Below are positions 1 to 32,602 of a stretch of 32,602 bases of DNA, in pieces. A program made the translations under genes and the position numbers. The DNA comes from a virus. Its lineage: Duplodnaviria; Caudoviricetes. Location: the IMG/VR virus record IMGVR_UViG_3300027708_000214, positions 1 through 32,602 of that record. One strand, 5' to 3'. The notes beneath the pieces were generated by a model. That model was not told the origin of the DNA. It did not search any database and saw only the letters and a list, made by a program, of their open reading frames with translations. The first letter of the stretch is position 1. Every line of letters begins with the position of its first letter.

Positions 1-588
1 GTCGTTGCCGTCAGAAGTAGCCAAGTTCAACACAGCAGTACCGGAAGTTGGGTTGCCCGAACGAGTACCAGCAAAAGCAAACAAGGAACCAAAACGACGA
101 CCAGAGTTGGTGGTTGTAGAACCGCTAGGCTGAGTACCGGCTTGACCGCTGTACTTGATGGAAGCGCCGTCAGCACGAACCATTTGGAGTTCAACGTCAA
201 ACATGATTTCAGTCAATTGCTTGACTTCTTGGTATGCCTGAGGATCGCCACCAGCTTGCTCCACAGCACGGGCGGTGCCAGTAGCACCAATCGTGGTCGT
301 GAAAATCTGGGTGTAGTTACCGCAGTTTGCACGGGTATTGGAAGCAGCGTCAGAAGCAGAAACAGCAGCGCCTTCCAACTTTGCATTCAGAACGGGAGTA
401 CGGTAGTAATCCACGGGCCAGATGTGCAGAGTCGAATTTACTTTACGTTTTTTGCTCATAGCCATGTTAGTGATCGGGGTACGATCCTTAACATAGTTAG
501 AAACGGTCATATCGAGGTCTTTGACGACGATATCGGTGGTATACGAGCCATTGCCGTTACCAAGCGAGGTAGAGGTGATAGTAGCCAT
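1..588 (-). CDS. Major capsid protein (DUF5309/SU10-like), 3' end outside the window
   Basis: Not in the ORF track. ATG at 588 after AGGA, frame open to base 1: MATITSTSLGNGNGSYTTDIVVKDLDMTVSNYVKDRTP...NAKLEG...NYTQIF. Follows portal and scaffold genes. Confidence 0.85.
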   Translation of the reverse strand, partial: MATITSTSLGNGNGSYTTDIVVKDLDMTVSNYVKDRTPITNMAMSKKRKVNSTLHIWPVDYYRTPVLNAKLEGAAVSASDAASNTRANCGNYTQIFTTTIGATGTARAVEQAGGDPQAYQEVKQLTEIMFDVELQMVRADGASIKYSGQAGTQPSGSTTTNSGRRFGSLFAFAGTRSGNPTSGTAVLNLATSDGND

Positions 589-603
589 AATAAATCCTAA
601 AAA

Positions 604-1713
604 TTAACGCTTGCGTTTATTTGATGCAAGCATGGTTGCCAATAAATCCCGAGTCGCATTCTTATCGCCCGAATTTGCTTTCTTTTGCAGAGTTTCCAGC
701 TTGTCTTCAGGAACAGTCTTAGACTTTGCCAGTGTTTTGTTAGCCGCTGCTAACGAACCACCAGCATTTTTGACAATTGGCCCCTCACGGAACTTCATGC
801 CATCACGAATAAGACCCAACAGATATTCATCACTGGATACCAAATCAATATTTGGAACACCAGGAACAAATGCTCCATTTGCACCCTTCCAGTCCTTTGC
901 CAACTTATCTCTAAGTTCGGTAAAGTTTGCCTTGTTTGCCAATTCTTTGTCTGTAAATGATTGCCGAGATTTCTCAAGCGTTTCTTTTACAAATTCAGAC
1001 CTAGCCTGATAAAACTGGTTAACTTTAGGCCGACTTTCCGTAATGAAATCCGATTTTTGCTTAATCAATGCTGCGTTCTGTCGCATTGCTGCTTCAGCTT
1101 CGCTACGTTGAACTTCAGTAGTCGCGTTATCGTAGATTTGCTTCCATTGCTGGTTATATTGTTGCAAGGTTACTAATTCGTTTGCTGCTGTTTCTAGTTG
1201 CGGAACGATAGTAAATTCAAGCCCAATCTGCAAACCGTCCAATTCACTACGGCGCTTACTTTCATACTCTTCAAAATCTGCGCGTTCTGCTTTCAGTTTA
1301 CGAGCATTTTCATGGATAGCACTTCCTTGACCCAGAATGGAAGCCGCACGGCTTGCTGTCATCTCCACAAAGCCGCCTTCTGCGTCTTTATTGGGAATCT
1401 TCAGCATTACATTCGGATTCTGCTCTGCAAAGTCCAGAAAATTAACCGCTTCGTTTACTCCATCAGAGGACTCGTCGTTATTTTCAGAATCTACAGTTTC
1501 TGTTTCCTCAGAATTACCATCTTTAGGTTCAGCACCATTCTCAGGAGCCGCCTCGGGGGAGGGGTTAGCCTCTTGTCCCGCTGGAGGTGGTGAACTGCTT
1601 TCGGGTTGCGGATTGTTACGCTTGTTAGCGGCAATCATGGCAGCGATAGCATCCACTGGATTCACGCTTCCAGTTTGCTCAGGGGCGGTCGATTGCTCGA
1701 TTACGTCTGACAT
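604..1713 (-). CDS. Capsid scaffolding protein
   Basis: 369 aa with acidic disordered N-terminus, coiled-coil middle and basic C-terminus; directly upstream of the capsid gene. Confidence 0.75.
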   Translation of the reverse strand: MSDVIEQSTAPEQTGSVNPVDAIAAMIAANKRNNPQPESSSPPPAGQEANPSPEAAPENGAEPKDGNSEETETVDSENNDESSDGVNEAVNFLDFAEQNPNVMLKIPNKDAEGGFVEMTASRAASILGQGSAIHENARKLKAERADFEEYESKRRSELDGLQIGLEFTIVPQLETAANELVTLQQYNQQWKQIYDNATTEVQRSEAEAAMRQNAALIKQKSDFITESRPKVNQFYQARSEFVKETLEKSRQSFTDKELANKANFTELRDKLAKDWKGANGAFVPGVPNIDLVSSDEYLLGLIRDGMKFREGPIVKNAGGSLAAANKTLAKSKTVPEDKLETLQKKANSGDKNATRDLLATMLASNKRKR

Positions 1714-1717
1714 AAGT

Positions 1718-2047
1718 TTAACTCATTTCTTTAAGGTTAGGTGTAACAGCTACTTTACCGAGATACTCTTGTTGTTCAACAAAGTAAATAAAATCTCGGA
1801 CTCCAGCGACATAATGTGCATTAGTAATACGTTCATTGTCATCCCTACTATCTTCCAAGCGTTCAAGCATTTGGAATCGGTAAAGATTAAACATCAATGC
1901 AAAATCCTCATTTGCCATGAGGCGATTGGCTTTTTCGCCATTTTCAATAACTAGAGTTCTTCGTGTTGCATCCGCTTCCTTTCGTGAATCTTTAATTTTT
2001 GTTCGCTTGTTAAAGTAGCTTCTGATATTCAATACTAGGCTTTTCAT
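1718..2047 (-). CDS. Hypothetical head-module protein
   Basis: 109 aa helical ORF packed between portal and scaffold, AGGA RBS. Confidence 0.7.
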   Translation of the reverse strand: MKSLVLNIRSYFNKRTKIKDSRKEADATRRTLVIENGEKANRLMANEDFALMFNLYRFQMLERLEDSRDDNERITNAHYVAGVRDFIYFVEQQEYLGKVAVTPNLKEMS

Positions 2048-2055
2048 TTCAATCC

Positions 2056-4209
2056 TTAATCAACTTCTTGGGCGCTAAGTTTGCCACGTTTAGCAGCCAA
2101 TGATTCAAAGTAATCGTCAGTATCCATATCCTGAGTCTTACGCTTTGTAAATGCAGTATTAGCCGCAATTTCTTCAGTTTTTGCAGTATTAACTGCGACT
2201 TTAGAACTAATTTCTTGCTGTTCAGGGCTTGGAGGCTGCTGTGACTTGGCTTGGGCAATCTTAGCCGCTTCTTCCATTGTCGGCAAATAGCTATCCACAT
2301 CCTTAACACCCAATACTCGCAAAGTATCTTCGTAAGGCTTACGAGCCTTGATAAACAATTCTGGAACTGATGGGTCAATCTGCATCATGGCTTGAGTAAA
2401 TGCACCTTGAGCCTGAACAATCAATTGTTGACGGGTAAGGCGGTTTTCATCCGACAGGAATCCCAATGCCATGTCAATGTTAATCATTCGGCGGTCAATA
2501 AACTCAAAGTTCTGGATGGAAATAGCATCCATAAATGGTTTGCCTTGAGCGCATACGCCAGCCAATTGCTGAATGTTGTAATCGTCCGAATACTGAACCA
2601 AAGTTTTCCACACAATGTAGATTACATCCCGCAGACCAATAGCGCAGTTTTTAACCATCTCATCTTGGATAAGTTGGTTTGGCCCCATAGCCAGTTGCAA
2701 CTTAAAGCCGCTATTTCCATCCTTCATCACTTCAGGATTCATAACGTCACTTGGGCTGGTCATGCCAATAATCGCCATCTTGTCGGACTCAAACCGCTGC
2801 ATAGACGATTGGACATAAGCTAGGTTACCCTGCATTGCTCCAAATTCGTAAATGTGCTTAGACGGGTCAAACTTGCGATCCAAAATAAACATGGCAGATA
2901 CGCCACGTTGGATTTCTTCCGCATCAATAAACTCTGGATTTACGCCGATACGGGGCGTAGACGCTTGCATGGCAAACGACATTTCAGCCCGTGCAATGGA
3001 AGTGGCGTATTCCTGCATGGGAACCAGTCGTTCAGCCAATGAGTAACCAAAGAAGTTACCAGTAATTGGCTTGGGACACATGGAGGCCAAAGGAATAAAG
3101 TCTACTTCTTTGACATACAAAACATACGAGCCGGAGAAGCAAACTTCAATGATTTCTTCTTCGCCATCGTTATCTACGTCTTTGCGAATCCATGCGGTAG
3201 TCAGCATAATGACTCGGCTGTAGCGGTCAGCGCCAGCAGAAGCAATTACACCTTGGCCTGGAACGGGAGTTGAGTCACGGGCATGAAGAGCCAAATCGTT
3301 TTCCAAAGCGCCAGCTTGGTATGCTCCGGCAGGGCCGTAAGCAGCGTGATCTGCCAGTTTCTCAAGGTCAACGTATGGGAACTGCGCTTTGCACTCATGG
3401 ATCGTCATTGGATCGTAAAAGCCAACAAAGTCTTGGTCTTGAATGCCAGAGATTGTTGGGTTGCAAACAAAGTAATGTTGAGCAACGTGTTTGACTCGGA
3501 CGGTTGTAGAGTATCCAGTAAGTTTGTACTTGGCCTTGTAAACCTTGTTTTTATTTAAGGCATCAGTCAAGTCTTCGCTAGTAGGAGCGCCATTGGCTGC
3601 GGCTTGCTCAATTGCACCTTGTAGGTCAACATCTGCCAGTTTCATTTCTTGGCGTTTGGCAGTAAGACCTTTTTCACCAGCCATTGTTTCAAAGACCCGC
3701 AATTGGTCTTTAGTGCCGGTAACTTCCTTGTACTGCGTAATAGGTTCACGCACGGGAGAAACCATCACAATGCCGTTTTTGTGCAACAAGGAATCTTGCG
3801 CCCAATCCCGAATAATCTGATAGGAATCATTGCGACTGTTAAGCATATACTTAACCATCTCTGTCGCTTGATTGGACTGGTCTGTGTCTTGTTCGCTAAA
3901 GCGTTCAAACTCAAAGTTAACCTTGCCGTTTGGCATCAGGCACTTGGTAATGATGGCTGTAGCGTAATCAACGCCAGGTGTGACTACAGGGTGAATGTAA
4001 TCAATGCCTCGGATTGGTTCTGTTGAGTTACTTACCGGAATATTCAGGTAGTGGTAATCAGAAAGGCGGTTGAAAGTGTTCTTAGCTTGCGTCAATCGCA
4101 AGTAATCCACCATCTTCAAATAAACTTCATGGGCGACTTGGAACTCAATGCCCTTATTACCGGCAGGAGCCTCAATGTAGGGGACAATCAGATTTTGTTT
4201 ATCAAGCAT
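2056..4209 (-). CDS. Portal protein
   Basis: 717 aa immediately after the large terminase; portal-like segments (D..A.QATEMVKY, DSLLHKNGIV, FFGYSLAERLVPMQ) and Q-rich C-terminus. Confidence 0.88.
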   Translation of the reverse strand: MLDKQNLIVPYIEAPAGNKGIEFQVAHEVYLKMVDYLRLTQAKNTFNRLSDYHYLNIPVSNSTEPIRGIDYIHPVVTPGVDYATAIITKCLMPNGKVNFEFERFSEQDTDQSNQATEMVKYMLNSRNDSYQIIRDWAQDSLLHKNGIVMVSPVREPITQYKEVTGTKDQLRVFETMAGEKGLTAKRQEMKLADVDLQGAIEQAAANGAPTSEDLTDALNKNKVYKAKYKLTGYSTTVRVKHVAQHYFVCNPTISGIQDQDFVGFYDPMTIHECKAQFPYVDLEKLADHAAYGPAGAYQAGALENDLALHARDSTPVPGQGVIASAGADRYSRVIMLTTAWIRKDVDNDGEEEIIEVCFSGSYVLYVKEVDFIPLASMCPKPITGNFFGYSLAERLVPMQEYATSIARAEMSFAMQASTPRIGVNPEFIDAEEIQRGVSAMFILDRKFDPSKHIYEFGAMQGNLAYVQSSMQRFESDKMAIIGMTSPSDVMNPEVMKDGNSGFKLQLAMGPNQLIQDEMVKNCAIGLRDVIYIVWKTLVQYSDDYNIQQLAGVCAQGKPFMDAISIQNFEFIDRRMINIDMALGFLSDENRLTRQQLIVQAQGAFTQAMMQIDPSVPELFIKARKPYEDTLRVLGVKDVDSYLPTMEEAAKIAQAKSQQPPSPEQQEISSKVAVNTAKTEEIAANTAFTKRKTQDMDTDDYFESLAAKRGKLSAQEVD

Positions 4210-4217
4210 TTTGTATC

Positions 4218-5810
4218 CTATATTCGCTGGACTTTGCCGTCCAAGGCTTCTGGTCTGCGTCTTGCAAAAGTATTAGCGCGGCTAACCATTGATTCACCAT
4301 GACCTTGAATTAATGCGAGTATACCAATACGAGCAGAATCTATGTGGTCATCTTTACCAAGGAACTTACCGGCATCGTCAATGGCGTAGTTTCTGGCTTC
4401 ATCCAAAAACTCCACGCAAGATTCATTAATCATAAAAGTCCCACGTTCCATTCCGGTACGCATGACGTTAATACCATAGGAAATGTGGTTTGTAACCTTG
4501 CCTTGATCGTTTGGCGGGTTAAGAATAGCGCCAGGAATGCAATTTAGATTGTAATTGTCTTCAAAGACTTCACGAACAGATTGTTCTGTAAGGGTATAAC
4601 GACCAGCCGTGCCCGCGTCATGCGGTAAAGCAATTGGTACATTGCGAGATTCTCTGTCAAGTAAGTAATGGACGTACTCGTCAGGGGTTTCTCCTTGAGG
4701 AACGGTAATTTGGCGATGAAGATAAATAATTTCCTCGACAGGATCGCGGAAAAGGAACGAGATAACAGTCGGGTCGTTCTTAATTCCCAAGTCAAAAGAA
4801 ATAAGACGCTCCATTTTTTCATTAGATTTAAGGTCAACGTCAATTCCTTTGTAAGTAGGCCACTTGAGCATTGGGAATACAACGCCTTTGCCTACCATTG
4901 GGATACCATTTATACGGCATTCACGCTCCCAAGGCATAAAGTCTCGGGACAATTGCTCACGTTCTTCCTTGGAAAAGAATGGTTCACCCCATTCGTTTTC
5001 ATAGGGAATGTCGTTCCATGTAACCCGAACGTGGCAGTAGCCCTCAATGTTGTCCCAGAACTTGCGTACAAGCCCTGATAAACCCTTTAGTGGGGTGAAG
5101 GAACAGATAACCTGTCCGTTTCTAGATGCTGTACGGACAACAAGTTCTGAAAAAGTCTCATCTGGCGGTTGTTCGTCAAGGACAACGAGGTCGAGTTCAA
5201 ATCCTTGCAGGTGTCGGACTTGTTGCGTGTAATTCGAAAAGTAGAGTTTTGATTTTCCACCGGTAATGTGCCAGACTTCAATAGCCAACACGTTTGCGCC
5301 GTCCGTGCGTATGGATTTTTCATCAATGTCTTCCAGAGGAATTGAACCTGTTCCCAATTTATAGGACTGCTTGATATCGTCACAACCCAATAACTTGGAC
5401 TGCAAAGTCTTGGCTACCTGTTCCCAAGATTCACCAGAGGCCATAACAATGATGGGTTTATCCCAACGCTTGCCTTTCCAATCCTTTGGATACTTGCCTG
5501 TCAGATGATAGGCAGTTTCATAGGTAGACGCGATTGTTTTACCAGCACGATTAGCAGCAATCATGCCACGGCGAGAATATTTTGCGCCGGTTTCAAAGAA
5601 TTTTGATTGGTAAGGAAAAGGACGAAACCACTTTAAGGTATTAAATTGCATATCTTTTGCAATCTTGTCCCTTGCAACGTGCATCGCCCTTATCTGGTCT
5701 TCATCCAAATACTTGAGGTATTGTTTGCCACCAGCAAGTTTAACCAAATGCTTTAACGCACGTTCTTTGTAAATGGGCTGAATGTAACTACTGGCTTCAC
5801 TCTTTGCCAT
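4218..5810 (-). CDS. terL: Terminase large subunit (P22-like ATPase plus nuclease)
   Basis: Walker A AANRAGKT, Walker B LVVLDE, motif III FTPLKG, nuclease motifs ISFDLG and KDDHIDSAR. Confidence 0.95.
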   Translation of the reverse strand: MAKSEASSYIQPIYKERALKHLVKLAGGKQYLKYLDEDQIRAMHVARDKIAKDMQFNTLKWFRPFPYQSKFFETGAKYSRRGMIAANRAGKTIASTYETAYHLTGKYPKDWKGKRWDKPIIVMASGESWEQVAKTLQSKLLGCDDIKQSYKLGTGSIPLEDIDEKSIRTDGANVLAIEVWHITGGKSKLYFSNYTQQVRHLQGFELDLVVLDEQPPDETFSELVVRTASRNGQVICSFTPLKGLSGLVRKFWDNIEGYCHVRVTWNDIPYENEWGEPFFSKEEREQLSRDFMPWERECRINGIPMVGKGVVFPMLKWPTYKGIDVDLKSNEKMERLISFDLGIKNDPTVISFLFRDPVEEIIYLHRQITVPQGETPDEYVHYLLDRESRNVPIALPHDAGTAGRYTLTEQSVREVFEDNYNLNCIPGAILNPPNDQGKVTNHISYGINVMRTGMERGTFMINESCVEFLDEARNYAIDDAGKFLGKDDHIDSARIGILALIQGHGESMVSRANTFARRRPEALDGKVQRI

Positions 5811-5985
5811 AGTAATCGCGCATTGTTAAAAGTATCTGGGCAGCAGAGGTAAGGTAGTAAATGTCTTCCGGAGAAAGGGCTTTTGCCCCTTGCAGGTCTT
5901 TCTGCAATGTTTCCAAAGTTTTACGAGCGCATACCTCTGCTTGACCAGATAGTTTTTGCCGAAAAAGAACAGCGTAGTCTTCCAT
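5797..5985 (-). CDS. Hypothetical protein (62 aa)
   Basis: ATG at 5985 overlaps the upstream stop (TAATG); 3' end overlaps the terL start. Confidence 0.6.
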   Translation of the reverse strand: MEDYAVLFRQKLSGQAEVCARKTLETLQKDLQGAKALSPEDIYYLTSAAQILLTMRDYYGKE

Positions 5986-6626
5986 TACGCCCAAGGATTA
6001 GTGACGTTCTTCTCAATATGAGCCAAGAAGTTACGGTCAATCAAGGGCCAAATACCGCCGCCTTTTTCGCCAATGCAGTAAGCGTAGATTCCGCGACCTT
6101 TTTCAGTAAAAGTTCCATCGGGACGCTTGAGTAGGATTTCTTCAGTACGAGGATCAATCCAACCATAACGCTCAGGCTGCTTAACGCCATACTTGTTGAT
6201 ACGTTCACCAATAGCGATCTGTTCAACAGGGCCATTGATTTGGTATGTAATAGCGCCGTTATCGTACTTATAGAAGTCGATTTGGACTTTGCGGTCAGAT
6301 TGTGGATCAAGAGGATGGGGCATATTAGTCGCACCAAAGAAGTGAATGCGGCTATCAATGCCAGGCAAATCTTTTGGACGCTCTGGCAAAGGAGGCAACT
6401 CATCCTGCGGGATCAACTCTTTTTTGTCTACATAGGGATTTACATCACTAATGTATTCAGCGGGAATCTTTTTCCCCTCAAGGGCGTTTTTTGCCGCCAA
6501 GTATTGGTCTGCTTTTGGCTTACCAATTAGGTCTAACGAAATGTTAGTCTTGTCATACACAAACTGTGCCAACTCTTTTGCAGTTGGCAGGTCTTCCTTA
6601 AGCGATTCAATATCATACGTTGCCAT
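5985..6626 (-). CDS. Hypothetical protein (213 aa)
   Basis: AAGGA RBS, in-operon packing, no family recognised. Confidence 0.75.
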   Translation of the reverse strand: MATYDIESLKEDLPTAKELAQFVYDKTNISLDLIGKPKADQYLAAKNALEGKKIPAEYISDVNPYVDKKELIPQDELPPLPERPKDLPGIDSRIHFFGATNMPHPLDPQSDRKVQIDFYKYDNGAITYQINGPVEQIAIGERINKYGVKQPERYGWIDPRTEEILLKRPDGTFTEKGRGIYAYCIGEKGGGIWPLIDRNFLAHIEKNVTNPWA

Positions 6627-6634
6627 AAAATTCC

Positions 6635-6793
6635 TTATTGGTTAGCAGGGGGTTCAATGTTATTGTGGTCAATCTCATCACCAACTTGTGGTTTGTGAAG
6701 AGCAATGAATGCATCGTGCAGGAGAACTTTTAGTTCGCCTTCGATAGCCCAAATTTTGTTTTCAATATCGCGTTTAAATGCTTCGATAATCAT
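6635..6793 (-). CDS. Hypothetical protein (52 aa)
   Basis: ATG at 6793 just after the upstream stop, AAGGT RBS. Confidence 0.5.
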   Translation of the reverse strand: MIIEAFKRDIENKIWAIEGELKVLLHDAFIALHKPQVGDEIDHNNIEPPANQ

Positions 6794-6794
6794 A

Positions 6795-7019
6795 TTAGAC
6801 CTTTGCGGGACGTTTGCCAGCGGTGAACTTGCCACCATTAATATCTTGAGTGTGTTGCTCAGACAGGGTATTTACCTTGTAAGCATTGTTGACAGAAGTC
6901 GCAATGGTTTGCGAACGCTCACGGCGGTCAGCAAGGCCATCCAGTTTGTCATTAATGCCTTTTGTAAGACCTTTGCTCATCTGTTTACCGCCAGAGATTA
7001 CGGTTCCGTATGCAGACAT
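6795..7019 (-). CDS. Hypothetical basic protein (74 aa)
   Basis: GAGGT RBS, operon packing. Confidence 0.65.
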   Translation of the reverse strand: MSAYGTVISGGKQMSKGLTKGINDKLDGLADRRERSQTIATSVNNAYKVNTLSEQHTQDINGGKFTAGKRPAKV

Positions 7020-7026
7020 ATTAACC

Positions 7027-7296
7027 TCACTTCAAATAGTTTTTACGGTCACTATTCATGTAACCATCATTGTGGCAAGCGCCATCATAACCAACGGGCT
7101 TGGACAACTTAACAGATTGCTTCATAGCGGGAGCATTGTTGTTACCAAAAGGATCGCGCACCTTGGGAGCGCCTTGATTGCCAGCAGGAGTAGCCAGTTT
7201 GCCAGAACCGCTAGGAACAGACTTGTGTTCAGCAGGATGCTTGGATTGATTACCCTTGCGATTAGGCGCTTGGGCGTACAAGAAATTGGTAGACAT
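7027..7296 (-). CDS. Hypothetical low-complexity basic protein (89 aa)
   Basis: ATG at 7296 after AAGGG, just downstream of the previous stop. Confidence 0.6.
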   Translation of the reverse strand: MSTNFLYAQAPNRKGNQSKHPAEHKSVPSGSGKLATPAGNQGAPKVRDPFGNNNAPAMKQSVKLSKPVGYDGACHNDGYMNSDRKNYLK

Positions 7297-7300
7297 AGGA

Positions 7301-7447
7301 TTAACCCTTCTTTTTGCGTTTATCGTCAGAATCACGTTTCATTGCGTAAGCAATGGCGGCGGCTTGGTCAGGCTTCTTACCGGCCTTAATTTCAGTCTTA
7401 ATATTTTTTTCAAAGGTTTTCTTTGATGTACCAGATTTTAGCGGCAT
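7301..7447 (-). CDS. Small basic phage protein (48 aa, MPLKSG...QAAAIAY type)
   Basis: MPLKSGTSKKTFEKNIKTEIKAGKKPDQAAAIAYAMKR resembles small basic proteins often found next to terminase genes; AAGGTG RBS. Confidence 0.7.
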   Translation of the reverse strand: MPLKSGTSKKTFEKNIKTEIKAGKKPDQAAAIAYAMKRDSDDKRKKKG

Positions 7448-7448
7448 A

Positions 7449-7916
7449 TTACACCTTTCTAAGTGATTCCATAAAGTCTTCCAAAGCGTCATCAGCCGTA
7501 ACTTCTTCTTCTTTGTTGATATTCTGAACGTGTTCAATCGAGATGATTGGCGCACGACTAGATTCAAAGGGAGCCAGCTTATCAGCGATTTTAGCCTTAT
7601 CTTTAATATCTAGTTCATCAGATTGCATAGCCTCAATAAGAACTTCCATAGCCGTCTTCAAGGGCGGGAACCCTTTAGCAATATGTTCATCATTGAGTTT
7701 GTTAAACAAAGCACCATACTCGGTAACCCGATTAACCACGGATTTTGGTCGTCCAGGAGAGTGGCTTGCTGGTTTGGGTTCTTTTGGCAATGCTTGTCCA
7801 GTAGCCAGCTTCTGCGCCCGTTTCTCGGCACGTTTTTTAGCAGAATAAGCCCGAGCGTACTCTTTCTGCTTTTCAGTAGAAACAGTCTTACCTTCTGGCC
7901 TTATTTCGTCAAGCAT
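7449..7916 (-). CDS. Putative terminase small subunit
   Basis: 155 aa with basic N-terminus, PGRPK motif and helical EVLIEAMQ...AKIADKLAPF segment; near the start of the packaging operon. Confidence 0.55.
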   Translation of the reverse strand: MLDEIRPEGKTVSTEKQKEYARAYSAKKRAEKRAQKLATGQALPKEPKPASHSPGRPKSVVNRVTEYGALFNKLNDEHIAKGFPPLKTAMEVLIEAMQSDELDIKDKAKIADKLAPFESSRAPIISIEHVQNINKEEEVTADDALEDFMESLRKV

Positions 7917-8425
7917 TTCAATCCTTCTTCAGTCCGTATCCAAGCATAGGAGCCGTTGACAGTAAACCCACGCCGTTTGTGAAGCCTCATAAACACATCG
8001 TGTTCAGGTCGAATGCTGGTAGAGCAAATGACCGGAATTCCACAATTTGCTGCCCATAGTATATGTTGGTCAATCATTTCGTCAATAAGGCGTATTTTGA
8101 GCCTTGCAGACAGGTCTGGTTCAACATGGTGGAATTTGGCGTTGGAAATCTCTTCGTGGGAGTAGGTCGTATACCCAAACCTGTCAAACCAGCAGTAAGC
8201 CAGCATTCGCTCACTATCCTCTTTGGTTTCCCGACACACTGCCAAGAACTCTTTGGTCTTGTCAAACAGTTGGACAGTAGACGCAACAGTAACATTCTTA
8301 CGGAATATCTCTTTGTTCTTCTGGAGAATGCCTCCAGTATCCACAAAGTATTGATCCGCCATGTTGACGATCTCAGTCACATCTTCAAGAGGATGCGCTA
8401 ATTTCCACTCACGTTGAGATTCCAT
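7901..8425 (-). CDS. Putative GNAT-fold acetyltransferase-like protein (174 aa)
   Basis: ATG at 8425 with GGAG RBS; pattern FLAVC...MLAYCWF...FHHVEPD...LIDEMI..WA..CG...RLHKRRGF fits a GNAT fold, but the acetyl-CoA loop is degenerate. Confidence 0.5.
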   Translation of the reverse strand: MESQREWKLAHPLEDVTEIVNMADQYFVDTGGILQKNKEIFRKNVTVASTVQLFDKTKEFLAVCRETKEDSERMLAYCWFDRFGYTTYSHEEISNAKFHHVEPDLSARLKIRLIDEMIDQHILWAANCGIPVICSTSIRPEHDVFMRLHKRRGFTVNGSYAWIRTEEGLKCLTK

Positions 8426-8436
8426 TGCAATGCTCC

Positions 8437-8630
8437 AAAAAAGTTTTGGGTAAAAATTTTTATACAGGGAATTGTATAGGTGTTTTTCCATGACTGCTGC
8501 ATTGGGTAAATGTTGGGGTAAAAGTTTTTGTAGAAATTTTGGGAATGGGTGACCGGCCCCCCTCTTTCCGCACAATCCGCAGGGGTACCCCCTCTGCTTG
8601 GGGGGGTCTGATGCCAGGACTGGGGGGGTG
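8437..8630. other. Candidate packaging/terminus region: A/T tracts, TTGGG(G)TAAA repeats, palindromes, G/C runs
   Basis: TTGGGTAAA at 8446 and 8502, TTGGGGTAAAA at 8513, inverted repeat TATACA-N6-TGTATA at 8461-8478, palindrome GGGGTACCCC at 8582-8591, several runs of 5 or more G or C; upstream of the terminase operon. Confidence 0.45.
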
Positions 8631-8946
8631 GTTTAGATTAAATCAGGGGGAATGATTTACTCGGGGGAAGGGTGCCCGATCATTCAAAGGGTTTTTTGTT
8701 AGCCAGTCTGACGTTTCCCGATATCCCAAACCCTATGCGCCTATATGTTTTCCCTTACTGTTATGAGAGACAAACTAGGCCTGAGTGCTTAGGATTGCGC
8801 GGATTGATAGGCCAAAGTTTTAACCCGTGTCTTTATGGTGTCAGACTATACGTTCAGGGCAGCTAATGGCCTAAGGTTAAAGGTTTTTTTTCGATGCGCT
8901 TGAATTGTGCATTTTCAAGTACGTTATGCACTTAACGCATAAAAAC

Positions 8947-8966
8947 TACTGTATATAAACACATTA
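8947..8966. promoter_or_regulatory. Degenerate LexA (SOS) box
   Basis: TACTGTATATAAACACATTA against CTG-N10-CAG; CAT replaces CAG at a conserved position. Confidence 0.35.
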
Positions 8967-8985
8967 GGGTTTTTCTTAGATGTGC

Positions 8986-8998
8986 TAAGTGGTTGATT
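8986..8998 (-). promoter_or_regulatory. IHF binding site
   Basis: Minus-strand AATCAACCACTTA matches WATCAANNNNTTR, in an AT-rich intergenic region. Confidence 0.5.
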
Positions 8999-9070
8999 TA
9001 TAAGGCTTTTTTAAAAGCTGGCACGTTTCTATTATGCTATATAGGTAAGAGGGTAAACTTTTACCTTCTA

Positions 9071-9393
9071 TTAACCTTTTGGAGCATTCAAAATGATCAT
9101 TCTCTCAACCAAATTGAAAAACCGATTCACTGCAGCGCATAGCGTTTCATTAAAAAACATAAGCATAAATGGCGATAAAAGGGGTTGCAGCGGGTTTATA
9201 TCGCTAGGTGATCGTATCGTGTACGTAAATACTGAAAGCTTTGGATCATTGGGCTATATGTATCGCACTGCAAAGCACTTAAAGGACTACACGGGCGAAG
9301 TAAATCAATGGGCCAAAGATATCGATTCTTTGGTTTTTGGTATCAATAAAGCACTTTCACAATAAATTTAACCTTTTGGAGAATTCACAATGA
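9071..9393 (+). repeat. 26-nt direct repeat pair (9071-9096, 9368-9393)
   Basis: TTAACCTTTTGGAGcATTCAaAATGA and TTAACCTTTTGGAGaATTCAcAATGA, 24/26 identical; each contains an RBS and ATG. Confidence 0.85.
9093..9365 (+). CDS. Hypothetical protein (90 aa)
   Basis: GGAG RBS; bracketed by a 26-nt direct repeat. Confidence 0.75.
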   Translation: MIILSTKLKNRFTAAHSVSLKNISINGDKRGCSGFISLGDRIVYVNTESFGSLGYMYRTAKHLKDYTGEVNQWAKDIDSLVFGINKALSQ

Positions 9394-10043
9394 CAATTCG
9401 TATTTCTGTAACGTCAAAATTGGATGGTATTCGCAGCTGGTCGCTACAGGCTATTGACACGTGCCCTGGCTCTATTGAGTCGCCTGGTGTGCTGGTTGAT
9501 GCTTGTAAAGGCTGTTATGCCACTACAGGGAACTACAATTATCCCAACGTGAAAGCGCCCCGATTAGCTAATCGCGACGATTGGCAGCGCATTGAATGGT
9601 GCGACGATATGGTGGCCGAGCTTGAGACCGATCGTTATTTTCGCTGGCTCGATTCTGGTGACCTATATTCGCTGGCACTGGCAGAGAAAGTGCTTGAGGT
9701 GATGCAGCGCACGCCATGGGTGAAGCACTGGCTCCCAACCCGTATGCATAAATTCCCTAAATTCCGCATGGTGTTTGATGCAATGCGCCAGCTGCCTAAT
9801 GTTTCCGTTCGTTTTTCCGCCGATTCTATTGACGGTAGTTTTATTCCTGGTTTGCATGGATCCACTATTGGCCCCGATGCAGCGACATTTCAGCAAATCA
9901 ATGGCGTTTCACTATGTCGCGCATACGAGAATTCGGGTAAGTGCTCGGGCTGTCGAGCCTGTTGGGATAAATCGATTGATCTAATTTGCTATCCCGCGCA
10001 TGGTGCAAAAATGATGCGCGTTATTAAGATCAAGGCCGCATAA
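9390..10043 (+). CDS. Gp88-like Cys-rich phage protein (radical-SAM-like Fe-S candidate)
   Basis: TCPG...ACKGCYA, FRWLDSGDL, HWLPTR and C-terminal CSGCRACW motifs typical of the phage GP88 family. Confidence 0.75.
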   Translation: MTIRISVTSKLDGIRSWSLQAIDTCPGSIESPGVLVDACKGCYATTGNYNYPNVKAPRLANRDDWQRIEWCDDMVAELETDRYFRWLDSGDLYSLALAEKVLEVMQRTPWVKHWLPTRMHKFPKFRMVFDAMRQLPNVSVRFSADSIDGSFIPGLHGSTIGPDAATFQQINGVSLCRAYENSGKCSGCRACWDKSIDLICYPAHGAKMMRVIKIKAA

Positions 10044-10045
10044 TT

Positions 10046-10095
10046 CTAGGGTTATCTGTAAACCCTTCGCGTGAGGGTTTACGGGCTAATCTTGG
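10046..10095 (+). other. Long RNA hairpin, possible RNase III processing site
   Basis: CTAGGGTTA-TCTGTAAACCCT pairs with AGGGTTTACGGG-C-TAATCTTGG, about 21 bp with several G-U pairs and no U-tract directly after the stem. Confidence 0.55.
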
Positions 10096-10113
10096 CCTGT
10101 TTTAGGGGTTTTT

Positions 10114-10230
10114 ATGCGGTCACATTATCAACCAGCATCACAGCGCAGCGTTATCGCTGATTGTCTTTTTGCGGCCTGTATCGGGCTGTTTTTTGCCTGT
10201 TTTTTGTTTTTTTTTTGTGAGGTGACGTAA
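10114..10230 (+). CDS. Small membrane peptide (38 aa)
   Basis: Not in the ORF track. MRSHYQPASQRSVIADCLFAACIGLFFACFLFFFCEVT, AGGGG RBS, stop coupled to the next ATG. Confidence 0.55.
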   Translation: MRSHYQPASQRSVIADCLFAACIGLFFACFLFFFCEVT

Positions 10231-10382
10231 TGACACGTTCAGAATATCTCAGCGCCCTGTTGCGCCTGTTGACCATTGACGAAATAAAGCGCAGCGCAGC
10301 ACAGCCCACGCGCCACATGAGTAAAACCCACGTTTTATTGCACCATGTCGCGCTGCGCCGATTAGATGCTGATTTGACCTAA
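10230..10382 (+). CDS. Hypothetical protein (50 aa)
   Basis: Not in the ORF track. MTRSEYLSALLRLLTIDEIKRSAAQP..., GAGGTG RBS, TAATG coupling, followed by a terminator. Confidence 0.65.
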   Translation: MTRSEYLSALLRLLTIDEIKRSAAQPTRHMSKTHVLLHHVALRRLDADLT

Positions 10383-10388
10383 ACCCAC

Positions 10389-10413
10389 AGCCCGCCATTG
10401 CGCGGGTTTTTTT
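10389..10413 (+). terminator. Rho-independent terminator
   Basis: AGCCCGC-cattgc-GCGGGTT followed by a T-run. Confidence 0.8.
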
Positions 10414-10416
10414 GTT

Positions 10417-10497
10417 GCTGTGCGCCTATAGTGCTGTGCGCTGCTGTGCGCCGATGCGCTCTGCTGCGCCTGTAATGCGCTGTGCTGTGCGCTGTGC
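10417..10497 (+). repeat. Imperfect GCTGTGC repeat cluster
   Basis: GCTGTGC at 10417, 10433, 10443, 10479, 10484 and 10491, plus degenerate copies. Confidence 0.8.
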
Positions 10498-10728
10498 TGG
10501 TGAAAATCAGAGTTTTCGCTGTGGGCAGCGGGAAAAACAGGGGCAGTTTATTGCCAAAAAAACATCGATTTTTGGTAATCTTGGGGGGTATTTGGCGATG
10601 ATCGTCAATTCGACCACATCTGCCAACCGGATTTTTGGCGTTTTTGCAGGGGAAAAATGTTTGATCCCCCCCCCTCAAAAAATTTGAGTGCCTAATTTCT
10701 TTGCTGGAAAAAAGGCTGATTTTGCTGG

Positions 10729-11088
10729 CTATTTTAGGAATTTGAGTTTATATGTTGTTTGGTCGATCAATGCCTGGATTTCATCACATAGGTTTTGGAT
10801 TTCACTATCCTGCGGAAGGTCTTTGCGTCCTTCAGAAAAATAGATGCCTAGCGTTACCAGTTCTTCTAGTCCGGTGGCTGCTGGCCCGTGGTAAGTCACG
10901 GGGAAGGTCGGAACTGTCTGGTACTTGCCCATCATGGATTCTGTCAGAGTGTCAACCAGATCGGACAATTCATCGTAAAACTCACCTAATGCAATATGTT
11001 CCGAATAGGTCGGGGCTTGCCAATGCAGGATATGGGTGTTCGTAATGCTGTGCAGCAATGTAAGAATAAAGTCGCCGATCTTATCCAT
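10729..11088 (-). CDS. Dps/ferritin-like protein (DUF5856-like)
   Basis: HILHW...SEH.ALGEFY..L..LVD.L.E ferroxidase-like pattern and C-terminal YKLKFL. Confidence 0.75.
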   Translation of the reverse strand: MDKIGDFILTLLHSITNTHILHWQAPTYSEHIALGEFYDELSDLVDTLTESMMGKYQTVPTFPVTYHGPAATGLEELVTLGIYFSEGRKDLPQDSEIQNLCDEIQALIDQTTYKLKFLK

Positions 11089-11458
11089 GATGTATTCCCA
11101 GGTGTTTGAGTACGTTTCTAGCAGCTTCTACCTTCCAAGGTTTAAGGCTGATGCTACGGGCGATTTTAAGCCACTCCACGACCTGTTGGCTATAAGCCTG
11201 GTAGTAAATGGTTTCTTTTTCTTCTTTGCTGGCTGTGCCTTGATCCAGCCATTGGTGGCAGAAGTGACACCCCCACACCGTATCGGCATCTGATGCCTTG
11301 ATGCCTTTGCCCTTGCCATTGGAGCCGGAATTGCTGTGACAGGCCACAATTGTGGAAGACCCCCCCGTGCAAAAATTTGGCACTTGTAACAGGCAATGCT
11401 GGTCTTCTGCTAGTTTTAGTAGGTCTTTATTTCTGTAATAGTCGTGTTTTTCAATCAC
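11081..11458 (-). CDS. DUF1364/YbcO-like Zn-binding putative nuclease
   Basis: C..Q.P..C......V.CH......GKG.K..D.....GC..CH..LD signature. Confidence 0.8.
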   Translation of the reverse strand: MIEKHDYYRNKDLLKLAEDQHCLLQVPNFCTGGSSTIVACHSNSGSNGKGKGIKASDADTVWGCHFCHQWLDQGTASKEEKETIYYQAYSQQVVEWLKIARSISLKPWKVEAARNVLKHLGIHHG

Positions 11459-11459
11459 A

Positions 11460-11750
11460 TCATTCTCCAGCCAAAGTTAATCCTAGGGTGGATAAGAGGG
11501 CTTATCTCACCTGCTCCAATATGTAAATATGTATCCAATGCCTACCAAAACCATACAAACCAATATACATATCCAAGCTGCGCTGGACGGGTTAATTCAC
11601 TTATACACAAGACCTAGTTTCCACCTGAGTTATCTTGTGCTTTACCAGTCGGTTAACCAACGCTGGTCGCCTTTTGCATCGGGGTGTGTCGATGTGCGGT
11701 GTTTATCGGGTTCAGTCCATGCAGACCATTTGCTATCGCGCCCTGACGGC
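11460..11750 (-). ncRNA. Candidate structured non-coding RNA or long leader
   Basis: No credible ORF; hairpins at 11644-11667, 11606-11639, 11527-11572 and 11487-11511. Confidence 0.45.
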
Positions 11751-11759
11751 CTAGAACGC

Positions 11760-11864
11760 AAAAAAGCCACTTTCTACTGCGTTCTAATGCTGCCACACTA
11801 GTTCCTTTCGGAGTAACGCATGAGAAAATGGCCTCATGTTTTGTCTTGTGTGGCAGCACTTGAC
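11760..11864 (-). ncRNA. C4/CI-like antisense RNA with upstream target hairpin
   Basis: 13-bp outer stem ending in a U-run, 6-bp inner stem, GAAA tetraloop hairpin, and a hairpin with loop UGGCAG complementary to loop CUGCCA of a 5' hairpin. Confidence 0.65.
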
Positions 11865-11870
11865 GGGGAA

Positions 11871-11876
11871 ATTATA
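11871..11876 (-). promoter_or_regulatory. Sigma70 -10 box for the RNA element
   Basis: Perfect TATAAT 6 nt upstream of the first hairpin; -35 is poor. Confidence 0.5.
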
Positions 11877-12042
11877 TACGCATTTCTATGCGCTTGGTAT
11901 AACTTCTAAATGCTGGCTTTGGTGGCTTATCTTGCCCACATGAATGCTTATTTGCTTCTTGTAGTGCTTGGAAAGGCCAATTGCATTTAGTGCATACCCA
12001 ATAAGGTGGCTCAGGACGGGGAGGATTAACTTGTTTAAGCAT
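11872..12042 (-). CDS. Small zinc-finger-like protein (56 aa)
   Basis: Not in the ORF track. MLKQVNPPRPEPPYWVCTKCNWPFQALQEANKHSCGQ... (CxxC-x12-HxC), GAGGTGG RBS, TAATG coupling. Confidence 0.65.
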   Translation of the reverse strand: MLKQVNPPRPEPPYWVCTKCNWPFQALQEANKHSCGQDKPPKPAFRSYTKRIEMRI

Positions 12043-12287
12043 TATTCCACCTCATAGTTTTCTAAAAAGAATTGAACAAAATTGTTGTCCATATCACCAT
12101 CTTTGTTTAACCGATCCTGAACCTCTTGAATGACTGACTTGGGATCATGGACTAATTCCGCTATGACACGGATGAGCATACAAACCCGTGCAAATTCTTT
12201 TTCGTACTGGCCTTCCACGACTTTAATTTCGTTTTCCATTTCCCGTACCAATGCTTGATAGGCTCGTTGTTCAATAGATTTGTTCAT
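12042..12287 (-). CDS. Hypothetical protein (81 aa)
   Basis: ATG at 12287 coupled to the upstream stop. Confidence 0.65.
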   Translation of the reverse strand: MNKSIEQRAYQALVREMENEIKVVEGQYEKEFARVCMLIRVIAELVHDPKSVIQEVQDRLNKDGDMDNNFVQFFLENYEVE

Positions 12288-12607
12288 TACATCTTCATTT
12301 CTGTTCGTTTGGTGTATTCCTGAGTCTTCCACACTTCCACTTTCATCTTGGCAGCTTCCATCAGGTACTTTAGGCGCTCTTCCTGTTCAACGGCAACTTT
12401 CATTGCGCTCAATTGCTCAAGATAACGCTCATGGCTGTAAGCATACTGCTCCTTGGCTCCAAGGCTGCTAGAGTCAGATTCGTTCATCAAAGTGGCTTTA
12501 ATCGCCTTTAAGTAGCCTTCAATGAATAGTCTGTCTGCTTTGGCCTGAGCGTAAGGCAAAGCGTTTTCTTGAATGAACACAATGGCTCGTTCTGGGTTAA
12601 TTTCCAT
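12287..12607 (-). CDS. Hypothetical coiled-coil phage protein (106 aa)
   Basis: AGGA RBS, helical heptad pattern. Confidence 0.75.
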   Translation of the reverse strand: MEINPERAIVFIQENALPYAQAKADRLFIEGYLKAIKATLMNESDSSSLGAKEQYAYSHERYLEQLSAMKVAVEQEERLKYLMEAAKMKVEVWKTQEYTKRTEMKM

Positions 12608-12614
12608 AAATTTC

Positions 12615-12839
12615 CTATAAATATTTGTCTACTAATGCCTGTAAACCAGCCTCTACGCTGCCATTACCCATCTCTTCTAGCGACAGACGTTGAAGGCTGT
12701 TTAAACGGACGTTGAACGCAGTCCCAACGGGTCTTGTCCTTGGTCTACCAGCACCTAGTCTTGCACCGCCCCAAGGCTTCTTAGGGCCTTGGAACTCTGC
12801 TTCTAGTCTTGCTTTTAGCCAGTCTGGTCTTGCTGCCAT
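12615..12839 (-). CDS. Putative DNA-binding protein (WGGARLGAGRP motif plus ribbon-helix-like segment)
   Basis: GG.R.GAGRP motif followed by a beta-strand/helix pattern (FNVRLNSLQRLSLEEM). Confidence 0.6.
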   Translation of the reverse strand: MAARPDWLKARLEAEFQGPKKPWGGARLGAGRPRTRPVGTAFNVRLNSLQRLSLEEMGNGSVEAGLQALVDKYL

Positions 12840-13024
12840 TTTTTAGCCATTGCAACCATATTGCTGTCTACGCATTCAAGTGCTGCCATTGCAATCGCTA
12901 GCAATGCATCATATTTAGCCTTTTCCTTGGCTCTGTACTCCGACTGGTAAGCAAGACGCTTTTCCTTGTCTCGCTGATAAATTGCTGCTTTTTGTTCTTT
13001 ACGAGTTAGTGGTGACTTTTTCAT
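12815..13024 (-). CDS. Hypothetical basic protein (69 aa)
   Basis: Operon packing with overlaps on both sides. Confidence 0.6.
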   Translation of the reverse strand: MKKSPLTRKEQKAAIYQRDKEKRLAYQSEYRAKEKAKYDALLAIAMAALECVDSNMVAMAKKWQQDQTG

Positions 13025-13184
13025 TGGGTTCTTCTATGGTTACTTCTTCTGTTGCGCCGATATGGAATATGTCTCCATTCTCGTCTGTACACACACTGTA
13101 CATCCCATCAATATGGTGGAATAAAAGAATTACGCCATCACTCAATTTGATTTTTGTATTACGCGGTACGTTATAGAGTTTCAT
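12999..13184 (-). CDS. Hypothetical protein (61 aa)
   Basis: ATGA overlap with the upstream stop. Confidence 0.65.
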   Translation of the reverse strand: MKLYNVPRNTKIKLSDGVILLFHHIDGMYSVCTDENGDIFHIGATEEVTIEEPNEKVTTNS

Positions 13185-13366
13185 TTGTATCTTTCTGATT
13201 TACGTTCCCATTCAATCAAGCGGAGTCGGTCGGTGTTGTCCATCCATGAGCCATCGTCTTCACAAGAGCCGCTATACCGGCGGTGTGGGAACTTGTATGC
13301 ATGGCAGGTGCAAGGCTTGTCTTTGCGCTCTTGGCGCTGCTTATCCAGTAGGTCTAGGACGTTCAT
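13181..13366 (-). CDS. Small Cys/His protein (61 aa, CTC.AY.FPHR..SG.C)
   Basis: ATG at 13366 with GGAG RBS and ATGA overlap. Confidence 0.65.
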   Translation of the reverse strand: MNVLDLLDKQRQERKDKPCTCHAYKFPHRRYSGSCEDDGSWMDNTDRLRLIEWERKSERYK

Positions 13367-13521
13367 AGATGCTCCGCAATGTTGTCGCATTCCACGAAGA
13401 TCACATCGTATGGGATGTCATCAAGAACTTTATCGATGGCCTGGTCTGCGCTATCAGCTTCCACTTGATGAGTCTCAATCCACTTCTTAGCCTTGGGGGT
13501 GATATAGACTGTGTAAATCAT
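13363..13521 (-). CDS. Hypothetical protein (52 aa)
   Basis: Not in the ORF track. MIYTVYITPKAKKWIETHQVEADSADQAIDKVL..., GAGGTG RBS, ATGA overlaps at both ends. Confidence 0.7.
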   Translation of the reverse strand: MIYTVYITPKAKKWIETHQVEADSADQAIDKVLDDIPYDVIFVECDNIAEHL

Positions 13522-13709
13522 GCTTTCACCTCAATTTTTACATTCAAGGAAGACATGACACGATCAAGGACAACTTTGCCAATGATGGTGTCGCAGTAGC
13601 GTCCATGTTGTTCAGTAGTCAAGCGTGATTCCTCGACAAGTTGCTCAAGAATCTTGTAAGCCTCTGCAATCTTGACAAGATCAGCAAGATGGATGGTGGG
13701 TGTGGTCAT
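13518..13709 (-). CDS. Hypothetical protein (63 aa), first gene of the leftward operon
   Basis: ATG at 13709 with GGAG RBS. Confidence 0.7.
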   Translation of the reverse strand: MTTPTIHLADLVKIAEAYKILEQLVEESRLTTEQHGRYCDTIIGKVVLDRVMSSLNVKIEVKA

Positions 13710-13751
13710 AAAGTAGCTCCAAAAAACGCTGTGAAGTAACAGCATGGCGCT

Positions 13752-13840
13752 ATCTTAATGCCAAACTTTGACCTTTTGCAAACTTTTTACTAGGTGTTTA
13801 CCCTAGTATTTTTTGTCAAAAGTTGTGCTAGTCTTACGGC
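13752..13840. promoter_or_regulatory. Divergent promoters with a central palindromic operator-like site
   Basis: Leftward TTGCAA-N18-TAAGAT (13781-13752); inverted repeat TACTAGG-N7-CCTAGTA (13788-13808); rightward extended -10 TGcTAGTCT (13826-13834). Confidence 0.6.
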
Positions 13841-14026
13841 ATGAATGAAAAAAACGAACTTTATTCGGCTCAATCGGTGTTGAACAAAGCATCCGATTAC
13901 GCCTTTACACACTCAGAGAAACATGACCGTGAAGCCTCTGTAGTAGCAGTGCTAGTCCGAGCAATCGAACTGGCTACCGGTCGGAAAGTAAACATGGAGC
14001 GAATGTATGACATACACGACACTTAA
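13841..14026 (+). CDS. Hypothetical protein (61 aa), probably leaderless
   Basis: No RBS; ATG lies 6 nt after the -10 box. Confidence 0.6.
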   Translation: MNEKNELYSAQSVLNKASDYAFTHSEKHDREASVVAVLVRAIELATGRKVNMERMYDIHDT

Positions 14027-14207
14027 AGAAATCCAGTGCGAGGGGAAGCATCCCTATCCCACTAGAAATCTTGCCCAAGGGACGATAGACAGACGAAGGA
14101 TGGGTGGGCCACCATTGGAATCCTATCAATGTTCCCATTGTGGTTTCTACCACGTTGGACACGCGCAGCCCAAGAAGCAAAAGTTGCAAAAGTTTAGGGC
14201 TGAATAA
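14007..14207 (+). CDS. Small Zn-binding phage protein (66 aa)
   Basis: C.GK..Y...YQCSHCGFYH pattern, GGAG RBS. Confidence 0.7.
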   Translation: MTYTTLKEIQCEGKHPYPTRNLAQGTIDRRRMGGPPLESYQCSHCGFYHVGHAQPKKQKLQKFRAE

Positions 14208-14827
14208 TGCACTTTTATCCATTCAACATTGGGGACTACTACAGTCACACTCGGCATTTGTCCGAAATAGAAGACATTGCTTATCGTAGACTGTTAGATG
14301 CTTACTATCTCGCTGAACGTCCGTTGAACAGCGGCATTGCTTCTGTAGCACGGCAAGTAAATATGCGTGATTGGGAAGAAGAAGTTGGTGTCGTTTTGCA
14401 TGAATTTTTCGTGCTTACAGAGGCCGGTTGGGTCAACGAACGAGCCGACATTGAAATAGCCCGTTACAGAGCGAAAATCGAGCAAGCATCTAAGGCTGGA
14501 AAGCTGTCTGCGGAGCGTAGATTTAACAAGCCTTCAACGGACGTTCAACTAAACAAGAAACAAGAAACAAGAAACAATAGTAAGGCAATCACACCGCCTG
14601 ACGGCGTTTCTGTTGAAGTTTGGAACGAATTTGTGACTCACCGCAAGGCCAAGAAAGCCAGAGTCACTCCACTTGTGATCGACGGCATTGCCAAACAAGC
14701 AGCGAAGGCTGGATGGACACTAGAAAACGCCTTGAAGGAAATCATTGTTCGAAATTGGCAGTCCTTCAATGCCGATTGGGTCAAAGATAGCAAAGCAACG
14801 TATACACCAATGAAAGGAATTTTATGA
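14207..14827 (+). CDS. Replication initiator, YdaU/DUF1376 family
   Basis: N-terminus MHFYPFNIGDY...T.HLS..E..AYRRLLD.YY; C-terminal W.EF..HRKAKK...NWQSF.ADW domain. Confidence 0.85.
   Translation: MHFYPFNIGDYYSHTRHLSEIEDIAYRRLLDAYYLAERPLNSGIASVARQVNMRDWEEEVGVVLHEFFVLTEAGWVNERADIEIARYRAKIEQASKAGKLSAERRFNKPSTDVQLNKKQETRNNSKAITPPDGVSVEVWNEFVTHRKAKKARVTPLVIDGIAKQAAKAGWTLENALKEIIVRNWQSFNADWVKDSKATYTPMKGIL
14533..14578 (+). repeat. Putative replication origin inside the initiator gene
   Basis: Two TTCAAC copies followed by tandem AAACAAG x3 plus AAACAAT (14551-14578), in the inter-domain linker as in lambdoid origins. Confidence 0.55.
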
Positions 14828-15099
14828 ACGAACGAGACAACGAGCTTTGGAAACAATCCTTGTACGATGGTGACAGAGCAGAGTCAACAATAGCTCATTT
14901 TGCTGAACTCATCCGTGCCGATGAGCGTGAGCGTATCAAGGCTGCAAACGCGCCGGAGATTGAACGTATCAATGTCCACCTTAAAAGCCTAGAAGACGCC
15001 GTTCTGGACGAGCGTGAGGCTTGTGCGAAGTTAGCAGATGAAATTGACCCCGTTTGGGAATCTCTTTCTTTCGCAATCCGAGCAAGGGGGAACACATGA
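14824..15099 (+). CDS. Hypothetical protein (EREACAK-type, 91 aa)
   Basis: AAGGA RBS, ATGA overlap; ERE motif occurs twice; ends AIRARGNT. Confidence 0.7.
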   Translation: MNERDNELWKQSLYDGDRAESTIAHFAELIRADERERIKAANAPEIERINVHLKSLEDAVLDEREACAKLADEIDPVWESLSFAIRARGNT

Positions 15100-15352
15100 A
15101 AAACAATGACTTAATACAAACAATTGGCGGGGTTTGGAACGAGCAACCTCATTGGCCAGTTTTGTACTGGGGTACAGGTGTAGCCGAAGGCGTCAAATGG
15201 CTTGAGTTGATAGCCGATGACTGGACATATACGTTCAAAACAACAGGGCAGAAATTCTCCGCGATAAACCTAAACTTGCCTTACGGCCCAATTAAGAATG
15301 TTCGCCGACAAGACATGATTGTTTCTATCCAAGAAAGGGGGAACACATGAAA
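15076..15352 (+). repeat. 26-nt direct repeat pair (15076-15101, 15327-15352)
   Basis: ATCCgAGcAAGGGGGAACACATGAAA and ATCCaAGaAAGGGGGAACACATGAAA, 24/26 identical. Confidence 0.85.
15096..15350 (+). CDS. Hypothetical protein (84 aa)
   Basis: ATG at 15096 inside the repeat; ends IQERGNT like the upstream gene. Confidence 0.7.
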   Translation: MKNNDLIQTIGGVWNEQPHWPVLYWGTGVAEGVKWLELIADDWTYTFKTTGQKFSAINLNLPYGPIKNVRRQDMIVSIQERGNT

Positions 15353-15673
15353 GGTCATGAGAAGATCATCAACTTGCGGATGCAGGGCAAGGTTCCCGAA
15401 CTGGTTTACTTGGATGACTTTGAAAGCGCATTGGCAGATTGGGAAGAGATGGGAACCAATCCTGTTGTTACTTTGACCAACGATGTACCAGAAGCCCTTG
15501 ATTTGCGCTTCTTGTTCGGTCTAAGGGTGAGTGTCACCAGCAGGTCAGAAGATCGTGCAAAACGCCTGTTTAACGCCTGCAAAGTGGCAAAGGCTAAATG
15601 GGTTGGTGCAAGCCATACCGAAATGCATGGTGAACGAGTAACAACAGGATGGATGGAGTTGTATTGTGGCTAA
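15347..15673 (+). CDS. Hypothetical protein (108 aa)
   Basis: AGGGGG RBS, ATGA overlap. Confidence 0.75.
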   Translation: MKGHEKIINLRMQGKVPELVYLDDFESALADWEEMGTNPVVTLTNDVPEALDLRFLFGLRVSVTSRSEDRAKRLFNACKVAKAKWVGASHTEMHGERVTTGWMELYCG

Positions 15674-16229
15674 AGTTTTAATTGCTTGCGAGTACAGCGG
15701 TACTGTACGGGATGCATTCATTGCTATGGGGCATGATGCAATGAGTTGTGATTTGCTGCCAACAGATGTTGCAGGGCCGCATTACCAAGGAGATGTTTTT
15801 GACATCATTAACGATGGTTGGGATTTGATGATTGCTCATCCTCCATGCACTCATCTTGCGGTTTCCGGTGCTAGACATTTTGCTGCTAAACAAGCAAGCG
15901 GTGTTCAGCAAGAGGCTTTAGCATTTGTTCAAGCCCTATTGGATGCACCGATTCCGTTTATTGCTCTTGAGAACCCGATTAGCATCATTAGCAGTCGTAT
16001 CCGCAAACCAGACCAAATCATTCAGCCTTGGCAGTTTGGTCATGGTGAAACGAAAGCCACTTGTCTTTGGTTGAAAAACTTGCCAAAGTTAGTGCCTACA
16101 GAAATTGTGGAGGGAAGAGAGGCTAGAGTTCACAAAATGCCACCTAGCCCATTACGCTGGAAATTGCGTTCAACAACTTATAAAGGCATAGCACAAGCAA
16201 TGGCAAAACAATGGAGTGCTAATGGCTAA
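15666..16229 (+). CDS. Short DNA cytosine-5 methyltransferase-like protein
   Basis: Motif I-like VLIACEYSG, catalytic HPPC, ENP, and C-terminal RS.TY.GIA.AMA.QW. Confidence 0.8.
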   Translation: MAKVLIACEYSGTVRDAFIAMGHDAMSCDLLPTDVAGPHYQGDVFDIINDGWDLMIAHPPCTHLAVSGARHFAAKQASGVQQEALAFVQALLDAPIPFIALENPISIISSRIRKPDQIIQPWQFGHGETKATCLWLKNLPKLVPTEIVEGREARVHKMPPSPLRWKLRSTTYKGIAQAMAKQWSANG

Positions 16230-17181
16230 TTTCATTCCTGACAACATTGACTTTTCGCAGTACCTTGCGGAGACGGACAGTAAGCAGAATGTCAAATCTG
16301 CCAATCTCTACATTCCGTCCATCAAAGAACGGATGAGAAGCATCTCTAAAGAGAAAAAACTTTGGATGCCTTGGGAGAAGACACGGGAATCGTTCTACTA
16401 TCGACCTGGTGAGATGACTGTCTATGCTGGCATGAACGGCCACGGCAAGTCTCAAGTAACGGCACAGATTGCTATGTCTCTGATGCAACAGGGCGAGAAG
16501 GTCTGCATGGCATCGTTTGAGATGAAACCCATTGAAACCATTCGCTTGATGAGCCGAATGTACATTGGCACGAATCCGTTCACAGAGGAGTACCAAAACG
16601 AAGAAGGCTTTGCGGTACTGGATGCCCTGTTTGACAAGTTCGGTGAGTGGTCAAATGACAAACTTTGGATTTATGACCAGATGGGCACGACCAACGTAGA
16701 AACAGTCGTTGGAATGACCCGATATTGTGGCAAAGAACTTGGCATAACTCATGTGTTTATTGACTCACTTATGAAGGTTGTTGGCTCTGAAGATGACATG
16801 AATGGGCAGAAGCAATTTGTTGGCGAATTGTTCAGCATAGCCAAGGATTTGCAACTGCACATACACTTGATACACCACATCCGAAAGCCTCAAAATGAAG
16901 CAGCATTGCCTGATAAATATGACCTAAAAGGCAGTGGTTCCATATCGGATCAAGTAGACAACATCTTTACTGTGTGGCGTAACAAGGGCAAAGAAGACGA
17001 TATGCGGAACGCTGGAAAGTTTGGTGGCAAGTCTGGTGAACACGATGGAATTTTGAAGTGCTGCAAGCAACGGCACTATGAAGGTTCAGGTGATGGTGAA
17101 CCGGCAATTGGTCTGTGGCTGCACAAAGACAGCGCACAGTTTTTAGGTAGTGCAACCGATTCACCGGCAGTCTATGAGTGA
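16222..17181 (+). CDS. DnaB/T7 gp4-like (SF4) replicative helicase without primase domain
   Basis: Walker A GMNGHGKS, SFEM, VFIDSL, HHIRK, DLKGSGSISDQVD, KQR. Confidence 0.9.
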   Translation: MANFIPDNIDFSQYLAETDSKQNVKSANLYIPSIKERMRSISKEKKLWMPWEKTRESFYYRPGEMTVYAGMNGHGKSQVTAQIAMSLMQQGEKVCMASFEMKPIETIRLMSRMYIGTNPFTEEYQNEEGFAVLDALFDKFGEWSNDKLWIYDQMGTTNVETVVGMTRYCGKELGITHVFIDSLMKVVGSEDDMNGQKQFVGELFSIAKDLQLHIHLIHHIRKPQNEAALPDKYDLKGSGSISDQVDNIFTVWRNKGKEDDMRNAGKFGGKSGEHDGILKCCKQRHYEGSGDGEPAIGLWLHKDSAQFLGSATDSPAVYE

Positions 17182-17377
17182 CCAAGCCCAGCTAGAGAAA
17201 GCAGAAGCACGAATCCTAGTGCCGTCCTACTATCGAACAGTAGAACTCATTGGGAAACCTGCTGCTGCCCTTTGGTTGACCAAGCAGATTAGACGCATTG
17301 AGAAGATGTACGGCCCAGGCTTTGAAGCCCGATGCCGTGCATATATGAGGGAAATAGATGATGAGGAATTGCTATGA
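17174..17377 (+). CDS. Hypothetical protein (67 aa)
   Basis: ATG at 17174 overlapping the helicase stop; stop overlaps rusA. Confidence 0.6.
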   Translation: MSDQAQLEKAEARILVPSYYRTVELIGKPAAALWLTKQIRRIEKMYGPGFEARCRAYMREIDDEELL

Positions 17378-17802
17378 CATTGCAGATTGAATTTACAGTC
17401 TTAGGCGACCCAAAAGGCAAGGGAAGGCCAAGGTTCTCAAGAGTCGGTAAGTTCACCAAGACTTACACCGATGCCAAGACCAAGATGTACGAAGACAAGA
17501 TTGCCAGTGCAGCAAGGCTTGCAATGTACCCACATGAGCCATTAACAACGCCTATAGCGATTTGGATGGAGATCAATGTACCAATCCCTACCTCCTACTC
17601 AAAAAAGCGTAAAGAAGCCTGTTTGTTAGGCGTAGAAATGCCTTGCAAAAAGCCCGACATAGACAATGTAGCTAAGGGCGTTCTCGATGCAATGAATGGG
17701 ATTGTATACAAGGACGATGTTCAGGTGATACGACTGACGCTACAGAAACACTACAGCACAGAACCAAGCGTCTATATCATGGTTCGTGAGTACCTGCCAT
17801 AG
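17374..17802 (+). CDS. rusA: RusA-family Holliday junction resolvase
   Basis: GKGRPRF and KPDIDNVAKGVLDAMNGIVYKDDVQV. Confidence 0.92.
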   Translation: MTLQIEFTVLGDPKGKGRPRFSRVGKFTKTYTDAKTKMYEDKIASAARLAMYPHEPLTTPIAIWMEINVPIPTSYSKKRKEACLLGVEMPCKKPDIDNVAKGVLDAMNGIVYKDDVQVIRLTLQKHYSTEPSVYIMVREYLP

Positions 17803-17855
17803 GTGAAAACCCCTAGTAAAAAAAGTGTTGTATCACACCCAAGTTGGGTTAGCAT
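17800..17855 (+). promoter_or_regulatory. Promoter with operator-like palindromes
   Basis: TAGG-N8-CCTAGTA at 17800, TTGTAT-N16-TAGCAT (17828-17855), palindrome ACCCAAgTTGGGT in the spacer. Confidence 0.5.
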
Positions 17856-17882
17856 AGAGCCTTCTTAACCAACGGAGATGTA

Positions 17883-18071
17883 ATGAAAAGTTTTGTAGAG
17901 ACGTTTATGGATGAGAGTGCAGACATGGAATACTGCGTTCATTGTCTTGAACCACGGCAAGGTTACTTTTGCTGCGGTCGTCAGAATCCTTATCTTGAGT
18001 TCAAGGATTTCAGCGAAAAAACTCAATTGGAAATTATGAAAGAGGAACTACGCAATGCATACGACTGCTAA
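17883..18071 (+). CDS. Small Cys-rich protein (62 aa)
   Basis: GGAG RBS, YCVHC...CCG. Confidence 0.65.
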   Translation: MKSFVETFMDESADMEYCVHCLEPRQGYFCCGRQNPYLEFKDFSEKTQLEIMKEELRNAYDC

Positions 18072-18654
18072 CATTTTTAGCCTGTTGACACTTAACGTCA
18101 ACGACCACACTGAAAAAAAGGCCAACCTGACGTACCTGTCATGGGCATGGGCTTGGGCAGAGGCACTCAAGGCCGACCCTAATGCTCACTACCAAGTACA
18201 GATGTGGGGCAAGCAAGGTGAAGAGAAATGCTACATGGACATTAACGGCACTTGCATGGTCTGGGTGACAGTCACCATGTTTGGCAAGCCAATGACCTGC
18301 CAGCTTCCTGTTATGGATCACCGCAACAAAGCAATCCCTAATCCTGATGCTTTCCAAGTCAATACCGCCATCATGCGTTGCATGACCAAAGCATTGTCTT
18401 TGCATGGACTTGGCCTGTACATCTATGCCGGTGAAGACTTGCCGGAGATGGACACAACACTTATTGACAACATTGCCTTGGCTATTCGCACAGCCTATGA
18501 AAACGGTGATGAAGCAGGAATGTATGGTGAATGGGAATCCATTACCGACAACGATGTTCGGACGGCAGTGTGGCAAGCACTGAAGCCGGATAGCAAAGTA
18601 CGCTCTGCAATCAAAGCGTACAAAGAGAAACTCACTACCACTAAAAGCAAATAA
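18055..18654 (+). CDS. Sak3/DUF1071-like single-strand annealing protein
   Basis: LTYLSWAWAW, LPVMDHRNKAI, NTAIMRCMTKAL.LHGLGLYIYAGEDLP. Confidence 0.88.
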   Translation: MHTTANIFSLLTLNVNDHTEKKANLTYLSWAWAWAEALKADPNAHYQVQMWGKQGEEKCYMDINGTCMVWVTVTMFGKPMTCQLPVMDHRNKAIPNPDAFQVNTAIMRCMTKALSLHGLGLYIYAGEDLPEMDTTLIDNIALAIRTAYENGDEAGMYGEWESITDNDVRTAVWQALKPDSKVRSAIKAYKEKLTTTKSK

Positions 18655-18944
18655 TGTTTATCTCCATTAAACACCACGAAGGCAAGTACCCTTCATTCAA
18701 CATCAATCTCCACAGCGAAGAGGGTGCAGAAGCATTCCTGTCTATCAAGGGCTGCTCTATCAAAAGCGGTGCTAAGGGTGATTTTCTTAGCTACCCTGCC
18801 CGTAAAAAAGATAATGGAACCTGGTGGAAACACGTTTGGGGCAGCGATAAGTTCAACGCTACCATTCTGAAGAAAGCACAACAGGCACAGCCAGCGGCAA
18901 AGCCCAAGGCCAAGCCTGAAATGGATGACGATCTCCCGTTCTGA
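18654..18944 (+). CDS. SpoVG-like single-stranded DNA-binding protein
   Basis: SIKG..I.SG.KG.F.SYPARK pattern, acidic DDDLPF tail, next to the recombinase. Confidence 0.75.
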   Translation: MFISIKHHEGKYPSFNINLHSEEGAEAFLSIKGCSIKSGAKGDFLSYPARKKDNGTWWKHVWGSDKFNATILKKAQQAQPAAKPKAKPEMDDDLPF

Positions 18945-18949
18945 TTTTC

Positions 18950-19017
18950 GGGGGGAAAGCGGATGCTGGTACAGGGGACTGCGGAACGGCGGTCAACCAG
19001 ACGCAGCGAGTACCCCC
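18950..19017 (+). ncRNA. Candidate structured RNA element
   Basis: Nested stems GGGGG/CCCCC, GC/GC, TGC/GCA, CTGGT/ACCAG and GACTGC/GCGGTC, with a purine-rich internal loop (GAAA/GAGUA). Confidence 0.55.
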
Positions 19018-19042
19018 ACCCATTTATTTTTATAGGATTTAT

Positions 19043-19348
19043 ATGACTACTTATGCCGATTTAGAAATGAAAATTATCCATTGGGCCGAGGCTCGAAAGA
19101 TTATTCCCAACAGTACACCAGCAACGCAATTGCTCAAGGCCGTTAGCGAAATGGGTGAATTGTCAGATGCCACCATCAAAAACCACGAAGATGAAATTAT
19201 TGACGCTGTGGGCGATGTGATGGTCTGCTTGGTGGTCTATTGCGCTTTGCGTGACATTAACTTGGTGTCTTGCATGGAAGTGGCTTACGACCAGATCAAG
19301 AACCGCAAAGGCATCTTGTTGCCCAATGGTGTGTTTGTCAAAGAATGA
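19043..19348 (+). CDS. MazG-like nucleotide pyrophosphohydrolase
   Basis: QLLKAVSEMGEL...IIDAVGDVMV...AYDQIKNRKG...NGVFVKE. Confidence 0.88.
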   Translation: MTTYADLEMKIIHWAEARKIIPNSTPATQLLKAVSEMGELSDATIKNHEDEIIDAVGDVMVCLVVYCALRDINLVSCMEVAYDQIKNRKGILLPNGVFVKE

Positions 19349-19497
19349 AAGCCGCTTATGACCTTGCTATCCGAGGTCTAGCAGCATTGGGGGCTTTCGC
19401 AGCCCTGATGTTTTGCCTTGGATACGCTTACGCATCTATCCCTCTAGTGCTGTCTAAGACTTGCACACCATCATTTATAGATAAATTAATCAAATGA
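19345..19497 (+). CDS. Small membrane protein (50 aa)
   Basis: ATGA overlaps at both ends; one hydrophobic helix. Confidence 0.6.
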   Translation: MKAAYDLAIRGLAALGAFAALMFCLGYAYASIPLVLSKTCTPSFIDKLIK

Positions 19498-19760
19498 TTC
19501 TTCAAGCCGGAAACCCAGACGCAATGAAACGCAAAGCAATGCGCGTCAACAAACAAGCAACTTTGTCATCATTTAACAATAGCACAGGCGACAAAGAGCA
19601 AAAGAAGTATCGCACAGGCTTTGTGCCTTTGCCCAAAGACCCTGATGCCGTACCAGCACCAACCATGAACCTGTGGGAGCGTCCTGTGTACAAGTCGCAG
19701 GAAGGCTATGTACGCCCAGGTGCTAACGATTTCTTGTCTATCAAAAGCAGGGGGTTGTGA
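19494..19760 (+). CDS. Hypothetical protein (88 aa)
   Basis: Operon coupling; ends RPGANDFLSIKSRGL. Confidence 0.65.
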   Translation: MILQAGNPDAMKRKAMRVNKQATLSSFNNSTGDKEQKKYRTGFVPLPKDPDAVPAPTMNLWERPVYKSQEGYVRPGANDFLSIKSRGL

Positions 19761-19852
19761 TGTGGCCTTTCCCACCATTTCCACGGCCTGTGCCTGCTAA
19801 AGAGCCGCCTGTTAAGTTCAATCCCGACAACTATGAGGAGTCCCCATTTTGA
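19760..19852 (+). CDS. Pro-rich peptide (30 aa, MWPFPPFP...EESPF)
   Basis: Not in the ORF track. TGATG coupling, AGGGGG RBS, stop overlaps the next start. Confidence 0.55.
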   Translation: MWPFPPFPRPVPAKEPPVKFNPDNYEESPF

Positions 19853-20181
19853 CTAAAGAAGAAGCATTGAAAGAAGCCTATGCAGCCTTAAAAGACATTG
19901 CGGAGAATGCAATATCCTTTGAAACTGGTTGGTGTGGTTCGTTGGCTGATCATGTGTTACCTGCCATTGAAGCAGCCCTAGCACAGCCAGCGCAGGAGCC
20001 TGACGAACTCACCATCGCCTACATGAGCGGACTTCTTGACGGCAAGAAACAGCGCCCGTGGGTGGGGCTGACGGATGAGCAGATTACAGAAATCTATACC
20101 AAATGGGAATCCACAAAAGGAACAAGTTGGGCTGATTTAATGAGAGCCGTCGAAGCCAAACTCAAGGAGAAGAACACATGA
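19849..20181 (+). CDS. Hypothetical mosaic-type protein (110 aa)
   Basis: TTG start with GAGGAG RBS; AQPAQEP, WVGLTDE and EAKLKEKNT segments. Confidence 0.7.
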   Translation: MTKEEALKEAYAALKDIAENAISFETGWCGSLADHVLPAIEAALAQPAQEPDELTIAYMSGLLDGKKQRPWVGLTDEQITEIYTKWESTKGTSWADLMRAVEAKLKEKNT

Positions 20182-20316
20182 CTGACACTTTGGAAAAAGA
20201 AATTCGCAAATTATTCGGCGGAAGTAGGCATCTAGAGCGGGATGAAATTGCTGATATTTTATTGTCGTTGCTCGCCCGAATCCAATACATCGAAGACAAA
20301 CTCAAGGAGAAGAACA
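20151..20316 (+). repeat. 26-nt direct repeat pair (20151-20176, 20291-20316)
   Basis: CGAAGcCAAACTCAAGGAGAAGAACA and CGAAGaCAAACTCAAGGAGAAGAACA, 25/26 identical. Confidence 0.9.
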
Positions 20317-20321
20317 GTTAA
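20178..20321 (+). CDS. Hypothetical protein (47 aa)
   Basis: Not in the ORF track. MTDTLEKEIRKLFGG...IEDKLKEKNS, AAGGAG RBS, coupled at both ends. Confidence 0.7.
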   Translation: MTDTLEKEIRKLFGGSRHLERDEIADILLSLLARIQYIEDKLKEKNS

Positions 20322-20569
20322 TGTATAGCTATAACAAAGAAGTACGAGAAGTATTAAGAGCGCATCCAGACGGCTTAACTTGCGCCCAAATCAATGAGAT
20401 CGTAAAAGCACCAGAGGGAAGGATTTTGGCAGTCGTTAAATCAATGCCAGACGCTTATATTGACCGCTGGCAGTATCGTGGCACACAAAAGTATCTTAGT
20501 GCTGTTTGGTGCGTTGTTAATGTTCCAGAAAATTGTCCAAAGCCCAATAAAAATGAAAAAACTACCTAA
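20321..20569 (+). CDS. Winged-HTH-like protein (82 aa)
   Basis: VREVLRAHPDGLTCAQI helix-turn-helix-like start and YIDRW strand. Confidence 0.6.
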   Translation: MYSYNKEVREVLRAHPDGLTCAQINEIVKAPEGRILAVVKSMPDAYIDRWQYRGTQKYLSAVWCVVNVPENCPKPNKNEKTT

Positions 20570-20753
20570 TTTTGCTGCGTGGAGTAATAAGAACTTAGCA
20601 GACTTTGCTATGGAAGCGCATATTCGTATGATTGAACAAGAGGAAGCAATAGAACAACTTAGAAATGATCTAAAGTTTGCTATTTCAGAGTTACGAAAAG
20701 GTACAATTTTGGAACATAAAGATGGTTACAAAATCGTCGTAAAAAATGTGTAA
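20553..20753 (+). CDS. Hypothetical coiled-coil protein (66 aa)
   Basis: ATG at 20553, PNFAAWS..NLA.FA.EA pattern. Confidence 0.6.
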   Translation: MKKLPNFAAWSNKNLADFAMEAHIRMIEQEEAIEQLRNDLKFAISELRKGTILEHKDGYKIVVKNV

Positions 20754-20799
20754 GATGTAATCACAGCGGTATTGCTGTGGTTAAACTTTGGAGATTACT

Positions 20800-21117
20800 A
20801 TGTTTTTTACTGTTGCTGTAGATTTGCCAGAAGGTGGTTTTTTTGAGTATTCCACCGAGTCCATTTTGCAGTTCTTGCAAGCGGTTCAAGCCTTTGGCAA
20901 TACCGACATTGAAGAAGTGGAAGATGATGAAGTGCAGGAATATGAGATTCCAGAAGACATTGATTACTACTTTGCCGAAGGCGAAGAGTACGTCTATGAC
21001 GAAGATTCTGAGTGCTTCTGCTGGTACGATGCCGAGCATGATGCTTGGTACTGGCTGGACGAAGAAGTCGGAGAGTGGCTGTTGGTAGAAGACGAAGCCG
21101 AAGCCGAAGAAGAATAA
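20800..21117 (+). CDS. Extremely acidic protein (105 aa), DNA-mimic candidate
   Basis: GGAG RBS; 37 of 105 residues are D/E, none are K/R; three 10-aa aromatic-acidic repeats. Confidence 0.75.
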   Translation: MFFTVAVDLPEGGFFEYSTESILQFLQAVQAFGNTDIEEVEDDEVQEYEIPEDIDYYFAEGEEYVYDEDSECFCWYDAEHDAWYWLDEEVGEWLLVEDEAEAEEE

Positions 21118-21129
21118 TAAACTCTATAA

Positions 21130-21174
21130 GAACAAAAGGCCCATTTATGTACGCATAGATGGGCTTTTTTGTTC
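21130..21174. terminator. Bidirectional intrinsic terminator
   Basis: AAAAGGCCCATTTATG-tacg-CATAGATGGGCTTTTTT between convergent genes. Confidence 0.85.
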
Positions 21175-21175
21175 C

Positions 21176-22126
21176 TTAGAGACCACTAACATCGATTACT
21201 TCCCCACGGAATTCAATCTTGCCGTCTTCCCATTTGTGGACAAGTTCAGGCCAAAGCAGCTTGCCATCTTTGATTGTCAGTACAGCAAACCCTGAACGGT
21301 GGTTCAACGGGTTGCCTTCACCGTACTCAAACTGAGGGCCATAGGGTTCTGCAAGAGTACCCGTATCCACGCCGAAACGGTTGCCGTTGTAGTCTGCAAA
21401 GGGTGTGACCTTCAGACTGTGCAAATGACCCGTTACGATGCTTTTACCAGCCCCTACGGTGTTGTTGTGGGAAGCGTGAATGCCACCTTTATAGCGGTGT
21501 TTGACAATAAGATCATCAGTCACCCAAGTAAGCATACAGAACTTCCAGTCGGGGAAGTGGTCTTCCAGCTTGAAGCCAGGAGTGTTGACGTACTGCGGAG
21601 CGTTGGCAGCAAGACGCATCTCAAATCGAGCATCGTGGTTGCCCATCGTATAGATCAGATTGGCGTTATGACGAGCCTTCTTTGTAAGTTCAGACACCTC
21701 CCCCAACATTTCTTTGCAGGTGTTGAGTTCTTCAATCAGACTAGGTGTACGACTCCATCCCAAAGGTGGATGGCGAGAGACAGATGCACCGTCAAAAGCA
21801 TCGCCATTGCAAATAACTGCTTTCGGTTGTAGCTTTTCAATTGCCCATAGTAAGCCCTGAAAAGCAGTAGTCCGTATCCCAGGCCAGAAATGAGCGTCAG
21901 AAAAAACAATAACTGTCCCATTCTCAATTCCTAGTTCAGATTTAGGTGCAGGTGGTGCCCAAGTTTTAACTTCTTTATGAGTCTCAAGGCTTATGTTGTA
22001 CTTTTGTGCAAGATTATCTCTACGCCGGTAAACATTGCGGAGATTTGTTCCCATTACTTTTGCCATAATGGCAGGTGATTTATGTTGCTTCCAAAGTTCA
22101 ATAAATTCAGCATCTGGCAAACTCAT
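21176..22126 (-). CDS. Calcineurin-like metallophosphoesterase with N-terminal HTH-like segment
   Basis: SDAH, NGDAFD, GNHD, KH and GHLH motifs; ATG at 22126 with AGGGG RBS. Confidence 0.88.
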   Translation of the reverse strand: MSLPDAEFIELWKQHKSPAIMAKVMGTNLRNVYRRRDNLAQKYNISLETHKEVKTWAPPAPKSELGIENGTVIVFSDAHFWPGIRTTAFQGLLWAIEKLQPKAVICNGDAFDGASVSRHPPLGWSRTPSLIEELNTCKEMLGEVSELTKKARHNANLIYTMGNHDARFEMRLAANAPQYVNTPGFKLEDHFPDWKFCMLTWVTDDLIVKHRYKGGIHASHNNTVGAGKSIVTGHLHSLKVTPFADYNGNRFGVDTGTLAEPYGPQFEYGEGNPLNHRSGFAVLTIKDGKLLWPELVHKWEDGKIEFRGEVIDVSGL

Positions 22127-22172
22127 TACATTACCCCTTTTGTTGAAACTTTTCGAACGTATCACACTTTTG

Positions 22173-22685
22173 TTACGTCAACATGGATGATGAGATTGTT
22201 TGTACAGAAGAGACACGATTAGACCAACCCTTACCAAACGTAGCAAAGGTCGGGAGGCTTTCTAAGAACTGAAGCCGCTTGTCGTTGTACAAGGCAAGGA
22301 TTCTTGCAAGTGGCGTTTCTTGTAAGGCAACGATTGTTTTGTATCCAATAACACCATCAGCCTGAACGCCTACAACTTCTTGAAGCCACTTTGCTGCACG
22401 ACCTGGCCCACTGTTGATGGCGGCATCAAAGACAGCGTAATCAAGGCCAGCAGGAAGTTGGTCGCCAGAAATCTTGTCCCAATACTTGCGCTTGTACAAA
22501 GGAGCAACGTCTTTGGGTGTCAAGGCTCGCATATCGGCTTCTGATACGGGATGACCAACAAACTCTTCCCAAGTTGCTTTAGTGCAACCTAGATTGGTCA
22601 TGCCGCCCGGGTCTTTGGGATGGTTAACAAAACCACCCTCTGATTGAAGAATATGGGCTAGTGCAGTTTCAAAGTTTTGGTTCAT
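22173..22685 (-). CDS. Endolysin, glycoside hydrolase family 108 with C-terminal peptidoglycan-binding domain
   Basis: EGGFVNHPKDPGGMTNLG, YKRKYW, FDAAINSGPGRA, FGKGWSNR. Confidence 0.93.
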   Translation of the reverse strand: MNQNFETALAHILQSEGGFVNHPKDPGGMTNLGCTKATWEEFVGHPVSEADMRALTPKDVAPLYKRKYWDKISGDQLPAGLDYAVFDAAINSGPGRAAKWLQEVVGVQADGVIGYKTIVALQETPLARILALYNDKRLQFLESLPTFATFGKGWSNRVSSVQTISSSMLT

Positions 22686-23086
22686 TTGGTTTTCATTGCG
22701 ATGATGTTTTCGAGAGTCTTACCGCCAAAGTAGGCCGACATGATGAGCATTCCCCATTGCCCCAAAAGATTGACGTAGCCTTCATTGGCGTTGTAGCCAA
22801 AAGCAGACATAAGAGCAAACAGGAAATAGCCCACGAAGATGGCTACAAGGCTCAATGGGCGAATATTTACAGCAAGCCAACTGTCAGTAGCAGCATCTGC
22901 TTTCCAGCGGTCTGTGACGTTGCTTTGTTCTGTTTTGTAAATGTCGGTTTCATTCGCCATTTTTGCGAGTTCACCGTTTTGAGCAAGAGTAGCCAGTTCA
23001 AGTTGCGCTTTGGCTTTTGCTTCTGGGTCGGGGATAAGTTTGTCAATCAGCTTATTACCAATGCCAAGAATTGAGTCTAATAACAT
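22682..23086 (-). CDS. Holin (GTA-type 3TM holin-like)
   Basis: KLIDKLIPDP, SWL..NIRP, two C-terminal hydrophobic helices, AYFGGKTLE; adjacent to the endolysin. Confidence 0.8.
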   Translation of the reverse strand: MLLDSILGIGNKLIDKLIPDPEAKAKAQLELATLAQNGELAKMANETDIYKTEQSNVTDRWKADAATDSWLAVNIRPLSLVAIFVGYFLFALMSAFGYNANEGYVNLLGQWGMLIMSAYFGGKTLENIIAMKTK

Positions 23087-23087
23087 A

Positions 23088-23567
23088 TCATTTCCTCATA
23101 AAATCAACGTATTCCGTAGTGCCCCACGCTACAAGTGCAATCAAAGCAATAGCGGCTACGATGTAAAACACCATAGACAAAGCCTCTTGAACTTCTTTGC
23201 GCTTTTTAGCCTTAGCTTTTTCCATAGCTATTTCCTCTGATTTACGCTTCTGAACAATGTTGTTGCGCTCCATAACGATGGCTTGCCATACGTCAGCTTG
23301 TCCAGACCAGATTAAATGTTGCTTGAGTTCGTTTTCAGCGTCTTGGAGTTGTTTGGCATGAAGGACTGCTTCAAAAGCCTGTGCGGTGTCAGACTTTGCA
23401 AAGCCTTTTTTTGGTGCTGAAGCTGCTTTGGCAACAACGTCTTTAGCCTCAAAGAACTTCATTAGGTCGCCACTCATGGCGTGAATGTCCTTGCCCATCT
23501 TAATGGCGGCTTGTACCCCTTTGATAGCGGCTTGAGCAGTAGCAAAGGCGGTTATGGGGTCTATCAT
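23088..23567 (-). CDS. Coiled-coil protein with C-terminal transmembrane helix
   Basis: MIDPITAFATA start; hydrophobic segment MVFYIVAAIALIALVAWG. Confidence 0.75.
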   Translation of the reverse strand: MIDPITAFATAQAAIKGVQAAIKMGKDIHAMSGDLMKFFEAKDVVAKAASAPKKGFAKSDTAQAFEAVLHAKQLQDAENELKQHLIWSGQADVWQAIVMERNNIVQKRKSEEIAMEKAKAKKRKEVQEALSMVFYIVAAIALIALVAWGTTEYVDFMRK

Positions 23568-23797
23568 TTGTCTTGCTTGCCGTCTAGCTTGTCAAATATC
23601 TTGTTCAACATATCTTTGATATCACGCATATCGGAACGGTAATCGTCTTTAAAGATATACGTTGCTGGTAGGTCTTCACGCAGTTTAGACAAGTCTGATT
23701 TCAGTTCTTTGACAGCAGACCACATTTCACGAGCAAACCAGCCCATCACGGAAAGACCAGCACCTAAAACCGCATCAATGATTTGTTGAGTTTCCAT
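23564..23797 (-). CDS. Small membrane-anchored coiled-coil protein, lysis-module associated
   Basis: N-terminal hydrophobic helix and KDDY...IF.KLD.K.DK tail. Confidence 0.7.
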   Translation of the reverse strand: METQQIIDAVLGAGLSVMGWFAREMWSAVKELKSDLSKLREDLPATYIFKDDYRSDMRDIKDMLNKIFDKLDGKQDK

Positions 23798-23802
23798 GAT
23801 TG

Positions 23803-25422
23803 TTACCGAGTAGGAGGGGGAACACCTTGCATACCACGACCAGCACCAACTTTTTCTTTTTGGATCATCTTTTTAATGATTGCTTCATCATTCTTATTCA
23901 TTTCATTGAACAACAAAGACCCAGGATTCATGCTTAACATTAAATCTTTAAGTGGTCCAAAATCACCCTTCAAAGCGGCTTTGCTTACGTCATAAGGCAT
24001 TGTAGCCAAAGACTGCAACGAGTCTTTTGCATCTTGCAGACTTGCATTTACAGCAGCCTCATTTCCTTGATATTTGCGATAAGCAGCAATACCTAATGCT
24101 GGCAATGCAGCAGCAACCGCCGTTGTAGCCAATGCACTAGGAGTAACAGCGCCTTTAATGTAATCAGGGACAAAAGCTGAACGTGGATAAGCTCCACCTT
24201 TTTGAGTTACTTTGCCTGAATTGTCAGGAAAAACGCCAGGTTCTCCACCAGCCATTGTTGCAAGTTTATAGTCTTCAAACATTTGAGGAAGAACTTTTGG
24301 ATCGTAAGGAATATTCTTACTTCCAATCATTTGTTGCCATACTTTAGGTGCCGCTTCTGGGCCAACTTGTCCAGCAATCCAGTTGTATGCACCTCTACCA
24401 ATAACTTCACCTTTTACTTTGTTACTAATAGGGTTAGGCCGCATACCTTCTGGCACATTTGGAGCAACAGCACCAGCAACTTTAGGCGTTTCAACAACAG
24501 GGGTTTCTTTTGTAAGTTCTATAGCCTTTTCAACAGGAGTTGCAGTAGGGTCTGTAACCACTTCTGCTAATGTTGATGGCGTTGCTGATTTTGCTGGCGT
24601 AGCAGTTTCAGGAGAAACAGGAGCAGGTTCTGCATTTGCAGGAGGAGCAGCAAAAGTTTCAGCAATAGAAGTAATACCCAATTTTTGTTGAAGATCAGAA
24701 ACTGTTGGCTTTGGAGTAGCACCTATTTGAGATTCAGGCGGCAAATTTTCAGCAGCAGCTACTTGTGCGGCAGCACCAACAGGATTTGCTTTAACCATTG
24801 CGGCTTTGCGTTGCGCTGCAATAAGTTTTTCTTGAATTAATTGCGCTTGTGCTTCAGCGGCTTTTGTACGAGCTGCTTCAGAGGCTGCACGTTGCGTTTC
24901 AGTTTGAACACGGGCATTTAGCAATGGGTCTTCTACAGGGCCAACATTACCTTGTTGAGCCTGTTGAGCAAAGCGGTTGGCTTGTTCGGCTTGTTGCAAC
25001 TTTAATTGTTCTTGTTGAACCTTTACAGCAGCAGATGGCTCCAAGGCATTTAATGCAGCTTGTTTTCTTACTTCTTGTCTGTCTCGCAAATTTTCAAAAA
25101 CTAAATCACCTGCTTTTTTAGCAACATAACCCGTAGCGAGAACAGCAGGAGGAATTGCAAGTTGTTCCCACATTGGAAGATCAGCATAAGACTGAGCAAT
25201 GTTATTAAATGCATTTCCCAATGATTTAACACCGCTAACATTTGGTGCTGTTGGCGGGATAGATGCGGTAGATGGCTGGTTATCGGCAATCAAATTGGTT
25301 TTGTAATTTGCTATCCAAGCACGATGTTCAGGGTCTTTTGATTCAGATAACCCTTGAAGAATATCTTGTGGCCCCAATCCCCTGCTTAATGCTTCAGCAA
25401 TTTGCAAATTTATATCAGCCAT
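23803..25422 (-). CDS. Putative internal virion/DNA ejection protein (539 aa)
   Basis: A/Q/P-rich with two hydrophobic segments; lies after the tail genes. Confidence 0.55.
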   Translation of the reverse strand: MADINLQIAEALSRGLGPQDILQGLSESKDPEHRAWIANYKTNLIADNQPSTASIPPTAPNVSGVKSLGNAFNNIAQSYADLPMWEQLAIPPAVLATGYVAKKAGDLVFENLRDRQEVRKQAALNALEPSAAVKVQQEQLKLQQAEQANRFAQQAQQGNVGPVEDPLLNARVQTETQRAASEAARTKAAEAQAQLIQEKLIAAQRKAAMVKANPVGAAAQVAAAENLPPESQIGATPKPTVSDLQQKLGITSIAETFAAPPANAEPAPVSPETATPAKSATPSTLAEVVTDPTATPVEKAIELTKETPVVETPKVAGAVAPNVPEGMRPNPISNKVKGEVIGRGAYNWIAGQVGPEAAPKVWQQMIGSKNIPYDPKVLPQMFEDYKLATMAGGEPGVFPDNSGKVTQKGGAYPRSAFVPDYIKGAVTPSALATTAVAAALPALGIAAYRKYQGNEAAVNASLQDAKDSLQSLATMPYDVSKAALKGDFGPLKDLMLSMNPGSLLFNEMNKNDEAIIKKMIQKEKVGAGRGMQGVPPPTR

Positions 25423-25424
25423 AA

Positions 25425-27005
25425 TTATTTCCCGAAAATTTCGTTAAAAAGTTTCTTTTTATCGGTGGTTGTATTAGAACTATTTTTAGTAGGCGAAGAA
25501 GTTGATGTAGCAGGAGGCTTGCTACCAGCAGGTGTGCCAGCAGGCATTGCAGGAAGTGCGGGAGGAGTAACAGGCGCTCCATTAACTTGCTGAACAATTT
25601 CTTTAGCTACTGGAGCAGCATTAAGTTTTTCCATTGCCGCTTTGTTTGCCGCTAAAAATTCAGTGACGTTTTTAGTGCGTTCAGAACGAAGTTGTTTGGC
25701 GGTTAATCCTGATGCAAATTCAGCCTCTACTTCACCAATATTAGGAGCAGAGTAAGGCGCATTTTTTTGTTGATCAAGAACTGCTTGTGCAAATGCTTTT
25801 GCTGCTTTTGCTTGTGCCAATGTGTATTCGGCATTAGTACCAGCCAAGGTAAAACTGTCTGTAGTGGCATGATTTACATTGGGCGCACTAGTAAATCCTG
25901 GTACACCACCAGCGGCATCAAGTTGGTCAGCCAAGAATTTGCCTTGCGCTTTCAATCCAATAAGACGGGTAATAGCATCAATGTTTTCAATTTTTCCACC
26001 GGCAGCAAGCAATTGCGCTTCATTTGCCAAATTTGCCGCATTGGATTGAATGCTATTAGCGGCAGAATTACTTGCAGCAACTTTGTCCGCAATTTCGTTA
26101 ATGTCTTGAGTAGAGGTAACTTTGTTATTTCCTACTTTAAGACCTTCACCTTGTTTGTATGCAATACCCATTACATCAACATTACCCAAAACATCTTTGG
26201 CATTATTCCAATCATCTGTAGTTGCAGTTCCATTTACAAATCTGCTCAATGTGTCACGCGCAACTTGCGCTTGTTGCGCTTTACTAGCGGTCAACACATT
26301 AACTTTAGCAAGCAAAGTGCGAGTAGCGGGATTAACAGAAGAACCAACCAAAGATTGAGACAATTGCTTTTGTTCATTGCCATTGTCAATTAAAGCATCA
26401 GATACTTTTGCGGCAACAGATGCAGCATTGAGAGTCTTACCCCAGCTTGCTGCTTGAGCAGCGGCAACTACAGGGGCAGCTAATCCTTGCGCTTTATATT
26501 GAGCAGCACGTTCAGCGGAAATATCACGAACAGAAGCAATAGGCCCAAGTTTTTGCAGTTCTTCAGGAGAAACTTTTTCTCCATTTGCCCATTCATAACG
26601 ACGAAGATCGCCCCTAGCGTTATAAACAGTTACGACTGGAATACCAGCACCATTACGACCAATTTCACGAATGTCAGAACCGCCAGTAAATCCAGTAATA
26701 ATGTCACCCAAATTTTGGGCGCTTAAAACTTTTTCCCAACGAGTATCATTTGAACCAGCAAAATCTTTACTGTCTTTTGGCGTTGAATATGCTTTTAATG
26801 CTTCTGCCGCTTTAACTCTATCTTGTGCAGTAGCATTTGGGGATTGACCAGCAACAATAGCTGAAGCAATAGGAGCATTTTCTGCGTAATGTTGAACAGC
26901 ATTAGTCGTATTAACTCCAGCCAAAGCAGGAGGCGTTTCCCACCCAGAGTTATCACTAACAATCTGGGTTGCATCTGGGGTCATAGGAGCAATAAGGGTT
27001 GGCAT
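25425..27005 (-). CDS. Putative internal virion/DNA ejection protein (526 aa)
   Basis: Ala-rich helical protein, AAGGA RBS, position in the late operon. Confidence 0.55.
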   Translation of the reverse strand: MPTLIAPMTPDATQIVSDNSGWETPPALAGVNTTNAVQHYAENAPIASAIVAGQSPNATAQDRVKAAEALKAYSTPKDSKDFAGSNDTRWEKVLSAQNLGDIITGFTGGSDIREIGRNGAGIPVVTVYNARGDLRRYEWANGEKVSPEELQKLGPIASVRDISAERAAQYKAQGLAAPVVAAAQAASWGKTLNAASVAAKVSDALIDNGNEQKQLSQSLVGSSVNPATRTLLAKVNVLTASKAQQAQVARDTLSRFVNGTATTDDWNNAKDVLGNVDVMGIAYKQGEGLKVGNNKVTSTQDINEIADKVAASNSAANSIQSNAANLANEAQLLAAGGKIENIDAITRLIGLKAQGKFLADQLDAAGGVPGFTSAPNVNHATTDSFTLAGTNAEYTLAQAKAAKAFAQAVLDQQKNAPYSAPNIGEVEAEFASGLTAKQLRSERTKNVTEFLAANKAAMEKLNAAPVAKEIVQQVNGAPVTPPALPAMPAGTPAGSKPPATSTSSPTKNSSNTTTDKKKLFNEIFGK

Positions 27006-27013
27006 GATTGTCC

Positions 27014-27334
27014 TTAACGATTGTTTTGTTCTACATAATTATGTTCTTCTGCTTTAACGGCTTCTTCAAGTGAGCCATATTGTCCAGCAAGATTAGAACC
27101 AAAACTTGGTTGCAATTGAGAACCAAATTGTCCCATAGGAATGCTAGGTTGAGCAGGAATTGGAATAGCATCTATTACAGGAACCTTGGGCGTGGGAGCA
27201 ACAGGACGAGGTTGTTCTTGAGGCATTGAACCAAATTGGTTTTGCGAATTAAATCCCGCATATTTTTGCCAATTGCCATAACCTTGTCCATAAGACATAG
27301 GAGCAATGCCAGGAAGTTCAGGTACAAAAGCCAT
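27014..27334 (-). CDS. Hypothetical P/Q/G-rich virion-associated protein (106 aa)
   Basis: Operon packing, low complexity. Confidence 0.6.
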   Translation of the reverse strand: MAFVPELPGIAPMSYGQGYGNWQKYAGFNSQNQFGSMPQEQPRPVAPTPKVPVIDAIPIPAQPSIPMGQFGSQLQPSFGSNLAGQYGSLEEAVKAEEHNYVEQNNR

Positions 27335-27337
27335 AAT

Positions 27338-28072
27338 TTATTTTCCGAATTGGAATCCAACGCCTTTACCAGAGCCTTGGCTGGTAGAGCCTTGGGTTCC
27401 AGAAAAATTTGGCGTAGTAGAGGATTGGGGAGTTCCATAAATAATGGAAGCATATTTGGCATAAGCATCTTGAGGCGCACCAGCGTAACCAATACGAGAA
27501 GCGGCAGCTTGATTTGCGGCTCCAAGATTAGATTGACCTGCGCCCATCAATGCTTGAGCAGCAGCGGCACGATTTGCTTCAACACCAGCAGATGCAGCAG
27601 CAGCGGCAGTTGCTTGACGTTGTTCTCCTAATTGACGCAAATTGGTATCAGCAAGGGCTTGTCGAGAAGAACCAAGACCACCAGCACCCCCATACATAGC
27701 ATTCTGTTGGCCTAGTTGTTCTCTAGTTGCTTCACGACCTGCTTGCAATGCGGCATCTACTTGCTGTTGTTTGTATTGTGGGCCAAACAAAGAAGCAAGA
27801 CCAGCAGCACCACCCAACAAAGAAGCGGAACCTACACCTTGTTGTAGTTGGCCTGTTTGACCAGCAACATTAGAAGCGGTATTGGCAGCATTAGAAACTT
27901 GTCCAGCAGCTTGGTTATATACATTACCAGCACCAGCAATAGTGTTTTGATATGCTGGAAGTGCCGTGTTCTTCAAAAAGTCCGTTTGAGTTCTGAGCAA
28001 TTCTTGTTGCTCTGGAGTCATCTGAACTTGCGTTGATTGATTCCCTGATGATTTGCCGCCGCCGATTCCCAT
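27338..28072 (-). CDS. Putative DNA pilot/ejection protein (244 aa)
   Basis: G/A/Q-rich; MGIGGGKSSG...TPEQ start and AGGLGSSRQALA motif typical of podovirus ejection proteins. Confidence 0.65.
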   Translation of the reverse strand: MGIGGGKSSGNQSTQVQMTPEQQELLRTQTDFLKNTALPAYQNTIAGAGNVYNQAAGQVSNAANTASNVAGQTGQLQQGVGSASLLGGAAGLASLFGPQYKQQQVDAALQAGREATREQLGQQNAMYGGAGGLGSSRQALADTNLRQLGEQRQATAAAAASAGVEANRAAAAQALMGAGQSNLGAANQAAASRIGYAGAPQDAYAKYASIIYGTPQSSTTPNFSGTQGSTSQGSGKGVGFQFGK

Positions 28073-28074
28073 GA

Positions 28075-28482
28075 TTACGCTCCTTTACCTTTTCCACCAC
28101 CCATTTGAGGCATGGTAGGAGGTCGTTGAATTGATGAATTATCCCATGAACCAGTAGTATTGGCATAGGGGTTTGGCTGACCAGTTTGAGCCTGCCCAGA
28201 AGTGGCGCTAACAGTCATGTTCCCACCATCGGGAACAAGTTGATTGGGGTTGGGTGCATTTCCTGCAATACCCTTGCCACCGCTTGGTTGAGCCGCTTGT
28301 TGAGTTTGCAAATTAGAACGATAACCTTGATCTATTACCGCAGATGCACTTGGTTCAGAATTGTTGGCTTGAGATACAGGAAGCGTAGACATTCCCTTAC
28401 CAGCGCCTTTACCGCCCATTTGAGGCTGTTGCATTAGTTGATTAGTTGGATTCTGCGGCATTGAAGGTGTAGGTGCGCCCAT
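28075..28482 (-). CDS. Hypothetical disordered virion-associated protein (135 aa)
   Basis: AAGGA RBS; Q/P/G-rich with three GGKG motifs. Confidence 0.65.
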   Translation of the reverse strand: MGAPTPSMPQNPTNQLMQQPQMGGKGAGKGMSTLPVSQANNSEPSASAVIDQGYRSNLQTQQAAQPSGGKGIAGNAPNPNQLVPDGGNMTVSATSGQAQTGQPNPYANTTGSWDNSSIQRPPTMPQMGGGKGKGA

Positions 28483-28491
28483 GATTTATCC

Positions 28492-28845
28492 TTAACGAAG
28501 TTCTGCCCATAAATTAATAGAAGATAAAGTTCCCCCAAGAATATAAGTATTTCCAGGGGGAATTACAGCAGAAAGCATACTTTGAGCAGTAAAAGCATAA
28601 GCCTGCGTTTGCGAAACAATAAGACTATTTACAGTTAAAGTAGCAATACTATTTGCTGCACCACCAATAATGCTTATATTAACTTGTATTGGTTTTGCCG
28701 TTGTATTTGTATATGTTGTTCCTATAGCGCGAGAGGAAGTAACATTTTGCCAAGTTTGAGATAATCCCAATCCTATAAATGCGGTAGATTGTGTGGTTCC
28801 ATCAGGAAATACAATTCCATTTGTTCCATCTATTTTCGTAGTCAT
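28492..28845 (-). CDS. Small tail-fibre-associated beta-rich protein (117 aa)
   Basis: IDGTNGIVFPDGTTQ start, QTWQNVTSSR..GTTYTNTT.KPI.V and WAELR end resemble tail-fibre tip modules. Confidence 0.7.
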   Translation of the reverse strand: MTTKIDGTNGIVFPDGTTQSTAFIGLGLSQTWQNVTSSRAIGTTYTNTTAKPIQVNISIIGGAANSIATLTVNSLIVSQTQAYAFTAQSMLSAVIPPGNTYILGGTLSSINLWAELR

Positions 28846-28854
28846 ATTATTTCC

Positions 28855-31608
28855 TTAAACAGTAGTCCAAACACTTCCGCTTGGAACAGTAACGATATTT
28901 CCAGTATTTATATCAATAGGGCCAATACTTAAAGCATTACTTGAAGAAGCCACGGAAGCATTTTGAGTAATGGTTTGTGGATTTTGTAAAAATGGCAAAT
29001 TTAAGTACAAAGTATTTCCATCAAATACTAAATTATTAGATGAGTTTCCAGAAACAATTCGCCCATCAGAGTATAAATGAGTTCCAGAACCAGTCATTGT
29101 TGTCCCGCTAATTACAGGACTACTTCCAATTTGTAAATCACCAGCGGTAATGTTACCAAGATTTGCGCTTATTGCAGACAAAGAAGTAACAGAAAGTTTG
29201 TCTGAAGTAATTGTGTTTTGAACAATCAAACTTCCGGTGATGTAAGTGTTAAACAATACCCAAGATGTTGTATAACGGTAAATGGTAGCGTTGTTGTAGT
29301 TGTTGTAGCTAACAGTAACAATGTCCCCCGCTACTGGATTGCGACCAAGTAAGGCAGAAACTTCAGCGTTTGTTGGGGCCGAACTATCGTTTGCTACTCG
29401 GGTAATAACAAAAGTAGCAGCACCATTGGAGCCATTAGAACCATTTGTTCCATTTGTTCCATTGGAGCCATTGGTTCCAGCATATCCAACAGCATAAACA
29501 GTTGTGCTTGTCCAAGATGCCGTGGAATTTGGGGTTGTGTTGGAGTCAGAAACAATCGTATTGATTGCCCAAAGCGTTTGACCAGCGACAGCAGCACCTG
29601 GAAGCAAAGCCCATCCATTAGGCACAGAAGGGGCTGTAAACGAGCCTGTAGCCCATGTGTAGGTAGATGTGCCAGATGGGTAAGTTGACGGCGCTGAAGC
29701 AGCCCATTGGTAAACTTCTAGGACACCTACACGTTGTCCGTTAGCACCAGTTGCTCCAGTTGCTCCATTAGAGCCAGCAGCACCAGCAGGAAACGGAGTT
29801 GTAGAAGCCCAAGTAACCGATGAAGTTGAACTGGTAGATGTGTCGGAGTATGTCTGACGAATTACATAAAGTGTCTGTCCGGCAACATAAGTACCAGGTG
29901 TTGTCGTCCATCCATTAGGAGTTCCAGGGGTTGTAAAAGTTCCAGTTGCCCAAGTATAAGTAGACGATCCAGATGGATAAGTAGATGGCAATGTGGATGA
30001 CCATTGGTACATATCCAAAACAGCAGTACGAGTGCCATTAAGTCCATTTGTACCGTTTGTGCCGTTAGTACCAGCAGCACCAGTTGCGCCATTCAAACCG
30101 TTGTAAGCAATTGCTCGAATAGGGTTAGCAACATCCGTCCAATCAAGAGTAGACGTAGTGGTAGTTGCAGAAGTATTTAACGGGTAAGTAATTGACCAAA
30201 GGTAATTGCCTACAGTTGTATTGCTAGGTGCGGTTGTTGACCATCCAGATGGAGCAGAATAAGCGCCGGTTGACCAAGTGTAAGTAGAAGTTGTAGTTGG
30301 TCGAGTTGGTGGCGTAGAACTTCCTGTCCATTGGTAAATGGTTGGGAATGCCGACATTACGCCGTTGGAACCAGCTTGTCCCGCTGCACCATTAAACACA
30401 ATGGGCATTGTGATGGTTTTACTTAACGGAGAACCAAGGTTTGTTCCACTGACGGTTAACGTCACTACAACGGACGTTGCGGAAGATGTTGGAGTTACTA
30501 CTACAGAAGATGCGGTAGAACTTGTAGGAGTTGCGCCAGATATTGCCCAAGAATATGTTGGGCTAGTAATATTAAACGGTACAGCACTTAAAGTTGCATT
30601 AATTGGGGTGTAAGCACCACCTGAATTTTGTGTAAATCCTGTAAACCCAGAAATATCAATACTTGATGCGCTTACACCATTTGTACCGTTTGTTCCATTG
30701 GTTCCGTTGGTTCCATTGGTTCCGTTAGTGCCGTTTGTACCGTTAGCGCCTGGGTCAGCATAAACAAATTGGATTGTTGCAACAGAAGCCTGTGCAACTA
30801 CACCCGTACTGTTTTTGTACCTAACTGGAACTGTAATGTATGCCGGACTATTTGGCATTGCCGTGGGATTAGGCCATTGAGCATAATCACCAGCATCTGT
30901 TGGGTCGCCAATCGTAATGTTGGTTTTGGAAATATCACCATAACCCGTGGTGGATGAGTTACCAATACGCCATGAGTTATTTACAAAACCAGCGTTAGAG
31001 TCTGTTTGTGCGCTAGTAAATGGAACAATTGCGCTTTTATTTGAAGCATACATAACAGGCACAATGCCCGTAAATGATGGCGTTAATGGGCTTCCCGAAC
31101 GGGAAACTTGAAGAATACTTGGCGTAAAGTATCCAGTGAACGAGTCAACAATGACTGGAATATTTCCCGATGTGACAACATCCAAATCAATTGACCCACC
31201 ACCGTCAATTACCCATCCGGTATCAGGTAAAGATGTTGCTACCTGAAAGTTAATTTGTCTTCCACCAGTTGCTATGTAATATAGAAACTTGGTTACACCA
31301 AAACCACCAGTAACTAAATTCCAAGAGTAATCAGCAGGGTTAGATGACTCTGTTGGGTCATTGGAATTACGAATGCCGTAATACAGCCTATTGGTTGGAG
31401 AATTACTAAAGTTAGATGTTCCTGTAGAGTTATCGGCGTATTTAATCGCCATATACTTGTACAGATAACCAACGGTAATTCCAGTAGGGCCAATAATTTC
31501 ACCCGTGCCAGAATTACTAGACAAGCCAGTTGAAAAATTACTTAGGATGTAATTAATTGCGCCGGATACATCCGACATTGACGGGTCTGATTCAAGGGCG
31601 AAAGGCAT
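28855..31608 (-). CDS. Tail fibre with collagen-like G-X-Y segments and repeated S/T-rich domains (917 aa)
   Basis: IKYADN..G..FS.SPT..YYG head, GTN repeats, LSAISANLG motif, terminal GPI.I..G..VTVPSGSVW. Confidence 0.85.
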   Translation of the reverse strand: MPFALESDPSMSDVSGAINYILSNFSTGLSSNSGTGEIIGPTGITVGYLYKYMAIKYADNSTGTSNFSNSPTNRLYYGIRNSNDPTESSNPADYSWNLVTGGFGVTKFLYYIATGGRQINFQVATSLPDTGWVIDGGGSIDLDVVTSGNIPVIVDSFTGYFTPSILQVSRSGSPLTPSFTGIVPVMYASNKSAIVPFTSAQTDSNAGFVNNSWRIGNSSTTGYGDISKTNITIGDPTDAGDYAQWPNPTAMPNSPAYITVPVRYKNSTGVVAQASVATIQFVYADPGANGTNGTNGTNGTNGTNGTNGTNGVSASSIDISGFTGFTQNSGGAYTPINATLSAVPFNITSPTYSWAISGATPTSSTASSVVVTPTSSATSVVVTLTVSGTNLGSPLSKTITMPIVFNGAAGQAGSNGVMSAFPTIYQWTGSSTPPTRPTTTSTYTWSTGAYSAPSGWSTTAPSNTTVGNYLWSITYPLNTSATTTTSTLDWTDVANPIRAIAYNGLNGATGAAGTNGTNGTNGLNGTRTAVLDMYQWSSTLPSTYPSGSSTYTWATGTFTTPGTPNGWTTTPGTYVAGQTLYVIRQTYSDTSTSSTSSVTWASTTPFPAGAAGSNGATGATGANGQRVGVLEVYQWAASAPSTYPSGTSTYTWATGSFTAPSVPNGWALLPGAAVAGQTLWAINTIVSDSNTTPNSTASWTSTTVYAVGYAGTNGSNGTNGTNGSNGSNGAATFVITRVANDSSAPTNAEVSALLGRNPVAGDIVTVSYNNYNNATIYRYTTSWVLFNTYITGSLIVQNTITSDKLSVTSLSAISANLGNITAGDLQIGSSPVISGTTMTGSGTHLYSDGRIVSGNSSNNLVFDGNTLYLNLPFLQNPQTITQNASVASSSNALSIGPIDINTGNIVTVPSGSVWTTV
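30676..30750 (-). repeat. 9-bp-period tandem repeat encoding G-ANG-(TNG)7
   Basis: Eight 9-nt units that differ almost only at third codon positions. Confidence 0.9.
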
Positions 31609-32602
31609 TAGAACGCATCCTCAACAATGTTGGCTTGCCAGTTCAATGCGGTCAGATTCCATGTGTCTGTTGCATCGTTGGATGCTACTTTAACAGAAAC
31701 AGTACGAACATTGTTTTGCTGCGTAGTAACCCAAGGATTGTCCGTCACAATGTTGGTTTGTCCAGTTTGACCATAAACAGGCGTTTGTGCCGTAGAGTTT
31801 GCACCACCAACAGTAATGTTAATTTTTCCAGTACCAGCAATTTCCGGCAAAACTCGGTGTATATACACTTTTGACGAATACGGAACTGGCCCTTTATCTG
31901 TCTGCAAATTAATATTTGTTCGTTCAAACAATGTTGGAATGGCGGTGTTATTGATAAACGAGTTTCCAATATTGGTTTGAATTAATTGAGAACTTGAGGT
32001 GCTTCCCTGTGCATAAACAATAGTACGAGAAGCAAACTGGAAATCAGAATCAACATATTTAGGTGCTTCACAAGCATCTGTAGCATTCACAATGTCTTTA
32101 GGAGCATTCCACACTTGAATGTCATAACGCCATGCAAGCATTTTGTTGCACCAGCCGGTAGAGTTTAAATCAGGGTAATACACCTCAACCTGATTCTTTT
32201 GTGTGTTATTTACAACAAATATTCGGTCTGAGTAAGTTTGGCTCAAGTTGGCGAAGAAGTAATCACGAACTTTTTGATTGCCTAGTGGATTAAAGCTAGA
32301 ACCGTCAAACACCCAAATGTCTCGGCTATCTACGCCATAGACGTATTGGTCAGTGTTAGTCCAGCAATTGTTGTTAATCAATCCACGACCTTGGTTGAAC
32401 AAGCGAATACCAAATACAGGAGCCGTGCTGTTTGTATATGAAATAGGAGAAAAGATTACCGTATCCCAATAAGAACAAACGTAAAAGTTAGCACCTAAGA
32501 AGAAACCGTCCACAAGAGGCCCGCGAACAGGAACTTCCACCTCATTGGCTACGTTACTAAGGGTTGGAACCCAAGTGCCAGGAATGCCCGTATTGGCGAA
32601 CG
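31608..32602 (-). CDS. Tail tubular/stabilisation protein (P22 gp10 / T7 gp12-like), 5' end outside the window
   Basis: Frame is open to the window edge (FANTGIPGTWVPTLSNVANEVEVP...); beta-propeller-like motifs (IWVFDG....LG..KVRDYFF); upstream of the tail fibre. Confidence 0.7.
   Translation of the reverse strand, partial: FANTGIPGTWVPTLSNVANEVEVPVRGPLVDGFFLGANFYVCSYWDTVIFSPISYTNSTAPVFGIRLFNQGRGLINNNCWTNTDQYVYGVDSRDIWVFDGSSFNPLGNQKVRDYFFANLSQTYSDRIFVVNNTQKNQVEVYYPDLNSTGWCNKMLAWRYDIQVWNAPKDIVNATDACEAPKYVDSDFQFASRTIVYAQGSTSSSQLIQTNIGNSFINNTAIPTLFERTNINLQTDKGPVPYSSKVYIHRVLPEIAGTGKINITVGGANSTAQTPVYGQTGQTNIVTDNPWVTTQQNNVRTVSVKVASNDATDTWNLTALNWQANIVEDAF

Follow-up and report, generated by a model that had tools for sequence, protein, structure and literature searches.

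RNAs of the C4/CI type fold into a three-stem junction with a stable tetraloop hairpin. In the pT181 attenuator and the IncI-type pseudoknot, which employ counter-transcripts and control a Rep protein in plasmids, an antisense RNA determines whether termination occurs or a pseudoknot forms upstream of the replication initiator. For P4, passages of two reports (PMC4825925, PMC3632133) describe a processed CI RNA that pairs with seqA and seqC and terminates transcription of the replication genes. Origins made of RNA are also on record: according to a part of PMC3035462, the MRB plasmids of Vibrio carry an RNA-only origin with a small inhibitor RNA of loop specificity, and according to a part of PMC7157519, a non-coding RNA region replaces repA in the prophages of cluster A mycobacteriophages, which replicate extrachromosomally.

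Here we compare with these systems an RNA element on the minus strand of a 32,602-nt stretch of phage DNA (the window). The window, a phage record of 81% completeness, carries SU10-type portal and capsid genes. Its sequence matches G001, a complete 40,618-bp genome with terminal repeats, at 99.99-100% identity, and the 8 kb of G001 that are absent from the window hold virion-type genes. A previous reading of the window from its letters alone (the sequence-only reading) had described a C4/CI-like antisense RNA switch at this place. As judged from sequence comparison, the element is a member of a large, widespread and unnamed phage RNA family, carried by hundreds of freshwater phages. Our preferred reading, which we advance tentatively, is that it acts as a promoter-proximal CI-like attenuator limiting transcription into an RNA of about 270 nt predicted to prime DNA replication. 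What was observed directly, and what this reading starts from, is where the promoter lies, the two complementary sites and the stems, together with the non-coding RNA downstream and the genomic slot which that RNA occupies.

Parts of the switch

All coordinates given by the sequence-only reading were correct on the minus strand when re-read from the sequence. The parts are as follows.

11871-11876, minus strand: -10 box TATAAT, the module promoter; the -35 is poor in the window copy
11843-11864, minus strand: H1, 5' hairpin with the specificity loop CUGCCA (seqA-like sensor), from pairing and folding
11760-11835, minus strand: terminator-shaped domain of about 76 nt, with outer stem and U-run, inner stem, variable P2, and P3
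11835-11823 with 11775-11763, minus strand: outer stem; the U-run reaches 11760
11820-11815 with 11783-11778, minus strand: inner stem
11812-11803, minus strand: GAAA hairpin (P2), variable among homologues
11784-11801, minus strand: P3 hairpin presenting UGGCAG (seqB-like), the complement of the H1 loop; compensatory change in L002
11752-11760, minus strand: post-terminator UGCGUUCUA, a repeat of the inner-stem 5' strand

As had been noted, CUGCCA and UGGCAG, the two loops, complement each other exactly; the Watson-Crick match around them extends to 11 bp (11858-11848 with 11798-11788). Two 11-mer inverted repeats of this kind occur in the window, compared with a mean of 0.33 over 30 shuffles. 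The segment 11745-11870 folds with a z of -4.70 (0 of 200 shuffles were as good), and the terminator domain, which folds alone at -33.2 kcal/mol, is a candidate trans-acting small RNA of the CI-like kind. A consensus promoter scan did not call the -10 box at 11871-11876 and called no plus-strand promoter near the switch. The two covarying sites are on the same strand, so a counter-transcript would be unnecessary.

In the close relative L002 both loops are changed together, from CUGCCA/UGGCAG to CUGGCA/UGCCAG, and in the close relatives L003 and L004 the whole 11460-11890 unit is absent between the same flanking genes. On the upstream side, two ORFs in window positions 11872-12332 are missing from L002. 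A 56-aa ORF in this region has terminal residues nearly equal to those of the gene next upstream of the module in L002, and the -10 box overlaps the stop codon of this ORF.

A family of switches with covarying loops

Homologues were collected using search patterns that fixed the stems and not the loop words. The stem-based pattern matched about 410 IMG/VR stretches (119 fetched) and a stricter stem pattern about 410 metagenome stretches (121 fetched); an initial 16-nt pattern was discarded, 21 of its 23 matches being due to chance. From 302 pattern matches, 190 remained after an outer-stem filter and 146 were distinct, 145 of them with enough upstream sequence. All 145 contain a perfect duplex of at least 7 nt between the H1 region and the inner part. 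The sequence-only reading had suggested aligning homologues and checking the two loops for covariation, and the loops do change together massively while the stems are kept: with 102 new metagenome elements added, 243 of 247 have a perfect loop complement of 7-13 nt in a terminator-shaped fold, and the loop words amount to 67 different sequences.

Two subtypes can be distinguished. In the main one (127 of 145), which has a single inner hairpin, the target is a single-stranded bulge and not a hairpin loop, and the mean duplex is 7.75 nt for own pairs versus 4.81 nt for cross pairs; the kissing hairpins are therefore only a subtype detail. In the window's subtype (n = 18) the corresponding means are 10.33 nt and 5.39 nt. 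Across 20 close homologues of this second subtype, 100% of the cells in the loop-loop helix are paired and 5 of its 6 pairs have changed on both sides, which 0 of 500 shuffles reach; pairing drops to 40-48% in slid controls. The outer and inner stems are 99.7% paired in the same homologues and the GAAA hairpin 73%, with variable loops. Additionally, a sigma-70 -10 box is located 6-7 nt upstream of H1 in 120 of 143 members, whereas control positions have one in 11 of 139 cases; 62 family members also possess a -35 matching at least 5/6.

Rfam has no match to the switch, whether with the gathering threshold across the whole window or with E<=10 across 11000-12400, and among GenBank phages a family match was obtained in one record only. 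We found no account of the family in the literature; an unannotated listing in the supplements of PMC5737381 or PMC10690425 is possible, and six supplementary files of PMC10690425 gave no match to it. All 26 genomes with a strong model match contain a single switch locus each.

Other arrangements were observed in passing. One metagenome contig (L514) carries tandem switches at 354-461 and 1176-1272, with different words and an orphan initiator domain between them. At least three further architectures also join a 5' loop complementary to a later site with a terminal U-run (L045, L055, L083 and L146; L053, L056 and L067; L591:900-1030). By eye and uncounted, these precede the RNA called D1 below or, in L591, an O-like initiator; those scanned had no Rfam match.

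Folding of the transcript

When the window RNA was folded as a growing prefix, H1 formed first. For prefixes of 75-100 nt the minimum is a long helix between H1 and its target that also traps the 5' arm of the terminator. At 106 nt the terminator fold is the minimum (-38.5 kcal/mol, versus -35.5 kcal/mol at 100 nt), and at 122 nt the read-through fold has -46.0 kcal/mol. The fold drawn by the sequence-only reading is thus the minimum for a transcript ending at the U-run, but shorter and longer transcripts prefer H1 opened. Little energy separates the states, and the antiterminating one is the first to form, from which we infer that read-through is the default. With nested-only folding, all 144 transcripts that end at the U-run form the terminator, regardless of any block on the 5' part; the switch would therefore be kinetic or pseudoknotted, and the energies do not demonstrate it.

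A 9-bp pairing of the post-terminator repeat, proposed earlier as a competitor of the inner stem, stood in part. In the window's subtype it is 81.6% paired and its first 7 pairs are kept. Its covariation does not exceed that of shuffles (201 of 500), and the last two pairs fail in 13 and 15 of the 20 homologues. The repeat duplex reaches -14.1 kcal/mol versus -8.6 kcal/mol when shuffled in this subtype and gives no signal in the main one; on these modelled energies, the repeat may stabilise the read-through fold in the window's subtype only. As a family-wide feature the 9-bp antiterminator was not supported, there being no main-subtype signal and no covariation. In the main subtype, a modest pairing links the 5' half of H1 to the post-terminator region, own, cross and shuffled pairings giving -10.98, -9.09 and -7.16.

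A non-coding RNA behind the switch

The U-run is followed, almost always, by 200-300 nt of structured non-coding sequence. What the sequence-only reading had taken for a long structured leader is a separate conserved multi-pseudoknot RNA in the slot of a replication initiator, a point that it had missed. In the window this RNA (D1) has the following parts.

11470-11749, minus strand: D1 RNA, about 270-280 nt, multi-pseudoknot, non-coding; candidate replication primer or origin RNA
11590-11658, minus strand: D1 pseudoknot, 11658-11653 with 11595-11590, from covariation
11483-11625, minus strand: D1 bipartite loop, GGUGG at 11625-11621 and CUAG at 11617-11614, which complements the 3' boundary element

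D1 is found in about 130 IMG/VR stretches. Its 3' boundary element, CCACC-CUAG at 11491-11483, complements the bipartite loop with the order swapped, and the loop and boundary variants are concordant in 71 of 71 D1-type RNAs; 57 of the 71 end with CTATG or CTGTG. Over 42 sequences, pairing in the pseudoknot is complete (100% of cells), and 6 of its 6 pairs have changed on both sides. D1 is no more stable than its shuffles (z -0.26), hence its structure rests on covariation, and it has no Rfam match. The 42 non-redundant D1 RNAs share no reading frame. A small leader protein of the icd/kil kind was considered and rejected, since their lengths fall in all three frames (11, 12 and 19 of 42) and none is open in more than 11 of 42.

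Grouped by downstream RNA, 126 of the 146 elements fall into eight signature groups and 20 are classed as 'other'; D1 accounts for 45, a figure raised by the use of a D1 pattern in gathering part of the set. One of the groups corresponds to the Rfam motif Betaproteobacteria-1 (RF02932), in the sister modules L309, L478, L489, L280 and L477; the window is negative with its covariance model. By eye, a terminal CACC seems to complement an internal GGUG loop in the D3, D5 and Betaproteobacteria-1 types (L309, L250, L278), in the manner of D1. Closed-stem inserts were seen between the switch and the long RNA in L271:2607-2672, L046, L141, L159, L237, L276, L216 and L224, and one such insert has a tRNA match.

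Another Rfam motif, int-alpA, lies directly before initiator genes in L574:1417-1482, L580:1015-1082 and L582:1050-1114, and before an HNH gene in L012:1969-2034. Its loop complements the stretch adjoining the ribosome site, which suggests, from sequence, that int-alpA RNA may be a translational switch.

Carrier genomes and distribution

The window phage codes for a DUF1376 initiator, a DnaB-like helicase, RusA and Sak, and no partition genes were recognised in it. Three of its genes bear on replication or regulation.

14207-14827, plus strand: DUF1376 protein initiator, by profile match; a protein-based replication route is also present in the window phage
16216-17181, plus strand: DnaB-like helicase, by profile match
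12615-12839, minus strand: possible CopG/ribbon-helix-helix regulator, by ESM Atlas feature hits of 0.90-0.94

The complete twin genome G001 has no match to an HTH_3 repressor or a tyrosine integrase, in agreement with the earlier statement that no repressor is visible, but ORF 12615-12839, which has no Pfam or PHROG match, may resemble CopG/RHH regulators by language-model features, as a lead only. The proposal of an RNA-only control switch agrees with the covarying loops, the conserved promoter and the lack of HTH_3 and integrase matches in G001; it would function like P4 CI. At window positions 14007-14210, before DUF1376, we observed a CxxC-GxxH zinc-finger-like motif in another frame than the listed 66-aa ORF, possibly a frameshifted gene as far as the sequence indicates.

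We surveyed 48 large carrier genomes, 31 of them at least 90% complete. An integrase was found in 1 of 48 and in 1 of the 31, HTH_3 in 9 (4 above cut-off) and DUF1376 in 7 of 48 and 4 of 31 near-complete genomes. The same 31 yielded HTH_36 in 2, DnaB in 5, family A polymerase in 0 and phrog_1408 in 1 (already counted). In 15 of 31, phrog_270 was matched by its C-terminal part only, mostly in frames of 120-180 aa and mostly beside the module. With four initiator profiles searched, 6 of the 31 thus have a full initiator, 15 an orphan half and 10 neither (one further weak N-terminal hit, in G195, was not counted). Orphan half and full initiator never occur together in the 31 carriers (Fisher's exact test, p 0.018, ignoring relatedness). 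For the orphan C-terminal domain, the predicted model is moderate (pLDDT 72), the PDB gave no match, and weak matches point to replisome-organiser and DUF1376 proteins.

All five relatives without a detected module (G207-G210 and G003, two of them incomplete genomes) have a full DUF1376 (p 0.0012, ignoring relatedness). Left out of these controls were G211 and G212, which carry a switch, and G213-G215, which were chosen by their initiators. In seven complete carriers the module lies between recombinase and RusA where both are seen, and the 141 scanned of their 300 called early-region ORFs include no full initiator, primase, helicase or polymerase. Given that L003 and L004 lack the module and that 6 of 31 carriers have protein initiators, the module appears dispensable where a protein initiator exists. 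The one carrier with an integrase, G178, also has two HTH_3 genes; its locus L170 holds a diverged switch of the window's subtype about 1 kb from the integrase, missed by the family model.

Among 115 GTDB pattern matches, 7 were genuine, all on contigs of 7.9-30.8 kb and 5 in betaproteobacterial bins, a distribution that gives a hint of the host and speaks against routine integration; of 151 family genomes, one gave a strong model match, on a contig already among these. A search of 72,556 plasmids with four modules gave no match, and no fetched metagenome locus has terminal repeats, so the origin reading is without support from a Rep-less plasmid. In a freshwater RNA run (n = 1), an unstranded 190-nt contig spans 11640-11829 with the L002 loop variant; it may come from library DNA. 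The same run gave 9 contigs over 20 kb, mostly short and divergent, and the gaps are uninformative. We give this expression evidence little weight.

Proposed mechanism and alternative explanations

We propose a mechanism in three steps. In a naive cell, nascent H1 would pair with its target in cis before the terminator closes, leading to read-through. A terminated or processed short RNA would then accumulate and bind the H1 of new transcripts in trans, upon which the terminator would form; the loop word would set specificity groups (immunity or incompatibility). These two steps, which amount to a CI-like attenuator with a trans-acting product RNA, we consider quite probable. In the third and weakest step, the read-through RNA would be an R-loop primer or origin that replaces or supplements a protein initiator. 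Granted the first two steps, we lean slightly towards this candidate RNA primer or origin. In its favour are the direct passages from switch to initiator gene (3 of 166), the orphan initiator domain behind 14 of 140 switches, the scarcity of full initiators among carriers and the RNA-only origins on record. In the window phage, the module would be a second, optional route beside the protein initiator, possibly for a carrier state. The wider proposition, that an abundant group of freshwater betaproteobacterial phages replicates from interchangeable, protein-free RNA replicons, in which a structured primer RNA would grip its own origin, gated by a same-strand antisense attenuator with dozens of incompatibility groups, is one that we put forward with more reserve than the attenuator reading of the window.

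The alternative that survives best, though we think it unlikely, is that the switch is a trans CI-like attenuator of the downstream operon, serving immunity or superinfection exclusion, and that the 250-nt RNA is a translational activator or a put-like antiterminator leader. In the window, the genes behind the module are the following.

11081-11458, minus strand: YbcO-family nuclease (PF07102), the first gene downstream in the window, no constant partner of the switch
10729-11088, minus strand: DUF5856 / Dps-like gene, an incidental neighbour

Both P4 and IsrK regulate operons, as part of PMC4825925 describes. The 3' element of D1 abuts an SD-like GGAG and an ATG, and the conserved ATG/GTG at this end opens an ORF of at least 50 codons in 27 of 62 cases. 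Against an operon leader, in 33 of 62 the frame from this ATG/GTG runs for fewer than 15 codons, a fresh sigma-70 promoter follows the D1 RNA in 5 of 71, and the first downstream genes are unrelated. More specifically, among 140 elements with 800 nt of downstream sequence and counting only queried genes, the first gene is the orphan initiator C-terminal domain in 14, capsid in 12, Dps-like in 7, YbcO in 4 and RusA in 3; HNH, methylase and PAPS reductase genes also come first behind switches. That the YbcO-like and Dps-like genes are the targets, as the sequence-only reading implied, was not supported, since the first gene varies from capsid to HNH to methylase; both are incidental. Direct switch-to-protein cases do exist: an SD and an ORF of at least 55 aa follow the switch directly in 3 of 166, and all three lead to an O-like or DUF1376 initiator, one of them via a 78-aa ORF. 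A fourth direct case (L458) has a 52-aa ORF, which is below the length cut and not an initiator. Among relatives of the L516 and L470 initiators, 0 of 20 loci carry a window-type switch, which argues that most initiator genes are not under it. An operon leader would also leave the scarcity of full initiators in carriers unexplained.

We find it improbable that the module is a mobile non-coding RNA cassette (moron) whose 250-nt RNA acts on the host as a ribozyme, decoy or scaffold and is dosed by the switch. Its own promoter, its variable location, its presence or absence among close relatives and the tRNA-like inserts between switch and RNA would suit a moron, as would the listing of Betaproteobacteria-1 as an sRNA in Rfam; its single copy per genome, its frequent slot between recombinase and RusA and its interchange with initiator genes would not.

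A shade less probable again is a pairing confined to cis, in which a co-transcriptional timer or a pseudoknot would hold read-through at a fixed fraction and no trans-acting small RNA would exist. The cis pathway alone accounts for the folding order, and no second target site is found downstream. Such a device would have no obvious need for 67 words in exposed loops beside near-invariant stems; we infer, from part of PMC3035462, that such a variety of words is characteristic of specificity groups. That the element is an ordinary terminator whose inverted repeat arose by chance, for which one could cite the one other 11-mer inverted repeat of the window, is refuted by the covariation in 243 of 247 homologues and has a negligible probability.

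Returning to the attenuator with a primer RNA, its consequences would be considerable. If the RNAs are primers, they would add another class to the RNA-primed replicons, and the first in which antisense control acts from the same strand; they would also account for DNA copying in many complete freshwater phages without a recognisable initiator, helicase or polymerase, as well as for how these phages may persist without integrating. If true, RNA replicons would allow plasmid-like carriage and superinfection immunity without an integrase or a CI repressor, and a function would be assigned to the orphan Betaproteobacteria-1 motif and to several unnamed 250-nt RNA families. On the conservative reading, phages have here a new RNA regulator that is very common; its 67 natural specificity words would be a ready set of orthogonal RNA attenuators, and immunity groups could be predicted from sequence.

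Comparison with known systems

Placement of the switch within C4/CI, as originally proposed, was not sustained: there is no model match, no second downstream target and no icd, kil or ant gene. The models compared were RF01695, c4-2 and IsrK; c4-a1b1 has no Rfam accession. None of C4 (RF01695), c4-2 and IsrK matches in the window, at gathering or at E<=10, C4-type models give no match in 60 homologous or related loci, and RF01695 gives none in five genomes at E<=10. The complementary target upstream in the same transcript, a seqA or a1b1 feature of C4/CI, is present. A second target like seqC or a2b2 was not detected, the 6-mer recurring within 280 nt in 10.9% of own versus 14.8% of cross comparisons (220 elements), and no icd, kil or ant(ash) genes were found downstream of the switch. 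The window copy has the three-stem junction with a tetraloop hairpin; among its close homologues P2 is only 73% paired, with variable loops, and the main subtype has one inner hairpin. As in P4 seqA/CI, P1/P7 C4 and Gifsy-1 IsrK, a same-strand small RNA from its own leader, here a candidate of about 76 nt, complements a 5' hairpin; unlike in C4/CI, the intrinsic terminator fold itself contains the antisense site, what lies downstream is a structured RNA or an initiator and not icd, kil or ant, and the carriers almost never have an integrase.

The module resembles ColE1 and MRB in being a protein-free unit of about 430-500 bp with a long structured RNA and a candidate small inhibitor RNA of loop specificity (parts of PMC3035462 and PMC8683028). 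The ColE1 origin region ends with CCTATG and the CTATG end of D1 is similar, a likeness of 5-6-mers that serves as a lead only. Whereas RNA I of ColE1/MRB is transcribed from the opposite strand, the switch has both its sites on one strand, and termination seems to be the means of control. Rfam RNAI and PAGEV gave no match, and four modules showed no DNA similarity to any of 72,556 plasmids. The mycobacteriophage RNA origins differ in lying beside parABS in actinobacterial phages with repressors, and the part of PMC7157519 cited here describes no antisense switch. Finally, Betaproteobacteria-1 (RF02932) is found directly behind the switch family and int-alpA (RF02996) before initiators in related phages. 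The switch and D1 of the window match neither, and these two orphan motifs are here given a genomic context.
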